DNA from: Candidatus Eiseniibacteriota bacterium
Lineage (GTDB): Bacteria; Eisenbacteria; RBG-16-71-46; DASYSL01
Length of the DNA: 64,000 nt
Assembly (NCBI GenBank): GCA_031431875.1
Contig: JANPEF010000061.1
Coordinates: forward strand, 32,001-96,000
Direction: 5' to 3'
The translations under genes and the position numbers were made by a program. Below, piece after piece: positions 1 to 64,000 of the stretch (position 1 is the stretch's first letter; every line of letters starts with the position of its first letter). The notes beneath the pieces are model-generated. The model saw only the letters and a program-made list of their open reading frames with translations. It ran no database searches and was not told where the DNA came from.

Positions 1-2
1 TC

Positions 3-1064
3 TACGCCGGCATCGAGTACATGCAGACGCCGGGCGTCGCCGAGGCGCTCAAGCTGATCTCGCGCAAGGGCTGCGAGAAGATCGTGCGCCTGGGCTTCGA
101 GGTCGCGCGCGCCGAGGGCCGCAAGAAGGTCCATTGCGCGACCAAGTCGAACATCATGAAGATGACCGAGGGCACGCTCAAGCGCACGTTCGAGGCGATC
201 GCCCCCGAGTACCCCGAGATCGAGTCGACGCACATCATCGTCGACAACTGCGCCCACCAGCTCGTGCGCTTCCCGGAATGGTTCGACGTCATCATCATGA
301 CCAACATGAACGGCGACATCCTGTCGGACATGACGTCCGGCCTGATCGGCGGGCTCGGCTTTGCACCGTCGGCGAACCTGGGCACCGACTATGCGATCTT
401 CGAGGCCGTGCACGGCTCGGCGCCGAAGTACACGGGCAAGAACGTGATCAACCCGACGGCCGTGCTGTTCGCGGGCGTGATGATGCTGCGGCGCCTCGAG
501 GAGTTCGCGGCGGCGGCGGCGATCGAGAACTCCGTGATCGCCGTGCTCGAGGACGGGAAGTTCCGCACGCGCGACGTCGTCGGCGACGCCGGCTCGGTGA
601 GCACGAGCGACTACACCGATGCGATCATCGCCAACCTGGGGCGCAAGCCGTCGAAGGCGTTCGTGCGCGAGTACCGGCCGATCAAGATGCCCGACGTGCC
701 CGCCGCGCCTGATTTCGTCAAGGTGAAGGAGCGCATGGTCGCCGGTGCCGACGTCTACGTCGAGTGGACGAGCTCCGTCGAGACGCTCGGAAAGAGCCTC
801 GAGACCGCGCTCGCCGGCTCGCCCTTCCGGCTGCACATGATCGCGAGTCGCGGCACGAAACTCTACCCCGGGGTGAGCGCCGTGACCGACACGGTCGACG
901 CGTTCACCGCCCGCTGCATGCGCGCCGACGGGGGCGACACGACCGACGCCGAGATCCTCGACCTGCTCGCCCGCGTGGGTGCCAGGGCGCCCTGGTCCCA
1001 CGTCGAGAAGCTGAACGTGTTCGACGGCGCGCTCGGCTACACGAAGGCACAGGGCGAGGATTGA
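3..1064 (+). CDS. icd: NADP-dependent isocitrate dehydrogenase (Thermus/Rickettsia type), 5'-truncated by the window edge
   Basis: Motifs TKSNIMKMTEG, NMNGDILSD, GGLGFAPSANLG and FEAVHGSAP, plus the C-terminal extension ending GYTKAQGED. The frame is open from position 3 (YAGIEY...). Confidence 0.95.
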   Translation, partial: YAGIEYMQTPGVAEALKLISRKGCEKIVRLGFEVARAEGRKKVHCATKSNIMKMTEGTLKRTFEAIAPEYPEIESTHIIVDNCAHQLVRFPEWFDVIIMTNMNGDILSDMTSGLIGGLGFAPSANLGTDYAIFEAVHGSAPKYTGKNVINPTAVLFAGVMMLRRLEEFAAAAAIENSVIAVLEDGKFRTRDVVGDAGSVSTSDYTDAIIANLGRKPSKAFVREYRPIKMPDVPAAPDFVKVKERMVAGADVYVEWTSSVETLGKSLETALAGSPFRLHMIASRGTKLYPGVSAVTDTVDAFTARCMRADGGDTTDAEILDLLARVGARAPWSHVEKLNVFDGALGYTKAQGED

Positions 1065-2197
1065 AACTCTCCGTTCCCCGCGAGATCGCCCCGGGCGAGA
1101 CGCGCGTCGCGCTCGTGCCCGAGACGCTGGCGCGCCTGATCAAGGCCGGCGCAAGCGTGACCGTCGAGGCCGGCGCGGGGGAACGCGCGGGCTTCCCGGA
1201 TGCGGCGTACGCCGCGGCGGGGGCACGCATCGAACCGGACGTGCGCGCGCTGTGGCGCGCTGCCGACCTGGTGCTCAAGGTCCGCGAGCCTCTCGATCAT
1301 CCCGGCGCCGGCGCGCACGAGCTGGACCTCGCGCGCGAGGGGTCCATCGTCGTCGGCCTGCTGCGGCCGGTCGAGAACGAGGCGCTCCTGGCGCGCTACA
1401 CCGCGCGCCGCGTGACCGCGTTCGCGATGGAGAAGGTGCCGCGCACGTCGCGCGCGCAGAAGATGGATGCGCTGTCGGCGATGAGCACGATCGCGGGGTA
1501 CAAGGCCGTGCTGCTGGGCGCGATGCGGCTGCCGCGCTTCTTTCCGCTCATGATGACCGCGGCCGGGACGATTCCGCCGGCCCGCGTCCTCATCCTGGGC
1601 GCCGGTGTGGCGGGGCTGTCGGCGATCGCAACGGCGCGTCGCCTGGGCGCGGTCGTCGAGGCCTTCGACGTCCGTCCCGCGGTGCGCGAGGAAGTGCAGA
1701 GCCTGGGCGCCACGTTCGTCGGCCCGAGCGGGGACGCGGTCGCGTCGTCGGTGGCCGGCGCCGGCGGCTCGGGTGCGTACGCCGCCGAGCAGAGCACCGA
1801 TGACGCGCGTCGCCGCCAGGAGATGCTGGTGCCGCACGTCGCGCAGGCCGACGTCGTGATCGCGACCGCGCTCGTTCCGGGTCGCCCGGCGCCGCGCCTG
1901 GTGACTGCGGCGATGGTCGAGTCCATGAAGCCCGGCGCCGTGATCGTCGACCTGGCCGCCGAGACCGGGGGCAATTGCGAGCTCACCCGCGCCGGCGAGG
2001 ACGTCGTTGCGCACGGCGTGACCATCCTCGGGCCGGTCAACCTGACCGCCACGGTGGCCGGGGACGCCAGCCGAATGTATTCGCGCACGATCGCCGCGTT
2101 CGTGCTCCACCTGGTCAAGGACGGCGCACTCGCGCCCGACTTCGCGGACGACATCGTGCGCGAGTCGTGCATCGCCCGCCCGGGGGACGCCGCGTGA
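1061..2197 (+). CDS. pntAA: NAD(P) transhydrogenase alpha subunit, part 1 (dI)
   Basis: PREIAPGETRVAL, RAQKMDALS, AGYKAV and GAGVAGL motifs. The TTG start overlaps the icd stop (TTGA). Confidence 0.93.
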   Translation: MKLSVPREIAPGETRVALVPETLARLIKAGASVTVEAGAGERAGFPDAAYAAAGARIEPDVRALWRAADLVLKVREPLDHPGAGAHELDLAREGSIVVGLLRPVENEALLARYTARRVTAFAMEKVPRTSRAQKMDALSAMSTIAGYKAVLLGAMRLPRFFPLMMTAAGTIPPARVLILGAGVAGLSAIATARRLGAVVEAFDVRPAVREEVQSLGATFVGPSGDAVASSVAGAGGSGAYAAEQSTDDARRRQEMLVPHVAQADVVIATALVPGRPAPRLVTAAMVESMKPGAVIVDLAAETGGNCELTRAGEDVVAHGVTILGPVNLTATVAGDASRMYSRTIAAFVLHLVKDGALAPDFADDIVRESCIARPGDAA

Positions 2198-2496
2198 GCG
2201 CAGCCGAAGTCCTCACCGTCCTCACCATCTTCGTGCTCGCCGTCTTCACCGGTTTCGAGGTGATCTCGAAGGTGCCGGTCGTCCTGCACACGCCGCTCAT
2301 GTCGGGCACCAACGCGATCCATGGCATCGTCGTCGTCGGCGGGATCGTCGTGCTGGCGCATGCCGAGGGGCCGTGGCTCGTGGGGCTCGGCTTCGTCGGC
2401 GTCGTCTTCGGCGCGGCCAACCTGGTCGGCGGGCTGGTCGTCACCGACCGCATGCTCGGCATGTTCAAGAAGAAGCCGAAGGACGCGCCGAAGTGA
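2194..2496 (+). CDS. pntAB: NAD(P) transhydrogenase alpha subunit, part 2 (membrane)
   Basis: LHTPLMSGTNAIHG and VTDRMLGMFK motifs. GTGA overlap with the upstream gene. Confidence 0.93.
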   Translation: MSAAEVLTVLTIFVLAVFTGFEVISKVPVVLHTPLMSGTNAIHGIVVVGGIVVLAHAEGPWLVGLGFVGVVFGAANLVGGLVVTDRMLGMFKKKPKDAPK

Positions 2497-3899
2497 GCCC
2501 GGCCGTGCTCGATCTCGTGCAGCGCATCCTGTTCCTCGTCTCCATCGTGACGATCATCGTGGGGCTCAAGCGCCTGAGCTCGCCGGCCACCGCGCGCTCG
2601 GGCAACGCGCTCGCGGGCTGGGGCCTGGCGATCGCGGTGCTCGCCACGTTCGTCACCGGCGTGCCCCAGAACCTGGGGCTCATCGTGCTGGGCCTCGTGG
2701 TGGGCTCGGGCCTGGGCTGGTGGGGCGCGCGGGTGGTCCAGATGACCGACATGCCGCAGATGGTCGCCCTGCTCAACGGGCTGGGCGGCGGCGCGGCGGC
2801 GGCGGTGTCGGTGGCCGAGTTCATCGCCTGGCGCTCCGGGCCGGGGGCGGGCGGGCCGGTCCACATCGTCAGCATTCTCGCCGGCACGGTGATCGGCGCG
2901 GTGTCGTTCGCGGGCTCGCTGCTCGCCTTCGCCAAGCTGCAGGGCATCGGCGAGCGCGCCGTGATCCTGCCGGGCGGTCGCCTGCTGCAGGCCGCGGTCG
3001 TCGTGGCCGCGCTGGTCACGGGCGGGCTCGCTGCGACCAGCGGCGGCCTTCCCGTGTTCGTCACGTTCGTCGTCCTGGCGCTGGCGCTTGGCGTGCTCAT
3101 GGTCGTGCCGATCGGCGGCGCCGACATGCCGGTCGTGATCTCGATCCTCAACTCATGCACCGGGCTCGCCGCGGCCGCGGCGGGTCTCGTGCTCGACAAC
3201 CACGCCCTGCTGGTCAGCGGCACGCTGGTCGGTGCCTCGGGTACGCTGCTCACGCGGCTCATGTGCAAGGCGATGAACCGCTCGCTGGCCAACGTGCTGT
3301 TCGGCGCGCTGGGCGCTGCACCGGCGGCCGGCACGGCCGCAGCGGGGGCGGGCCCCCCAAAGCGTCCCGTGCGCGACGTGTCGGTCGAGGATGCGGCGGT
3401 GCTGCTGGCCAACGTGCAGAGCGTGATCATCGTCCCCGGCTACGGCCTGGCGGTGGCGCAGGCGCAGCACGTCGTGCGCGAACTGGCGGACCTGCTGGCC
3501 AGGCGCGGCGTCGAGGTGAAGTACGCCATCCATCCCGTGGCGGGCCGCATGCCCGGGCACATGAACGTGCTGCTGGCCGAGGCCAACGTGCCGTACTCGC
3601 AGTTGTTCGACCTCGAACAGATCAACGGTGACTTCGAGCGCACCGACGTGGCGCTGGTCATCGGCGCCAACGACGTGGTGAACCCCGCGGCGCGGCACGA
3701 CAAGGCGAGCCCGATCTACGGCATGCCGATCCTCGACGCCGACAAGGCGCGTCACGTGGTCTTGATGAAGCGATCGCTCAACCCCGGCTTCGCGGGCATC
3801 GACAACGAGCTCTACTACGATCCGAAGACGACGATGCTGTTCGGCGACGCGAAGCAGGTGCTCGGCCGACTTGTCGAGGAATTGAAAAGCGAGGCGTAG
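2493..3899 (+). CDS. pntB: NAD(P) transhydrogenase beta subunit
   Basis: IGGADMPVVISILNS, VPGYGLAVAQAQ, HPVAGRMPGHMNVLLAEA and GANDVVNPAA motifs. GTGA overlap with the upstream gene. Confidence 0.96.
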   Translation: MSPAVLDLVQRILFLVSIVTIIVGLKRLSSPATARSGNALAGWGLAIAVLATFVTGVPQNLGLIVLGLVVGSGLGWWGARVVQMTDMPQMVALLNGLGGGAAAAVSVAEFIAWRSGPGAGGPVHIVSILAGTVIGAVSFAGSLLAFAKLQGIGERAVILPGGRLLQAAVVVAALVTGGLAATSGGLPVFVTFVVLALALGVLMVVPIGGADMPVVISILNSCTGLAAAAAGLVLDNHALLVSGTLVGASGTLLTRLMCKAMNRSLANVLFGALGAAPAAGTAAAGAGPPKRPVRDVSVEDAAVLLANVQSVIIVPGYGLAVAQAQHVVRELADLLARRGVEVKYAIHPVAGRMPGHMNVLLAEANVPYSQLFDLEQINGDFERTDVALVIGANDVVNPAARHDKASPIYGMPILDADKARHVVLMKRSLNPGFAGIDNELYYDPKTTMLFGDAKQVLGRLVEELKSEA

Positions 3900-4014
3900 C
3901 CCCGGGCGATTTTCATGCTGTGGGCGGGTCGTTCCGCTAGACTGCCTCACCGTTCCCCCGGGGCCGGATCGCTCCCGACCTCCTCCGCCGTTCCCCCGGT
4001 CCTTGCGAGTGCCC

Positions 4015-7000
4015 ATGATGGCCACCCAGGCCCCCCGTCCCGGTCGCGGTTCGTTCGTCGGCTTTGTTCCGCTTCTGACGCTGCTCCTGTCCACGCCGGT
4101 CATCGCGGTTCCCGTCGGCACGGCGCCGCCCCTGGCCCTGCGCGATCGGACGCCGGGCCTGGTCGCGTTCACCGACGCGCGGCTCGTGATCGCCCCGGGC
4201 CGGACGGTCGAGAAGGGGACACTGGTCATCAAGGACGGCATGATCGTCGCCGCCGGTGCGGGGGTGAAGATCCCCGCCGGCGCAACCGTGCGCAGTCTCG
4301 CGTGGGCGACGATCTATCCCGGCTTCCTCGATGCCAGCGTGCCGGTCGGTTTCCCGTCGTCGGCGACCACCGGCCTGATTCGCGACGGCGCCGACGGTCC
4401 CTCGGGCGGGCCGGGCTCCGGCGGCCCGAGCGGCATTGCCGGGCCGGGCGCGTCGAGCTGGAACCCGCACGTCACGCCGGGCCGGCGCGTCGAGCTCGAC
4501 CTGCCGGCCGACAGCCTGGCCGCGAAGCTGCGCTCCACGCTGCGCAGCCAGGGCGTCACGGTGGCGCTGGTCGCCCCGGCGCGCGGCGTCGTCAGGGGGC
4601 AGGGCGCCCTGCTTACCACCGCCGACGGCCCGCTCGGGCGACTGGTGGTCAAGCCGCAGGCGAGCATGCACCTGGCGCTCAACTCGGGGCTCTCCTTCGA
4701 CGACCAGGGCTATCCGCAGTCGCCGATGGGCGCGGTCGCGCTGTTGCGCCAGACTTTCGCCGACGCCGCCTGGTACACCAGGGCGCAGGCGGCCTGCGCA
4801 CGCGACCCGAAGCTGCCGCGGCCCGAGACCGAGGAGGGCCTCGCCGCGCTCACCGCGTTCCGCACCACGCGCGCGCCATTCGTGATCGACGCCCAGGACG
4901 AGCTCTACGTGCTGCGCGCCGACCGTCTCGCCCGCGAGCTCGGATTCGACGCGATCGTGCGCGGCTCGGGTCGCGAGTACCGCCAGCTCGACGCGATCAG
5001 GGCGACGGGGCGCACGATCATCGTTCCGCTGTCGTTCCCGAAAGCGCCGATCGTCGACACGCCCGAGCAGGCGATGAACGTCTCGCTCGAGGACCTCATG
5101 CACTGGGACGTGGCCCCCGAGAACGCGGGCCGGCTGGCGAAGGCAGGCGTGCCGATTGCCTTGACCTCGGATCGGCTCGAGGATCGCGGCACGTTCCTGG
5201 TCCAGGTGCGGAAGGCCGTCGACCGCGGTCTCACGCCCGCGCAGGCGCTGGCCGCGCTGACCACCACGCCGGCGCGCGCGCTCGGGGTGGGTGATCGCCT
5301 GGGCACGCTCGAGGCCGGGAAGCAGGCGCACTTCGTCATCACCGACGGGGACCTGTTCGCCGCCACGACGAAGGTGCGCGAGGTGTGGATCGATGGCGAG
5401 GCCTACCCGATCAAGCCCTGGCCCGAGCTCGATCTGCGCGGGCGCTGGCTGGTGACGCTCGATCCGCCTGCAGCCGGAGCCGACTCGATCGTGCTCGCGC
5501 TCGCCGGGCAGCCCGATTCGCTGGGCGGCACGCTGCGGCTGGGCAAGGACACGATGCTCAAGTCCGCGCAGCTCCTCGAGCGACAGCTGTTCGTGTCGCT
5601 GTCCGGCGACTCGCTGGGAAAGCAGGGCGTCGTGCGCCTCTCCGGCGCGGTCGAGGGCGCAGGCGCCGAGCCGATCGTACGCGGCACGGGTGTGTGGCCC
5701 GACGGGGCGCCGTTTGCGTGGAGCGCCCGCCGCATCGCCGCCTACACGCCGCCGGCCGACACGGCGGCGAAACCGCCCCCCGTGCGCGCCAGCTACGAGC
5801 CGAACTTCCCGTTGGGCGACTGCGGTCGCAACGGCATTCCGGAGCGCCCGGCCGTCGTCGCGTTCGAAGGCGCGACCGTGTGGACGTCGGGTCCGGCCGG
5901 GAGGATCGAGGGCGCGACCGTGCTGGTCGAGAATGGGGTGATCCGCGCGGTCGGCAAGGACGTGCGCGTGCCGGCGAGCGCAGTCCGCATCGACGCGCGC
6001 GGCAAGCACATCACGCCGGGCCTGATCGACGCGCACTCGCACACCGCGACCGACGGTGGGATCAACGAGGGCGGGCAGAACGTCACCGCCGAGGTGCGCA
6101 TCGGCGACTTCATCGACCCGAACGACATCGCGCTCTACCGCGAGCTTGCCGGCGGCCTGACCGCGGCGCACATCCTGCACGGTTCGGCGAACGCAATCGG
6201 CGGGCAGAGCCAGATGATCAAGCTGCGCTGGGGAGCACCCGACTCGGCGCTCAAGTTCGCGGGCTGGCCGGCGACGATCAAGTTCGCGCTGGGCGAGAAT
6301 CCCAAGCAGTCCAACTGGGGCCTGCAGGACCCGACGCGCTATCCGCAGTCGCGCATGGGCGTCGAGCAGTTGATCCGCGACCGCTTCGCTGCGGCGCGGG
6401 ACTACACGGCCGAGCAGAAGCGCGGCACGATGGCGAACGGCCTGCCGGCGCGGCGCGATTACGAACTCGAGACGATCGCCCAGATTCTCGACGGCACGCG
6501 CACCATTCACAGCCACGCGTACCGCCAGGACGAGATCCTGATGCTCATGCGCGTGGCCGAGGAATACGGCATCCGGGTCGGCACGTTCCAGCACATCCTC
6601 GAGGGCTACAAGGTGGCCGACGTGATGGCCGCGCACGGGGCCGGCGGCTCGACGTTTTCCGACTGGTGGGCCTACAAGATGGAAGTCATCGATGCCATCC
6701 CGTTCAACGGCGCGCTGATGCATCGCGCCGGCGTGCTCGTGTCGTTCAACTCGGACTCGGACGAGCTGGCGCGTCGTCTCAACACCGAGGCGGGGAAGGC
6801 GGTCAAGTACGGCGGGGTCTCCCCGGAGGAAGCGCTCGAGTTCGTCACCGCAAACCCGGCGAAGCAGCTCAAGGTCGACGCGAAGGTCGGCTCACTCGAG
6901 CCCGGCAAGGATGCCGACCTCGTGGTGTGGAGCGGCCCGCCGTTGTCGCCGCTATCGCTCTGCGAGCAGACGTGGATCGACGGCCGGCGCTACTTCGACC

Positions 7001-7215
7001 GCGCGGAGGATCTCGCGATGCGCGTCGAGCAAGAGAGGATGAAGCAGGTGCTGGCGCAGAAGGCGCTCGCGGCACCCGGGGGCAGCGGCGGCGGGGGCCC
7101 GGGAGGCCGCGGCGTGCCGCGCCACGACTGGGCCGACGAACATGACGAGGGGGATGACGGTGGCTTCGGCTCGCGGGCCGCCGCGGCGCGTAGCTGCGAA
7201 GGAGGTGCGCGATGA
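4015..7215 (+). CDS. Secreted double-domain amidohydrolase family protein
   Basis: N-terminal hydrophobic signal and two amidohydrolase repeats (PGFLDA... and PGLIDAHSH; GTLEAGKQA and GSLEPGKDAD). The start could be 4015 or 4018. Confidence 0.88.
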   Translation: MMATQAPRPGRGSFVGFVPLLTLLLSTPVIAVPVGTAPPLALRDRTPGLVAFTDARLVIAPGRTVEKGTLVIKDGMIVAAGAGVKIPAGATVRSLAWATIYPGFLDASVPVGFPSSATTGLIRDGADGPSGGPGSGGPSGIAGPGASSWNPHVTPGRRVELDLPADSLAAKLRSTLRSQGVTVALVAPARGVVRGQGALLTTADGPLGRLVVKPQASMHLALNSGLSFDDQGYPQSPMGAVALLRQTFADAAWYTRAQAACARDPKLPRPETEEGLAALTAFRTTRAPFVIDAQDELYVLRADRLARELGFDAIVRGSGREYRQLDAIRATGRTIIVPLSFPKAPIVDTPEQAMNVSLEDLMHWDVAPENAGRLAKAGVPIALTSDRLEDRGTFLVQVRKAVDRGLTPAQALAALTTTPARALGVGDRLGTLEAGKQAHFVITDGDLFAATTKVREVWIDGEAYPIKPWPELDLRGRWLVTLDPPAAGADSIVLALAGQPDSLGGTLRLGKDTMLKSAQLLERQLFVSLSGDSLGKQGVVRLSGAVEGAGAEPIVRGTGVWPDGAPFAWSARRIAAYTPPADTAAKPPPVRASYEPNFPLGDCGRNGIPERPAVVAFEGATVWTSGPAGRIEGATVLVENGVIRAVGKDVRVPASAVRIDARGKHITPGLIDAHSHTATDGGINEGGQNVTAEVRIGDFIDPNDIALYRELAGGLTAAHILHGSANAIGGQSQMIKLRWGAPDSALKFAGWPATIKFALGENPKQSNWGLQDPTRYPQSRMGVEQLIRDRFAAARDYTAEQKRGTMANGLPARRDYELETIAQILDGTRTIHSHAYRQDEILMLMRVAEEYGIRVGTFQHILEGYKVADVMAAHGAGGSTFSDWWAYKMEVIDAIPFNGALMHRAGVLVSFNSDSDELARRLNTEAGKAVKYGGVSPEEALEFVTANPAKQLKVDAKVGSLEPGKDADLVVWSGPPLSPLSLCEQTWIDGRRYFDRAEDLAMRVEQERMKQVLAQKALAAPGGSGGGGPGGRGVPRHDWADEHDEGDDGGFGSRAAAARSCEGGAR

Positions 7216-8558
7216 TGCCAGCGAGTGCCGCAGGCGCGAGCTTGGCCTTCGCCCTGGTCTTCATGCTCTCGGCCTCTGCCGCTCACTCCGCCGTCCCCAT
7301 CCCCGGCCCGCCCCAGACCCGTCCGGTCGCGATCGTCGGCGCTGCCCTGTACCCGGTGTCGGGGCCGCGCATCGCCGACGGCACGATCGTCTTCGCCGAA
7401 GGGAAGATCGTCGCCGTGGGGCCCACGGCTAGCATGACGGTTCCAGCCGAGGCCGAGCGGATCGACGGCCGCGGCAAGCGCGTTTACCCGGGGCTGGTCG
7501 ATGCGTGGACCCAGCTCGGCCTCAACGAGGTCACCGCGGTGCGAGCCACCGTCGATGCGCGCGAGGTCGGCCCGATCAATCCGAACGTGCGCGCGCAGGT
7601 GTCGTTCAACCCGGAGAGCGAGCTCCTGCCGGTGACGCGCTCCAACGGCGTGCTCGTCGTCGGGGTTGCGCCGCAGGGCGGCCTGCTCGGCGGCCAGGTC
7701 GCCGCCATGACCCTCGATGGCTGGACATGGGAGGAGATGACGCTGCGTGCCCCGGTCGGCATGCAACTGAGTTGGCCGCCGATGGTGCTCGTGCGCGACG
7801 GCGCGCCCGAGGATCGGCAGAAGGAGAATCGCGAGAAGGCGCTGCGCGCCGTGCACGAGGCGTTCGCCGATGCCCGCGCCTACCGTGTGGCGAAGCTGGG
7901 GGCGGGGAGCGCCGGCATCGAGACCGACCTGCGCTGGGAGGCAATGATCCCGGTGCTCGAGCGGCGCGTTCCGCTGTTCGTCGAGGCCGAGGAGATCCAC
8001 CAGATCGAGGCGGCCGTCGCCTTCGCCGCGGCCGAGAGCCTGAAGCTGGTGATCGTCGGCGGTTACGACGCGGCCGCCGCGGGCGAACTGCTGCGACGCA
8101 ACGACGTGCCGGTGATCGTCGGCGGGATCCTCCGCCTGCCACGCCGTCGCGGCGATGCCTATGACGCGCCGTACACGCTGCCGGCTCGATTGCACCGCGC
8201 CGGCGTCCGCTTCTGCCTGACCAACGGCAGCCTGTGGAACGAGCGCAACCTGCCGTACGCGGCCGGCACCGCCGTCGCCTATGGACTGCCGGCGGAGGTC
8301 GGCCTGGCGGCGATCACGCTCGAGGCGGCAAGGATTCTCGGCGTCGGCGATCGCGTGGGTTCGCTCGAGCCGGGAAAGGATGCGACACTGCTGGTCACCA
8401 ACGGTGATCCCATGGAGGAGCCCACGGCGGTCGAACGCGCGTGGATCGGCGGCCGTGCAGTCGACCTCGATGATCGCCACAAGACGTTGAACGCGAAGTA
8501 CGTGGAAAAATACCGCCGCCTCGGCATCGATCCGGGCGCCGACGGCACACGGCCCTGA
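7212..8558 (+). CDS. Secreted amidohydrolase family protein
   Basis: Signal peptide, IDGRGKRVYPGLVDA and GSLEPGKDAT motifs. ATGA overlap with the upstream gene and a GGAGG RBS. Confidence 0.88.
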   Translation: MMPASAAGASLAFALVFMLSASAAHSAVPIPGPPQTRPVAIVGAALYPVSGPRIADGTIVFAEGKIVAVGPTASMTVPAEAERIDGRGKRVYPGLVDAWTQLGLNEVTAVRATVDAREVGPINPNVRAQVSFNPESELLPVTRSNGVLVVGVAPQGGLLGGQVAAMTLDGWTWEEMTLRAPVGMQLSWPPMVLVRDGAPEDRQKENREKALRAVHEAFADARAYRVAKLGAGSAGIETDLRWEAMIPVLERRVPLFVEAEEIHQIEAAVAFAAAESLKLVIVGGYDAAAAGELLRRNDVPVIVGGILRLPRRRGDAYDAPYTLPARLHRAGVRFCLTNGSLWNERNLPYAAGTAVAYGLPAEVGLAAITLEAARILGVGDRVGSLEPGKDATLLVTNGDPMEEPTAVERAWIGGRAVDLDDRHKTLNAKYVEKYRRLGIDPGADGTRP

Positions 8559-8574
8559 CGGGCGGGAGAGAGTC

Positions 8575-8994
8575 ATGAAGCGGAATGCAGAGAGAACGAC
8601 GGGCAAGACGGCGACGTGGTGCGGGATCCTCATCTTCGCGGCCGCTCTCGCGGCCGGAGCTGGCTGCGCGCCTGCGGCCGAGAAGGCCGCCGAGGCGCCC
8701 GCGGTCACCACCCCGGCGCCTGCGCCCTCGCCCGGCGTGGTCGAGGTGACGGTCGATGGTTCGGGCTTCCACCCGGATCGCATCACCGCGCACGCGGGAC
8801 AGCCGATCACCCTGGCCATCACGCGGACGACCGACGAGACCTGCGGCACCGAGATCGTCATCCCCACGATGGCGATCGACACGAAACTGCCGCTCAACCA
8901 GCGCGTCGAGGTGACCGTGACGCCGGTGGCCACGGGCGAGGTCGCGTTCGCCTGCGCGATGAACATGCACAAGGGGACGATCGTCGTCGAGTAG
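8575..8994 (+). CDS. Cupredoxin-domain lipoprotein
   Basis: Lipobox-like GAGC, GFHPDRI and a C-terminal FACAMNMHKG motif (CupA/EfeO-type cupredoxin). Confidence 0.85.
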   Translation: MKRNAERTTGKTATWCGILIFAAALAAGAGCAPAAEKAAEAPAVTTPAPAPSPGVVEVTVDGSGFHPDRITAHAGQPITLAITRTTDETCGTEIVIPTMAIDTKLPLNQRVEVTVTPVATGEVAFACAMNMHKGTIVVE

Positions 8995-9028
8995 CTCCGA
9001 GTCGAGGCGTCGTCCACGGGAGGTCGGG

Positions 9029-11722
9029 ATGGGAATGACGCATTGCGTTCGTCGTCATCAATCGTACGTCGCAGTCGCGATCGCCGCGGGTTCGCTCGCG
9101 TGGGCCGCGCTCGGCGGGGCGGTCGCAGCGGTGGGCGCACCGGCTGCGGCGCCCGTCGACTCGGCCGGGACGGTGGGCAGCCGACTGGGCCGCGCTGTCG
9201 TGCCGCTGTCGCAGAAGGTCGAACTCCGCCTCGACCCCGCGTCCCCGGACTACAGCGGCTCGACCACGATCTCGATCGAGGCAGCCGCGCCGTTCCGTTC
9301 GCTGCGCGTGCACGCGAGGGAGCTGTCGGTCGAGACGATCCTGCTCGCGGGCGGCCTCGTGCACGTCGCGCCGAAGTGGGCCAGCGAGACGGACGGGACG
9401 ATCCGTATCACCTTCAGCGAGCCCGTGCCGGCGGGGATCTACCTGCTCACGCTGCGCTTCCGCAACGACTTCAACACGCAGGCCACGAGCCTGTACCGCC
9501 TCAAGGCCGGCGACGACTGGTACTGCTTCACGCAGTTCGAGGCGACCGACGCGCGCGAGGCCTTCCCGTGCTTCGACGAGCCCGAGTTCAAGATCCCGTG
9601 GGACCTCGAGCTGACCATTCCGGGCGGGCACAGCGCGGTCGCGAACACGCCGATCGTCTCGAGCGCCCCGGCCGGCGACGGTTGGACGAAACACGTGTTC
9701 AAGCGCTCGAAGCCCATGCCGACCTACATCCTGGCGATCGCCACCGGGCCGCTCGAGATGACGCCGATCGAGGGCATGTCGATTCCGGGCAACGTTGTGA
9801 CGGTGAAGGGGCAGGCGACGCTCACCGCCGAGGCGAGGCGCGTCGCGCCGCCGATCCTCGCCGCGCTCGAGGCCTACTTCGGGCGCCCGTATCCCTACGA
9901 GAAGCTCGACCTGCTCGCGGTGCCCGAGTTCTGGCCCGGCGCCATGGAGAACGCGGGCGCGATCACGTTCGCCGATGGCGTGCTGCTGCTCGATGACAAG
10001 ACGGCGACCGTCTCGATGCGGCGCTCGCTGGCGTCGATCACGGCGCACGAGCTCGCGCACATGTGGTTCGGTGACCTGGTGACGATGAAGTGGTGGGACG
10101 ACCTGTGGCTCAACGAGTCGTTCGCCTCGTGGCTGGGCGAGAAGGTGACCCACGGCGTGTACCCGGAGTTCGGGATCGAGGACCGCCTCGTGCTCGACGC
10201 GGACGAAGCGATGCTGGTCGACGGTCGACTGAGCACGCGCGCGGTCCGCCAGCCCGTCAAGAGCCTCGACAATCTCCTGCAGTCGGCCGATGCCCTTGCA
10301 TACCAAAAGGGACAGACGGTCCTCGGCATGTTCGAGCAGTGGCTGGGCCCCGACGTGTTCCGGGCCGGCGTGCGCGACTACATCTCTCGCCATGCGTGGG
10401 GGAACGCCGTGGCGGACGACCTGTGGTCGGCGCTGTCGCGCTCGGCGAAGAAGGACGTGGGTGGCTCGATGGGCACGTTCCTCAACCAGCCCGGGCTCGC
10501 GCTCGTCGGGGCCGAGCCGCTGCCGGGCGGCCGGGTGCGCCTCACGCAGTCGCGCTTCCTGCCGGCCGGAACGGTCGCGCCGACACCCCAGCGCTGGTCG
10601 ATCCCGGTCACGCTCAAGTATGGCGGGGCGAGCGGGGCGGCGAAGACGAAGAGCGTGCTGCTCTCCGCGCCGACGCAGGTCGTCACGCTCGAGCCGGGGG
10701 TGAAGTGGGTGTACCCGAACGGGCGCGCCTGGGGCTACTACCGCTGGAAGATGCCCGACGCCTCGATCACCGCGCTGGTCGAGCGGGCCAGCACCTCCCT
10801 CGAGTTGCGCGAGCGCATGGAGCTGACCACCAATGCAGCGGCCTTGCTCGACGCCGGTGCGATGCCTGGCGACACCTACCTGCGCCTGCTCGAGAAGCTG
10901 GCCGCAGACGAGGAGCCCGCCGTGGTCGGCGCGGTGCTCGACGGGATGGAGAAGGTGAAGCAGACGTTCATCACGCCCGAGGTCGAGCCCGCCTATGCCG
11001 CGTACGTCCAGCGCGCGCTCGCGCCGGCGGTGGATCGCTTCGGCCTGACGAGGCAAGCGGGCGAGCAGGAGTCGGTGTCGTTCATCCGCGGGCGCCTGCT
11101 CGGCATGCTCGCCGACGAGGGTCGCGACCCCCGCGCGCGCGCCTACGCCGACTCGCTGGCGCAGGCGTACCTGGCCGACGTGACGAGCGTCGATCCGTCG
11201 CTTGCGTTCACGTCGCTGCAGGTCGCCGCCATGGACGGGGATCCCGCGCTGTGGGAGACCTATCGCACGCGCTTCGAGTCGGCGCCGAACCCCGGCGAGC
11301 GGCGCAACTTCCTTGCGGCGCTGGGCTCGTTCCGCTCCCCGCCGCTGCGCCAGAAGTCACTCGACTACGCGCTCGCCGGCCCGCTCCGGCCGCAGGAGGT
11401 GCTGGCCGTCCCGCGCGCCATGGGCGGCGCCTCCGAGGAGGGCCGGGAAGCGCAGTTCCAGTGGGCGATGCAGAACTACGATGCGATCATGAAGCGCGTG
11501 CCACCCATGTTCGCAGTGTTCATGCCGTTCGTCGGATCCGGCTGTTCCGGCGACCGGCTCACGGCGACGCAGTCGTTCTTCGCCGATCCGGCGCACGCGC
11601 CTCCGGGCACCGAGAAGGAACTGGCAAAGGTGACCGAAACGGTCGAGGACTGCATGAAGCTGCGGGCGCGCGAAGGTCCGCGCGTGCGCGAGTTCCTGCA
11701 GCGAGGTCCGGTTGCGAACTAG
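9029..11722 (+). CDS. M1 family aminopeptidase with ERAP1-like C-terminal domain
   Basis: TQFEATDAREAFPCFDEP, GAMEN and HELAH-x18-E (LWLNESFA) motifs, plus a signal peptide. The start could be 9029 or 9035. Confidence 0.95.
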   Translation: MGMTHCVRRHQSYVAVAIAAGSLAWAALGGAVAAVGAPAAAPVDSAGTVGSRLGRAVVPLSQKVELRLDPASPDYSGSTTISIEAAAPFRSLRVHARELSVETILLAGGLVHVAPKWASETDGTIRITFSEPVPAGIYLLTLRFRNDFNTQATSLYRLKAGDDWYCFTQFEATDAREAFPCFDEPEFKIPWDLELTIPGGHSAVANTPIVSSAPAGDGWTKHVFKRSKPMPTYILAIATGPLEMTPIEGMSIPGNVVTVKGQATLTAEARRVAPPILAALEAYFGRPYPYEKLDLLAVPEFWPGAMENAGAITFADGVLLLDDKTATVSMRRSLASITAHELAHMWFGDLVTMKWWDDLWLNESFASWLGEKVTHGVYPEFGIEDRLVLDADEAMLVDGRLSTRAVRQPVKSLDNLLQSADALAYQKGQTVLGMFEQWLGPDVFRAGVRDYISRHAWGNAVADDLWSALSRSAKKDVGGSMGTFLNQPGLALVGAEPLPGGRVRLTQSRFLPAGTVAPTPQRWSIPVTLKYGGASGAAKTKSVLLSAPTQVVTLEPGVKWVYPNGRAWGYYRWKMPDASITALVERASTSLELRERMELTTNAAALLDAGAMPGDTYLRLLEKLAADEEPAVVGAVLDGMEKVKQTFITPEVEPAYAAYVQRALAPAVDRFGLTRQAGEQESVSFIRGRLLGMLADEGRDPRARAYADSLAQAYLADVTSVDPSLAFTSLQVAAMDGDPALWETYRTRFESAPNPGERRNFLAALGSFRSPPLRQKSLDYALAGPLRPQEVLAVPRAMGGASEEGREAQFQWAMQNYDAIMKRVPPMFAVFMPFVGSGCSGDRLTATQSFFADPAHAPPGTEKELAKVTETVEDCMKLRAREGPRVREFLQRGPVAN

Positions 11723-12486
11723 CGGTAGCCAGCCTTGATGCGGCCCCACGTCGCCGGAACGGCCGGCGTGGGTGTCTCGTAGGTGATGGTGAGCGCGGGG
11801 CGGAGTGTGGGATCCGTCGATTCGCGGGAGTCGAACTTCTTGACCGTCTGCGCTATCGCCTCGTTGCCGCGCAGCAGCCAGCCGTGGTTGCTCGCAGGCT
11901 CGTCGAGCCACGCCTGCACGTCGGCGACCAGCCCGGGATTCGACGTCCACACGTAGGTTCCCGTTGCGTCGACCGCCAGCGTCGCGCTCGCCGCCGCCGC
12001 GAAGTCGCCCCCGGCCGCGGCCCAGAGGGATCCCGGGAAGAAGGTGTGCTTCCACGTTGCGTCGCCGGCCTGTGCCGGCGCGCCGCTGCCACCGGCGATC
12101 CCGGCGTCCGAGGCGCCCTCACCCCAGGCGGCGCTCGCGCGGTGCAACCCAACGTTCGCGGCTCCGGCACTCGTCTGGCTCATGATCAACTCAAGATCGA
12201 CCGACAGGATCGTCGCGCCGTCGGGAATCGCCGCGGCCACGTTGAACCACAGCAACCCGCGGCGGATGCTGTTCGTGGCCTGGTTGTTGCGGCCGGCGAA
12301 AAAGCTGGTGCCCGCGCCGTTGCTGAGGGATCCAGTAGCGCTCTCGTAGAGCGTATTGTCTTTCGCCGCGCCGATGACCAGCGTCGTGCCGGCCCGCGCA
12401 CCCGGAGCGGGAACGAGCAGGGCGACGAGGACGGCGACCAGCCGGGCCGCGGATCGGCCGCCGCGATGGGCGTGGAACGGGTTCAC
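11719..12486 (-). CDS. Secreted DNRLRE/CBM96-like domain protein with C-terminal TWGRIKAGYR tail
   Basis: GAGGAG RBS before the GTG at 12486 and a signal peptide. KDNTLYE, RRGLLWF, NHGWLL and FDSRE...RPALTITY motifs. The stop overlaps the convergent M1 peptidase stop (CTAG). Confidence 0.8.
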   Translation of the reverse strand: MNPFHAHRGGRSAARLVAVLVALLVPAPGARAGTTLVIGAAKDNTLYESATGSLSNGAGTSFFAGRNNQATNSIRRGLLWFNVAAAIPDGATILSVDLELIMSQTSAGAANVGLHRASAAWGEGASDAGIAGGSGAPAQAGDATWKHTFFPGSLWAAAGGDFAAAASATLAVDATGTYVWTSNPGLVADVQAWLDEPASNHGWLLRGNEAIAQTVKKFDSRESTDPTLRPALTITYETPTPAVPATWGRIKAGYR

Positions 12487-12652
12487 GAAATTCTCCTCGA
12501 ATGGGGTCGCCGGCGACCGATCGGCAGGGGAAGGGCCGACGACGAGTATACAACGCCCCCCCTTGCGCCCGCACCTGTGGGCGGGGAGAATGCGGCGTCC
12601 GGCCGTAGGGCTCGCCGTCCGATCATCCACCCTCCAGCTGTTCTGGGGACCC

Positions 12653-14749
12653 ATGCGCGAAGAAGACCTGCTCCGCCTCGTCTGGATCACCGATCCGCAG
12701 ATCGCACCCGCGGGGGATCGCATCGTGTTCGTGCGCGTCATCGTCGACGAGGCGAACGATCGCTACGCGACCTCCCTGTGGATCGCTGATGCCGCCCTTG
12801 GCCGGCCGCGGCCGCTCACCTTCGGGCCCGGCGATGCACAGCCCCGCTGGTCGCCCGACGGCACGCGCCTCGCGTTCGTGCGCTCGCCCGAGCCCGGCCA
12901 GCCCGCACAGCTGTGGGTGATGCCCATGCGCGGCGGCGGCGAGGCCGTGCGGTTGACCGACCTGGTGAAGGGCGCGGGATCCCCGGCATGGTCGCCCGAC
13001 GGCATGCAGATCGCGTTCACCAGCGGCACGAACCCCGAGCTCGACACGCCCGACGCGGAGGCGAAGAAGCCGAAGAACGCCCCCGGGCGGATCGTCGCGC
13101 GGCCCATGGTGAAGCTCGACAACGTGGGTGCGCTCGATCCCGAACACCAGGACCACGTGTGGGTGGTGGCACTCGCCGTCGACGGCGCCGCCGCTGGAGC
13201 GCCGCGCATGCTGACCTGCGGCCGCTTCAACGAGGACGCGCCCGAGTGGTCGCCCGACGGCGCGGGCGTCTGCTTCGTGAGCGATCGCCGGCTCGCACCG
13301 TGGTATGGCCTCGATGATGCGGACGTGTGGTCCGTCGCGGCCGACCGCACGGTCCCGACCGAGAGCGAGGTCACGCTCGTTGCAGACGTGGCGGGCACCA
13401 TCGGCCGCTTCACGCTGGGCGCTGACGGTCGCGTGCTCGCGGTGGGGATGCTGACGCAGGAACCGCCTCGCTCCTACGACCAGCCCGACGTGTTCGTGTG
13501 CGCGCCGCCGTTCCCGCAGCCCACGCCGCACGGGCTCACCCAGGCATACGAGTTCGAGGCGGGGGACTCGTCGATCTCCTCCGACCAGCACCCGCCCCGG
13601 GCGGGCGGCAGCGTTCCGCTGGCGTTCATCGAGGGTGGGGCCGCCGTGCTCACGGTGGTGGGGCGGCACGGCGCGTGCATCCTGGCGCGCATCGGCGCCG
13701 ACGGTTCGGTGACCGAGCTCACGCCCGCCGATCGCGAGATCGTCTCGGGCACCGTGTCGGCCGACGGGAAGTGCGCCGCGGTGATCGTCGGCTCACCGTC
13801 CCGGCCCGGGGTGCTTTGCGCCTGCGACGTGGCGAGCGGCGCGCTGACGCCGTTGTACGACCCGAACGAGGCACTGTTCACCGAATCGAAGCTGGGGAAG
13901 GTCGAGGAGGTCTGGTACCCGTCGTTCGACGGGCAGAAGGTCCAGGGCTGGGTGGTGACGCCGCCCGGGTTCGATCCCGCGCAGAAGTATCCGCTCGTGC
14001 TGCAGATCCACGGCGGTCCGCACGTGGCGTACGGCGTCGGCTTCTTCCACGAATTCCAGGTGCTCGCCGAGGCCGGCTATGTCGTCCTCTACGTGAACCC
14101 GCGTGGCTCGACGACGTACGGGCAGGAGTTCGGCAACGTGATCCAGTTCGAGTATCCAGGCGACGACTGGAAGGACCTGATGGCCGGCGTCGACCTGCTG
14201 GTCGGCCGCGGCTTCATCGACGCGACGCGGATGGGCGTCACCGGCGGATCGGGCGGGGGGCTCCTGACCAACTGGACGGTGGTGAACACCGATCGCTTCG
14301 CCTGCGCGATCACGCAGCGCTGCGTCGCCGACTGGACGTCGTTCTGGTACGGGGCCGATTTCGCGCAGTTGACGAACTTCTGGTTCCGCGGCGCGCCCCA
14401 CGAGGATCCGGCCGACTATGCGCGCCGCTCACCGCTGACGCACGCGGCCCGGGCGAAGACGCCGCTGCTCGTCGTCCACAGCGAGGACGACTGGCGGACG
14501 CCGATCGTTCAGGGGGAGGGGATGTTTCGCGCCATGCTTGCCCAGCGCGTGCCCACGGCGATGATCCGCTTCCCGGGCGAGGGCCACGAGCTGTCGCGGA
14601 GCGGCGCGCCGTCGCGGCGGGTGCAGAACCAGCGCGTGATGCGCCGCTGGTTCGATCGCTGGCTCCAGGGCAAGGACGCGCCCGAGTTCGACGATCCGCT
14701 GGCCGCGGCACCGGCGCCGCTTCCGGCAGGGGCCCGCGCGAAGGGCTAG
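12653..14749 (+). CDS. S9 family peptidase (acylaminoacyl/dipeptidyl peptidase)
   Basis: WSPDG beta-propeller repeats, IHGGPH, GGSGGG nucleophile, SEDDWRT and EGHEL. Confidence 0.93.
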   Translation: MREEDLLRLVWITDPQIAPAGDRIVFVRVIVDEANDRYATSLWIADAALGRPRPLTFGPGDAQPRWSPDGTRLAFVRSPEPGQPAQLWVMPMRGGGEAVRLTDLVKGAGSPAWSPDGMQIAFTSGTNPELDTPDAEAKKPKNAPGRIVARPMVKLDNVGALDPEHQDHVWVVALAVDGAAAGAPRMLTCGRFNEDAPEWSPDGAGVCFVSDRRLAPWYGLDDADVWSVAADRTVPTESEVTLVADVAGTIGRFTLGADGRVLAVGMLTQEPPRSYDQPDVFVCAPPFPQPTPHGLTQAYEFEAGDSSISSDQHPPRAGGSVPLAFIEGGAAVLTVVGRHGACILARIGADGSVTELTPADREIVSGTVSADGKCAAVIVGSPSRPGVLCACDVASGALTPLYDPNEALFTESKLGKVEEVWYPSFDGQKVQGWVVTPPGFDPAQKYPLVLQIHGGPHVAYGVGFFHEFQVLAEAGYVVLYVNPRGSTTYGQEFGNVIQFEYPGDDWKDLMAGVDLLVGRGFIDATRMGVTGGSGGGLLTNWTVVNTDRFACAITQRCVADWTSFWYGADFAQLTNFWFRGAPHEDPADYARRSPLTHAARAKTPLLVVHSEDDWRTPIVQGEGMFRAMLAQRVPTAMIRFPGEGHELSRSGAPSRRVQNQRVMRRWFDRWLQGKDAPEFDDPLAAAPAPLPAGARAKG

Positions 14750-14755
14750 AGGCCG

Positions 14756-15748
14756 CTAGGCAGCGCGGCGGGCGGGCGTCTCGACGCAGTTGCCGCCGTG
14801 CTGCCGCGCATCGCGCAGCACGCGCTCGGTCACCGCCCACAAGGTCTCGAGATCCACGCCGTCGCCCGGGAACGTGGCGACGCCGAACGTTGCCGACACG
14901 GCGCCCGCGGCGTGCGGTGCGAAGGCGTGGGTGGTGAGCGCGCTGCGCATGCGTGCGGCCACTTCGACCGCACCCTCGCGGCCGGTCTGCGGGAGCACGA
15001 CCGCCGTCAGGCCGCCCGTGCAGCGGCCGACCAGGTCGATGTCGCGCACGTGCGATCCCAGGAGTTCCGCGACGTCCGCCAGAGTGCCCGCCGGCCAGGA
15101 TTCGTCGCCGGCATCCGCCGCCGGATCGACCGCGACGAGGATCAGCGACAACTCCTGCCCGTGACGATGGGCTCGCCGGATCTCCTTCTTGAGCGCGGCG
15201 CGCAGTGTGCGCTCGCCCACGGCATCCCCGTCGTCGGCCCTGGGTACACGTGCGGCGAGGCGGCGGCGTTCGAGCGCGGCGCCGAGCCACGCGGCGAGGA
15301 GGAGCATCGACTGCATCTCGCCTGCGGTGAAGCGGGCGCGGCCGCGACGGCGATGGACGGCGAGGTACGAAGGCTCGTGATCGGCCCGCGCGATCGGCAC
15401 GAACAGCACGGGCCCGGCCTCGACGCCCGGGCAGCCGTCGCCCTCGGCATAGGCCGGTTGTTCGGACAGGTCGGCGAAGCTGATCGTCCGGGGTTCGGCC
15501 GCGAGGGCGCGCAGCGCCTCGCTGCCCTCCGGCGCGAGCGGCAGCACGGCCGGCAGGTCGCCGCCCGCGTGCAGAACCAGGCGCTCGGTCGGACGGCGCG
15601 ACGACACGAGGACGACCGCGGCCGCATCGGCGTCGACGAGGGCGCCCGCGGTGCGCAGGGCGCGCGCGAGCAACTGCCCGCGCGTTCCGGGTGACGCCGG
15701 GTTCTCGAGTGCGAGCAGCAGTTCGTGGATCCGGTCGGCCTGGGCCAT
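14756..15748 (-). CDS. GAF domain plus degenerate GGDEF domain protein
   Basis: AAGGAGG RBS. EIRRAHRHGQELSLIL, VRDIDLVGR and SATFGVATFP are GGDEF-fold segments, but GGDEF is replaced by TGGLT. Confidence 0.8.
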   Translation of the reverse strand: MAQADRIHELLLALENPASPGTRGQLLARALRTAGALVDADAAAVVLVSSRRPTERLVLHAGGDLPAVLPLAPEGSEALRALAAEPRTISFADLSEQPAYAEGDGCPGVEAGPVLFVPIARADHEPSYLAVHRRRGRARFTAGEMQSMLLLAAWLGAALERRRLAARVPRADDGDAVGERTLRAALKKEIRRAHRHGQELSLILVAVDPAADAGDESWPAGTLADVAELLGSHVRDIDLVGRCTGGLTAVVLPQTGREGAVEVAARMRSALTTHAFAPHAAGAVSATFGVATFPGDGVDLETLWAVTERVLRDARQHGGNCVETPARRAA

Positions 15749-15797
15749 TGCCCTTCCTCCTTGGCGACGCCGGACGGTCGGCGTCGAGGCAAGGAAG

Positions 15798-15813
15798 TGC
15801 AACCGCCATGCCA
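15798..15813 (-). promoter_or_regulatory. sigma54 (-24/-12) promoter for the GAF-GGDEF gene
   Basis: The minus strand reads TGGCATGGCGGTTGCA, matching TGGCAy-N5-TTGCA, 50 nt upstream of the ATG. Confidence 0.8.
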
Positions 15814-15949
15814 GCGAGGTCAGGTCGGGCACCGAACGCGCAGTGTGTTGTCCCGGTGTGCATTGCGCTTGTCGCTTGCGATGTCAGGTGAGCCTGGCGG
15901 CTTTGCCACCAGGACAGGTGGCGTCGATTTGGCCACCCGGGGTGGGCGA

Positions 15950-15978
15950 TTGACACCCGGTGCGGATGCTCCTATGCT
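15950..15978 (+). promoter_or_regulatory. sigma70-type promoter for the 16088 gene
   Basis: TTGACA-N17-TATGCT. Confidence 0.75.
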
Positions 15979-16087
15979 CCTTGGGCTCGCCGATTCGAGC
16001 CCCCCACGAGCATCGTTCGCAGCACCGGGACTTCGGCCCGGTCCCCTGCCCCAGCCAGCAAACTCACGGTTCCGTGGAGGCAGTCCC

Positions 16088-16798
16088 ATGAAGCGCTTGT
16101 CATTCCTGTCCGCGTTTGCCCTCTTGGCCGCGCCCGCCCTTGCCTTCGCCGCTCCGAATGCCGGCACCTACCAGACCACCGACCTCGGCGGCCAGCTCCT
16201 CACCGGGCGCGCCTCGTCGCACCGGACGGGGATCAACTCCGGCCTGCCGCATGTCCTGCACTCGCAGTCGTGGAACGGCTCGACGCTCGGCACGCAGTGG
16301 GAGTTGCGCTGCGCGGTCGAGAACGCCGCGTTCGGCATCCAGGACAACCGCGTCAACGGCACCGGCACCATCGTCTACAGCTCGACCTACACCGGCGGCC
16401 AGTTCGAGCTGTACAACACCGGCGGCGCCTGGGGTGACGGCGTGGCCGCGCTCGGAACGACGAGCATCATCTCGACCGTGCAGTTCGTGAACATCAACAA
16501 CGTCTCGACGCCGGTCGCGTCGGTCGTCAATGCCAACACCTCGGGTGACTTCGGCGGCGGCTGCGTCCTCACCTTCGCGATCGCGAATGGCGTCGGCGTG
16601 GGCGAGACGACGAGCCTCGACGTTTCGATCCAGAAGCCGGCCGACTACCCGACGTTCCTCGCCGCCAACTGCGGCCTCGCCTTGCCCAACGAGCAGTTCG
16701 GCACGTGGGGCACCATGATCACCGGGACGCTGCGCATCGATTGCTCGGTCGACGCAACGACTTCGACCTGGGGCGCGGTGAAGAACATCTATCGCTGA
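16088..16798 (+). CDS. Secreted hypothetical protein with C-terminal TWGAVKNIYR tail
   Basis: GGAGG RBS, Sec signal peptide (MKRLSFLSAFALLAAPALAFA) and a Gly/Thr/Asn-rich, beta-type sequence with 4 Cys. Confidence 0.85.
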   Translation: MKRLSFLSAFALLAAPALAFAAPNAGTYQTTDLGGQLLTGRASSHRTGINSGLPHVLHSQSWNGSTLGTQWELRCAVENAAFGIQDNRVNGTGTIVYSSTYTGGQFELYNTGGAWGDGVAALGTTSIISTVQFVNINNVSTPVASVVNANTSGDFGGGCVLTFAIANGVGVGETTSLDVSIQKPADYPTFLAANCGLALPNEQFGTWGTMITGTLRIDCSVDATTSTWGAVKNIYR

Positions 16799-16831
16799 TA
16801 TGGCATGACCTCTTGTCAAGCTGGTCCACAC

Positions 16832-16865
16832 GCGACCACCGCTCCGGCGGTGGTCGCTGTGTTTT
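16832..16865 (+). terminator. Hairpin with T-rich tail inside the IS end
   Basis: GCGACCACCGC-TCCG-GCGGTGGTCGC (11-bp stem) followed by TGTGTTTT. Confidence 0.55.
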
Positions 16866-16879
16866 GGGGAGATGAGCTT

Positions 16880-17090
16880 CTGGAAGGACGGACGCGGAAG
16901 TCGCCGACGGCGTGTCACTCTGATATCCGCGGGTTGCCTCGAAGGATCGGGGCCGAGCCGCATGACCGTAGTTCGTCGGGAGGTACCGCAGTCTAGCATC
17001 GTGAGTCGGTGGCTCCGGTGAACCGGAGTCCCGTCGCGTAGCGATATCGCGGGTTATCTCACGCATCATCCCCTCGTCCGTCCATCCTGA
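16880..17090 (-). ncRNA. Candidate bridge/seek RNA in the 3' non-coding end of the IS110 element
   Basis: About 290 nt of non-coding sequence downstream of the transposase has two stem-internal-loop modules whose loop segments match the target and donor junction sequences. Boundaries are approximate. Confidence 0.65.
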
Positions 17091-17093
17091 AGC

Positions 17094-18215
17094 TCAGCCT
17101 TGGGCCTTCGCGGCTTCCGGCCGGGCCAGTGCGGCCCAGAGGAAGCCGGCGAGCTCGCGAGCAATCGCGATGACGATCTTGTTGCGGTGCTTGCCTCGAG
17201 CCTCCATCTGCCGGAATCGACGACAGAGCCGCTTCTGGGCCCGATCGGCCAGGGCAATCATGGCCGGCGGCTGGCCAAGCCGCCGGTTCGCCAGGTCCTT
17301 GCTGACCCGAGCCTTGTGGCGGTAGTTCCAGGAGCCTTCGATCAGAGTGCGGCGCACGTGCTGGTTGCCGGCGCGCGTGATCCCGCCGCGGCGATGATGA
17401 TCTCCACTGCTGGCTTCCGAGGGCACGAGCCCGAGAAAGGCCATGAGCGAAGGAGCAGACGGAAACCTCCGAACGTCATGAAGCTCCGACAGCAAGATCA
17501 TGGCGTTCACCGTGTCGATCCCGCGAAAGCAGCGGAGCCAACCGACTCGTTCGCGCCACGGCTCTCCCTGGGAGATCGCCAGGAGCTCGACATCGAGCGC
17601 GGAGCGCTGGGCCTCACGCTGCTCGACCGTGAGCAGGTAGTCCTCGAAGACGATCCGCTCGGAAGGGCGTTCGAACACCAGGCTCGTGAGCCAGGTCCGA
17701 TGGGCCTGAGACCACGAGTGTGCTTGCCCCGTGCCGAAGACCAGCCCGTGCCGCAACAGGAAGTGCGTGAGGCGGTGACGCGCCCGCGTGAGATCGACGC
17801 GCGCATCGTCGCGGCAGCGGCACAGATCCCGTACCGCCTCCTCGTCAACGCTCGGAGGATGGACTTCGGTCAGAAGCCCTGCGCGAAACAGCTCGGCCAG
17901 CTTGCGCGCATCCCTGCGATCGGTCTTGATGCGATCGCCCGGCCGAAGCGGCGTCAGGGACGGCGCGATCACCGTGCACTCGCAGCCCTGAGCGATCAGA
18001 TCACGCTGAAGCACGTAACCGCAGGGTCCTGCTTCGTAACAGCAACGAACCGGTCCCTGCGCCTGGGCCTTGATGCGCTGGACCAACTTGCGGACTTGGG
18101 CCGCCTGGTTCGCGATCTGCCCATTCCACGGCTCCCGATCCTGGGGCTTGAGTACGCAAAACGAGATCGTGTTGCGATGGACATCCAGACCGACGATGGT
18201 GCTAGGCTCTTGCAC
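17094..18215 (-). CDS. IS110 family transposase/recombinase
   Basis: GLDVH (D), CYEAGPCG (E), KTDRRDA (DD) and GLVPSEASSG (catalytic Ser region). GTG start with an AGGGAG RBS. Confidence 0.96.
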   Translation of the reverse strand: MQEPSTIVGLDVHRNTISFCVLKPQDREPWNGQIANQAAQVRKLVQRIKAQAQGPVRCCYEAGPCGYVLQRDLIAQGCECTVIAPSLTPLRPGDRIKTDRRDARKLAELFRAGLLTEVHPPSVDEEAVRDLCRCRDDARVDLTRARHRLTHFLLRHGLVFGTGQAHSWSQAHRTWLTSLVFERPSERIVFEDYLLTVEQREAQRSALDVELLAISQGEPWRERVGWLRCFRGIDTVNAMILLSELHDVRRFPSAPSLMAFLGLVPSEASSGDHHRRGGITRAGNQHVRRTLIEGSWNYRHKARVSKDLANRRLGQPPAMIALADRAQKRLCRRFRQMEARGKHRNKIVIAIARELAGFLWAALARPEAAKAQG

Positions 18216-18363
18216 GGCCGGCTCCCTTCGTATGCGGCTCTGCTGCTTCAAGCAGCAAACCGCGTCAGAGTGGATCAAACCACCCGGTCGTTCCCGGGGT
18301 TCCTGGTTGGGAACGACGGTACGAACCGGGGGCCGGTCATGCCATAGGGTCTAGAGTCGGGGC

Positions 18364-19083
18364 CTAGTCCGGCAGCGTCGAGACCTTGAACGGCGTCGGC
18401 GGAGACGAGGTGACGACCTTGCCGCCTTCGTCCCGGGCGTCCACGCGGACGAGCAGCGCCTGTCCCGCAACCGGACGGAAGTCGAGTTCGGAGGCCGGCA
18501 CGTCGAGCGCCGAGTCGCCGCGCACGCTCCGGTATGCCAGCTCTTCGAGGCGGTCCGAGTAGACGCGCACCTCGTAGGTGTCGGCGCCCGGAACCGCGTT
18601 CCACGAGACGTGCAATCCGTCGACATCGAGCCCGGCCGAGCGGACGCGCAGCATCGGCGCATTCGCATCGCTCGATCCGCCGCGCAGGACCTGCGATGGA
18701 TCGTGCTCCGCATGGCGCGGCCACAGAACGACCCCGCCCACCACGATTGCCGCCACCACGAGCCCCAGCGCGGGCCGCAGTGCCGGCGCGAACAGCGCGG
18801 CCCACCACGAGGTGCGCGGCGTCGCGCGTAACGGCGCGTGGGGTGCAGGGTCGGGTTCGGAAGGCGCGCCGATCGTCCGCGCCAGGAACGCCGACAGCCG
18901 GGCGTCCGCCGCCGCGACGTCCGGCAGCGCGGCGTCGGCGCCGGGATCCATGAACCGGGCGTAGGCATCGAGCAGCGCGCCGCAGCGCGGGCACTGCGCG
19001 ACGTGGGCGCGGCGCGGATCCGTCGCCGGCAGCTCGGCGACCGTGGCCAGTTCCTCGACCGGCATGCAGGGCGTGACGGTCAC
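18364..19083 (-). CDS. Zinc-binding (ZAS) transmembrane anti-sigma factor
   Basis: HVAQCPRC (HxxxCxxC), one TM helix and a periplasmic Ig/FN3-like C-terminus. GTGA overlap with the sigma gene. Confidence 0.8.
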   Translation of the reverse strand: MTVTPCMPVEELATVAELPATDPRRAHVAQCPRCGALLDAYARFMDPGADAALPDVAAADARLSAFLARTIGAPSEPDPAPHAPLRATPRTSWWAALFAPALRPALGLVVAAIVVGGVVLWPRHAEHDPSQVLRGGSSDANAPMLRVRSAGLDVDGLHVSWNAVPGADTYEVRVYSDRLEELAYRSVRGDSALDVPASELDFRPVAGQALLVRVDARDEGGKVVTSSPPTPFKVSTLPD

Positions 19084-19661
19084 GGCGTTCTCCCTGCGAG
19101 CGCGGTGCGGAGCTTGCGCCGGGCGCGCTGCAGGAGTGCGCGTGCCCCGGTCGCATTGTCGAGCCTCATCACGACCGTGATCTCCTCGACGGGCAGTCGC
19201 TCGAAGCAGCGCAGCCACAGCGCTTCCCGTTCCTCGGGATCGAGAGTGTCGGCAAGCAGCTGGCGCAACGCTATCTCATCCTGCAGCTCCCCCAGCATCC
19301 GTTCCGGGGTGCCGTCCGTCGCCGGCAGCGTCTCGAGCTCGACGTCGTCGTCGCGCAGCAGGCCCGGCGCCGCGAGTTCGTTCAGGCAACGATTGCGCGC
19401 GATCGCGAAAAGCCACGAGCCGAAGAGCGCCCGGCCCTGGAACGAGCCCAGGGCGCGCCACGCCCGCAGCAGCACCTCCTGCGCCAGTTCGAGCGCTCGT
19501 TCCGGATCCCGCACGTAGCGGTGACACCACACGTACACCCGACGCTGGTAGCGCCCGAGCAACGCCGAAGCCGCGGCCCGCCCGCCCGCCCCGTCGGGAT
19601 CGGCGGCGTGGCGGGCGAGGAACTCGTCGTCGGTCGGCTCGGGGCGCGGGGCCTCGCTCAT
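19080..19661 (-). CDS. ECF-family RNA polymerase sigma factor
   Basis: Region 2 (ELAQEVLLRAW...FGSWLFAIARNRCLN) and region 4 (EREALWLRCFERL...LQRARRKLR). Confidence 0.92.
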   Translation of the reverse strand: MSEAPRPEPTDDEFLARHAADPDGAGGRAAASALLGRYQRRVYVWCHRYVRDPERALELAQEVLLRAWRALGSFQGRALFGSWLFAIARNRCLNELAAPGLLRDDDVELETLPATDGTPERMLGELQDEIALRQLLADTLDPEEREALWLRCFERLPVEEITVVMRLDNATGARALLQRARRKLRTALAGRTP

Positions 19662-19851
19662 CGGATAGGAACGGCTCCAGGGCCGGAAATCACAGGCGGC
19701 GGGCCGGGACGGGGCAGGCGACCGGTAGCGGACAGCGTAAGCCGTGGCGCCGCAAACGGGAAGGGGCCCGTCCGGTTTCGCTTGTCGCGCCCGAAAGCGC
19801 CCCGTACCGTGCGGGTCGCGCGGCGCATCGTGCCGCCGCAGGGAGGACGCC

Positions 19852-20301
19852 GTGACCAATTCCGTGAACTGGATGCTCATCATCGTCGGGGCGCTCGCGC
19901 TCGTCGCCGAGGTCGTCCTCGGCGTCATCACCGGTTTCGACCTCGCGATCGTCGGCCTGGCGCTCATGGTCGGCGGCGGAATCGGGCTCGCCTTCGGGTC
20001 GGCCGAGGTCGGCCTGTTCGCCGCCGGCGCGTTCGCGTTCCTCTACCTCGCGTTCTTCCGCCGGCAGGTCAAGGCGCGGCTGGCCGCCGGGCCCGCCCGG
20101 CCGACGAACATCGACGTGGTGCTGGGCAAGAGCGGAATGGTGACCGAGCGGATCGGGCCGCATGCGCCGGGAATGGTACGGGTCGGCGACGAACTGTGGC
20201 GCGCGGCGCTGCTGGACGAGGGCGCGGGCGCGATGGCGAAGGAACCCGGAACGACGGTGCTGGTGGACTCGGTCGAGGGCGTAACCCTTAAGGTGAGGTG
20301 A
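19852..20301 (+). CDS. NfeD-like membrane protein (short form)
   Basis: Hydrophobic N-terminus plus OB-fold (GMVRVGDELWRA...VEGVTLKV). GGAGG RBS; directly upstream of the SPFH gene. Confidence 0.88.
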   Translation: MTNSVNWMLIIVGALALVAEVVLGVITGFDLAIVGLALMVGGGIGLAFGSAEVGLFAAGAFAFLYLAFFRRQVKARLAAGPARPTNIDVVLGKSGMVTERIGPHAPGMVRVGDELWRAALLDEGAGAMAKEPGTTVLVDSVEGVTLKVR

Positions 20302-21317
20302 CGACGATGAACGAAGGCAACAGTTTCTTCCCGGTCCTGCTCGGGATCTTTGCCGTCCTCGGGCTCATCACGCTGGCGCGCACGGCGCGCATCGTGAACC
20401 AGTACGAGAAGGCGCTGGTCATGCGCCTGGGCAAGTACAAGTGCACGGTCGACTCGGGTCTGACCTTTCTCGCGCCGTTCATCGAGGACATGATCAAGGT
20501 CGACATGCGCGAGAAGGTGATCAACGTCGAGCCGCAGAAGGTCATCACCAAGGACAACGTGACCGTCATCGTCGATGCCGTCATCTACTACAAGGTGATC
20601 GACCCGGTGAAGACCGAGTTCGAGGTGCAGAACTTCGGCTATGCCTGCACCACGCTGGCGCAGACCAACCTGCGCAACCTGATCGGCGACCGCACGCTCG
20701 ACGAGACGCTGGTCGCCCGCGACATGATCAACACCAACCTCCGCCTCGTCCTCGACGAGGCGACGAACCTGTGGGGCGTCAAGGTGACGCGCGTCGAGGT
20801 GCAGAAGATCGACCCGCCGGTCGACATCACCGAGGCGATGTCGCGGCAGATGAAGGCCGAGCGCGACAAGCGCGCCTCGATCCTCGAATCCGAGGGCTTC
20901 AAGCAGAGCCAGATCCTGCAGGCCGAGGGCGTCAAGCAGGCCGACATCCTGCGCGCCGAGGGCGAGGCCCAGGCCCGCGTGACGCGCGCCAACGCCGAGG
21001 CCGAGGCGATCAAGCTGGTTTCGACCGCCGCCGAGACGTACTTCAAGGACCGCGCCGAGGTGATGCGTCGCCTCGAAGTGCTGAACCACACCCTGTCGGA
21101 GAACACGAAGTTCGTGCTGCCGTCGAACGGCGAGTTCGTCAACGTGCTCGGGCTGGGCGATGCCGGTGGTGGCGGTGGTCGTCGCCGTGGCGGGGATGAC
21201 GGCGGGAGCGGTGGCGGTGGCAAGGGCGGCTCCGGCGGTTCTTCAGGCCCGAGCGGCGGGATGGGTGGCGGCTTCGGCGGCGGCGAGATCCCGGTCGTGC
21301 CCCTGCGCCGCTCGTGA
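20298..21317 (+). CDS. SPFH/Band 7 (QmcA/stomatin-like) protein with Gly-rich tail
   Basis: VITKDNVTVIVDA, AQTNLRNLIG and QMKAERDKRA motifs. The start could be 20298 or 20307. Confidence 0.93.
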   Translation: MTTMNEGNSFFPVLLGIFAVLGLITLARTARIVNQYEKALVMRLGKYKCTVDSGLTFLAPFIEDMIKVDMREKVINVEPQKVITKDNVTVIVDAVIYYKVIDPVKTEFEVQNFGYACTTLAQTNLRNLIGDRTLDETLVARDMINTNLRLVLDEATNLWGVKVTRVEVQKIDPPVDITEAMSRQMKAERDKRASILESEGFKQSQILQAEGVKQADILRAEGEAQARVTRANAEAEAIKLVSTAAETYFKDRAEVMRRLEVLNHTLSENTKFVLPSNGEFVNVLGLGDAGGGGGRRRGGDDGGSGGGGKGGSGGSSGPSGGMGGGFGGGEIPVVPLRRS

Positions 21318-21667
21318 GCGACGGCGGCGAGCTCTTCGCCTCCGACGTCCGCATCGTGTTCTCGACGGCGCCCGACACCGAGGCGGCGCTCCGCCTCGGC
21401 CGGACGCTGGTCGAGGAGCGCCTGGCCGCGTGCGTCAACGTCGTGCCCGGTGTGCGCTCGATCTATCGCTGGCGCGAAGCGGTGGAGGAGGCCGAGGAAG
21501 TGATGCTTGTCCTCAAGACGACGGCCGCCGCCGCCCCCGCGCTGGCTGCGCGGCTGGCGGCGCTCCATCCCTACGAGGTTCCCGAGGTGCTTGCGATCGA
21601 GCCGGCCGCCGGTGCCGAGGCGTACCTCGGCTGGATCGGCGAGAGCGTGACAACACCGGCGCGTTAG
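21314..21667 (+). CDS. cutA: Divalent cation tolerance protein CutA
   Basis: LVEERLAACVN, SIYRW and HPYEVPE motifs. Confidence 0.93.
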   Translation: MSDGGELFASDVRIVFSTAPDTEAALRLGRTLVEERLAACVNVVPGVRSIYRWREAVEEAEEVMLVLKTTAAAAPALAARLAALHPYEVPEVLAIEPAAGAEAYLGWIGESVTTPAR

Positions 21668-21674
21668 CGCCGCT

Positions 21675-23069
21675 CTACGGCCCGAGGCCTTCGGGAATCG
21701 CCGCCCCGGGAGCCGTCGCGGCGAATACATCCTGCGATTCCGTCGCCACGGCCGTACCCGGCTTCGGCTTCATGAACGGCAGCAGGACCAGCGGCAACAG
21801 CCCCACGACGCAGTCGATCACGAGCGTCTTCGGGTAGCCGAAGCGCACGATCGAGAAGCCCTGCCACGTCGAGGTGTACGAGATGGCGAAGTTCTGCATC
21901 GCCATGTACGCCGTGAACTGCGTCGCCGCCACCGCCGGCGTCGTGATGTCCATGAACAGCGCGCTGCGGATCCCGTAGTACAACCCCTGGAACACGTTGT
22001 AGGAGATGCAGGCAATCCAGAACGCCTGGACGAGCCCGGCCGGCACCGCGGGGCGGTCCGGGGCGTTCGCCGCGATCGAGTGGATCCAGCCGTACTGTTG
22101 CATCTGCCAGGCGAGGTACAGCGTCGGCACCGCGGTCATCGCGATGAAGACGGCCAGCGTGCGCCGCCGGCCGAAACGGTCGGAGACCCACCCGCCGGTG
22201 ATGCAGGTCACGGCGAAGATGACCGTCGACCAGAGATTGAGCGTGGCCACCTGGTTGTCGGTGAAGCCCAGCTCGACGGCCAGAGTCGACTGCAGCGCGA
22301 GCGCCAGGGCGTAGGCGCCCAGCGGCAACAGCGCCGAGAACACGCCGACGAGCGCGGCTTGCGACCCGATGAACGCCCTATACGCCTGGACGACGAAGGT
22401 CTTGAGCTCGAGGCCGACGGCCGCGACCTTCGAGCCGACGACCGGCGCAGCGAGCGGACGCGCGACCTCGCGCAGCGGCAACACGACGAAGACGGTGACC
22501 AGCAGGATCACACCGATGACGAAGAAGTACGTCGACTGGAACGGCATGACGCCGGCGAGGAACAGCACCATCGATCCGCCGATCGTCTGTCCCACCGACG
22601 CGCCGCCGAACATGAAGCCGTTGGCCACGCCACGCTCCGACTCGGGGAGCACGTTGCAGGCGAGCGCGTCGATGGCCACGTCCATGATCGCCGCGAACGA
22701 GTTGTGGACGGCGATGATGATGGTGAAGAGGGCGAGGTTCTTCACGTAGTCGATCGGCCAGGCGAGGAGCAGCGTGGCGGCCATGCCCAGCTGCATGAGG
22801 AAGATCCACAGCCGGCGGCGGCCGAAGCGGTCGCTCGAGAACGTGTCGACGAACGGCCCGGCGATCCACTTGAACGCCCACGGCAGGTAGAGCGAGCCGA
22901 CGAACGCGCCGATCAGCTCCGGCGACAGGCCCTGGCGGCGCATCTGCGTGCCGATGGCGGTGGCGGTGAAGCCGAGCGGGATGCCCTCGGTCATGTAGAG
23001 CAGGAAGAACGCGGTGAGGCGACCGTTCTTGGTCGCCAGCAGGTCGGGGAGCGGCAGGCGGAAGCTCAT
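21675..23069 (-). CDS. AmpG-like MFS transporter (paralog 2)
   Basis: LYMTEGIPLGF, LPWAFKW, DVAIDALA and AATQFTAYMA motifs. ATG at 23069. Confidence 0.88.
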   Translation of the reverse strand: MSFRLPLPDLLATKNGRLTAFFLLYMTEGIPLGFTATAIGTQMRRQGLSPELIGAFVGSLYLPWAFKWIAGPFVDTFSSDRFGRRRLWIFLMQLGMAATLLLAWPIDYVKNLALFTIIIAVHNSFAAIMDVAIDALACNVLPESERGVANGFMFGGASVGQTIGGSMVLFLAGVMPFQSTYFFVIGVILLVTVFVVLPLREVARPLAAPVVGSKVAAVGLELKTFVVQAYRAFIGSQAALVGVFSALLPLGAYALALALQSTLAVELGFTDNQVATLNLWSTVIFAVTCITGGWVSDRFGRRRTLAVFIAMTAVPTLYLAWQMQQYGWIHSIAANAPDRPAVPAGLVQAFWIACISYNVFQGLYYGIRSALFMDITTPAVAATQFTAYMAMQNFAISYTSTWQGFSIVRFGYPKTLVIDCVVGLLPLVLLPFMKPKPGTAVATESQDVFAATAPGAAIPEGLGP

Positions 23070-24430
23070 CAGTGAACGACTCCTTCCGGAATGGCCGCGC
23101 CGGGACCGGGGCCCGACGGCGGAGCGAACCCCGCGGCCGCATGTCTGGCGGACAGCGGAGTGACGAACGGCAGGATGAGCAGGCACACCAGGCCGAAGGC
23201 CGCGTCGAACCCGAGGGTGAGAGGATACCCGAATCGCTCGATCGAGTGGCCCTGCCACCACGCGGCCATCGAGGAGGCCAGGTTGCACAGGGCCATGTAC
23301 GCGGTGAACTGGGTGGCGGCCACGCGCGGCGTCGTGATGTCCATGTAGAGCGCGGTGCCCGCGCCGTACATGAGGCCCTGCGCGATGTAGTACGAGAGGC
23401 AGGCGGTCCAGAACGCGCTGATCGCCGCCGCCCCGATCGCCCCGCCGGCGAGCAAGAGTGCGAGGCAGACGCCGGGCACGGACATCAGGGCGACGAAGAG
23501 CGCGATCGTGCGGCGGCGGCCCAGGCGATCCGACAGCCAGCCGCCGACCACGCAGCCCAGCGCCCCGCAGAACGACGAAGCCATCGCCAGCGCGCCGATG
23601 GCGCCGTCGTCCATGCCCAGCTCGACCGCGAGGTTCGATTGCAGCGCCAGGCCGAGGCCCATGGCGCCCATCGGCAGGAGCGCCAGCAGCACGCCGAACA
23701 GGGCGCCGCGCGAGCCGGTGAAGGCGTGCCACGACGCGACGAGGAACTCGCGCATGCGCGCGCCCGCCGCCGCCAGCGCCGCCGCAGGGCCGGCGCCGGG
23801 GCCGCCCGCGTGCGCCGCCGCCACCGCAGCCGTCTCGCGCAGGCGCAGCGAGACCACGATCCCGATCAGCGCGACCGCTCCGGCAACGACGAGGAACGTG
23901 GCGCGGAACGGCATGGCCGCGGTCAGCATGAGCACGCCGCCGCCGCCCAGTGCGGTGCCCACCGCTTGTCCCGCGAACATGACGCCGTTCGCCGTCCCAC
24001 GTTCCTCGACGGGCAGCACGTTGCAGGCGAGCGCGTCGATCGCGACGTCCTGCGTCGCGGCGAAGGCGTTGTGCAGGATCAGGAGCCCGGTGAAGAGTGC
24101 GAGCTGCTGCGCGGGATCGACGGTCATGGCCACCAGCAGCGTGACGACCATGAGGCCCTGCGCCAGCACGACCCAGAATCGCCGCGGTCCCCAGCGCGCC
24201 ACGGTCAGCGAGTCGACGATCGGCCCCACCGCCCACTTGAACGCCCACGGCAGGTAGAGCGCAGCGACGTAGGTCCCGATCTCCGCGGGACCCAGGCCCA
24301 GTCGGCGCATCTGTGTGGCCACGGCGACCACCGCGAAGCCCGAGGGCAGGCCCTCACTGACATAGAGGAGGAAGAACGAGACGAGGCGGGCGCGACGCGT
24401 GCCGAGAGGGTCGGACGGAAGGAGGCGCAT
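23069..24430 (-). CDS. AmpG-like MFS transporter (paralog 1)
   Basis: LYVSEGLPSGF, LPWAFKW, ATQDVAIDALA and AATQFTAYMA motifs. TGATG overlap with paralog 2. Confidence 0.88.
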   Translation of the reverse strand: MRLLPSDPLGTRRARLVSFFLLYVSEGLPSGFAVVAVATQMRRLGLGPAEIGTYVAALYLPWAFKWAVGPIVDSLTVARWGPRRFWVVLAQGLMVVTLLVAMTVDPAQQLALFTGLLILHNAFAATQDVAIDALACNVLPVEERGTANGVMFAGQAVGTALGGGGVLMLTAAMPFRATFLVVAGAVALIGIVVSLRLRETAAVAAAHAGGPGAGPAAALAAAGARMREFLVASWHAFTGSRGALFGVLLALLPMGAMGLGLALQSNLAVELGMDDGAIGALAMASSFCGALGCVVGGWLSDRLGRRRTIALFVALMSVPGVCLALLLAGGAIGAAAISAFWTACLSYYIAQGLMYGAGTALYMDITTPRVAATQFTAYMALCNLASSMAAWWQGHSIERFGYPLTLGFDAAFGLVCLLILPFVTPLSARHAAAGFAPPSGPGPGAAIPEGVVH

Positions 24431-24578
24431 GGGCGCGCACCTTAGCACAGCCGGCGTCCGATTCTCCCGACGAGCGTCCGGCACTCCCGACAGGGCGGCG
24501 GGCACCGCGTGCAGCGCCTCGATCCGGGACTTCCCGCGAACCCACGCGAATTCGCGGGCTGGAGGGACCGCGACGCGC

Positions 24579-24594
24579 TGGCATGGCGCGTGCA
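24579..24594 (+). promoter_or_regulatory. Probable sigma54 promoter
   Basis: TGGCATGGCGCGTGCA (GG-N10-GC), 27 nt upstream of the ATG at 24622. Confidence 0.6.
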
Positions 24595-24621
24595 TCCCTC
24601 CCCGTGCAGGGGAGGTGGACC

Positions 24622-25404
24622 ATGCACTCGTCCAAGGTCTGTTGGCATCGCTTCATCGCAGTTGCGCGGCGTCGACGTCGCCTGCTGATCCGCCGGGCAG
24701 GCGCGCTCGCGGCGACGTTCACCATCGTGCCGCTCGCCATCGGCGTCGATCCGGTCGATCGCGACACGTCGTTCACGACGTTCACGGTCGGCATCGGCGC
24801 GGGGTCCTACGCCGACGTGGCGCGCGGCTGCAGCGGAGAGGTGATCTCCGCGCGCAGCCGGCCGGTCGGCGACGTCGGGTTCGGCGTCGAGCACGAGATG
24901 GACAGCGCGGTGCTCGGCGTACGGGCCACGCGGCGAGGGTCCGGCATCGGCGGCGACGACGCCGTCGAGTCCTGGGTGGCGAATCCCCACGCGTCGTACG
25001 AGGGGGATCGGTTCGGGATCGGCGCGGGTATCACGCTTCCGGATCAGGTCTCGGCGGGCAACTACACCGACGAGGACTTCGTCCTTCCGTTGACGGGTCA
25101 CATCCGGACCGGCAATCGCGCTCGCGGCACGGACTTCCGCATCAGTTTCGGCGAGAACGTCCCGGCATATTCGCCGGGCGGCGGGGCCGAGATGACGCAG
25201 GGTTTCCGCATCTCGCGTGTCGTCCGGGGCCGCGTCGGCGTGGCGGGGCCGGTGCCGTTCGATCAGGTCGGTCTCATCGTGCGGACGAACGTTCGGGCCA
25301 CCGACGCGCTCACGATCGAGCTGCGCGGTCGCCTCGGGCAGTCCGAGGGTGTCGGCGAGTCGACGATCGGCGTGGGCGTGAGCTACCGGATCGACCACCA
25401 CTAG
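24622..25404 (+). CDS. Hypothetical protein, possible outer-membrane beta-barrel
   Basis: GGAGG RBS, Arg-rich then hydrophobic N-terminus, and amphipathic Gly-rich strands ending IGVGVSYRI. Confidence 0.6.
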   Translation: MHSSKVCWHRFIAVARRRRRLLIRRAGALAATFTIVPLAIGVDPVDRDTSFTTFTVGIGAGSYADVARGCSGEVISARSRPVGDVGFGVEHEMDSAVLGVRATRRGSGIGGDDAVESWVANPHASYEGDRFGIGAGITLPDQVSAGNYTDEDFVLPLTGHIRTGNRARGTDFRISFGENVPAYSPGGGAEMTQGFRISRVVRGRVGVAGPVPFDQVGLIVRTNVRATDALTIELRGRLGQSEGVGESTIGVGVSYRIDHH

Positions 25405-25418
25405 TTCCCGCCACGCGA

Positions 25419-25448
25419 ACGGGCCCGGCGTGCATCCGCCGGGCCCGT
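25419..25448. terminator. Hairpin between convergent genes
   Basis: ACGGGCCCGGCG-TGCATC-CGCCGGGCCCGT, a perfect 12-bp stem with no U-tract. Confidence 0.5.
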
Positions 25449-25504
25449 CGTGCACCGCGGGCCGGGGCCCGCGCGGGGGGTGCTCGTCTGCGGTCGCGCG
25501 GCGT

Positions 25505-27283
25505 CTACCGCACCATCACCAGCTTGGCGTCGAAGCGCGTCTCGCCCACCTCGCCACGGTAGAAGTACATGCCGGGCGCCACGCGCGCGCCCGTGTCGTC
25601 GGAGCCGTCCCACGCGATCGACGCTTCACCGGCGGGACGCGCCTCGTCGACGAGCGTGCGCACCTTCTGGCCGCGCACGTTGAAGATCTCGAAGTGCACG
25701 TGGCCCGCGGTCGGCTGCGCGTAGCGGATGCGCGCGCCGCCGGTCGTGCTGGCGAACACGACGCTCGATGTCCGCGGAGCAATTTCTGCGAGCGGCAGGA
25801 CGCTGCCGGACTCTGCGGTGACTCCGCCTCTCGGCACCGTCAATCCAGCAGCCGTGGCGTCGAAGGCTGCTCCTTCATTCGCCCTCGCCGCCTGCGGCGG
25901 CGAGATCATGTGATGATCGTGCGCGAAGCCCGAGTGCGATGGCGCGACATACGGGAACGCGCCCTGGAACGGAAGTTCGTTTGCGTCGACGCCGTCGCCC
26001 AGCAGGGAGTTCGGCTCGCCCGCGCCCAGCAGCACGCCCGCGACGGCGCGCAACTCGATGTCGACCACGTCGTCGACCAGGCGGCGGCCGTTGGGGAAGC
26101 CGTCGAGCTGGCCGGCGAGCACGCCGAGGCGGTTCGGCGACAACGACGGGGCGATCGCGGTGTTGAGGCGGATCATCTCGGAGGGGACGACGTCGGCGCG
26201 CTTGTTGAGGCCGTCGACGCCGGTGAGGAACACCGCGACGAGATCGTTGCGCGGCGCCGGAGGTACGGTGAGGCCGTACAGCAGGTTGAGCAGCCGCGCC
26301 GGCTCGGGGTCGACCACGTACGAGAGGAACTGCCCGTCGTCGGCCGGCTTCGACGCGTTCCAGCGATCCTTCTGCGACAGCGGCAGCACGATCTCGTTGA
26401 CCAGCGGCATGCCCAGGCGCGACACCTGCTGCCACGGACCCTTCTCGTCGTCCCACGCCATCTTCCTGCCGGTGCCGCCGGCCTTGCGGCTCGCCGTCGC
26501 CCACACGCCGAGGATCGCGTTCGGATCGGTGGTACCGGTGGGCATCGCGCCGGTCGCGGTCAGCTTCGCGATCGGCACCTGGATCGCGATCGTCTGGCAG
26601 TTGTACCCGCCCAGGCCGTCGACTCCGCCACCGGCGTTACCCGGCGCGCCCGGGCGAATGGTCAGCAGGTCGAACACCGCACCCAGGTCGACGAAGAACG
26701 GATCGTCGCTCTGGCCGGCGTACACCTTGATGTCGCCGTCGAGGGTGCGCACCGCCTGCTGCATGAGCACGGGCCAGTTCGGCGTCGACGCCGGGCCGAT
26801 GTTCGACGGGGTCGTGGACAGGTCGTTGCCGAGCACACGACGCCCGTTCGACTCCTCGCTCGTGACGTAGAGCTGGTAGGTCTGCGGCCGGTTCCAGTTC
26901 GGGTCGGTGAGGCTGTGGATCGGCCCGACGTTGTAGAGGAACGTGTTGGCGTTGCGGGTCGCGGTCGAGAAGCGGAAGTTGTAGACGATCTCGGCGGCCG
27001 GGTCGCCGTCATTGCTGACCTTGACCTGGTAGAGCACCTCATCGCCGAACTTGTAGAAGTTCGGGCCGCCGCCGGGCTCCTGCACGCCGTTGTAGGTCGC
27101 GATCAGCGTGACCGTGCCCGGCGCATCGGGGCTGACGAAGGCATAGACGTCGAGGTTGTCGGCGACGGGATCTTCGGCGATGGCGGGGGCTTCGCGGTGG
27201 CTCGAAGCCAGGGCGATCGACGGCAGCAGGGACACGGCGCTGGCAAGCAGCAGGGCACGGGCAAACGAAAGCGGACGGGACAT
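25505..27283 (-). CDS. DUF4331 family secreted protein with C-terminal FlgD-Ig domain
   Basis: Signal peptide then SSHREAP, DDPFFVDL, QVSRLGMPLVNE and GFPNGRRLVDDVVD. The C-terminus is IFNVRGQKVRTL...WDG...PGMYFYR...KLVMVR. Confidence 0.9.
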   Translation of the reverse strand: MSRPLSFARALLLASAVSLLPSIALASSHREAPAIAEDPVADNLDVYAFVSPDAPGTVTLIATYNGVQEPGGGPNFYKFGDEVLYQVKVSNDGDPAAEIVYNFRFSTATRNANTFLYNVGPIHSLTDPNWNRPQTYQLYVTSEESNGRRVLGNDLSTTPSNIGPASTPNWPVLMQQAVRTLDGDIKVYAGQSDDPFFVDLGAVFDLLTIRPGAPGNAGGGVDGLGGYNCQTIAIQVPIAKLTATGAMPTGTTDPNAILGVWATASRKAGGTGRKMAWDDEKGPWQQVSRLGMPLVNEIVLPLSQKDRWNASKPADDGQFLSYVVDPEPARLLNLLYGLTVPPAPRNDLVAVFLTGVDGLNKRADVVPSEMIRLNTAIAPSLSPNRLGVLAGQLDGFPNGRRLVDDVVDIELRAVAGVLLGAGEPNSLLGDGVDANELPFQGAFPYVAPSHSGFAHDHHMISPPQAARANEGAAFDATAAGLTVPRGGVTAESGSVLPLAEIAPRTSSVVFASTTGGARIRYAQPTAGHVHFEIFNVRGQKVRTLVDEARPAGEASIAWDGSDDTGARVAPGMYFYRGEVGETRFDAKLVMVR

Positions 27284-27383
27284 CGGACGACCTCCGGACT
27301 GGGATGGGACACGGGTTCTGGGCCTCACCCGGGATACGGACCCCGCCGGCGATCGGATGACCCGCGGATGCTAGGATGCGGCC

Positions 27384-28448
27384 ATGTTCGTGCTCGGCAT
27401 CGAAACCTCCTGCGACGACACGGCCGCCGCCGTGGTCGAACACGGCCCCCGGCCCCCCCGGCTGGTCTCCAGCATCGTCGCGGTGCAGGACGTGCACCGC
27501 GAGTTCGGCGGCGTCGTGCCCGAGCTGGCCTCGCGCGCCCACCTCGAGCTGCTGCCCGGCGCGGTCGAGCGGGCGCTGGCCGAGGCCGAGCTCGATTTCG
27601 ACGACATCGACGGCATCGCCGTGACGCGCGCACCGGGGCTCCTCGGCGCGTTGCTCGTCGGCGTGAGTTACGCCAAGGCGCTGGCCGTCGCGCTGGAGAA
27701 GCCGTTCGTCGGCGTCAATCACATCGAGGCCCACCTGCTCGCGCCGCTGCTCGAGGGTGCCGTGTTCGAGTTTCCGGCGGTCGGCGCGGTCGTCTCGGGC
27801 GGACACTCCGAGATCTTCCTCGTGCACGCGCTCGGCGCCTACACGCTGATCGGCACGACGCGCGACGACGCGATCGGCGAGGCCTTCGACAAGGCCGCGA
27901 AGTTGCTGGGGCTGGGCTTTCCGGGCGGCCCCGTCGTCGACCGGCTCGCCGCCGTGGGCGACGCCGGGCGGCATCCGCTCCCGCGCGGGATGAGCGGCTC
28001 GGGCGACCTCGACCTCTCGTACTCCGGGCTCAAGGCGGCGACGCGACGGCTGATCGAGGGCCCGGCGGGTGCGCTGTTGCGCGCCGCGCCCGAGTCGGAC
28101 GAGGCGGCGCAGCTGCGCGCCGACATCTGCGCGTCGTTCCAGGTCGCCGCGGTCGATCCGCTCCTGTCGAAGCTCGAGACCGCCGCGCGCCGCCACGGCG
28201 CCCGCTCGCTCGTCGTCGGCGGGGGCGTGGCGTGCAACTCGCGGCTGCGCGAAGGCCTCGCCGGGATCGGCACGCGGCTGGGCATTCCCGCTTTCCGGCC
28301 GAGCCCCGCGCTGTGCGCCGACAACGCGGCGATGATCGCGCTCGTCGGCGGCTTCCGGCTGGCGCGCGGTGAGCGCGACGGACTCGACCTCGAGCCCGTG
28401 CCGAGCCTCGACGAGAGCGGCATGCTCTCCGTGAAGGCCCCCGCGTAA
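27384..28448 (+). CDS. tsaD: tRNA N6-threonylcarbamoyltransferase TsaD
   Basis: LGIETSCDDT, GGVVPELASRAH, NHIEAH, VSGGHS, GEAFDKAA and DNAAMIA motifs. Confidence 0.97.
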   Translation: MFVLGIETSCDDTAAAVVEHGPRPPRLVSSIVAVQDVHREFGGVVPELASRAHLELLPGAVERALAEAELDFDDIDGIAVTRAPGLLGALLVGVSYAKALAVALEKPFVGVNHIEAHLLAPLLEGAVFEFPAVGAVVSGGHSEIFLVHALGAYTLIGTTRDDAIGEAFDKAAKLLGLGFPGGPVVDRLAAVGDAGRHPLPRGMSGSGDLDLSYSGLKAATRRLIEGPAGALLRAAPESDEAAQLRADICASFQVAAVDPLLSKLETAARRHGARSLVVGGGVACNSRLREGLAGIGTRLGIPAFRPSPALCADNAAMIALVGGFRLARGERDGLDLEPVPSLDESGMLSVKAPA

Positions 28449-28728
28449 CTGCTTGTCCCCGCGCGCCGGGTGCGTCCGTCCCCGGTCGCAATTCGCTCGC
28501 CGGGGCCCGAAATCGTGCCGATCGCACGGGGTGCCGCGGTTTCGGATCGAACCGAGGCGGTCCGGGCATCGAAAATCCCTCGCCTGCCGCTGGCCAGGGG
28601 CCCGTTCCGCAATCTTCACTCAAACGATGCTCTGCCAATCACTTCCAGCGGGGGACCAGGCTCGGTTGCGCTCCCGGGACACCGCAAGGCGTGCGGCCCT
28701 ACGGGCCGCAGAGCTGGAACTCCTTGGG

Positions 28729-28743
28729 CGGCACGGGACTTGC
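28729..28743 (+). promoter_or_regulatory. Probable sigma54 promoter of the signalling operon
   Basis: CGGCACGGGACTTGC (GG-N10-GC), about 83 nt upstream of the GTG at 28826. Confidence 0.65.
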
Positions 28744-28825
28744 GCCGATATCGCGGCGGGGTCCCCGGGCCGGCGCGTCGCGCGCCGCGCCAAGGCGGGC
28801 GTGACCCCGGGGGAGGGGAGCGCAC

Positions 28826-29851
28826 GTGACGCAGGGGAAGTCTCGCATCCTGGTTGCCGACGACGAGCCGAACCTGCGTGAGGCGCTGCGCATCCTCCTC
28901 GATCGGAACGACTTCACCGTCCTGCTCGCCGTCGATGGGCAGGAGGCCGTCGAGATCGCACAGCGCGAGCAGCCGGACCTCGTGCTCCTCGACGTCATGA
29001 TGCCGCGCATGGACGGCTACGAGGCGTGCCGCACGCTGCGCGCCCACTACCGCACGGGCCATATCCCGATCATCATGCTCACGGCGAAGTCGCAGCAGGA
29101 GGACGATCGCGTCCAGGGCCTGTCCCAGGGCGCGAACGACTACATCGGCAAGCCGTGGCATGGCAAGGAACTGGTTCAGCGCATCAAGAACCACCTCGAG
29201 TGGGCGAAGACCCAGCGCTCCGTGAGCCCGCTCACCGGGCTGCCGGGCAACCTGTCGATTCTCGCCGAGCGACAGCGCCGCGTCGACGCGGGCCAGACGT
29301 TCGCCCAGATGTTCCTCGACATCGACAGCTTCAAGTCGTTCAACGATCGCTACGGCTTCCCGGTCGGCGACACCGCGATCACCGCCGTTGCCGACGTGCT
29401 CGCGCAGGTCATCGAGACGCAGGGACGGCCCGGCGACTTCGTCGGCCACATCGGCGGCGACGACTTCACGGTGGTCACCGAGCCCGACCGCGCGGAGAGC
29501 CTCGCCGAGGCCATGAAGAACGCTCTCGAGGAGCGCATGCCGCTGCTCTACGAGGAGGAGGATCGGGCCCGTGGCTCGGTGCGCGTCCTCAACCGGCGCC
29601 ACGAGTACGAAGACTTCCCGCTCATGAGCGTGACGATTGCGCATGCGACGTACGATCCGGCGACGGGGATGCACCTGGCGCAGCTCGACGATCAGCTGCG
29701 CGAGCTCAAGGAGTACGGAAAGAGCCTGCCTGGCTTCGTCGTCGCCAGCGAGCGCCGGCGCAGACGTGTCGACGCCGGGCCCGAGACGGCCTGGGGCAGC
29801 CCGCCGAAACTCGAGGCGCCACCGCCCCAGCGGAAGTCGAAGGCGGCGTGA
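28826..29851 (+). CDS. Response regulator (REC) plus GGDEF-type domain
   Basis: LVADDE, LLDVMMP and DYIGKP in REC; LTGLPGN, DIDSFKSFNDRYG and HIGGDDF in the GGDEF-type domain. Confidence 0.92.
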   Translation: MTQGKSRILVADDEPNLREALRILLDRNDFTVLLAVDGQEAVEIAQREQPDLVLLDVMMPRMDGYEACRTLRAHYRTGHIPIIMLTAKSQQEDDRVQGLSQGANDYIGKPWHGKELVQRIKNHLEWAKTQRSVSPLTGLPGNLSILAERQRRVDAGQTFAQMFLDIDSFKSFNDRYGFPVGDTAITAVADVLAQVIETQGRPGDFVGHIGGDDFTVVTEPDRAESLAEAMKNALEERMPLLYEEEDRARGSVRVLNRRHEYEDFPLMSVTIAHATYDPATGMHLAQLDDQLRELKEYGKSLPGFVVASERRRRRVDAGPETAWGSPPKLEAPPPQRKSKAA

Positions 29852-32100
29852 GTCTCCGGCCCGCCCAGCGAACTCGCGGCGTCGCGGTCGGAACGCTCGC
29901 GCCCGCCACGGTGAGCTCGCCGTGCGCGGCCGCGGCATTCGTGCTGACCACCAGCGGCGATGTCACCGCGCACATCGACGTGTGCGCCGAGGCCGCAAGG
30001 GGGGCGGTCGGCGGGACAGCCTGGCGGCTGGATCATCTCGAGGCCGCAAGCGGAACGCTGCACGCCCACTCCTTCGACGGCCCGGTCCTCCTGCCCGAGC
30101 CCGGCGGCGCGCTCGAATGGCTGCTGCATCACGAGGCGCCACTCGTGCGCGAAGATGCGGCGGCCGAGGCGTTCGGTCCCGGGGCCACGGGCGCGATTCT
30201 CGGCCTGCCCGTGCGCGCGGGCGACATCCTCTTCGGCTTCCTGCGCATCGCCCTGCCGGCCGTCCCGCTGGCGGGTGTCGCCGCGCCCGGCGTGGCGAAC
30301 GCGCGCGTCTTCGCCGACCTGTGTGCGCTCGCGCTCGAACGCCACGCCGGTGAGCTTCAACTCGCCCGCCAGCGCGAGCGCATGGAGGCGCTCGAGCTCA
30401 AGGCCAACGCGGGCGAGACGCTGTTCAGCGAGCTGATCGCCGTCGTCGCGCACGAGATCCGCACGCCGCTGACCTCGATCAAGGCCTACACCGAGGCGCT
30501 GATCGACGCGCCGAGCGACGAGTTCGAGCGCCGCCGTGAGTTCCTGCACGTCATCGACGAGGAGTGTGATCGCCTGGGCCGTCTGGTCGGCGACGCGCTC
30601 GACCTGTCGCGCCTCGAGGCCGGCCTGCGCCTGCTCAAGGTGAAGCCGATGACGGCGACGACGCTGCTCGAGGACGTGGTGACCACGCTGGAGCCCGATG
30701 CGACGAAGCATGGTGTCGCGCTGGTGATCGAGGAGGGCGTGGCCATCGACGACGTCGAGGCCGACGGCGACCTGCTCAAGCAACTGCTGTTCAACCTGGT
30801 GGGCAACGCGATCAAGTTCTCGCCGGCGGACACGACGGTCACGTTGCGCGCCGAGACCCACGGTCAAGGCCAGTGGCGCCTGTCGGTCAGCGACCAGGGC
30901 GGCGGCATTCCCGAGGACCAGCTCGAGCGGATCTTCGAGCGGTTCCACCGCGTCGAGCTCAAGAGCGGCCGGCGCGTCCAGGGCACGGGGCTGGGACTGG
31001 CCATCGCGCGGCACATCGTCGACCTGCACGGCGGTCGCCTGTGGGTCGAGAATGCGCCGACCGGCGGCTCGATCTTCTCGGCGCTCCTGCCGCGGCGGCA
31101 GCTCGCGCCGGCGCAGGTGCGCTCGGTCGCGGCCGCGCTGGCGCGTCGGGCCGACGTCGCCGACCTGCTCGACGCGGCGATGGGCATGATCGCCGAGGTC
31201 ATGGCGGCGGACATCGTCTCGACGCTGCTGGTCGACGCCGCGGCGGGCGACCTGTGCATCGTGGCGTCGCGCGGGCTCGATCCGGACGCCCGCTCGCGGC
31301 GTATGCACTTCCGCGGCGGCGTTGCCGGTGCGGTGCTGTCGGCCGGACAGCCGGTGCGCGTCGAGAACATCGAGACCGATCGTCGCTTCGGCAAGAAGAG
31401 CCATCCGCAGTATTCGACGAAGTCGCTGCTGTGCGCGCCGCTGGCGGTCGGGGGCGTCGTCGTCGGCGTGGTCAACGTCACCGACAAGCGCTCGCGCGCC
31501 GAGTTCGACGAGTCGGACCTGGAACTGCTCACGTCTCTGGTCGATCGAATCTCGGCGGCGCTGTCGCGCGCCCACGCCTATCCCGACTCGACGGCGGTGG
31601 TCGCCGAGGCGAAGGCCTCGGTGCAGTCCGTGGCACGCGTGCGGCGCGACCTGTGGCTCGGCGACTCCGAGCTGTCGCGCCACGCGACGCGTGTCGCCGG
31701 ACGCGTGGGCGTCGATCTCGCAACGGCGGCGGCGATCGCGCGCCTGACCGCGGGCGACGCGGGTGACGCGGGCGACGCGGACGGGGTGTGGTCCGCCGAC
31801 GCGGCGAGCGCCGCGCGCGCGTTGCTGCTGTCGCGTGCCGAGCGCCTCGACGGCAGCGGCCGCCCCCATGGCCTGCGCGGCGAGGCGATCCCGATGGGCG
31901 CCCGCATCCTCGGAGTCATCGACGAGTTCGAGAGCATGACCCATGGGCGATCGTATCGCACCGCGTTCACCGTTGACGAGGCGCTCGGCGCGTTGCGCGA
32001 GGCCGCCGGCACCCGGTTCGACGCGGGGGTGATCGAGGCGCTGGCCGCCTCGCTCGCCGACGAGGGCTGGATGGGCGACGAACGGGAGGAGGCGGCCTGA
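29848..32100 (+). CDS. Sensor histidine kinase (GAF-like, HisKA, HATPase) with C-terminal GAF and degenerate HD-GYP domain
   Basis: AHEIRTPLTSI, NLVGNAIKFS, DQGGGI and GTGLGL motifs, then a GAF domain and ERLDGSGRPHGLRGEAIPMGARI. GTGA overlap with the upstream gene. Confidence 0.88.
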   Translation: MSLRPAQRTRGVAVGTLAPATVSSPCAAAAFVLTTSGDVTAHIDVCAEAARGAVGGTAWRLDHLEAASGTLHAHSFDGPVLLPEPGGALEWLLHHEAPLVREDAAAEAFGPGATGAILGLPVRAGDILFGFLRIALPAVPLAGVAAPGVANARVFADLCALALERHAGELQLARQRERMEALELKANAGETLFSELIAVVAHEIRTPLTSIKAYTEALIDAPSDEFERRREFLHVIDEECDRLGRLVGDALDLSRLEAGLRLLKVKPMTATTLLEDVVTTLEPDATKHGVALVIEEGVAIDDVEADGDLLKQLLFNLVGNAIKFSPADTTVTLRAETHGQGQWRLSVSDQGGGIPEDQLERIFERFHRVELKSGRRVQGTGLGLAIARHIVDLHGGRLWVENAPTGGSIFSALLPRRQLAPAQVRSVAAALARRADVADLLDAAMGMIAEVMAADIVSTLLVDAAAGDLCIVASRGLDPDARSRRMHFRGGVAGAVLSAGQPVRVENIETDRRFGKKSHPQYSTKSLLCAPLAVGGVVVGVVNVTDKRSRAEFDESDLELLTSLVDRISAALSRAHAYPDSTAVVAEAKASVQSVARVRRDLWLGDSELSRHATRVAGRVGVDLATAAAIARLTAGDAGDAGDADGVWSADAASAARALLLSRAERLDGSGRPHGLRGEAIPMGARILGVIDEFESMTHGRSYRTAFTVDEALGALREAAGTRFDAGVIEALAASLADEGWMGDEREEAA

Positions 32101-34457
32101 TGGGACGCACCGCCCGGCCGCGGGGGATCCGCGGCGGCTCGGTCAAGTCGACGTGGAGCGAGATGCAGCAGCTCCGCCAGCGCGTGCGCGATCTCGAGCA
32201 GATGCGCGAGCGCCTGTCGCGGCTCTACTTCAGCCAGGTCGAGACCGGCAAGGCGCGCATGGAGAAGCTCCATCGCATCCTCGAGGTCGTGACGAGGCTC
32301 AACTCGAGCCTCGACATCGATTCGCTGCTGGGCCAGATCGTGGGCGCCGTGCAGAAGAGCCTGGGCTTCCGCATCGTGCTGCTGCGCATCCTCGATCCGC
32401 AGTCGAACGCGCTGCGCGCCCGCGCCTTCGCCGGCCTGTCGCCCGTGGCGATCGCGCACCTCGAGGCCGCGGACGTGCCGGTCGGCGAGTTCCAGTCGTG
32501 GTTGACGGACGAATCCCGGGTCAGCCGCTCGTACTTCATCAGCCACAAGAACCAGTTCAGCCGTCGCCTGCCGGACGGCATCGTCCACGACCTGGGCACG
32601 CGCGAGGACTGGGAGTGGCATCCCGAGGACGTGCTGCTCGTGCCGCTGTACACGCGCACGGGCGAGCTCATGGCGTATCTCTCGGTCGACGATCCGGTCG
32701 ACCGGCTGGTGCCGTCGCGCGAGACCATCGAGATGCTCGAGATCTTCGGCAACCACGTGGTCGTGGCGCTCGAAAACTCGCGCCTGGTCCAGTCGCTGGG
32801 CGAGCACGGGCGCGAGCTCGAGGTCGTGAACCGTCGCATGGGCGAGCTCAACCAGCTCAAGTCGGCGTTCCTCTCCGCCGTATCGCACGAACTGCGCACG
32901 CCGCTGACCGCGATCCGGGCCTACCTCGACAGCCTGCGCGACGACCTCGACAAGCCCGGCCTCGAGGCGCCGCTGCGCTTCGTCGGCATCCTCGACGAGG
33001 AGAGCCGCCGACTCTCCGACCTGATCGACTCGATCCTGTCGTTCTCGCACCTCGAGCGGGGGAGCAATCCGCTCGAGTTCCGGTCCCTCGATGTGGCCGG
33101 GCCGCTGGAGGCCGCGGCGCTGGCGCTCAAGCCCATGGCGGAGGCCAAGAAGGTTTCCCTTCAGACCGAGCTGCGGGCTGCCGACATCAGGATCGAGGCG
33201 GATCTGGAGCTGCTCAAGCAGCTCATCCTTCACCTGGGCGGCAACGCGATCAAGTTCACCGCGCCCGGTGGGGCAGTTCGCATCACGGCGGACGCCGACG
33301 ATCGGGGCCTCGTCCTCACGGTCGAGGACACCGGGATCGGCATTCCCGAGGACCAGCTCGATCGCATCTTCGAGCGTTTCTACCAGGTCGACCAGAGCCT
33401 GGTGCGGCGCTTCGGGGGCACGGGGCTGGGTCTCGCGCTGTGCAAGTCGATCGTCGAGGTGCACGGCGGCAGCATCGCGGTGGAGTCGACGATCGGCGAG
33501 GGATCGACGTTCACGGCGCGCTTGCCGCGCCAGGCGAAGAATCCCGCGGCACAGGCCGCGCCGACGCCGGTGACGGCGCACGGCGACGCGGACGAGGCGC
33601 TGCGTCTCAACCTGGCCTGGACGGCGGGAGTCCTCGGACTCGAACGGGTCGCGCTGCTGGCGCCCGCTCACGGGGGACACGCGGTACGGGCGTCGATCGG
33701 GTTGCCGGTACGGGCCGATCGGGGCGGAGACGACGCGCTCGCCACGCTCGGCGAGGGCCCGCGTCTCGCGGTTCCGGTGGTGCACGAGGGCCGGACGATC
33801 GGCTCGCTCGTGACGACCTGGCCCGCGACACACGGTCCGGCGGAGGAGGCGGTGCTCGCCTCGCTGGCGGAGCGGATCGGTTCGGTGCTGGCGCACGCGA
33901 ACCGGATGCAGGAAGCGCACGCGGCCATGGCTGGATCGGCCGAGTTGTTGCGCGGGGAAGTGACGCGACTGTCGCTCGGTCGCGTAGCCACGTCGGACCG
34001 GGTGCGGCGCGCGCGACAACTGGCGCGAACCCTGGGTCTGCCGCCCGACCAGGCGGCGCACGTGGCGTGGGCGGCGGCGGCCGATGCGGTGGACGCCACG
34101 CTGTTCGACGGACGCCTCGGCGATACCGCGAGCGACCGGCCCGAGGCCGTCCGCGAGATCCTCGCGCATCGCCACGAGCGCGTCGATGGTGCGGGAACGC
34201 CGCAGGGGCTGGTGGGCGACGAAATCGCCCTCGGGGCGCGGATCCTCGCGGTGGTGGCCGCCTTCGAGGAGGCGGTCGAGGGCACCAGCGGGGTCGCGAG
34301 TTGTTCGGCGGTGGACGCGATCGAAGACTTGTGGATGCGGGTCGGGCACGAGTTCGACCCGATGGTGGTGGAAGCACTCGTCGTACTCGGGGTCGAGGAG
34401 GGATGGCTCGACCGGGGATGGGCCCAGGGCTCGTCCGACGCCGCGGAGGCGGCATGA
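32100..34457 (+). CDS. Sensor histidine kinase (GAF, HisKA, HATPase) with degenerate HD-GYP C-terminus
   Basis: SHELRTPLTAI, GNAIKFT, DTGIGI and GGTGLGL motifs, then HERVDGAGTPQGLVGDEIALGARI. The start could be 32100 or 32163. Confidence 0.88.
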   Translation: MGRTARPRGIRGGSVKSTWSEMQQLRQRVRDLEQMRERLSRLYFSQVETGKARMEKLHRILEVVTRLNSSLDIDSLLGQIVGAVQKSLGFRIVLLRILDPQSNALRARAFAGLSPVAIAHLEAADVPVGEFQSWLTDESRVSRSYFISHKNQFSRRLPDGIVHDLGTREDWEWHPEDVLLVPLYTRTGELMAYLSVDDPVDRLVPSRETIEMLEIFGNHVVVALENSRLVQSLGEHGRELEVVNRRMGELNQLKSAFLSAVSHELRTPLTAIRAYLDSLRDDLDKPGLEAPLRFVGILDEESRRLSDLIDSILSFSHLERGSNPLEFRSLDVAGPLEAAALALKPMAEAKKVSLQTELRAADIRIEADLELLKQLILHLGGNAIKFTAPGGAVRITADADDRGLVLTVEDTGIGIPEDQLDRIFERFYQVDQSLVRRFGGTGLGLALCKSIVEVHGGSIAVESTIGEGSTFTARLPRQAKNPAAQAAPTPVTAHGDADEALRLNLAWTAGVLGLERVALLAPAHGGHAVRASIGLPVRADRGGDDALATLGEGPRLAVPVVHEGRTIGSLVTTWPATHGPAEEAVLASLAERIGSVLAHANRMQEAHAAMAGSAELLRGEVTRLSLGRVATSDRVRRARQLARTLGLPPDQAAHVAWAAAADAVDATLFDGRLGDTASDRPEAVREILAHRHERVDGAGTPQGLVGDEIALGARILAVVAAFEEAVEGTSGVASCSAVDAIEDLWMRVGHEFDPMVVEALVVLGVEEGWLDRGWAQGSSDAAEAA

Positions 34458-34491
34458 CCGCTCCATCCAGCCAGACAGGGAGGTGATTCGG

Positions 34492-34899
34492 GTGTCCAAG
34501 GGTCGCATTCTGGTGGTCGACGACGAGGTGTACATCGTCCACATTCTCGACTTCTCGCTCGGCATGGAGGGTTACGAAGTCGTGACCGCCCTCGACGGCG
34601 AGCAGGCGCTCGAACGGGTCGCGCAGCAGAAGCCCGACCTCATCGTGCTCGATATCATGATGCCGAAGCTCGACGGCTACGAGACCTGCAAGGCGCTCAA
34701 GAGCCGCGAGGAGACACGCGACATCCCGGTCATCCTGCTCTCGGCCAAGGGGCGCAACGTCGACCAGAAGACCGGCTTCGAGGTCGGCGCCGACGACTAC
34801 ATCACGAAGCCGTTCTCGCCGCGCAAGCTGGTCGAGCGGATCAACGCCATCCTCGGTCACGCCAACTCGAGCGACGTCCAGGAGCGCCAGGCCTCCTGA
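34492..34899 (+). CDS. Single-domain response regulator
   Basis: LVVDDE, VLDIMMP and DYITKPF motifs. GGAGG lies 8 nt upstream of the GTG. Confidence 0.92.
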   Translation: MSKGRILVVDDEVYIVHILDFSLGMEGYEVVTALDGEQALERVAQQKPDLIVLDIMMPKLDGYETCKALKSREETRDIPVILLSAKGRNVDQKTGFEVGADDYITKPFSPRKLVERINAILGHANSSDVQERQAS

Positions 34900-34997
34900 G
34901 CGCACCTGGCGCACGGGCCGCCCGCAGCGGCGGCCGTGTCGTGGAAGACGGGGCTGCAGCCGTGGAAACCGGGGCCGCCGCAGCGTAGACTCCGCGC

Positions 34998-37142
34998 GTG
35001 AGCTTCGTCCGCGTCGCCTTCCCCGTCCCCGTTCGCCAGACCTTCCTCTATTCCGTTCCACCCGAGCTCGAGTCGCGGGCGCGACCCGGCGCCGAGGTGC
35101 GTTGCCCATTTGGCGCGCGCGAGCGCCGGGGGTTCGTCGTCGAGCCCGCGCGCGAAGCCGATCGCCACGGGGTGAAGGCGATCCTCGGGGTGGTCGGCGA
35201 CGACGTCGTCTTCCCGCCCGACCTGCTGCGCCTGTGTTCGTGGATCGCCGACTACTACCTGGCGCCCATCGGGCGCGTGCTCGCCGCGGCGCTGCCGGGC
35301 GGGCTCGAGGGTTTTGGCGGCAGCCGCGCTCGCAAGCAGGCGGGGGCCGGCGGCGGCGCGCACACCGCGCTCGTCGCGCCCGGTGCGATCGCACCCGTCG
35401 GCGATCCGGGAGGGACCGGGACGCACAAGCTCACCGCGGCCCAGCACGCCGCCGGCGAGGCGATCGCCCGCGCGCTCGACGCACGCGCCTACGCCGCCTT
35501 CCTGCTCCACGGCGTCACCGGCAGCGGAAAGACGGAGGTCTACCTCGCCGCGGCGCGTGCCACGATTGCGGGCGGCCGCCGCGTGCTCGTGCTCGTGCCC
35601 GAGGTCGCGCTCGCCCACCAGATCGTGCACGCCTTCCGCGCCCGCTTCGGCGACCGCGTCGGCGTGCTCCACTCCTACCTGGCACTCGGCGAGCGCCGCG
35701 CCACGTGGGAGCGCGCCCGCCGCGGCGGGCTCGACGTCGTCGTCGGCGCGCGCTCGGCCGTGTTCGCGCCGCTGCCCGGCCTGGGGCTGGTGCTGGTCGA
35801 CGAGGAGCACGACTCGACCTACAAGCAGAGCGAGCAGGTTCGCTACCACGGTCGCGACACGGCGCTGGTGCGCGCGCGGCTGGCCAACGCGGTCGCCGTG
35901 CTCGGCTCGGCGACGCCCAGTCTCGAGTCGTTCGCCAACGTCGAGCGCGGCAAGTACCGCCGCCTCGAATTGCCGGAGCGTGTCGACGGCCGCCCGCTCC
36001 CGGTGATCGAGCTGGTCGACCTCAACGAGGTCGCGCGTGAGGCAGCACCGGTGGCGTCCGCGGTCGCTGCGGCACCTCGTCGTCCCCGTCGCGCGCCCGG
36101 GCTGTTCACGCCGCCGCTGCTCGATGCGCTCGCCGCGACGCTCTCGCGCAAGGAACAGGCGCTCGTGTTCCTCAACCGGCGCGGGCACACGCGCATCGTC
36201 GAGTGTGAGGACTGCGGCCACGTCGAGTCCTGCCCGGCGTGCGACGTGGCGCTCACCTACCATCGCAGCGACGAGCGGTTCCGCTGCCACTACTGCGCCT
36301 TCGAGCGACCGGCGACCGGCGCGTGCCCGAAGTGCGCGAGCCCGTTCTTCCGCCACAAGGGCTCGGGCACGCAGCGTGCCGAGAAGGAACTCGCCACGCA
36401 CTTTCCGCAGGCGCGCGTCCTGCGCCTCGACTCGGACAGCGCCCGGCCGCGCGGCGAACAGGCGCGCATCCTCGGTGCGTTCGGCCGCGGCGAGGCCGAA
36501 ATTCTGCTGGGCACGCAGATGATCGCCAAGGGCCTCGACTTTCACGGCGTCACGCTGGTCGGTGTCGTCTCGGCCGACGGCTCGCTGCACATGCCCGACT
36601 TCCGCGCCGCCGAGCGCACGTTCCAGACGCTGGTCCAGGTGGCCGGCCGCGCCGGCCGCGGCACGCGCCCGGGGCGCGTCGTCGCCCAGACGCGCGCCGC
36701 CGATCACTACGCGCTGGTGGCCGCGCAGCAGCACGACTTCGCCGCGTTCGTGGCGCGCGAGAGCATCCATCGCCGCGACTTCGGCTACCCGCCGTACGGG
36801 CGGCTGGTCGCTTTCGGGATCGCCGGCGTCGACGAGGAAAAGGTGGTCGACGCAGCGACGCGCGTGGCGGCGCGGGCGCGGATCGCGGCGAGCGCCGGAA
36901 CCGCGACCGGCGCTGCCGGAACCGCGGGCGAGATGCAGGTGCTCGGCCCGGCGCCGGCGCCGCTGGCGCGCCTGCGCAGCAAGCACCGCTGGCGGGTGAC
37001 GCTCAAGGCCGCCGACGCGGCGTCGCTCCACGCCGCCGCGCGCGCCACCCTGGACGGGCTCGAGCACCCGGCGACGGCGGCGGATCGCCTGCCTGCCGGG
37101 GTGGCGTTGACCGTGGATGTCGATCCGTACGACCTGCTGTGA
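34998..37142 (+). CDS. priA: Primosomal protein N' (replication restart helicase)
   Basis: GVTGSGKTEVY, DEEHD, four CxxC pairs, GTQMIAKGLDF, QVAGRAGR and VDVDP. Confidence 0.97.
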   Translation: MSFVRVAFPVPVRQTFLYSVPPELESRARPGAEVRCPFGARERRGFVVEPAREADRHGVKAILGVVGDDVVFPPDLLRLCSWIADYYLAPIGRVLAAALPGGLEGFGGSRARKQAGAGGGAHTALVAPGAIAPVGDPGGTGTHKLTAAQHAAGEAIARALDARAYAAFLLHGVTGSGKTEVYLAAARATIAGGRRVLVLVPEVALAHQIVHAFRARFGDRVGVLHSYLALGERRATWERARRGGLDVVVGARSAVFAPLPGLGLVLVDEEHDSTYKQSEQVRYHGRDTALVRARLANAVAVLGSATPSLESFANVERGKYRRLELPERVDGRPLPVIELVDLNEVAREAAPVASAVAAAPRRPRRAPGLFTPPLLDALAATLSRKEQALVFLNRRGHTRIVECEDCGHVESCPACDVALTYHRSDERFRCHYCAFERPATGACPKCASPFFRHKGSGTQRAEKELATHFPQARVLRLDSDSARPRGEQARILGAFGRGEAEILLGTQMIAKGLDFHGVTLVGVVSADGSLHMPDFRAAERTFQTLVQVAGRAGRGTRPGRVVAQTRAADHYALVAAQQHDFAAFVARESIHRRDFGYPPYGRLVAFGIAGVDEEKVVDAATRVAARARIAASAGTATGAAGTAGEMQVLGPAPAPLARLRSKHRWRVTLKAADAASLHAAARATLDGLEHPATAADRLPAGVALTVDVDPYDLL

Positions 37143-37255
37143 GGGCGCGGGCCCGCCCGACGCCCGCCCGTCCTGCGGCGATTCCGCCGCAGTCGGCAGC
37201 ACCCGGGGCCGCGACGAATGCCCCGCGACCGCGCCCCGGGCGGCGGCCATCCGCC

Positions 37256-37285
37256 TTGACACCCATTTGTCCCCGCGGCTAGCCT
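37256..37285 (+). promoter_or_regulatory. Possible sigma70 promoter upstream of the TPR gene
   Basis: TTGACA-N18-TAGCCT. Confidence 0.5.
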
Positions 37286-37373
37286 CCTAACCGTAAGCGC
37301 TTTCGGAAGTTCCATCCTGCCATGTCGCGGGGGACGCCGCGCCCGATCGCCGCGAGCGAACCCGCCCTTTTCC

Positions 37374-37388
37374 GGGCACGTGCTTTGC
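37374..37388 (+). promoter_or_regulatory. Probable sigma54 promoter upstream of the TPR gene
   Basis: GGGCACGTGCTTTGC (GG-N10-GC), 57 nt upstream of the GTG. Confidence 0.6.
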
Positions 37389-37445
37389 GCTACACCAAGG
37401 GAGTCGCTTCGCTGCGGGCGAGCGCAACGAAAGGAGTGCCTCAAC

Positions 37446-38849
37446 GTGAAGACATCGATGATCGGAACGGTCCTTGTCGCCTTCGCCGCCACCCTGGTCC
37501 TGGCGCCGCAGGCCGGCGCGCGCGACTTCCGCGTGGCCGGCGGCATCCAGTACGTGATCCAGGGCACCAAGGAGAAGGAAAAGGGCAACCTCGAGGATGC
37601 GCAGCGCATCTTCGGCAAGGCCGTCACGAACCTGAAGATGGGCGTCGAGAACGATCCGAAGGACAACGAGGCGTGGCTCTACCTGGGCCAGGCGTACGGC
37701 GAGCTCGACAGCACGAAGCAGTGTGGCGATGCCTTCGCCGAGGCCGTCCGCCGCCTGCAGGGCGATCCGAAGCTCCTCAAGCGTGCGACCGACAACCGCG
37801 ACTACTTCTTCAATGCCGCCTACAACGACGGCCTGAAGAAGTACAAGGACGCGACCGCCATCATGGCGGCCGAGGAGATCCCCAACTCGACCGACCCCAA
37901 GGCGGCCGAGGCCAAGGCCAAGCTGGCCGAGGCTCAGGTGTCGTTCCAGAAGGCGATCGACATCAACGGCACGCGCGCCATCGCCTACGACAACCTGGCG
38001 ATCATGCTGGCGCTGCAGGGCAAGTTCGACCAGGCCGGCCCGGTCGTCGATGCGGGCCTCGCCAACTCCGACCCCAAGGACGGCCCCGAGTACGAGCGCC
38101 TCAAGAGCCGCAAGGACTCGCTCTACAACAACGCCGTCATCGAGCGCCTGAAGGCCAACGACTACGACGGCGCGATCGCGCTGCTCGACGGCATCCTGGT
38201 CAAGAACCCGAACGACTTCGGCGTGCTGACGCGCGCGGCACAGACCTCGTTCGAAAAGGCGAAGAAGCTCGAAGAGGCCAAGGACGAGGCCGGCGCGAAG
38301 GCCGCGTACGCGCAGGCGGCGGGTTATTTCGGCCGCGCCGTTCCAGTCGCGCCCGACGAGTCGAACAAGAAGGACATGATGTACAATCAGGTCGTGGCCA
38401 GCCAGGCTGCGGGCGATCCGAAGACCGCGGCCAGGGTCGCCTTCGACCTCGTGCAGATCGACCCGAAGGACGTCACCTATCACCGGCTGCTGCGCAGCGC
38501 CTACGACAAGATGCGCGCGGTGGACAAGGCGGCCGAGGAGGTCTGGGCCATCCTGGGTCTCGGCGACACCGCAACGCCGGTTGCCGATCTGCCCGCATTC
38601 CTCGCCACGGTCACCAAGACCAGCGAGGCCGGCAAGGCCCTGGCCCAGTTCGGCCCGCCCGATGAGGTCCGCCAGTTCAACAGCGGGGACATGAAGGTGG
38701 ACGTCTGGTACTGGTGGACGAAGAAGCGCTGCATCGCGTTCACCGGCGGGCGCAAGGTCGGCGAAGCAAACTTTGGTGAGTTCGCGGGCGACGTGCCGGC
38801 GCCGACGGCGAAGCCGGCGACCAAGGCCGGCGCGACCAAGAAGGGCTGA
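37446..38849 (+). CDS. Exported tetratricopeptide-repeat protein
   Basis: AAGGAG RBS, signal peptide and TPR-like helices (EAWLYLGQAY, AYDNLAIML). The C-terminus has a small FGPPD...WYW domain. Confidence 0.85.
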   Translation: MKTSMIGTVLVAFAATLVLAPQAGARDFRVAGGIQYVIQGTKEKEKGNLEDAQRIFGKAVTNLKMGVENDPKDNEAWLYLGQAYGELDSTKQCGDAFAEAVRRLQGDPKLLKRATDNRDYFFNAAYNDGLKKYKDATAIMAAEEIPNSTDPKAAEAKAKLAEAQVSFQKAIDINGTRAIAYDNLAIMLALQGKFDQAGPVVDAGLANSDPKDGPEYERLKSRKDSLYNNAVIERLKANDYDGAIALLDGILVKNPNDFGVLTRAAQTSFEKAKKLEEAKDEAGAKAAYAQAAGYFGRAVPVAPDESNKKDMMYNQVVASQAAGDPKTAARVAFDLVQIDPKDVTYHRLLRSAYDKMRAVDKAAEEVWAILGLGDTATPVADLPAFLATVTKTSEAGKALAQFGPPDEVRQFNSGDMKVDVWYWWTKKRCIAFTGGRKVGEANFGEFAGDVPAPTAKPATKAGATKKG

Positions 38850-38851
38850 CC

Positions 38852-39868
38852 TTGATCGACGGGACCGTCGCCATCCTCGGCTACGGTCACCAGGGTCGCG
38901 CCCAAGCGCTGAACCTGCGCGATCAAGGACTGCGCGTCGTCGTCGGCGCGCGCACGGGCGGGGCGGGGGCGACGCGAGCGATCGCGGACGGCTTCGCCCC
39001 GCTTCCGCTTTCCGCCGCAGCCGCGGCAGCCGCGGCCGGCGCGCCGGGGGGCGCGGGTGTGCTCGCGCTGCTGCTGCCCGACGACCTGATCCCCACCCTC
39101 GTGCGCGACGAGATCGCGCCCGCGATCACCCCCGGCACCACCCTGCTGCTCGCCCACGGCTCGGCGATCGTCTATGGCGGACTGGTCGCGCCGCCGGGCT
39201 GCGACCTGGCACTCGTCGCGCCAGCCGCGCCCGGTGCGGTCGTCCGCTCCGCGTTCGAGGCCGGCCGTGGCGTTCCCACCTACGTCGCGGTGGCGGCCGG
39301 TGCGGCCGACCCGGCGCGGGCGCGCGCGCGGGCGTTCGCCTGGGCGCGGGCGCTCGGAGCGGAACTCCCCGGCGGCACGCTGCTCGAGACCGACGTCGAG
39401 AGCGAAACCGTCATCGACCTGTTCGGCGAACAGGCGGTGGTCGTCGGCGGCGTCACCGAGCTGGTCGAGGCCGCGTATCTCACGCTGGTCGAGGCCGGCT
39501 ACGACGAGCGGGTGGCCTACCTCGAGGTCGTCCACCAGCTCAAGCACCTGGTCGACGTGATTCACGCCGAGGGACCCGACGCGCTGCGCGACCGCATCTC
39601 GGGGACCGCGCTGTACGGTGCGCTGACCCGCGGGCCGCGGGTGATCAATGCGGTCTCACGCGCCGCGATGGTCAACCTGCTCGAGGAGATCGAGACCGGC
39701 GCGTTTGCCGCCGAGCGGGCGGCCGACCTCGCCGCCGGGAGCCCCAGGCAGGCGGCGCTGCGGGAGGCGGCCCGGGCCCGGGGGCTGACCGCGGCCCGGG
39801 CCCGGGCCCTGGCCGGAGCCGGCGGGCCCGCGGACGGGTCCCCGGGGGCCGACCCCTCGTCGCGCTAA
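38852..39868 (+). CDS. ilvC: Ketol-acid reductoisomerase (divergent)
   Basis: GYGHQGRAQALNLRDQG, LLPD, DLFGEQAV, LVEAGY, AYLE and ISGTALYG motifs. Confidence 0.85.
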   Translation: MIDGTVAILGYGHQGRAQALNLRDQGLRVVVGARTGGAGATRAIADGFAPLPLSAAAAAAAAGAPGGAGVLALLLPDDLIPTLVRDEIAPAITPGTTLLLAHGSAIVYGGLVAPPGCDLALVAPAAPGAVVRSAFEAGRGVPTYVAVAAGAADPARARARAFAWARALGAELPGGTLLETDVESETVIDLFGEQAVVVGGVTELVEAAYLTLVEAGYDERVAYLEVVHQLKHLVDVIHAEGPDALRDRISGTALYGALTRGPRVINAVSRAAMVNLLEEIETGAFAAERAADLAAGSPRQAALREAARARGLTAARARALAGAGGPADGSPGADPSSR

Positions 39869-39887
39869 TCCGTTGCGCAAAAACTGA

Positions 39888-39915
39888 TTGACAGATTTCA
39901 GGTAGACCTTACGCT
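39888..39915 (+). promoter_or_regulatory. Possible sigma70 promoter of the HU/IHF gene
   Basis: TTGACA-N16-TACGCT in an AT-richer patch. Confidence 0.5.
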
Positions 39916-39977
39916 GCCTCACGGCTCCCGGGAGGGGGGCCTTCCCAAGGGAACGACCGGTGGCGCGGAGGCTCAAG

Positions 39978-40256
39978 ATGACCAAGGCCGACATCGTCGA
40001 CCAGATCGCCGAACGGACGGGGTTGACCAAGAAGGACGTGGCCGACACCGTGGACGGATTCCTCGAGGCCGTGAGCCGCGCGCTCGCCAACGGCCATCAC
40101 ATCGAGATCCGGGGTTTCGGCACGTTCAAGGTCAAGGACCGCAAGTCTCGACTGGCCCGGAACCCGCGCACGGGTGAGGCTGTCCCGGTGCCGCCGCGCA
40201 AGGTGCCCGTCTTCAAGGTGAGCAAGGAATTGAAGGACATGGTCGCGCAGGGCTGA
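39978..40256 (+). CDS. HU/IHF family DNA-binding protein
   Basis: MTKADIV, IRGFGTF and ARNPRTGE motifs. GGAGG RBS. Confidence 0.95.
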   Translation: MTKADIVDQIAERTGLTKKDVADTVDGFLEAVSRALANGHHIEIRGFGTFKVKDRKSRLARNPRTGEAVPVPPRKVPVFKVSKELKDMVAQG

Positions 40257-40386
40257 GGCCCGCGCTGCCGGAGAGATTCGATCGGATTCGCAGTGCGTTC
40301 GCAGCAACCTATGCCTGTGTTACGACTTGCCCGCGCCCGGACCTCCCTCGAGCGCGGGCATTTTCCTTCGTCCCGCTGCGCGGGAC

Positions 40387-41070
40387 TCAGTTTCTGGAGT
40401 TGCGCAGCAGCACGAGGCGCAGCAGGCCGAGCAGGGCCATCGCCGCCCCGGCGAGGTAGGTGAGCGCGGCCGCATCGAGCACCTTCTTCGCCATGGCCGC
40501 CTCGTCCGGAGTGGCGATCCCGGCCGACGTCAGGTGCGTGTAGGCGCGGGAGCTGGCATTGAACTCGACCGGCAGCGTCACGACGTGGAACAGCACCACG
40601 CCCGTGAACAGGATGATCCCCAGGTCGATCAGCCACAGCCCGCCGCTGCCCAGGATGATGCCGATGAACGCCAGCGGCATCGCCAGCATCGAGCCCAAGT
40701 TCGCGGGGCCGAGCAGCGACCAGCGCCAGCGCATCGGCATGTAGCCCTTGGCGTGCTGCAGTGCGTGGCCGACCTCGTGCGCTGCCACCCCGAGGGCGGC
40801 GATCGAGTCCGAGCCGTAGACGTCGTCGGACAGGCGCACGACGCGCTTGGTCGGGTCGTAGTGGTCGGTCAGTCTGCCTGGCACGTGCTCGACCTGGACG
40901 TCTCCCGCGCCGAAGGCGTTGAGCAACGCGCGCGCCGCGTCGTGCCCCGTGCGACCCCCCGAGGTGCGGACCTGCGCGTACTTCTTGAACGTGGAGGTCA
41001 CCTTCCACTGGGCGAAGAATGCGAACAGCATGCCGGGGATGAGCAGGAGCATTGTCGGATCGAAGAACAT
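40387..41070 (-). CDS. Membrane zinc metallopeptidase (YugP/Zn_peptidase_2)
   Basis: LTDHYDP, AAHEVGHALQH, TLPVEFNASSRA and AAALTY motifs. Confidence 0.93.
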   Translation of the reverse strand: MFFDPTMLLLIPGMLFAFFAQWKVTSTFKKYAQVRTSGGRTGHDAARALLNAFGAGDVQVEHVPGRLTDHYDPTKRVVRLSDDVYGSDSIAALGVAAHEVGHALQHAKGYMPMRWRWSLLGPANLGSMLAMPLAFIGIILGSGGLWLIDLGIILFTGVVLFHVVTLPVEFNASSRAYTHLTSAGIATPDEAAMAKKVLDAAALTYLAGAAMALLGLLRLVLLRNSRN

Positions 41071-41192
41071 GGCTGACGACCTCGGGGCGCAGAACGTACT
41101 GTGACGCGGGCGCGCGTCGTGCGCGCCGACATCCCCTTGGACGCTACCCGCGCCGTCCCTGTGCGGTCAACCTTGCGCTCCCGGAGCCCGCC

Positions 41193-42263
41193 GTGTCCCC
41201 ATCCGCCGCTGCCTCGGCCATCGACCTGCGCTCCGACACCGTCACCCGCCCGACCCCGGGGATGCGGGCGGCGATCGCCGCGGCGGTCGTGGGCGACGAC
41301 GTCTACGACGACGATCCGACGATCCACGCGCTGCAGGACCGGGTCGCGGCGCTGGCCGGCAAGGCCGCCGGGCTGTTCGTTCCCAGCGGCACGATGGGGA
41401 ACCAGATCGCGGTGCACGTCCAGACGGAGCCCGGCGACGAGGTCCTGCTCGAGCGCGGCAGTCACATCTTCAACTACGAGTCGGGCGGCGCCGCCGCGCT
41501 CTCGGGCGTGCAGCTTCATCCTCTCGCGGGCGTCCGCGGCGGGCTCGATCCGGTGACCGTGCTGGCCGCCGTGCGCGACCCCGACGTGCACGCACCGCCG
41601 GCCCGCCTGCTCTGCCTCGAGAACACCCACAACCGCGCCGGGGGCGCGATCGTGCCGCTGGCGGCGCTGGTCGCCACCGCCGAGGCGGCGCGCGCGCGGG
41701 GGTTGCGCGTCCACCTCGACGGCGCCCGGCTGTGGAATGCAGTCGCCGCCACCGGCGTGCCAATCGCCCGCTGGGCGGCTTCGTTCGACACCGTGATGAT
41801 GTGCTTCTCGAAGGGACTCGGCGCACCGGTGGGCTCGATCCTGCTGGGCGATGCGGCGACCATCGCGCGCGCCCGGCGCGTCCGCAAGCGGCTGGGCGGG
41901 GGGATGCGGCAGGCGGGGATGCTCGCCGCGGCCTGCCTGTACGGGCTCGATCATCACGTCGAGCGCCTGGCCGACGATCACCGCCGGGCGCGTCGGCTGG
42001 CCGAGCTGATCGCCGCCACGCCCGGCCTGGCCTGCGATCCCGCCTCGGTCGAGACGAACATCGTGCTCTTCGAAGTTACGCACCCCGCGTGGAACGGGGC
42101 GGCGGTCGTCGCGGCGCTGGCGGCCCGCGGCGTCCTCGTGGCCACCTTCGGCCCGCGGACGGTCCGGGCGGTGACCCACCTCGATATCGACGACGCGTCC
42201 ATCGAGCGGGCGGGCGAGGGCTTCGCCCGGCTCGCGGTCGATGGCATCCAAGCCTCAATATGA
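41193..42263 (+). CDS. ltaE: Low-specificity L-threonine aldolase
   Basis: IDLRSDTVT, PSGTMGN, LENTHN, HLDGARLWNA and CFSKGLGAPVGS motifs. The start is approximate. Confidence 0.93.
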   Translation: MSPSAAASAIDLRSDTVTRPTPGMRAAIAAAVVGDDVYDDDPTIHALQDRVAALAGKAAGLFVPSGTMGNQIAVHVQTEPGDEVLLERGSHIFNYESGGAAALSGVQLHPLAGVRGGLDPVTVLAAVRDPDVHAPPARLLCLENTHNRAGGAIVPLAALVATAEAARARGLRVHLDGARLWNAVAATGVPIARWAASFDTVMMCFSKGLGAPVGSILLGDAATIARARRVRKRLGGGMRQAGMLAAACLYGLDHHVERLADDHRRARRLAELIAATPGLACDPASVETNIVLFEVTHPAWNGAAVVAALAARGVLVATFGPRTVRAVTHLDIDDASIERAGEGFARLAVDGIQASI

Positions 42264-42301
42264 CAATCACTTGCGCGCACGGGGTGGGGGGTGCATGCGG
42301 C

Positions 42302-42330
42302 TTGTGACCCCCCGCCCGGTGTGCTAGTTT
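42302..42330 (+). promoter_or_regulatory. sigma70-type promoter (extended -10) directly before the nadE-like gene
   Basis: TTGTGA-N17-TAGTTT with a TG at the extended position. The ATG follows 9 nt later with no SD sequence. Confidence 0.5.
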
Positions 42331-42339
42331 CCGGCTCGT

Positions 42340-43137
42340 ATGGATTGGACGGCGTCGGATCCCACCGGCGTGTGGGCCCGTTGGCGCACCCGGACGCCGG
42401 ACCTGCGCGCACAGATTGCAGACCTGCTGCAGCGGGAGCTCACGCTGCGCGGGCAGTCGCGTGTCGTCCTCGGTCTCTCGGGCGGGCTCGACTCCACGGT
42501 TGCCGCCACGCTCTGCGTCGACGCGCTTGGCGCACCAAACGTGCTCGGCGTGCTGCTCCCGCACCGATCCTCCGACACGCAGGCACTGTCGTCCGCCCAG
42601 GGCATCGTCAACACGCTGGGCATCACCACCCGGCGCGTCAACGTGAGCCCGATGGTCGACGCGTACTTCGCGAACTTCCCGGATGCCAGCCGCGAGCGGC
42701 GGGCCGTACGCCTGGCCTGGGAGCGCCTGGCGATCCTGCACGACTTCGGTGCCCATTACGGCGGCATGGTGCTGCAGATCGTCAATCGCTCGGACCTGGC
42801 GCTCGATTTTGGCCCGGAGCCAAGGCTCCCGGCGCTTGCGGTGCGTCCGTTCGAGGGGGTCTACAAGTCGCAGCTCCGCCTGCTCGGGCAGTCGCTCGAG
42901 ATTTCGCAAATGGTGCTCGATCGCCGGCCGTCGCTCGACTCCTATCCCGGTCAGGCCGACGAGTCCGAACTGGGCGCCAGCTACGAGACCATCGACCCGG
43001 TGCTCGAGTGGCTGCTCGATCACAAGGGGACGCCCGAAAAGGTGGTGAGTCTCGGCTATCCCGCAGAGGTCGTGGAGCGGGTGCAGGCGCGACTTGACCG
43101 GCGTCGCGACAGCCCGCTGCCCGTCGCGCTGGCGTGA
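42340..43137 (+). CDS. NH3-dependent NAD+ synthetase-like protein with degenerate active-site motifs
   Basis: VVLGLSGGLDSTV PP-loop, YKSQLR and PS..YPGQADESELGASYETID motifs. The ARxRM, GTxNxSE and TKYGD motifs are substituted. Confidence 0.8.
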   Translation: MDWTASDPTGVWARWRTRTPDLRAQIADLLQRELTLRGQSRVVLGLSGGLDSTVAATLCVDALGAPNVLGVLLPHRSSDTQALSSAQGIVNTLGITTRRVNVSPMVDAYFANFPDASRERRAVRLAWERLAILHDFGAHYGGMVLQIVNRSDLALDFGPEPRLPALAVRPFEGVYKSQLRLLGQSLEISQMVLDRRPSLDSYPGQADESELGASYETIDPVLEWLLDHKGTPEKVVSLGYPAEVVERVQARLDRRRDSPLPVALA

Positions 43138-43144
43138 GGCGGTG

Positions 43145-44044
43145 GTGAGCGAGGGCCCGCTCGAACGGGGCGCTCTCTATGTCGTGGCGACGCCGATCGG
43201 CAACCTCGGGGACCTGTCCCCGCGGGCGCTCGCGGTGCTGCGCGCCGTCGACTGGATCGCCGCCGAGGACACGCGGCACAGCGGTGGGTTGCTGACGCGC
43301 TTCGCGATCGAGGTGCCGCTGATCTCGGCCCACGCCCACAACGAGCGGGGGCGGGCCGAGGACCTGGTGGCGCGGCTGGCAGCCGGATCGATCGGCGCGC
43401 TGATCGTCGACGCCGGCAGCCCGGGCATCAGCGATCCGGGCGCACGCATCGTGCGCCGAGTCGCCGAGGCCGGGTTTCCGGTGCGGGTCGTGCCCGGGCC
43501 GAGCGCGGTCATCGCCGCGCTTTCGCTCTCGGGATTCTCTGCCGACGCATTTACCTTCGGCGGCTTCTTGCCGCCGAAGGATGCAGCGCGGGACACGAAG
43601 TTGCGCGCCCTGCTCGCTCGGAGCGAGACGGTGGTCGTCTACGAGGCGCCGCACCGCGTGCGGGCCACGCTCGAGGCGCTGGCGCGGCTGGCGCCGGGCC
43701 GCCCGATGGCGGCGTGCCGCGAGCTGACCAAGCTGCACGAGGAGACGCTTCGCGGCGACGCGGCCGCGGTGCTCGCGCAGATCTCCCCCGAGCGGGAGCG
43801 AGGGGAGTGGGTTCTGGTGATCGCGGGGCCGGGCAAGGATGAGGTGGAACCGGCTGACGCGGCAGACGCGGACGCTGGTGCGGCTGGCGCCGGTGGCGCC
43901 GACATCGGTGGCGCCGATATGGATCCGCGCGCGCGTTATGTCGCGGCGCAGGTGGCCAGCGGCGCGAGCCCCGACGAGGCGCGGCGTCGCGCCGAGTTCG
44001 TGCTCGGCCCGGAGCGGCGCCGCCGCGGGAAGGAGCGCGCATGA
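43145..44044 (+). CDS. rsmI: 16S rRNA (cytidine1402-2'-O)-methyltransferase
   Basis: LYVVATPIGNLGD, AAEDTR, DAGSPGISDPG, YEAPHR and RELTKLHEE motifs. Confidence 0.95.
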   Translation: MSEGPLERGALYVVATPIGNLGDLSPRALAVLRAVDWIAAEDTRHSGGLLTRFAIEVPLISAHAHNERGRAEDLVARLAAGSIGALIVDAGSPGISDPGARIVRRVAEAGFPVRVVPGPSAVIAALSLSGFSADAFTFGGFLPPKDAARDTKLRALLARSETVVVYEAPHRVRATLEALARLAPGRPMAACRELTKLHEETLRGDAAAVLAQISPERERGEWVLVIAGPGKDEVEPADAADADAGAAGAGGADIGGADMDPRARYVAAQVASGASPDEARRRAEFVLGPERRRRGKERA

Positions 44045-44754
44045 ACGCCGGAACCGCGGCGATCGATCGGCTGAAGGACGGCGGGCGGCGCGTGGTGCGC
44101 GGCCTGCTCGATCCCGTCGTGGCGCTCCTCGCCCGCATCGGTGTCGCGCCCGATCACGTGACGTGGACCGGCCTGCTCGTGACCTGTGCCGGTGGTGGGT
44201 TGTTCGCGGTCGGACGGTTTCGCGCGGGCGCGCTGGTGGCGCTCGTCGGTTGCCTGATGGACACGCTCGACGGCGGCCTGGCGCGGGCGAAGAACGGCGT
44301 CACCCGCTGGGGCGCGTTCCTTGACTCGACGACGGACCGCATCGCCGATGCGGCGCTGTTCCTCGGGATCGCGGCGCACTACGCGCAGCACCCGCTGTCG
44401 CTTCTGAGCGACGAGGATCGGCTGACCGACCTGCTGCTCGGTCCGCCCCTGGCGACGGCGCTGGTGCGCGACGGCGCGGCCGAGGCGATGTGCTACGCGC
44501 TGCTGGCCCTGCTGGCGATGGTGGCCGCATTGATCGTGTCGTACACCCGCGCCCGCATGGAGGGCGTGGGAGTGGAGTGCCGGGCCGGCTGGTTCGAGCG
44601 GCCCGAGCGCCTGGTGGTCCTGCTCGGAGCCGCCCTGTTCGGTGCGGCGTCCCCGGTGATGCCGTGGGCGCTCGCGGCTCTGGTCGTGTTGTCTTCAATC
44701 ACCGTGATCCAGCGCGTCGCGTACGCGCGATCGCGGCTTTCGGGCTCCGCCTGA
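44041..44754 (+). CDS. CDP-alcohol phosphatidyltransferase, probable phosphatidylinositol-phosphate synthase
   Basis: DTLDGGLAR...GAFLDSTTDR signature, VSYTRAR and ERPER motifs. Adjacent to ino1. Confidence 0.88.
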   Translation: MNAGTAAIDRLKDGGRRVVRGLLDPVVALLARIGVAPDHVTWTGLLVTCAGGGLFAVGRFRAGALVALVGCLMDTLDGGLARAKNGVTRWGAFLDSTTDRIADAALFLGIAAHYAQHPLSLLSDEDRLTDLLLGPPLATALVRDGAAEAMCYALLALLAMVAALIVSYTRARMEGVGVECRAGWFERPERLVVLLGAALFGAASPVMPWALAALVVLSSITVIQRVAYARSRLSGSA

Positions 44755-44787
44755 CGCGGAGCCGGTTCCCCAGGGAGGCTGTCCAAG

Positions 44788-45999
44788 ATGGGTAAGGTTC
44801 GGGTTGCGATCATCGGCGTCGGCAACTGCGCATCGTCCTTCGTCCAGGGCGTGCAGTACTACCAGAACGCCAGGGACGAGGACCGCGTGCCGGGCCTCAT
44901 GCACGTGAACCTGGGCGGCTACCACATCCGGGACATCGAGTTCTCGGCCGCCATCGACATCGACAAGAACAAGGTCGGCAAGGACCTCGCCGAGGCGATC
45001 TTCACCAAGCCGAACAACACGCTGAAGTTCTCGCCGGTGCCGAAGACGGGCCTCACCGTCCAGCGCGGCATGACGCACGACGGCCTCGGCAAGTACCTGT
45101 CGAAGATCATCCAGAAAGCGCCGGGCTCGACGGTCGACATCGTCAAGCTGCTCAAGGACTCGAAGACCGACGTGGTCGTGTCGTACCTGCCGGTCGGCTC
45201 GGAAGAGGCGACCAAGTGGTACGTCGAACAGATCCTCGAGGCCGGTTGCGCCTTCGTCAACTGCATCCCGGTGTTCATCGCCCGCGAGCCTTACTGGCAG
45301 CGGCGCTTCGAGGCGAAGGGCCTGCCGGTCATCGGCGACGACATCAAGTCGCAGGTCGGCGCGACGATCACGCACCGCGTCCTGACCAGCCTGTTCGTCG
45401 ATCGCGGCGTCCGCATCGATCGCACGTACCAGCTGAACTTCGGGGGCAACACCGACTTCCTGAACATGCTCGAGCGCGAGCGCCTCGAGTCGAAGAAGAT
45501 CTCGAAGACGAACGCGGTGACGAGCATGATCCCGTACGAGATGGACGAGGCGAACGTGCACGTCGGTCCGTCGGACTACGTCCCCTGGCTGCTCGATCGC
45601 AAGTGGTGCCACATCCGCATGGAGGGCACGACGTTCGGCGACGTGCCGCTCAACCTCGACATGAAGCTCGAGGTGTGGGACTCGCCCAACTCGGCCGGCG
45701 TCGTCATCGACGCGGTGCGCTGCGCCAAGCTGGCGCTCGACCACGGCCTCAAGGGCGCGCTGATCGGACCGTCTTCGTACTTCAAGAAGTCGCCGCCGGT
45801 GCAGTACCCCGACGACCAGGCGCGCCAGATGGTCGAGGACTTCATCACCAAGTACGGGAAGAAGGGCGCCCGCAAGATGTCGGCGAAGCCAGCGAAGCCA
45901 GCGAAGCCAGCGAAGGCGACGAAGGCCGCGAAAGCCGGCCGTGCCGTGGCTCCGGCGAAGAAGGCGAAGCCCGTCACGAAGGCGGGGAAGAAGAAATAA
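44788..45999 (+). CDS. ino1: myo-inositol-1(3)-phosphate synthase with Lys/Ala-rich tail
   Basis: [43 protein letters not shown] and YFKKSPP motifs. Confidence 0.96.
45883..45915 (+). repeat. 9-bp tandem repeat (GCGAAGCCA) x3.7 encoding AKP repeats
   Basis: Read directly from the sequence. Confidence 0.9.
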
Positions 46000-46027
46000 C
46001 CCTTCCGCCCCGTTCTGGATGGACTCG

Positions 46028-46056
46028 ACGAGCCCGGGAGCACACCCCGGGCTCGT
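46028..46056 (+). terminator. Hairpin downstream of ino1
   Basis: ACGAGCCCGGG-N7-CCCGGGCTCGT, an 11-bp stem with a weak tail. Confidence 0.5.
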
Positions 46057-46177
46057 TCGATCTCCTGCCGAGCGTCGCCTGTCGCTCACGATGGAGTGGC
46101 GCTGGCGTCGGGCGTGGGAGAAGCTTGACCGCAGGCCGGGCGCAGCGGGACCTCGCAAGGGTCCTCGAGAGGACATC

Positions 46178-46954
46178 ATGCTTCGACATCGCGTTGCGTT
46201 CATCACCATGGTCCTGGCCGTGCCCCTCGCCTTCGTGGCGGTGGGATGCGGTGACTCTCCCGCCGAGCCCCCGCGCGTCGTGTCCCCGCCCGAGCCCGAG
46301 GCGCTTCGAGTGTTCTTCGTCGGGAACAGCCTCACGTACGTGAACGATCTTCCGCAGATGGTCGCGGCGCTCTCCCGCGCGGCGGGGGACGACCCGCCGC
46401 TCGAAACCGGGAGCGTGACGTTCGGGGGCTATGCGCTCGAGGATCACCTGGCCGAGGGCAGTGCCGCGCGCGCCATCGCCGAGGGCGGGTGGGACGTCGT
46501 CGTGCTGCAGCAGGGCCCGTCGGCCCTGCCCGAGAGTCGAGTGAATCTCATCGAGTTCTCCGGCCGCTTCGCCACGCTCATCCGCGCCGCTGGCGCCCGC
46601 CCGGCGCTCTACGGCGTGTGGCCTTCGGAGGATCGAAGCTTCGACCTGGATGCCTGCATCGAGTCGTACCGGCGAGCAGCCATCGCCGTGGATGGACTCT
46701 CGCTCCCGGCCGGTGGGGCATGGAAGTCGGCGTGGGCGCACGATCCTGCGCTGCCGCTCTACGGAGCGGATCGCTTTCACCCCTCGCCGCTCGGCACGTA
46801 CCTCGCCGCGCTCGTGATCTACTCCGAGTTGCTCGACAAGTCGCCGATCGGACTGCCCAGCGAGTTCGACGTCGCGGGATCGCCGCTGTCGATCCCGCAG
46901 GAGCAGGCGGCGCTCGTCCAGGCGGCCGCCGCAGCGGTGAACGGAACGGAGTAG
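46178..46954 (+). CDS. SGNH/GDSL hydrolase-like lipoprotein
   Basis: Lipobox AVGC, VFFVGNSLT, WDVVVLQQ and DRFHPS motifs. Confidence 0.85.
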   Translation: MLRHRVAFITMVLAVPLAFVAVGCGDSPAEPPRVVSPPEPEALRVFFVGNSLTYVNDLPQMVAALSRAAGDDPPLETGSVTFGGYALEDHLAEGSAARAIAEGGWDVVVLQQGPSALPESRVNLIEFSGRFATLIRAAGARPALYGVWPSEDRSFDLDACIESYRRAAIAVDGLSLPAGGAWKSAWAHDPALPLYGADRFHPSPLGTYLAALVIYSELLDKSPIGLPSEFDVAGSPLSIPQEQAALVQAAAAAVNGTE

Positions 46955-46996
46955 TCTCCCGGCTGGCCCTAACGGACTCGGAGGTGGCCCATTTCC

Positions 46997-47647
46997 ATGG
47001 CGGCCCGGTTCATCACGTTGGAAGGAGTGGAAGGGTCGGGCAAGAGCACCCAGCTCGCCCGGCTCGCTGCGAGCCTGCACGAACGCGGACTCTCACCGCT
47101 GGTGACGCGGGAGCCCGGCGGCACGCCGCTCGGCCGTGCGCTTCGGGACGCCCTGCTCGCACCCGGCGCCGACGCGCGCGCCCGCTCGCCGCTGACCGAG
47201 GCGTTGCTCATGGTGGCCGATCGACACGAGCACGTGGCGCGCGTGATCGCTCCGGCGCTCGCCGCAGGGCGCATCGTCCTCTGCGATCGCCATGCCGACT
47301 CGACGCTGGCCTACCAGGGAGGCGGTTCGGGCATCGCGCTCGAGACGCTGCGGTCGCTGAATGCGATCGCGGTCGGAGCGACGCGGCCGGTGCTCACGCT
47401 CCTGTTCGACCTGCCCGTCGAGGCGGCGCTCGCCCGCATGGCGGCGCGCGCGGGGCAGGCCGGCCCCGCTCCCGATCGATTCGAGGCCGAGACCGTCGCG
47501 TTTCACGAGCGGGTGCGGCGAGCCTATCTCGATCTCGCGTCCGCCGAGCCCGAACGCATCGTCGTGATCGATGCGCTGCGACCGGCCGATGACGTCTTCG
47601 CCGACGTCCGGAACAGGTTCGACGAGCTCCTGGCGACGACTTCCTGA
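46997..47647 (+). CDS. tmk: Thymidylate kinase
   Basis: FITLEGVEGSGKST, TREPGG and LCDRHADSTLAYQG motifs. Confidence 0.96.
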   Translation: MAARFITLEGVEGSGKSTQLARLAASLHERGLSPLVTREPGGTPLGRALRDALLAPGADARARSPLTEALLMVADRHEHVARVIAPALAAGRIVLCDRHADSTLAYQGGGSGIALETLRSLNAIAVGATRPVLTLLFDLPVEAALARMAARAGQAGPAPDRFEAETVAFHERVRRAYLDLASAEPERIVVIDALRPADDVFADVRNRFDELLATTS

Positions 47648-47732
47648 GCGAAACGCTGTGCTATTCTGAGCCGGTCGACCCGCGGCTCGACAGCGCGCCT
47701 GCGGACCCCAGTTTCGTCCCGAGGACAACTCC

Positions 47733-49349
47733 ATGCGCCCGCGCCACCTGGGAATCGCCGCCTTTCTCGTCGCCCTCTTCGGCGCCGGATTCATCGTCGG
47801 CAAGAGCCCGGCCGGGGCCGAGAGTTCGTACCGCGAACTCGACGCTTTCGTCGAGGTGCTGGGGAAGATCCAGCGCGACTACGTCGAGCCGGTGGACACG
47901 AAGAAGCTGGTGCGCGGCGCCATCGACGGGATGATGAAGGACCTCGATCCGTTCTCGCAGTACATGGACCTCGCCGACTACGCGGAGCTCAAGAGCGTGA
48001 CCCAGGGCCACTTCGGCGGCCTCGGCATCGTCATCTCGATCCGCGACGAGTATCCGACCGTGATCTCCCCGCTCGAGGGAACGCCGGCCTACTCGCAGGG
48101 CATCCAGAGCGGCGACGTCATCGTCAGGATCGCCGGCTCCTCGACGCGTGGCTGGTCGAACGAGGAGGCGGTGCAGAAGCTGCGCGGGCCCGAGGGCACG
48201 GACGTGACGATCACGATCGCGCGGGCGGGTGAGGAGGAGCGCGACTACACGATCAAGCGCGAGGAGATCCGCGTGAAGAGCGTGCCCTACGCGTTCGAGG
48301 TCGCCCCGGGCGTGGGGTACATCCGCGTTTCGACGTTTGCCGAGACGACCGGCGAGGAAGTGCGCGCCGCGATCGACCGGCTGGAGAAGGCCGGCGCCCA
48401 TTCGCTCGTGCTCGACCTGCGCGACAATCCCGGCGGCCTCCTGTCCCAGGCGGTGGACGTGACCGAGTCGTTCGTGCCCAAGGGCAGCCTCGTCGTCTAC
48501 ACGAAGGGCCGCTCGGCAGGTTCCGAGGTGAAGGCCTTCGCCGAGGGCACGGATCCGCACACCGAGCAGCCGCTCGTGGTCCTGTCGAACGGTGGCAGCG
48601 CCTCGGCGTCGGAGATCGTGGCCGGGGCTCTGCAGGACCTCGATCGCGGGCTCGTCGTGGGCACGACGTCGTTCGGCAAGGGTTCGGTCCAGAGCCTGAT
48701 CGAGCTGCAGGACCGCGGCACGGCGCTCAAGCTGACGACGGCGAAGTACTACACGCCGAGCGGCCGCTCGATCCACCGCGACACATGGAACAAGAGCACG
48801 CGCGATCTCGAGCGCGCGGCCGAGGATGGCTCGCTCGATCGGCTGGCCGATCCCGATGCGCCAGGCGGAGCCCACGGCGACTCGGCGGCCGGCGACTCGG
48901 CGGCGCGGCCGACATTCAAGACGCGCGCGGGACGCCTGGTCTACGGCGGCGGCGGGATCACGCCCGACGAGGTCGTGCGCGCCGACACGCTGCAGGCACT
49001 GTCGCGCGAGGTCGAGCGCCGCGGGTTGTTCTTCAAGCACGCCGTGCGCTGGGCGGCGGCGAACCCGGGCGCCACGGCCCCGGGCACGGTGTCGCCGGCG
49101 ATGTGGAACGGATTCGTCGGCCTGCTCGCCGAGACGAAGACGCCGTACACGCCGACGCAACTCGCGGGCGAGCGCACCTACCTCGAGCGCGGCATCCGCC
49201 GCGAGCTGTCGCGCCGCCTGGGCGGAGCGCGCGGCGACGAATCCGCGTTCAAGGTCGCGATCGAGGGCGACGTGCAGCTGGCGAAGGCGATCGAGCTGCT
49301 GGGCCGTGCCCGGACTCCCGGCGAGCTCGTCCGTCTCTCGGTCCGATGA
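47733..49349 (+). CDS. S41 family C-terminal processing protease (CtpA-like)
   Basis: LDPFS, PDZ domain, LDLRDNPGG, SASASEIVAGALQD, FGKGSVQ and YYTPSGR motifs. Confidence 0.95.
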   Translation: MRPRHLGIAAFLVALFGAGFIVGKSPAGAESSYRELDAFVEVLGKIQRDYVEPVDTKKLVRGAIDGMMKDLDPFSQYMDLADYAELKSVTQGHFGGLGIVISIRDEYPTVISPLEGTPAYSQGIQSGDVIVRIAGSSTRGWSNEEAVQKLRGPEGTDVTITIARAGEEERDYTIKREEIRVKSVPYAFEVAPGVGYIRVSTFAETTGEEVRAAIDRLEKAGAHSLVLDLRDNPGGLLSQAVDVTESFVPKGSLVVYTKGRSAGSEVKAFAEGTDPHTEQPLVVLSNGGSASASEIVAGALQDLDRGLVVGTTSFGKGSVQSLIELQDRGTALKLTTAKYYTPSGRSIHRDTWNKSTRDLERAAEDGSLDRLADPDAPGGAHGDSAAGDSAARPTFKTRAGRLVYGGGGITPDEVVRADTLQALSREVERRGLFFKHAVRWAAANPGATAPGTVSPAMWNGFVGLLAETKTPYTPTQLAGERTYLERGIRRELSRRLGGARGDESAFKVAIEGDVQLAKAIELLGRARTPGELVRLSVR

Positions 49350-49352
49350 CGA

Positions 49353-49458
49353 GCGGGTCGGGGCAGGGGCCGGCGGCTCAGGCATTCGGTTCCTGCACGT
49401 CGGCCTTCAGCCGACATGCAGGAACCTCAACTCGCCGGCGGCCCCTGCCCCGACCCGC
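49353..49458 (+). repeat. Rod-like palindromic element, copy 1
   Basis: Perfect 20-bp outer stem (49353-72 with 49439-58), internal loop TCAGGCATTC / TCAACTC, and a 16/17-bp inner stem (49388-404 with 49410-26). Confidence 0.85.
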
Positions 49459-49551
49459 ACGAGCGGTCGTGACTGAGACGCGCACGAGCCCGCCGGCCGC
49501 GCGCGAGCCCGCGCAGACGATGGCGCAGGCGTGGTACGTCCCGCCGGTCGA

Positions 49552-49659
49552 GGGTGGGGTCGTGGGGGGTCCGGGGCGAGTTGAGGAGCGTTCGCCGCGG
49601 CCGCAGGCCGTGGAGAACGCGACGAATGTCTGAGCCACGGACCCCCCACGACCCCACCC
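49552..49659 (-). repeat. Rod-like palindromic element, copy 2 (inverted, diverged)
   Basis: Perfect 22-bp outer stem (49552-73 with 49638-59). The minus strand has TCAGACATTC / TCAACTC internal-loop strands like copy 1. Confidence 0.85.
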
Positions 49660-50324
49660 CCGGCACGAGGACGCACTACGTCTGCGACTTCGACGGCACG
49701 GTTGCGCAGGACGACGTCGGCAATCGCTTCTTCCGCACGTTCACGACCGATGCCGTGGCGTGGGCGGCGATCATCGACGAATGGTTCGCGGGCACGCTGG
49801 GCGGGCGCGAGGTGCTGGCCCGCGAGTGCGCGTTGGTCGACGTCGACGAGCTGCGCCTCGCCGCATTCGTCGACGCGCACGCCCTCGACCCGGCGTTCGC
49901 GCCGTTCGTCGCGGCGGTGCGGGCCGCGGGCGACGAGGTGACGATCGCGTCGGACGGCTTGCTGCTCTACATCCGCCCGCTGCTCGACCGGCACGGCCTC
50001 GCCGGGGTGCAGGCGCGCTCGAACGACGCGCGCTTCGTCGCCGGGCGTCTCGAGCCGAGCTTCGGCACGCCGCCGGGCGAGGGCTGCGGTCGCTGCGGCA
50101 CGTGCAAGGGCGCCGTCCTGGCCGCACTGGCGCCGGCGCACGCGCGCATCGTGTTCGTCGGCGACGGGCTGTCCGATCGCTGTGCGGCGCCGCGCGCCGA
50201 TGTCGTCTATGCCAGGGACGACCTGATGACGTATTGCGTCGCGCAGGGAATTCCGGCGCGACCGTTCGAGACCTTCGAGGACGTGGCCCGCAGCGAGGGC
50301 CTGGTCCTCACGGAGCTGCGATGA
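49626..50324 (+). CDS. MtnX-like HAD-IB family phosphatase
   Basis: CDFDGT, IASDG, CGRCGTCKG and FVGDGLSDRC motifs. Confidence 0.88.
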   Translation: MSEPRTPHDPTPGTRTHYVCDFDGTVAQDDVGNRFFRTFTTDAVAWAAIIDEWFAGTLGGREVLARECALVDVDELRLAAFVDAHALDPAFAPFVAAVRAAGDEVTIASDGLLLYIRPLLDRHGLAGVQARSNDARFVAGRLEPSFGTPPGEGCGRCGTCKGAVLAALAPAHARIVFVGDGLSDRCAAPRADVVYARDDLMTYCVAQGIPARPFETFEDVARSEGLVLTELR

Positions 50325-51430
50325 GTCTTCGCATCGCCCACATCGAGGTCGAAGCGCCGGTCTTCCTCGCGCCCCTGGCGGGCGTCAGCGACGCGCCGTT
50401 CCGCCTGCTCTGCCGCGAGCAGGGGGCGGCTTGGGTGTGCTCCGAGCTGGTCTCCTCCGATGGGCTGATCCGCGGCAGCCAGAAGACGCTCGACTACCTC
50501 TACTTCTTCCCCGAGGAGCGGCCGGTCGGCGTGCAGCTGTTCGGCTCGGATCCGGCCGTCATGGCCGCGGCCGCGGCCTACGTCGCGGCGCGGCCGGCCG
50601 AGCTGCGACCCGACTTCATCGACATCAACATCGGCTGTCCCGTGCACAAGGTGGTGACGCGCGAGGCGGGGGCGGCCCTCCTGTGCAACCTGCCGCTGCT
50701 CGAGGAGATGGTGCGCGCCATCGTGGACGCCTCGAGCCTGCCCGTCACGGCGAAGACGCGCTGCGGCTGGGACAACGACCACAAGAACGGCGTCGAGGTG
50801 GCGCAGCGGCTCGAGCAGTGCGGTGTCGCCATGATCGCGATCCACGCGCGGACGCGGGCGCAGAAGTTCGAGGGTCTCGCCGACTGGAACGTGATCCGCG
50901 AGGCCAAGCAGAAGGTGTCGATCCCGCTGGTCGGCAACGGCGACGTGATGTCGCCCGCGGCGGCGAAGCGCATGCTCGACGAGACCGGTTGCGACGCGGT
51001 GATGGTGGGCCGCGGATCGTTCGGCAATCCGTGGATCTTCCGCGAGACCCGCGCGCTGCTCGAGCACGGCGTCGTGCTGCCGGTGGCGACGCCGCGCGAG
51101 CGCCTGGAAGCGCTGGTGCGCCAGTACCGCCTCGCGTGCACGATCATGAACCCGCGCCACGCCACCAACGAGATCAAGAAGCACGTCGCCTGGTATGTGA
51201 AGGGCCTGCCGCATGCCGTGCCGTTCAAGGAGCGCGGGCAGCGCATCGCCTCGCTGGACGAACTCGAGGCGCTGGCGGCCGAGTACCTGGCCGACCTCGA
51301 GGCGCGCGGCGTCGCCGACCTGCCGGGCGGGCTCGCGCCGCGTGCGCCGGCGCCGGTCGACGACGAACCGTTTCCGGCCGACGACGACGGCGCCGCCGAG
51401 GCCGCGTCGCTGGCCGCGCAGGAATCGTGA
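50321..51430 (+). CDS. dusB: tRNA-dihydrouridine synthase
   Basis: LAPLAGVSD, VQLFGS, IDINIGCP, IHART, GNGDV and VMVGRG motifs. ATGA overlap with the upstream gene. Confidence 0.93.
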   Translation: MSLRIAHIEVEAPVFLAPLAGVSDAPFRLLCREQGAAWVCSELVSSDGLIRGSQKTLDYLYFFPEERPVGVQLFGSDPAVMAAAAAYVAARPAELRPDFIDINIGCPVHKVVTREAGAALLCNLPLLEEMVRAIVDASSLPVTAKTRCGWDNDHKNGVEVAQRLEQCGVAMIAIHARTRAQKFEGLADWNVIREAKQKVSIPLVGNGDVMSPAAAKRMLDETGCDAVMVGRGSFGNPWIFRETRALLEHGVVLPVATPRERLEALVRQYRLACTIMNPRHATNEIKKHVAWYVKGLPHAVPFKERGQRIASLDELEALAAEYLADLEARGVADLPGGLAPRAPAPVDDEPFPADDDGAAEAASLAAQES

Positions 51431-52221
51431 AGCGCGCCGCGCGCGCGGGCCGGGGCCGCGCCGCCGATCGCCTGCTGCGTGGTCTCGGCCCCGCCGGCGT
51501 GCCGTTCGACGCGGCCATCGATGCGTTGCTCGACGCCGCCGTCGATGGGCTGCCCGACGCCGTGCTCGATCACGACCGGGCGCGGCGCTGCGGCGCACCC
51601 GAGGTCGTCTTCGGGCAGGGGAAGTCGCCCGCGCAGACGGTGGCCATCGCCCGGCGCCTGCACGCGCGCCACGGACGCGTCCTCGTCACGCGCGCCTTGC
51701 CCGCCGTCCAGGAAGCGCTCGTCGCGGCGTTCGCGCCGGCGGGTGCCCGGGCGCTCGCTCCCGTGCACGTGAACGAGCGCGCGCGCACGGTGCGCATCGG
51801 CGCGCCACCGCGCGCCACCGGGCGCGTCGCGGTCGTCGCGGCGGGCACGGCCGACCTGCCCGTCGCCGACGAGGCCGCCGAGACGCTGATCGCGCTCGGC
51901 TCGCGCGTCGAGCGCGTCAGTGACGTCGGCGTGGCGGGGCTTCATCGCCTGGTGCCGCGGCTGCCGTTGCTGCGGCGTGCGCGGGTCATCGTGGTGGTCG
52001 CCGGGATGGAGGGCGCGTTGCCCGGCGTGGTGCAGGGCCTGCTCTCCCGGCCCGTCGTCGCTGTGCCGACCAGCGTCGGCTATGGCGCCCACTTCCGCGG
52101 TCTCGCCGCGCTGCTCGCCATGCTCAACTCGTGTGCGGCGGGGATCACGGTGGTGAACATCGACAACGGCTTCGGCGCGGGCTACGCCGCGCACCTGATC
52201 AATCGCACGGGGGTCAAGTGA
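51427..52221 (+). CDS. larB: Nickel-pincer cofactor biosynthesis protein LarB
   Basis: PEVVFGQGK, AGTADLPVA, DVGVAGLHRL, AGMEGAL, VPTSVGYG and VVNIDNGFGA motifs. Confidence 0.93.
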   Translation: MKRAARAGRGRAADRLLRGLGPAGVPFDAAIDALLDAAVDGLPDAVLDHDRARRCGAPEVVFGQGKSPAQTVAIARRLHARHGRVLVTRALPAVQEALVAAFAPAGARALAPVHVNERARTVRIGAPPRATGRVAVVAAGTADLPVADEAAETLIALGSRVERVSDVGVAGLHRLVPRLPLLRRARVIVVVAGMEGALPGVVQGLLSRPVVAVPTSVGYGAHFRGLAALLAMLNSCAAGITVVNIDNGFGAGYAAHLINRTGVK

Positions 52222-53399
52222 GGCTCGCCTGGTTTGACGCCGGCTCGGGGGCCTCGGGCGACATGCTGCTGGCGGCACTCGTCGACGCGGGGGCCTCGTT
52301 CGACGCGCTCGCCGGCCTGCCCGCGCGGCTCGGTCTCGCGGGCGTCACGCTCGAGCGTTCCGAGGTTCGCCGCGGCGCGTTTCGCGCCTGCCGCATCGAG
52401 GTCCGGGTCGAGGGCAAGCAGCCGCACCGGCACCTCGAGGACGTGCGCGCGATCCTCGATCGCGCCGGGCTGCCGCCCGTGGCGCTGGCGCGCGCCCAGG
52501 CCGCGTTCACGCGACTGGGCGAGGCCGAGGCGCAGGTGCACGGGACGAGCCTCGAACAGGTGCACTTTCACGAGGTCGGCGCCGCCGATGCGCTGGTCGA
52601 CATCGCCGGCGCCTGCCTCGCGCTGACCGAACTCGGGGTGACGCAGGTGCACGCGACGGCGCTCGCGGTGGGCAGCGGCACCGTGCGTGCCGAGCACGGC
52701 GTCCTGCCGGTGCCCGCACCGGCCACCGCACGCCTGCTCGCGCTCGCGCACGCGCCGATCGACCTCGCGGCGCTCGAGGGCGAACGTCTCACGCCGACCG
52801 GCGCGGCGCTCCTGACGACGTGGGTCGAAGACTGGTCGCCGCCGCCGCCGTTTCGCGTGCTGGGGCAGGGCGTCGGCGCCGGCGGGCGCGACCCGGCGGA
52901 CCGCGCGAACGTGCTGCGCGTCCTCCTCGGCGAGACGGCCGCGCCGGCGACGCGCCGCGAGATCGTCGTGCTCGAGACCGCGCTCGACGACGCGAGCCCC
53001 CAGGTCCTGGCCCACGTCGCCGCGCGGCTGCTCGAGGTGGGCGCGCGCGACACCTGGACGACGCCCGTCGGCATGAAGAAGGGGCGCCCGGGCGTGCTCC
53101 TGACCGTGCTGTGCGACCCGGCCGATGCCGACCGGCTGGCCGCCTTCCTGTTCGCCCAGACGCCGACGATCGGGCTGCGCCGCACCCGTGCCGAGCGCCT
53201 CGAGTTGGCGCGCGAGAGCGCCGTCGTCCACCTGCCCGAGGGCGATGTTGTACTCAAGGTGGTCACGCTGCCCGATGGCTCGCGCCGCGCCCGCCCGGAG
53301 TACGAGAGCCTCGCCGCGCTGGCGCGCGACAGCGGCCGCCCGCTCGACGCGCTCGCCGCCGAGGCGCTGCGCGCTTTCGACGCGCCGTTGCGCGGCTGA
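52218..53399 (+). CDS. larC: Nickel insertase LarC
   Basis: SGASGDMLL, HFHEVGAADA, PVPAPAT, TPTGAA, MKKGRPG and PEYE motifs. GTGA overlap with larB. Confidence 0.93.
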   Translation: MRLAWFDAGSGASGDMLLAALVDAGASFDALAGLPARLGLAGVTLERSEVRRGAFRACRIEVRVEGKQPHRHLEDVRAILDRAGLPPVALARAQAAFTRLGEAEAQVHGTSLEQVHFHEVGAADALVDIAGACLALTELGVTQVHATALAVGSGTVRAEHGVLPVPAPATARLLALAHAPIDLAALEGERLTPTGAALLTTWVEDWSPPPPFRVLGQGVGAGGRDPADRANVLRVLLGETAAPATRREIVVLETALDDASPQVLAHVAARLLEVGARDTWTTPVGMKKGRPGVLLTVLCDPADADRLAAFLFAQTPTIGLRRTRAERLELARESAVVHLPEGDVVLKVVTLPDGSRRARPEYESLAALARDSGRPLDALAAEALRAFDAPLRG

Positions 53400-53410
53400 G
53401 TTCTCCGGCC

Positions 53411-54865
53411 GTGGCCGTGCCCCAGCTGCTCGCGCGCGGCCTCGTTGCGGCCCACCCCGGCCGGGCCGCCGACGAGCCCGCCGCCTGTGGACCGCTCGAT
53501 CTTGCGCTCGCGCCCGGCGGCTTCCTCACCCTGATCGGCGGCAACGGGAGCGGAAAGTCGGCGCTCCTGGCGACGCTTGCCGGGCTGATCGCCCCCGTCG
53601 CAGGAACGGTCGCGATCGGCGGACTCGACCCATTCGCGGCAGCCACCCGGCGCGCCGCCCGGCTCGACGTGGGTGTGGTCTTCCAGGAGCCCGAAACCCA
53701 GCACCTCACCGACGCGGTCGAACGCGAGATCGCCTTTCCCCTCGAGAACCTGGGCTGGGCCCGCGCGGACATCGTCGCCCGGGTCGATGCGGTCCTTGCC
53801 GCGCTGGGGCTCGAAGCGCTTCGCCATGCAGTGCCCGCGCACCTGTCGGGCGGGGAAGCGCAACGCGTCGCCCTTGCTGCAGCGCTGGCCCCGCGGCCCC
53901 GACTCCTCCTGCTGGACGAGCCCGCTTCGTACCTCGATCCGTCCGGCCGGGCGGCGCTCGTGGCGGCACTCGGGCCGCTGCGGGACTCCGGCACGGCGAT
54001 CGTATGGAGCGCGTGTGCGCGCCATGAGTCGCCCGACGACGGCGCTGTCCTCGACCTGGGGAGCGGCAGCTCCGGCGCGCCCGTCGCGGCTCCGATTGCT
54101 GGACTCTCCGCCGGATGGGCGGGAACTCGCGGGCTCGGCACCCTGCTCTGGGAGGCCGCGGGCCTCACGCTCACGCGCGGCGACGCCCGCGGCACGATCC
54201 GACTGTGGGGCGGGCTTGACCTGCGGATTCTGGCGGGGGAGCGCCGGTTGCTTCGTGGCGACAACGGGACGGGGAAGACGGCACTGCTGGACCTGCTTGC
54301 CGGGCTCGTCCCGGCGCGCGCGGGGAGCGGACTGGCCGGGCACTTCCAGGCCGCGGCACCCGAGGGCGGCCCTCGTCCTCGACTTCGCTACCTGACCCAA
54401 TTTCCGGAATCACAGCTTTTTGGGGCGACCGTGGGGGCCGACGTGGCCTTCGGGGTGAGCGGTACAGGCGCCGCCGTCCGCGAACGAACCCTCGCCGCAC
54501 TCGCCGCCGTCGGGCTCGACCCATGGGCGACCCTCGATCGATCCCCGGACTCCCTGAGCCTTGGCGAGCGCCGCCGGGTCGCCCTCGCCGGGGCCCTGAT
54601 CGGGGATCCGGACGTTCTCCTGCTCGATGAACCGACCGCGGGGCTCGACGAATCGGGGTGTTCCGCCCTGGAACATGCGCTCGAAGCCTGGGCGCTCGGC
54701 GGCGGCCTCCCCGGGGGAAGCGGGGCCGCCGAGATGCCCCGAACGCTCATCGTGGCCAGCCACGATCCGGCCTGGGCGGGGCATCCGGGGTGGCAATTGT
54801 GCTCGCTCCCGCACCCGGAGCGGGTCGTTGTGGGAGCTTCCGCGTCTCAGGGGTCGCGACCGTAA
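53411..54865 (+). CDS. ECF-type ABC transporter ATPase, fused double domain (divergent)
   Basis: Walker A GGNGSGKS and GDNGTGKT, VFQEPETQ and QFPESQLF, LSGGE and LSLGE, and LLDEP twice. The start could be 53411 or 53417. Confidence 0.8.
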   Translation: MAVPQLLARGLVAAHPGRAADEPAACGPLDLALAPGGFLTLIGGNGSGKSALLATLAGLIAPVAGTVAIGGLDPFAAATRRAARLDVGVVFQEPETQHLTDAVEREIAFPLENLGWARADIVARVDAVLAALGLEALRHAVPAHLSGGEAQRVALAAALAPRPRLLLLDEPASYLDPSGRAALVAALGPLRDSGTAIVWSACARHESPDDGAVLDLGSGSSGAPVAAPIAGLSAGWAGTRGLGTLLWEAAGLTLTRGDARGTIRLWGGLDLRILAGERRLLRGDNGTGKTALLDLLAGLVPARAGSGLAGHFQAAAPEGGPRPRLRYLTQFPESQLFGATVGADVAFGVSGTGAAVRERTLAALAAVGLDPWATLDRSPDSLSLGERRRVALAGALIGDPDVLLLDEPTAGLDESGCSALEHALEAWALGGGLPGGSGAAEMPRTLIVASHDPAWAGHPGWQLCSLPHPERVVVGASASQGSRP

Positions 54866-54878
54866 CGCACGAAATCGC

Positions 54879-54907
54879 TTGACACTTCCGGGACTTCCGC
54901 CTATCGT
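54879..54907 (+). promoter_or_regulatory. sigma70-type promoter upstream of the 1351-aa gene
   Basis: TTGACA-N17-TATCGT. Confidence 0.75.
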
Positions 54908-55339
54908 TTGCCGCGCACGAGGACAGAGGTGCCGAAGCGGCTTCTCGACTCGTTTTGCGGAATTGAACATTGAGCCGCCCCCAACTTTCCCCAGTGGGTC
55001 GGGCGTCCGTCGGTCAACCGTCGTTTCGACAGCAGTCGAGCACCACGCGTCGCACCACGCATCGACGTCGTACTCCATGGACTTCTCGGAGTCCGCAGCT
55101 TCGGAGGCGTGCGCACCGGCGATTCGAATTGTTTTCGATCTACACATCGTCTGATGACGAAATTGTCCAATCGAGAAAGGGGGGGTCGACACAACTGGTG
55201 ATGTACGCAGCGAAGGCCCCGGCTCGCAGCCTGCGGATCCCAAGATCCGCGATCGCGCGTCGGAGCTCCGGAACCTCGCTCGCAGCAACCTGGGAAGATC
55301 CTCGCATTGCCCGAATGCATTGCGAATGGAGGTAGTGAG

Positions 55340-58300
55340 ATGAGAAAGGCGTTTATCGCAGTATTGCTCCTCGCCATCGGCGCCACCACGGCGTCGGCGG
55401 CAGTCGAGAGCACCTCGTCGGATCCCGAAATCGTCCGGGCTCTGCGTGGCGGCTCGTCGGCTGGTGGGAGCGCGTTCGGTACGGCCAACTCGAATTGCGT
55501 TGCCGCTTCGTGCGACACCGTGTGGGTCGGTCACAGCAACGCCGGTCCGGGCGGTGCATTCCTCGGCGTGTCGATCGGCGGCGTCTGGAACTTCGACGAC
55601 GGCATCGCCGGCACGGATTCGACGCAGGGCTGGCGGCGCTGGTCCATGCACTATCGTTCGGGTGGCACCCGTCCGGCCGCGGCGCGTCCGGAATGGGCCC
55701 TCGACTATGGCAACCAGATCAACGAGGGCAACACCGCCCTGTGGGCCGCGCGTGTCGGTGCGGGCCGCAAGTTCATCAAGACCGGCGTCGCGGGTGCGTG
55801 GCACTCGGACACGATGGTCGGCGTCAAGACCAACATCGCCAACGGTGCTGAGCCGTCGGCGCTCCCGATCGCGGGTCTGCGTTCGGCGTGGTGCGGTCTG
55901 CGTGAGTCGGGTAACACCGTCGCGCAGGACGCCTTGACGGGGAACTACCTGAACGGCGATCTGCACACCGATCAGGGCAACGACCCGCTCACCACGCTGT
56001 CCGAGCTCCCGGGCTTCGCCAATCTCTGGGACCAGATGCTGTACAAGGACTTCGCGTCCTCGGGCAGCGGCACGGTCGCCTTCCGTCTCGCCACCGACAT
56101 GTCGAACTTCGTCGACACGGTGTCGAACGGCTCGGGTTGGTTCAATCCGGATCCGACCAACATCGCGAACTTCGTCAACAACCCCGCGGACTCGTTCATG
56201 GTCTACGTCGGCTCGCCCAACGAGACGGCCTACGACACGAACCGCCGCTGGTTCTCCGAAGTCCTCGACCTGGGCAGCCCGCACCAGCAGCTGTTCAAGG
56301 TGTCGGGCAAGTTTCCGTTCGTCCAGGCCGATACGGCGCTGTCGGTTCCCTACGCCGGCATCACCACCGTGGGCGGCAACGTGCGTGTCGTGTTCCGCGT
56401 CAAGACCAACCGCGTTCGCGGTGACGTCACGACCGGCACGGCGACCGGCTTCAACTCGAAGGCCGGTGCCGCACTCCTCGACGAGGTTTCCGTCAACGGC
56501 GGCGCGGCTGAAGGCTTCGAGTCGGTCGGCCAGGTCACCGCGCGCAGCCTGATCGCGGACCTCGCGGTTGGCGGCGGTGCGTGGGCCACGACCGGCAAGC
56601 CGCCGGCCGTGTTCTTCCACATCGAGAACGTCGCGAACCTCCTCTACGAGGATCTCTGCGGCGCGGTTGGCGCTCCGACCCGTACCTGCAACCTCGCAGG
56701 CAACGTTCTGGTCGGCGGCAACCAGGATAACTCGAACCTGCTCGAGATCGAGCACTTCCAGATCGCCTTCTCGCCCACCGTGGACCTCGCGGTCCGCTCG
56801 GCGGCGCCCGGCACCAAGAACACGCAGGGCATCGACAAGGAGACGGCCCAGCGCACCTCGGCCATGCTCGAGTTCGATTTCTACTCGGGCAACATGGACC
56901 TGGATGAGTCGATCTTCTATCGATATGCGGCCCGCGCCTACGCCCCTGCGACCTACAAGCAGCCGATCTCGGCCAGGCCCGTGTGGTCGAATGCCAACCT
57001 GTTTCCGTTCATCATCTTCAACCCGGATCCGTTCTGCTACCGCGACTTCCAGACGCTCGGCGTCATGGGGATTCCGGTCGGCAGCGTGGACTCGCTGAAG
57101 ATCGGCGTCGGCACGCACTCGTTCGGCTGGCGCTTCGGCGGTACGAACCTGGGCAACACGCGCGGCACGTACTTCGACAACCTCCGCCTCGGCCTGATCC
57201 GCGGTGGCGAGCTCCCGCCCCTGGCGCAGGAAGCGTGGAACAAGCTCCAGGATCAGTTCCCGTGGAACGAAGCCATCACTCCCGGGGACAACGCCTCGTT
57301 CGACACCACGGCGGCACTCATGCGCTCGGGCCTCAACATCGTCGCCCCGGCCAATGCGGTTGGCGTCGTGGCCGGTGACACGATGGCGGCCAACTCGCCG
57401 TTCGTCGGTGACGGCATCGCGACCGGCGTTCGTCTCGACCTGATCTTCCGCATCGATCCGGGTCCGGGCAACTACGTGATCAAGGGCAACCGCGCCTCGG
57501 CGCTGGTCAACCGGGATCCGGCGCATCCGTTCTTCGCCAGCTACCTGGCGAACAACGGCACGTTCGGCACCCCGGGCGGCCACGGCGGCACGTGGAATCG
57601 TCACGTCTGGAACTCGGCTCGCATGGACTCGGCGGAAAACAACACGTACCCGATCAACTCGCGTGGCATCGGTAACCCGGGCACGCCGGTGTGGATGGGT
57701 GCGTTGCACGAGAGCGATCCGCGGTTCGTCGCCCTCGGCATCGACCACAGCGTCTGCTTCCTGGTCGATCCGAACGGCACCACCGACGAGAGCAACCTCG
57801 ACTGCTCGGGCACGCCGCCGATCGTCTACGGCGCGGTTTCGGGCACGACCAAGGAAGGTACGAAGATCATCCCCGACGGCTGGCTGACGCCGGGTTCGCA
57901 CGTCGAGTACTTCCTGCGCCGCTCCACGATCGAGGCGCCGGCGTCGTTCGCCATGCTGTATGACACGACCACCGTGTTCACGCAGGATCCGGCGGGCTTC
58001 ACCGACTCCGATGCCGACCGCTGGTCGTCGGCGGACGTCCTTCCTGACATGTGGAAGTCGGGCCGCTACGGCGGCGCCGGCCTCGCCTGCATGCTCATGA
58101 TCGACGGCAACGATCGCCGCGGTGCCGAGCGCGCTTACATGGGTGCTGCGGACTCTGCGGGCTACGGCAAGAACAACGGTGCCAAGAAGGGTTGGAAGGG
58201 TCTCGGCGCGGGTTCGGATCCGAACGATCCGGCCGGCTTCGTCGCCGCCAACCTCGGTCAGGCCGGCCTGAACTTCGATCTCTACGAGATCAAGGCGTCG

Positions 58301-59395
58301 GAGTCGGTCGAAGCCGGACACCCGGGTGTGCGCTTCGCCTCGAACACGGGCGGCATCGCGCTCAAGGGTGACAAGTCGGGTCCGTCGGCTCTCATGCTGG
58401 GCAACCTGTACTCGACCGTCCTGCACTTCGCCGGCGACCTGTCCGGCGGCACGGTTCATGACGGCTTCGACTCGCAGGAAGGCGCGGACGACATCGCGCT
58501 GTACGATGGCTTCCTCGCCGGCGCGACCGGTGCGAACCGTCGTGGCCTGTGGCTGTCGGGCGACGGCATCATGGAAGACGCGGCCATCAACTCGGATAAC
58601 GGTACGTTCCTGTATCCGTTCCTCACCGACGTGATGGGTTCGGACCTCCAGGCCGCGAACTACAAGGCCTACTCGGGCAGCAACGCGACGACGGTCGGCT
58701 TCCTGCCGTCGGCGGCGTGGGCGAACCCGGGCCGGGTCTATGGCATCAACCACCTGTGCACGATCCTCGCGGACGTGCTCCTGCCGGTCTCCACGGTTGA
58801 TGGTGCGGCCACCGCCGCCAACTATCAGGCGCTCGGAGCGGGTACGGAGTTCTCGTCGTCGGTCTATCGTCCGACCGGCACGACCCGCGAGTTCCGCACC
58901 CTGGTGGACGGCTTCGACCTGACCAACCTGCGTGGCGACTACGCGAACCTCGCGGCGATCGCAACCCAGTTGGGCACGGACAACGGCCGTATCGCCTGGT
59001 TCAACGATGTCGTGACGGGTCACTTCCAGATCTGCGCGCGCGTTGGCCCGGTGGTTTCGGTGGGTGATCAGCAGGGTGTGGATGCCGGCCGGTTCTCGAA
59101 CATGAACCTGGGCGCCTTCCCGAACCCGGCTTTCGCCGCCAAGAACGTGACCCTCCGCTTCACGCTCGCGAAGGCGCAGAACGTCACGGTCCGCATCTAC
59201 AACGTTGCGGGTCGCGAAGTCGCGAACTTCTCGAAGAACGTGGTCGAGGCGGGTCCGGTCAACATCGTGTGGGACGGCAAGCTCTCGAACGGTGCGAAGG
59301 CCACGCCTGGCGTGTACTTCTACCGTGTCGATGGCGTCGAGTTCGGTGGCGCTTCGGCCCCGAACAAGATGATCCTGCTCAGCAGCGCCGAGTAG
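55340..59395 (+). CDS. Large secreted protein (1351 aa) with C-terminal FlgD-Ig / T9SS-CTD-like domain
   Basis: GGAGGT RBS and signal peptide MRKAFIAVLLLAIGATTASA. The C-terminus is AFPNP...IYNVAGREV...WDG...PGVYFY...KMILL. Confidence 0.9.
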   Translation: MRKAFIAVLLLAIGATTASAAVESTSSDPEIVRALRGGSSAGGSAFGTANSNCVAASCDTVWVGHSNAGPGGAFLGVSIGGVWNFDDGIAGTDSTQGWRRWSMHYRSGGTRPAAARPEWALDYGNQINEGNTALWAARVGAGRKFIKTGVAGAWHSDTMVGVKTNIANGAEPSALPIAGLRSAWCGLRESGNTVAQDALTGNYLNGDLHTDQGNDPLTTLSELPGFANLWDQMLYKDFASSGSGTVAFRLATDMSNFVDTVSNGSGWFNPDPTNIANFVNNPADSFMVYVGSPNETAYDTNRRWFSEVLDLGSPHQQLFKVSGKFPFVQADTALSVPYAGITTVGGNVRVVFRVKTNRVRGDVTTGTATGFNSKAGAALLDEVSVNGGAAEGFESVGQVTARSLIADLAVGGGAWATTGKPPAVFFHIENVANLLYEDLCGAVGAPTRTCNLAGNVLVGGNQDNSNLLEIEHFQIAFSPTVDLAVRSAAPGTKNTQGIDKETAQRTSAMLEFDFYSGNMDLDESIFYRYAARAYAPATYKQPISARPVWSNANLFPFIIFNPDPFCYRDFQTLGVMGIPVGSVDSLKIGVGTHSFGWRFGGTNLGNTRGTYFDNLRLGLIRGGELPPLAQEAWNKLQDQFPWNEAITPGDNASFDTTAALMRSGLNIVAPANAVGVVAGDTMAANSPFVGDGIATGVRLDLIFRIDPGPGNYVIKGNRASALVNRDPAHPFFASYLANNGTFGTPGGHGGTWNRHVWNSARMDSAENNTYPINSRGIGNPGTPVWMGALHESDPRFVALGIDHSVCFLVDPNGTTDESNLDCSGTPPIVYGAVSGTTKEGTKIIPDGWLTPGSHVEYFLRRSTIEAPASFAMLYDTTTVFTQDPAGFTDSDADRWSSADVLPDMWKSGRYGGAGLACMLMIDGNDRRGAERAYMGAADSAGYGKNNGAKKGWKGLGAGSDPNDPAGFVAANLGQAGLNFDLYEIKASESVEAGHPGVRFASNTGGIALKGDKSGPSALMLGNLYSTVLHFAGDLSGGTVHDGFDSQEGADDIALYDGFLAGATGANRRGLWLSGDGIMEDAAINSDNGTFLYPFLTDVMGSDLQAANYKAYSGSNATTVGFLPSAAWANPGRVYGINHLCTILADVLLPVSTVDGAATAANYQALGAGTEFSSSVYRPTGTTREFRTLVDGFDLTNLRGDYANLAAIATQLGTDNGRIAWFNDVVTGHFQICARVGPVVSVGDQQGVDAGRFSNMNLGAFPNPAFAAKNVTLRFTLAKAQNVTVRIYNVAGREVANFSKNVVEAGPVNIVWDGKLSNGAKATPGVYFYRVDGVEFGGASAPNKMILLSSAE

Positions 59396-59415
59396 TTTCA
59401 GCCACACGCAGCACA

Positions 59416-59457
59416 CCCGGAGGCGGGGAGCGCAAGCTCCTCGCCTTCGGGCTTTTT
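59416..59457 (+). terminator. Rho-independent terminator
   Basis: CCCGGAGGCGGGGAGC-GCAA-GCTCCTCGCCTTCGGG (16-bp stem with G-U pairs, GNRA loop) followed by CTTTTT. Confidence 0.9.
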
Positions 59458-59652
59458 CGTGCCCAGGGCCGGTGCTCGGGTGTTCTTGCGCGCGCGGGTG
59501 AGGCGTGCACTGGGCCTTCGGTTCCAGGCGAGCTCGATGGGAGGCTTCGGGGGTGGGCCCTGGTTGCCCGGGAGGCCACCCCGACCCCGTCCCGAGATGC
59601 CCGGCGACCAAGGGCCAACCCCCGAAGTTTCTGCATCTTGCGAGCGGGCGGC

Positions 59653-59682
59653 TTGACACCGATTTGGGCCAATTGCTATGGT
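59653..59682 (+). promoter_or_regulatory. sigma70-type promoter of the lipoprotein operon
   Basis: TTGACA-N18-TATGGT with an extended -10 TG. Confidence 0.7.
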
Positions 59683-59728
59683 CCTGTCACCGGGAAACGG
59701 ATGATCAGGGTGTATCGGAGGACGCTGA

Positions 59729-61729
59729 ATGCGTTGGAGCACGGGGCTTTTTGTTGTCTTGATCGGTCTGGTCCTGGTCGTCGGAAGCGGCTGTCGTGAA
59801 ATCGCCACCGAAAATGCGGATCGCAATCGGGCTCCTGAGACCTACCTCTCGGGAGCGCCGGTGGATTCCATTGCCGGTGGCGGTCTGACCCGCGTCGCGC
59901 ATCGCTATCGGGCACACTGGTCGGGCGCCGATCTCGATGGTGAGGTCGTTGGATTCTACGTGGCCGTGACGGAAACCACCCTGGACGTGCAGACGGGCGT
60001 GCCGCTTCGCCTGCCGCCGCCGCGTCCGGAGGCCTACCGATTCACCACCGCACGGGACAGCCTGTTCACGTTCTCGGTGGTCGAGGGGCGTGGTTCCGAT
60101 CGCCAGCACGCGCTGTACGTGTACTCGGTCGACAATCAGGGTCGGGTGGATCCGACGCCGGCCGTGACGCACTTCGTCGCGCGCGACCAGAACCTGCCGA
60201 TCGTCCTCTTCACGCTCGCCGAAGCCACCGGCCAGGTCTTCGAGTCCGACGGCGCCGGGGGCGTGCGCCCCATCCAGTTCACCCGGGCGCTCACGGACAC
60301 GTTCGACGTGCCCCCCCACGCAGCGAGGGACACGATTCCCTCCGGTGCCGGCGTTCGCTTTGCCTGGCGCGGCTACGACAAGGACTTCGCCTCGTTCATC
60401 TCGGGCTACCTCTACAAGCTGACCGAGACGGAGTTCGTGCGCGTCGACTCCCTGGTCACCAGTGCCGAGTACGGCACCGGTTTCGGGCCCAATCCCGGGG
60501 TGCTGCCCATCGGCCTCAGCGGATTCCGCATCCGGGCGATCGACGAAGCCGGGGGCACCACGCAGCCCGATGCGCTGCGGCAGTTCTTCATCAACTTCAG
60601 CCCCGACACCTGGTTCGCGGGGCCGGATCCCGACGCTCTCGCCGGTCAGCTCCTGGTCGACGAACTGGGGTCCTACTTCCCGAACGACCCGGTCAACAAC
60701 TGGCCGCTGGACTTTCCGGGGAACCCTCTCGGTGCGGACACGCTCCAGACCCTGCCGGCCGAGCGCAAGGCGATGGATGGCCTGCCCGTTCCGGGCTTCC
60801 CACTGGATCGCGAGTTCCGCCCCAAGACGTTCGTCGAGGGCCGCTATCGCTTCGATCGCCAGCTTCGCTGGTACGTCCGGACCGAAGGCGACACCATTGC
60901 GTATGCCTCGCGCATCGTGGCCCGCTTCGGCGGCTTCGACCGCGACTCGCCCTACGCGGTGCTCGGCGGCACGCCGACGAATGAGTTCCCGGTCCTGCGC
61001 AGCGGGCCGCAGAACGGCTCGCCCGTGGCGTTTCGGGCGCTCGTATCGCTCGAGAAGGCCACCGGCGGCGCCGTCGCCGGCCTGGTCGCCACGCCGTTCC
61101 CGAACTTCGACCCGCTCGACCCGCTGAAGAACGAGGCCGTTCTGTACCAGGTCGAGCGAATGGAAGGTGCCGGTCGGGGCTTCCTCCTGCCGCGTGCCGT
61201 CGACGGCGATCGCACGGTGGACAGCCGGATCAGTGACCCGATCCGGGACGAGCCGAACCTGTCGCTGGCGCTCCGCTCCAAGCTCCTGGTCTTTCCGCTC
61301 AACTTCAACCCGGGCCTGGCGGCGATCTCGCCGGCAGCCGATTCGGTCCTCGACCCGCCGACCAACCGCTTCACCCTTTCGCTGCGGGCGACGGATCCGG
61401 ATCCCGATCCCCTCAATCCGCGGCCGCCGGGGTCCGACCCCGGCTTCGCCGTCATGTACCTGGCGATCCGCGCGCGCATCTACAGCGCGGACGACCCGCC
61501 CACAGCAAACCAGGGCTGGCAGGACCCGGTGTCCAACTTCTACTCGCCCGACACCGGGCCGTCGGGGGCGTTCCCGTATTCGTCGCCCATCACTCTCGAG
61601 CTGGATGTGCCGCTGACCCTTCCTCCGGGCCCGGCCATCATCGAGATCGAAGTCGTCGACAACCCGTCGCGGACCAATGGCCGCCTCGTGTTGGTGCAGG
61701 TTCCGATCTACTGGAGGGTCGGCCCATGA
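59729..61729 (+). CDS. Large lipoprotein with FN3/Ig-like repeats
   Basis: GGAGG RBS and lipobox GSGC. Repeats of W-x-G-x-D-x-D and (S/A)(V/I)D(N/E)xG. Confidence 0.8.
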   Translation: MRWSTGLFVVLIGLVLVVGSGCREIATENADRNRAPETYLSGAPVDSIAGGGLTRVAHRYRAHWSGADLDGEVVGFYVAVTETTLDVQTGVPLRLPPPRPEAYRFTTARDSLFTFSVVEGRGSDRQHALYVYSVDNQGRVDPTPAVTHFVARDQNLPIVLFTLAEATGQVFESDGAGGVRPIQFTRALTDTFDVPPHAARDTIPSGAGVRFAWRGYDKDFASFISGYLYKLTETEFVRVDSLVTSAEYGTGFGPNPGVLPIGLSGFRIRAIDEAGGTTQPDALRQFFINFSPDTWFAGPDPDALAGQLLVDELGSYFPNDPVNNWPLDFPGNPLGADTLQTLPAERKAMDGLPVPGFPLDREFRPKTFVEGRYRFDRQLRWYVRTEGDTIAYASRIVARFGGFDRDSPYAVLGGTPTNEFPVLRSGPQNGSPVAFRALVSLEKATGGAVAGLVATPFPNFDPLDPLKNEAVLYQVERMEGAGRGFLLPRAVDGDRTVDSRISDPIRDEPNLSLALRSKLLVFPLNFNPGLAAISPAADSVLDPPTNRFTLSLRATDPDPDPLNPRPPGSDPGFAVMYLAIRARIYSADDPPTANQGWQDPVSNFYSPDTGPSGAFPYSSPITLELDVPLTLPPGPAIIEIEVVDNPSRTNGRLVLVQVPIYWRVGP

Positions 61730-61776
61730 CCGGGGGCGCGGCACACCAGGTTTCTGCTCGTGGGGAGAATCGCATC

Positions 61777-64000
61777 ATGACTCGTCGTTTCTGGTCCGCT
61801 GCCGCGGCCTTCACCCTGGTCCTCGCCGTTCTGGCCGCGCTTGCGGGCTGCGGCAAGTCGGGCGAGGACTTCGTCGTCGAGAACATCCGCCCCGAGGTCG
61901 ACCTGTCCGCGGCCCCCGCCGCGAGTGACTCCGTCGCGTACGCGGTCCGGCTGAACTGGTTCGGATCCGACGCCGACGGGGTGGTCACCATGTTCGAGTA
62001 CGCGAACGATCCCCCGGCCGACGGCGACACCGCGTGGGTGAGCACCACGGCGAGCGAGACGACGATTCTCTACCCCTCGCGCGATCCGAACGACACTCCG
62101 CTGCCGCCGGTGGGCCGGATCATTCCGTCGAGCGACTACCACACGTTCGTGGTGCGCGCGGTCGACAACGAGGGCGCCCGTTCGGCGCCCATCAGCCGGT
62201 CGTTCACCTCGTACACGGTGGCCCCATCGACGACGATCAACACGCCGCGCCCGAACAACCAGCAGGCGGTCAGCACCACTCCGTCGATCACGATCCGCTG
62301 GACGGGCAATGATCCCGACGGCGTGCTCTCGCAGCGGCCGGTGAAGTACAAGTTCAAGATCGTCCCGGCGAGCGACATCGATCCGGCGAACCCCAACGGC
62401 GTCACGGCCGGACGGCTCCAGGAGTACTTCGGCGCGGACGCCGTCAACTTCTTCGCCACCTGGGACTCGGTGGCCGGGGACACGCTGAGCAAGTTCTACG
62501 AGGGGCTGACGCCGCAGACGGTCTACTACTTCGCGATCGTGGCCTTCGATGAGGCGGGGGCCTACGAGCCGCGCTTCAACCTGACGTCGAACGTCCTCCA
62601 GTTCCGGCCGACGCTCAACAAGCTCGGGCCGCGGATCACCGTGTTCAACGAGTTCTTCTCGCGCACGCAGAACACGGGCGGTATCTCGCTCGCCGAGTCG
62701 CGCATCATCAAGCTCGAGTTCCCCGCCGACGCGGCGGTGACGTTCAACTGGAGCGCGGAACCGCCGGTGGGCGCCCTCATCACGGGCTACCGCTGGTGCG
62801 TGGACATCGAGGGTCAGGACATCTCCAACGAGACGCCACGCGTGGATGACGACGACGTGAACCACTGGAGCACCTACTCGCTGAACGAGACCTCGGCCCG
62901 CGTCGGGCCGTTCTCCGCCTCGACCGACACCGCGTCGACGCACTATTTCTACCTCGAGGCACGCGACAACCTCGGGTTCGTCTCGCTGTACACGATCCGC
63001 CTCACCATTGTGAAGCCCAGCTTCGCCAATCCGTTGCTGGTCATCGACGACATGTACGGAACGGCCACCGAGCTCGCCGCTGGGCAGCCGGATGGCGGAA
63101 CCATCCGCGTCGTCGGGGCGTACCCCATGGAAGCCGAGCAGGACACGTTCTACTATGCGCGCGGCGGCGTCGAGGACGACTTCCTGCGCCGCTCGGGGTC
63201 GCCCGGCGTCCTGACCGAGCCCGGCTCCTTCGCCGAGTTCGCACCGGACACGGTCGATTACCGCCACTACAACATCAACGGCATGGACCTGCAGAAGATG
63301 TCCGAGTACCGCGTCGTCACCTGGTACACGGACAACACGTCGAGCTCGCGCAACGGCGACAAGTTCGGCAGCACGCAGCCGTCGACGGCGATCCGGCAGA
63401 TCAACTCGGTGAACCAGTTGAACACCCTGGCCGTCTACCTGCGGCAGGGCGGCAAGCTCTTCATGCTCGGTGAAGGGATGGTTCCTGCGATCGCCAACGG
63501 CTACTACAGCCGGATCGGGAATCCTCCCTCCCCGCCGTACAACGCGGGGGACAACCAGCGGACGGATGTCCTGTTCCCGGGCAACTTCCTGTACGACTTC
63601 GTGCACATGCGGTCGCAGCTCACGCTGGGGGGGGGCGCCAACACCTCGCTCACCACCAACTCGCAGTTGCGCGGCGCGATTCCGTTCCTCAACCGGTTCA
63701 AGGGTCCGGCGACGAACACCAATCGCTCGCTCGATCCGCGGATCTTCGGGTACCCGGGCGGGTCACGGATCACCCCCCCCGTGCCCCCGGACACGACCCC
63801 GGACACGTTGGTGGTGCCAGCGATTGGCGCCAACCGGACGGAGCAGAAGTGGGACGACCTGCCGTTGCTGAGCCTGGGTTTGTATCGCGGCGCCAACGCG
63901 AACGTCGCGCTGCGTTCCTTCAACAGCACGTGGGCGATCACGGAGGCGCTGCAGATCACCGACAATGCGCCGAACTTCTTCCCGGTGATGGACACGCTCT
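61777..64000 (+). CDS. Large lipoprotein with FN3/Ig-like repeats, 3'-truncated by the window edge (absent from the ORF track)
   Basis: GGAG RBS and MTRRFWSAAAAFTLVLAVLAALAGC lipobox. WFGSDADG, RAVDNEG, WTGNDPDG and AFDEAG motifs. No stop was seen in frame +1 to the window end. Confidence 0.85.
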   Translation, partial: MTRRFWSAAAAFTLVLAVLAALAGCGKSGEDFVVENIRPEVDLSAAPAASDSVAYAVRLNWFGSDADGVVTMFEYANDPPADGDTAWVSTTASETTILYPSRDPNDTPLPPVGRIIPSSDYHTFVVRAVDNEGARSAPISRSFTSYTVAPSTTINTPRPNNQQAVSTTPSITIRWTGNDPDGVLSQRPVKYKFKIVPASDIDPANPNGVTAGRLQEYFGADAVNFFATWDSVAGDTLSKFYEGLTPQTVYYFAIVAFDEAGAYEPRFNLTSNVLQFRPTLNKLGPRITVFNEFFSRTQNTGGISLAESRIIKLEFPADAAVTFNWSAEPPVGALITGYRWCVDIEGQDISNETPRVDDDDVNHWSTYSLNETSARVGPFSASTDTASTHYFYLEARDNLGFVSLYTIRLTIVKPSFANPLLVIDDMYGTATELAAGQPDGGTIRVVGAYPMEAEQDTFYYARGGVEDDFLRRSGSPGVLTEPGSFAEFAPDTVDYRHYNINGMDLQKMSEYRVVTWYTDNTSSSRNGDKFGSTQPSTAIRQINSVNQLNTLAVYLRQGGKLFMLGEGMVPAIANGYYSRIGNPPSPPYNAGDNQRTDVLFPGNFLYDFVHMRSQLTLGGGANTSLTTNSQLRGAIPFLNRFKGPATNTNRSLDPRIFGYPGGSRITPPVPPDTTPDTLVVPAIGANRTEQKWDDLPLLSLGLYRGANANVALRSFNSTWAITEALQITDNAPNFFPVMDTL

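Follow-up and report, generated by a model that had tools for sequence, protein, structure and literature searches.

The question raised by this locus is whether an insertion sequence of the IS110 family carries, downstream of its recombinase gene, a naturally programmed RNA that names its own insertion site, and which DNA such an RNA would recognise. The window, which is the whole analysed stretch of 64,000 nucleotides from a Candidatus Eiseniibacteriota bacterium, very probably contains an IS1111-group element with a bridge (seek) RNA encoded after the DEDD recombinase gene and on the same strand. A naturally programmed RNA in this position had been proposed in a first-pass annotation, and the covariation of guides with flanks and of stem partners among relatives upholds that proposal, whereas the crossover site and one of the guides that it named have to be revised.

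The transposase gene (17094..18218, minus strand) is preceded by GAAGGGAG, starts with GTG and encodes a protein of 374 aa, assigned through Pfam, NCBIfam and structure matches. The IS110/IS1111-type reading frame first noticed on this strand is confirmed by PF01548 (8e-20), PF02371 (4.7e-19) and NF033542 (236.7 bits, cut-off 140), the last being a family named "IS110 family RNA-guided transposase". As in other IS110-family proteins, an N-terminal DEDD RuvC-like domain is followed by a C-terminal Tnp domain with its conserved Ser; the DEDD and Ser-Gly motifs read GLDV, YEAG, KTDRRDA and GLVPSEASSG, of which GLDV, YEAG, KTDRRDA and SSG align with ISCro4. Matches to the transposase structures of ISCro4 and IS621 are weak (E = 2.8e-6 for IS621).

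Comparison of junctions among the copies of this genome, the relatives and one junction in the public run X2 delimits an element of 1556 bp (16797..18352, minus strand). The core CT, read on the plus strand, lies at 16795-16796 and again at 18351-18352, the second copy being counted with the element. The right-end subterminal inverted repeat TATGGCATGACC (16799..16810), with the same layout in relatives, leaves a terminal GA outside (16797-16798; TC in transposase orientation), and the left-end repeat GGTCATGCCATA (18335..18346), read from the sequence, is followed by a 4-nt extension GGGT (18347-18350; ACCC in transposase orientation). Both form perfect 12-bp inverted repeats, inset by 2 nt at the right end and by 4 nt at the left end, within the 7-17 bp typical of subterminal repeats in the IS1111 group. 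Likewise, of the two non-coding regions the longer one follows the gene, with about 295 nt downstream (17093-16797) vs 134 nt upstream (18352-18219). Judged by its sequence, the element is a real IS1111-group member of the IS110 family and an ordinary representative of a known class. Among minor motifs, GGUCAUGC, with its 8-nt identity in the window, was considered as a second copy of the inverted repeat and rejected: GGUCAUGCGG stays constant in relatives with different repeats, and the identity therefore does not represent a guide. Likewise rejected was a multi-copy miniature element in the genome G002, a 40-bp two-repeat remnant having been found once.

The RNA itself, of about 220 nt (16875..17098, minus strand), is predicted from its fold (z = -4.25 for the minus-strand fold of the region) and from a consensus structure in relatives. 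Its outer stem (17098-17075 with 16905-16878) begins at the transposase stop codon, and its 3' region forms two internal-loop modules on the transposase strand, as originally described, with compensatory changes in 72 relatives (among the matches listed). The target-binding module (16986..17052, minus strand), drawn from covariation, is made of P2 (17052-17049/16989-16986), P3 (17038-17034/17004-17000) and an internal loop, and relatives carry two-sided changes in both P2 and P3 (helices 1 and 2). The donor-binding module (16905..16978, minus strand), drawn from the fold and the relatives, contains stems P5-P8 and an 11-nt 3' bulge; helices 4-6 and the flanks of its AUAxxAG motif were in part fixed by the search pattern used to collect relatives, so that independent covariation in this module comes only from its hairpin (helix 7).

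Nine relatives were taken from genomes and at least 80 from a DNA pattern scan of metagenomes, which was far more productive than a locus search with a single protein (2 loci). The alignment of 72 RNAs with their flanks leaves out L063, L072, L073, L078 and L100, whose target module is broken, and loci without 110 nt upstream. Among the matches listed, 95.0% of stem cells are paired, vs 84.7% in shuffles, and 194 cells show both-sided changes, vs 62.5 in shuffles, with none of 500 shuffles reaching 194; since the relatives have a common ancestry, this and the other shuffle tests overstate significance. Controls with slid pairings gave 28-47% paired. The relatives among the matches listed contain 265 G:U pairs vs 33 A/C, which places the structure on the transposase-sense strand. 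A scan of positions 16000-19000 against Rfam 15 (E <= 1) returned no bridge-RNA family and one chance sRNA match elsewhere.

In the target module, the 5' strand of loop 1 holds a first predicted guide, UAUCGCUA (17039..17046, minus strand), which has the same sequence as TATCGCTA on the plus strand of the empty site and hence would pair with the minus strand. In relatives, among the matches listed, this guide is complementary to the core and right flank over seven consecutive positions, with 52, 51, 48, 50, 48, 39 and 35 matches, followed by 15 and 16, each out of 60, a count that omits four elements whose right-end parse conflicts with their donor guide. No shuffle out of 2000 reaches the observed value, also when one element per distinct guide is kept (n = 49). 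The 3' strand of the loop holds a second predicted guide, CUAG followed by AC (16991..16996, minus strand), where CU corresponds to the left flank, AG to the core and AC to the two outermost bases at the left end of the element. Left-flank position -1 matches in 39 of 39 relatives and position -2 in 36 of 39 (0/2000 shuffles), and AC matches the left end in 24 of 39, all among the matches listed. An unbiased mutual-information scan recovers the antiparallel diagonal of the first guide and the relation of column 52 to left-flank position -1 (88% of 33, among the matches listed). Target complementarity to both strands, covarying with the target among relatives, is what bridge RNAs and seekRNAs display, and the top-strand match UAUCGCUA (17046-17039) lies 5' of CUAG (16996-16993) on the RNA, which is the published IS1111 order.

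In the case of the donor module, AUAUCAG (16920..16926, minus strand) equals the element's right end ATATC plus the core AG. In 69 of 73 relatives, the two variable bases of AUAxxAG agree with those at the right end of the same element (TC in 51, GC in 10, CT in 6, TG in 1 and CC in 1; among the matches listed), and the unbiased scan gives an identity of 1.00 between this guide and the right end. The two bases after AUAxxAG bear no relation to the right flank by eye in the table of relatives. A candidate second donor guide, GGUC (16964..16967, minus strand), is complementary to G-ACC, that is, core G plus the left-end extension; its single variable base (column 131) is complementary to base 3 of the extension in 85% of 33 relatives (among the matches listed), in conflict with one clade, in which ACAG elements have A; moreover, GUC has a predicted pairing partner within the RNA. 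These four nucleotides are a probable fourth guide. The donor module is complementary to the element's own joined ends, with partial support at the left end.

The strings that the first-pass annotation pointed out at 17040-46, 16991-17001, 16962-69 and 16920-26 are all present as described, and it had called for a covariation comparison of homologs, in which loop segments do change with the flanking DNA in about 80 relatives (among the matches listed). Of its five guide matches, UAUCGCU(A), CUAG(AC) and AUAUCAG stand and GGUC is probable, whereas CCGACTCA (17002..17009, minus strand) is a chance match to a conserved structural segment. This string, taken for a guide on the basis of a wrong empty site, falls in the bulge and 3' strand of P3, within the family-conserved segment GGACUCGCG; matches of its region to left-flank positions -4 and -5 (9/39 and 6/39, among the matches listed) are at chance, and 218 of 1000 shuffles equal or exceed its observed mean pairing. 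For the neighbouring CGATGCTAGAC, CUAGAC does lie in the loop and CGA belongs to the stem. The guides were also said to run opposite to the transposase, and indeed TATCG-CT-AG is the target sequence when taken from the strand opposite to that of the gene, in line with the reversed IS1111 order described in PMC11187229; the arrangement, presented as a novelty, is a published family trait.

The gene interrupted at its very end (approximately 16088..16798, plus strand; start placed by visual inspection at the Met of MKRLSF in the ORF 15725-16798) finishes in ...TWGAVKNIYR, and its stop codon TGA (16796-16798) consists of the core T and the element's GA. Several copies of the element have inserted site-specifically in this genome, where 4 right-end and 3 left-end junctions were found: all 4 right-end junctions lie at TAYCGC-TGA, in genes ending WGxVKxxYR (3) or ...STYR (1). 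Three of the four occupied sites carry TACCGC, whose pairing with the guide needs a G:U wobble. Genes ending W-G-x-V/I-K-x-x-Y-R-stop number 37 in this genome, and the predicted RNA aims the element at the last two codons plus the stop codon of this host gene family. Decayed fragments of element ends are also seen at other gene ends in the genome.

By analogy with characterised elements, the RNA would be made, bound by the recombinase and direct strand exchange through a circular intermediate. The target loop would read both strands, with UAUCGCUA on the minus strand of TATCGCTA and CUAG on the plus strand of CTAG, so that both guides would jointly specify the 9-mer TATCGCTAG, whereas the donor module would read the joined ends, AUAUCAG recognising the right end plus core and GGUC probably pairing with the core plus left end. 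Recombination at the shared core would then split a gene end of the Tyr-Arg-TAG type, lodging the element after CGC-T and before AG, and the first bases of the element would convert the stop codon to TGA, leaving the host protein unchanged.

This pathway depends on the position of the crossover, which had previously been placed at GA, with an empty site TATCGCT-GA-GTCGG, two convergent genes 8 bp apart, and CCGACUCA as an 8-nt guide spanning that site. GA does occur at both junctions of the window copy, CCGACTCA then becomes an exact match, and C104, a 90% variant in this genome, likewise has GA after TCTA. Against it, the copy C46 of this genome and the junction in run X2 diverge directly after ...GGGTCTAG; with divergence after ...TCTAG, they lack the GA. 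Furthermore, AG in transposase orientation is found in 39 of 41 left-end junctions of relatives, in a search that did not require AG, and in 55 of 69 right-end junctions, both among the matches listed. The donor guide AUAxxAG continues through its variable bases into AG, which is compatible only with a CT/AG core, and in the same 88% of 33 relatives (among the matches listed) the base preceding AG is complementary to column 52, while CCGAC sits within the conserved segment, its left-flank matches at -4/-5 being those at chance level. A same-genus ortholog of the host gene ends in TAC CGC TAG; as its downstream neighbour differs from that of this locus, it is not a true empty site. A GA crossover is thus highly improbable, and the junctions place the predicted core at CT on the plus strand. 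With the CT core the empty site would read TATCG-CT-AGAGTCGG, i.e. Tyr-Arg-TAG (TATCGCTAGAGTCGG, vs TATCGCTGAGTCGG under a GA core), with two convergent stop codons 9 nt apart. The contigs of 4 DNA runs contained no joint across the element, no empty site of this locus and no circle junction.

Two further explanations leave the core as it is and question the RNA. The conserved 3' structure could be a DNA or protein-binding site, with loop-flank matches arising from single-stranded DNA pairing as in IS200/IS605. Covariation alone does not distinguish between an RNA and the same strand as single-stranded DNA, and no RNA run was listed among the sequencing runs that contain the sequence. Yet the 265 G:U-type pairs suit RNA far better than DNA, and the four IS1111 elements studied in PMC11187229 produce from their homologous region an RNA that is recovered together with the purified transposase and is needed for transposition, all of which makes a DNA structure very unlikely indeed. 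A more plausible concern, although still an improbable one, is that the window copy is decaying, keeping its guide strings in an RNA that is no longer functional. This copy has one C-A mismatch in stem P3, the stretch upstream of its target module deviates from the family consensus GGCACGAUCCGGAG, and the decayed fragments at other gene ends would fit such a history. But its transposase frame is open and retains the catalytic motifs, at least 4 right-end junctions share 99-100% identity across some 140 nt, and two metagenome relatives (L116 and L060) carry the same guide as the window copy. Read depth in run X2, 67 on the element contig vs 12-17 on the flanks, gives a weak hint of several copies.

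With a functional bridge RNA as the preferred reading, a last question concerns how closely the element is tied to its hosts. Next to the invariant base of the core stands a position that the target dictates at one junction and the donor dictates at the second. This points to a shared core that is effectively one base long, in contrast to IS621 with its CT dinucleotide. A tentative reading, to which we would give somewhat less than an even chance, combines this one-base core with an element sub-clade specialised on the last codons of W-G-x-V/I-K-x-x-Y-R-stop genes. In such a sub-clade, the guide would track even silent variation at the third position of the Arg codon (CGC, CGA, CGT and CGG vs GCU, GAU, GUU and GGU), and insertion would be free of cost to the host, because TAG is replaced by TGA and a terminator is supplied. 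The latter would be the terminator-like hairpin with a T run (16832..16867, plus strand), located inside the right end, 35 nt past the rebuilt host stop codon; relatives have a hairpin at the corresponding position. Insertion at a stop codon that is then rebuilt would be a neat safe-harbour strategy.

The mechanism is already published, both for seekRNAs (Siddiquee 2024) and for IS1111 right-end bridge RNAs (Durrant 2024), and nothing is added to it here. According to the description in PMC11187229, seekRNAs derive from the 3' non-coding region, co-purify with the transposase and carry the top-strand match 5' of the bottom-strand one, and PMC11208160 gives 93.0% as the share of IS1111 elements with a bridge RNA predicted in their right end. 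As far as the account of ISEc11, ISPa11, ISKpn4 and ISPst6 (Siddiquee et al. 2024, PMC11187229) goes, our element shares several traits with them: the transposase is of the DEDD type and has the GL-P----SG motif, the inverted repeats are subterminal, the gene is followed by a long non-coding region, the RNA segment complementary to the top strand lies 5' of the one for the bottom strand and overlaps with it at the insertion point, and each element has one specific target. It differs from them in its longer protein (374 aa vs the 330-350 aa quoted for the family in that paper) and in its target, which is the Tyr-Arg-stop end of a protein-coding gene and not a REP, an attC or a transposon end; those four come with RNA and transposition data, whereas this element is known from sequence alone. 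Going by the text and legends of Durrant et al. 2024 (PMC11208160; Fig. 6 and Extended Data Fig. 10), ISCARN28, ISAzs32 and ISPa11, taken from ISfinder, similarly have predicted right-end bridge RNAs with 8-14 nt of loop-target/donor complementarity.

The likeness to IS621, going by what Durrant et al. 2024 (PMC11208160) and Hiraizumi et al. 2024 (PMC11208158) relate of it, includes target and donor modules that each read both strands around a shared core, and a core that is CT when read on the strand opposite the transposase. Viewed on that opposite strand, the target loop has a 5' side that corresponds to the left target and the core, and a 3' side that pairs with the core and the right target and is followed by two donor-matching bases, as in the handshake guides. 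Unlike IS621, in which the RNA precedes the gene, here it comes after, so that with respect to the core both gene and RNA are inverted; the inverted repeats measure 12 bp vs 2-3 bp, the donor module has a 1 x 11 bulge instead of a symmetric internal loop and no handshake signal was found in it (relatives among the matches listed), and the protein similarity is the weak one given above. As a natural example from an uncultured lineage, the element allows all guide segments of an IS1111-type bridge RNA to be read against several insertion sites, and the alignment defines guide lengths for this structural class (target, 8 nt then 4 (+2) nt; donor, 7 nt then about 4 nt), which could aid the reprogramming of IS1111-type recombinases.

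A minor feature of the right end is an outward-pointing TTGACA hexamer (16814..16819, minus strand), conserved in 9 of 9 sequences, namely the window copy plus all 8 genome relatives with a recovered right end. It is possibly the -35 box of a junction promoter; no -10 partner appears across the inferred circle junction, and a sigma-70 promoter scan gave 0 sites. In the relative L014, a junction-like string was observed in a rearranged context.

The minus strand of window 16790-18364 holds a single long ORF, which runs from a GTG at 18218 to a stop codon at 17094-17096 and encodes a transposase of 374 aa. The protein matches the Pfam families DEDD_Tnp_IS110 (8e-20) and Transposase_20 (4.7e-19), as well as NCBIfam NF033542 ("IS110 family RNA-guided transposase"; 236.7 bits, cut-off 140), and aligns weakly to the solved transposases of ISCro4 and IS621, with both the Asp/Glu and the Ser-Gly motifs in place. 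A perfect 12-bp pair of inverted repeats, TATGGCATGACC at the right end (16799-16810) and GGTCATGCCATA at the left end (18335-18346), is set slightly inward of the element ends, and the non-coding DNA amounts to about 295 nt downstream of the gene versus 134 nt upstream. Inset repeats and longer non-coding DNA 3′ of the gene are given as hallmarks of the IS1111 group in PMC11187229 and PMC11208160. Siddiquee et al. (PMC11187229) describe RNAs from the equivalent region of ISEc11, ISPa11, ISKpn4 and ISPst6, four seekRNAs that co-purify with the transposase and are required for transposition, and Durrant et al. (PMC11208160) predict that 93.0% of the ISfinder IS1111 elements carry a bridge RNA in their right end. 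The present element is a further member of the IS1111 kind with a putative 3′ guide RNA, whose function is taken from that of the family; it adds one member to a published kind, the arrangement itself being already known.

A DNA search of the element's own genome returned one full copy and five fragments at contig ends, and exact-motif searches found four right-end junctions (contigs C18, C59, C60 and C61) and three left-end junctions (C46, C61 and C104). At each of the four right-end junctions the sequence is TAYCGC-TGA-TATGGC..., placed immediately at an ORF stop codon; three of the ORFs end in WGxVKxxYR and the fourth in ...STYR. The three left-end junctions share GGGT-CT-AG and continue with AGTCGG, AGCGGC or TTTCGG. 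In an additional junction, from the public DNA sequencing run X2, divergence starts after ...GGGTCTAG. All of these junctions are consistent with a core that reads CT on the plus strand and AG in the transposase orientation, and the empty site would therefore be TATCG-CT-AGAGTCGG, with 9 nt between the two convergent stop codons. The GA core proposed in the first-pass annotation requires TCTAGA in all copies, a string absent from two junctions (C46 and X2), and is abandoned here. As judged from the junctions, the element is placed at 16797-18352, the TAG stop codon of the host gene apparently becoming TGA on insertion. In 39 of the 41 relatives listed, from a search that did not require AG, the dinucleotide AG occupies the corresponding position before the left repeat; past the right end, the 69 elements among the matches listed have AG (55), AC (7), AA (5), AT (1) or GG (1). 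The host gene has a same-genus ortholog (85% identity over 397 nt) that ends in TAC CGC TAG; its downstream neighbour differs, so this locus falls short of a strict empty site. No contig of four DNA runs spans the empty site or holds a circle junction, and among the sequencing runs listed as carrying the element none is an RNA run. The convergent minus-strand ORF at 18364-19218, for which no Pfam match was found, overlaps the end of a second minus-strand ORF (19080-19967) whose translation resembles an ECF sigma factor by eye, and the two may thus be an anti-sigma/sigma pair.

Relatives from genomes comprise seven loci with 55-58% protein identity and one with 44%; at least 80 metagenome loci were found in addition by a pattern from the conserved donor module. 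Compared with shuffled sequences, the 3′ region folds better on the minus strand (z = -4.25) and likewise on the plus strand, so that a single-sequence fold cannot settle the strand; Rfam 15 contains no family matching this region. An alignment of 72 RNAs among the matches listed gave a consensus of seven helices, in which 95.0% of the cells are paired (column shuffles, 84.7%; slid controls, 28-47%) and in which both sides change in 194 cells versus 62.5 in shuffles (0 of 500 as high). Helices 4-6 are partly fixed by the search pattern and invariant in the alignment; the independent support for the stems comes from helices 1-3, in the target module, and from the hairpin of helix 7. The 265 G:U cells versus 33 A/C cells, counted on a consensus itself predicted on the transposase-sense strand, put the predicted structure on that strand.

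The target module (17052-16986, minus strand) presents an internal loop bounded by the stems P2 and P3. Its 5′ strand, GAUAUCGCUA in the window, agrees as reverse complement with core plus right flank at positions 1-7 in 52, 51, 48, 50, 48, 39 and 35 of 60 non-identical guide/flank pairs among the matches listed, falling to chance at positions 8-9 (15/60 and 16/60); none of 2000 flank shuffles was as high, and the result persists when each distinct guide is represented by a single element (n=49). The 3′ strand, AUGCUAGACU, follows the left flank in 39, 36, 19, 9 and 6 of the 39 matches listed at positions -1 to -5, again with 0 of 2000 shuffles as high. An unbiased mutual-information scan of all RNA columns against all junction positions recovered the same diagonals, column 52 (the base past the guide's CU) showing complementarity to position -1 of the left flank in 88% of 33. 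In the window copy, the putative guides UAUCGCUA (17046-17039, minus) and CUAG (16996-16993, minus) jointly read TATCGCTAG. The AC found 3′ of CUAG is identical to the initial two bases at the left end of the element in 24 of the 39 relatives listed, and resembles the handshake guides described for IS621 in PMC11208158.

These results bear out the earlier reading of TATCGCT as a guide and retain only a part of CGATGCTAGAC, of which CUAGAC lies in the loop and CGA belongs to a stem. The segment CCGACTCA, formerly read as a guide complementary across the empty site, belongs instead to the family-conserved GGACUCGCG, made up of a bulge together with the 3′ side of stem P3. The proposed match was rejected as resting on the wrong empty site, and against the cognate left flank of 33 elements the mean longest match is 3.85, versus 3.74 in shuffles (218 of 1000 at least as high).

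The donor module (16978-16905, minus strand) carries an 11-nt 3′ bulge, GAUAUCAGAGU, whose AUAxxAG equals the element's right end followed by the core in 69 of the 73 relatives listed (xx being TC, GC, CT, TG or CC), so the proposed guide ATATCAG is upheld. Within ACGGTCAT, the other proposed donor segment, only the internal GGUC (16967-16964) is a probable second guide: it is complementary to the core G plus the left-end ACC, and its single variable base is complementary to the corresponding left-end base in 85% of 33. Against it, the ACAG clade has A at the expected U, and the predicted structure also pairs GUC inside the RNA.

On the strand opposite to the transposase, the site reads left target TATCG, core CT and right target AG, and there the 5′ strand of the loop equals left target plus core, as it does in IS621 (PMC11208160). 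In the transposase orientation, the guide complementary to the top strand stands first, which is the order published for IS1111 seekRNAs, the reverse of that of IS110 (PMC11187229); the earlier claim that the guides are written opposite to the transposase is therefore correct, in an order already published.

The base past the invariant core A at the right-end junction is C, A or T, not G, in 13 of 69 elements listed (non-G cases include L012, L046, L070, L074, L080, L085, L094 and L113), and agrees with the target guide in 10 of 17 elements with a non-G prediction. The left-end junction keeps AG (39/41). The shared core may be effectively a single base in this clade. Seven members of the element family among the matches listed sit at [YF]R-stop ends, and the guide tracks the third base of the Arg codon in all six readable ones; the target module of L100 is broken. 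In the own genome, 37 ORFs end in W[GSA]x[IVLM]Kxx[YF]R-stop, mostly preceded by P-A-x-x-x-[ST], and TAYCGCTAG is still present at 5 of them. The window's member, ending at 16770-16798, gave no Pfam or NCBIfam match, and the shared ending resembles an undescribed kind of signal at the C terminus of secreted proteins.

A strong plus-strand terminator-like hairpin with a T run (16832-16867) lies inside the right end, directed inwards, 35 nt past the rebuilt host stop codon. It may end the host-gene transcript or shield the predicted bridge RNA against antisense read-in. The relatives carry a hairpin of different sequence at the equivalent place. An outward-pointing TTGACA near the right end is conserved; no -10 partner was found for it, and a junction promoter was not located.

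In a second species of the genus, a 40-bp remnant (L024/L166; contig C41 of genome G002, ~6117-6160) stands at the corresponding stop codon of the ortholog, with TGA, both inverted repeats 3 nt apart and then GGGTTCTAG. It is single-copy in that genome, where the transposase query matched no transposase, and would be either an old insertion with an internal deletion or a miniature derivative. In the window's own genome, two further YR-stop genes are followed by decayed right-end pieces, TGATATGGCATGAC..GTCAAG on C67 (minus, ~20009) and TGATATGGC alone on C2 (minus, ~21812), which are traces of earlier insertions. Finally, a joined-end-like string (right-end CCATACT, AG and left-end ACAGTA) upstream of a truncated transposase gene, at 1497-1530 of the relative locus L014, may be left over from a tandem or a circular form.
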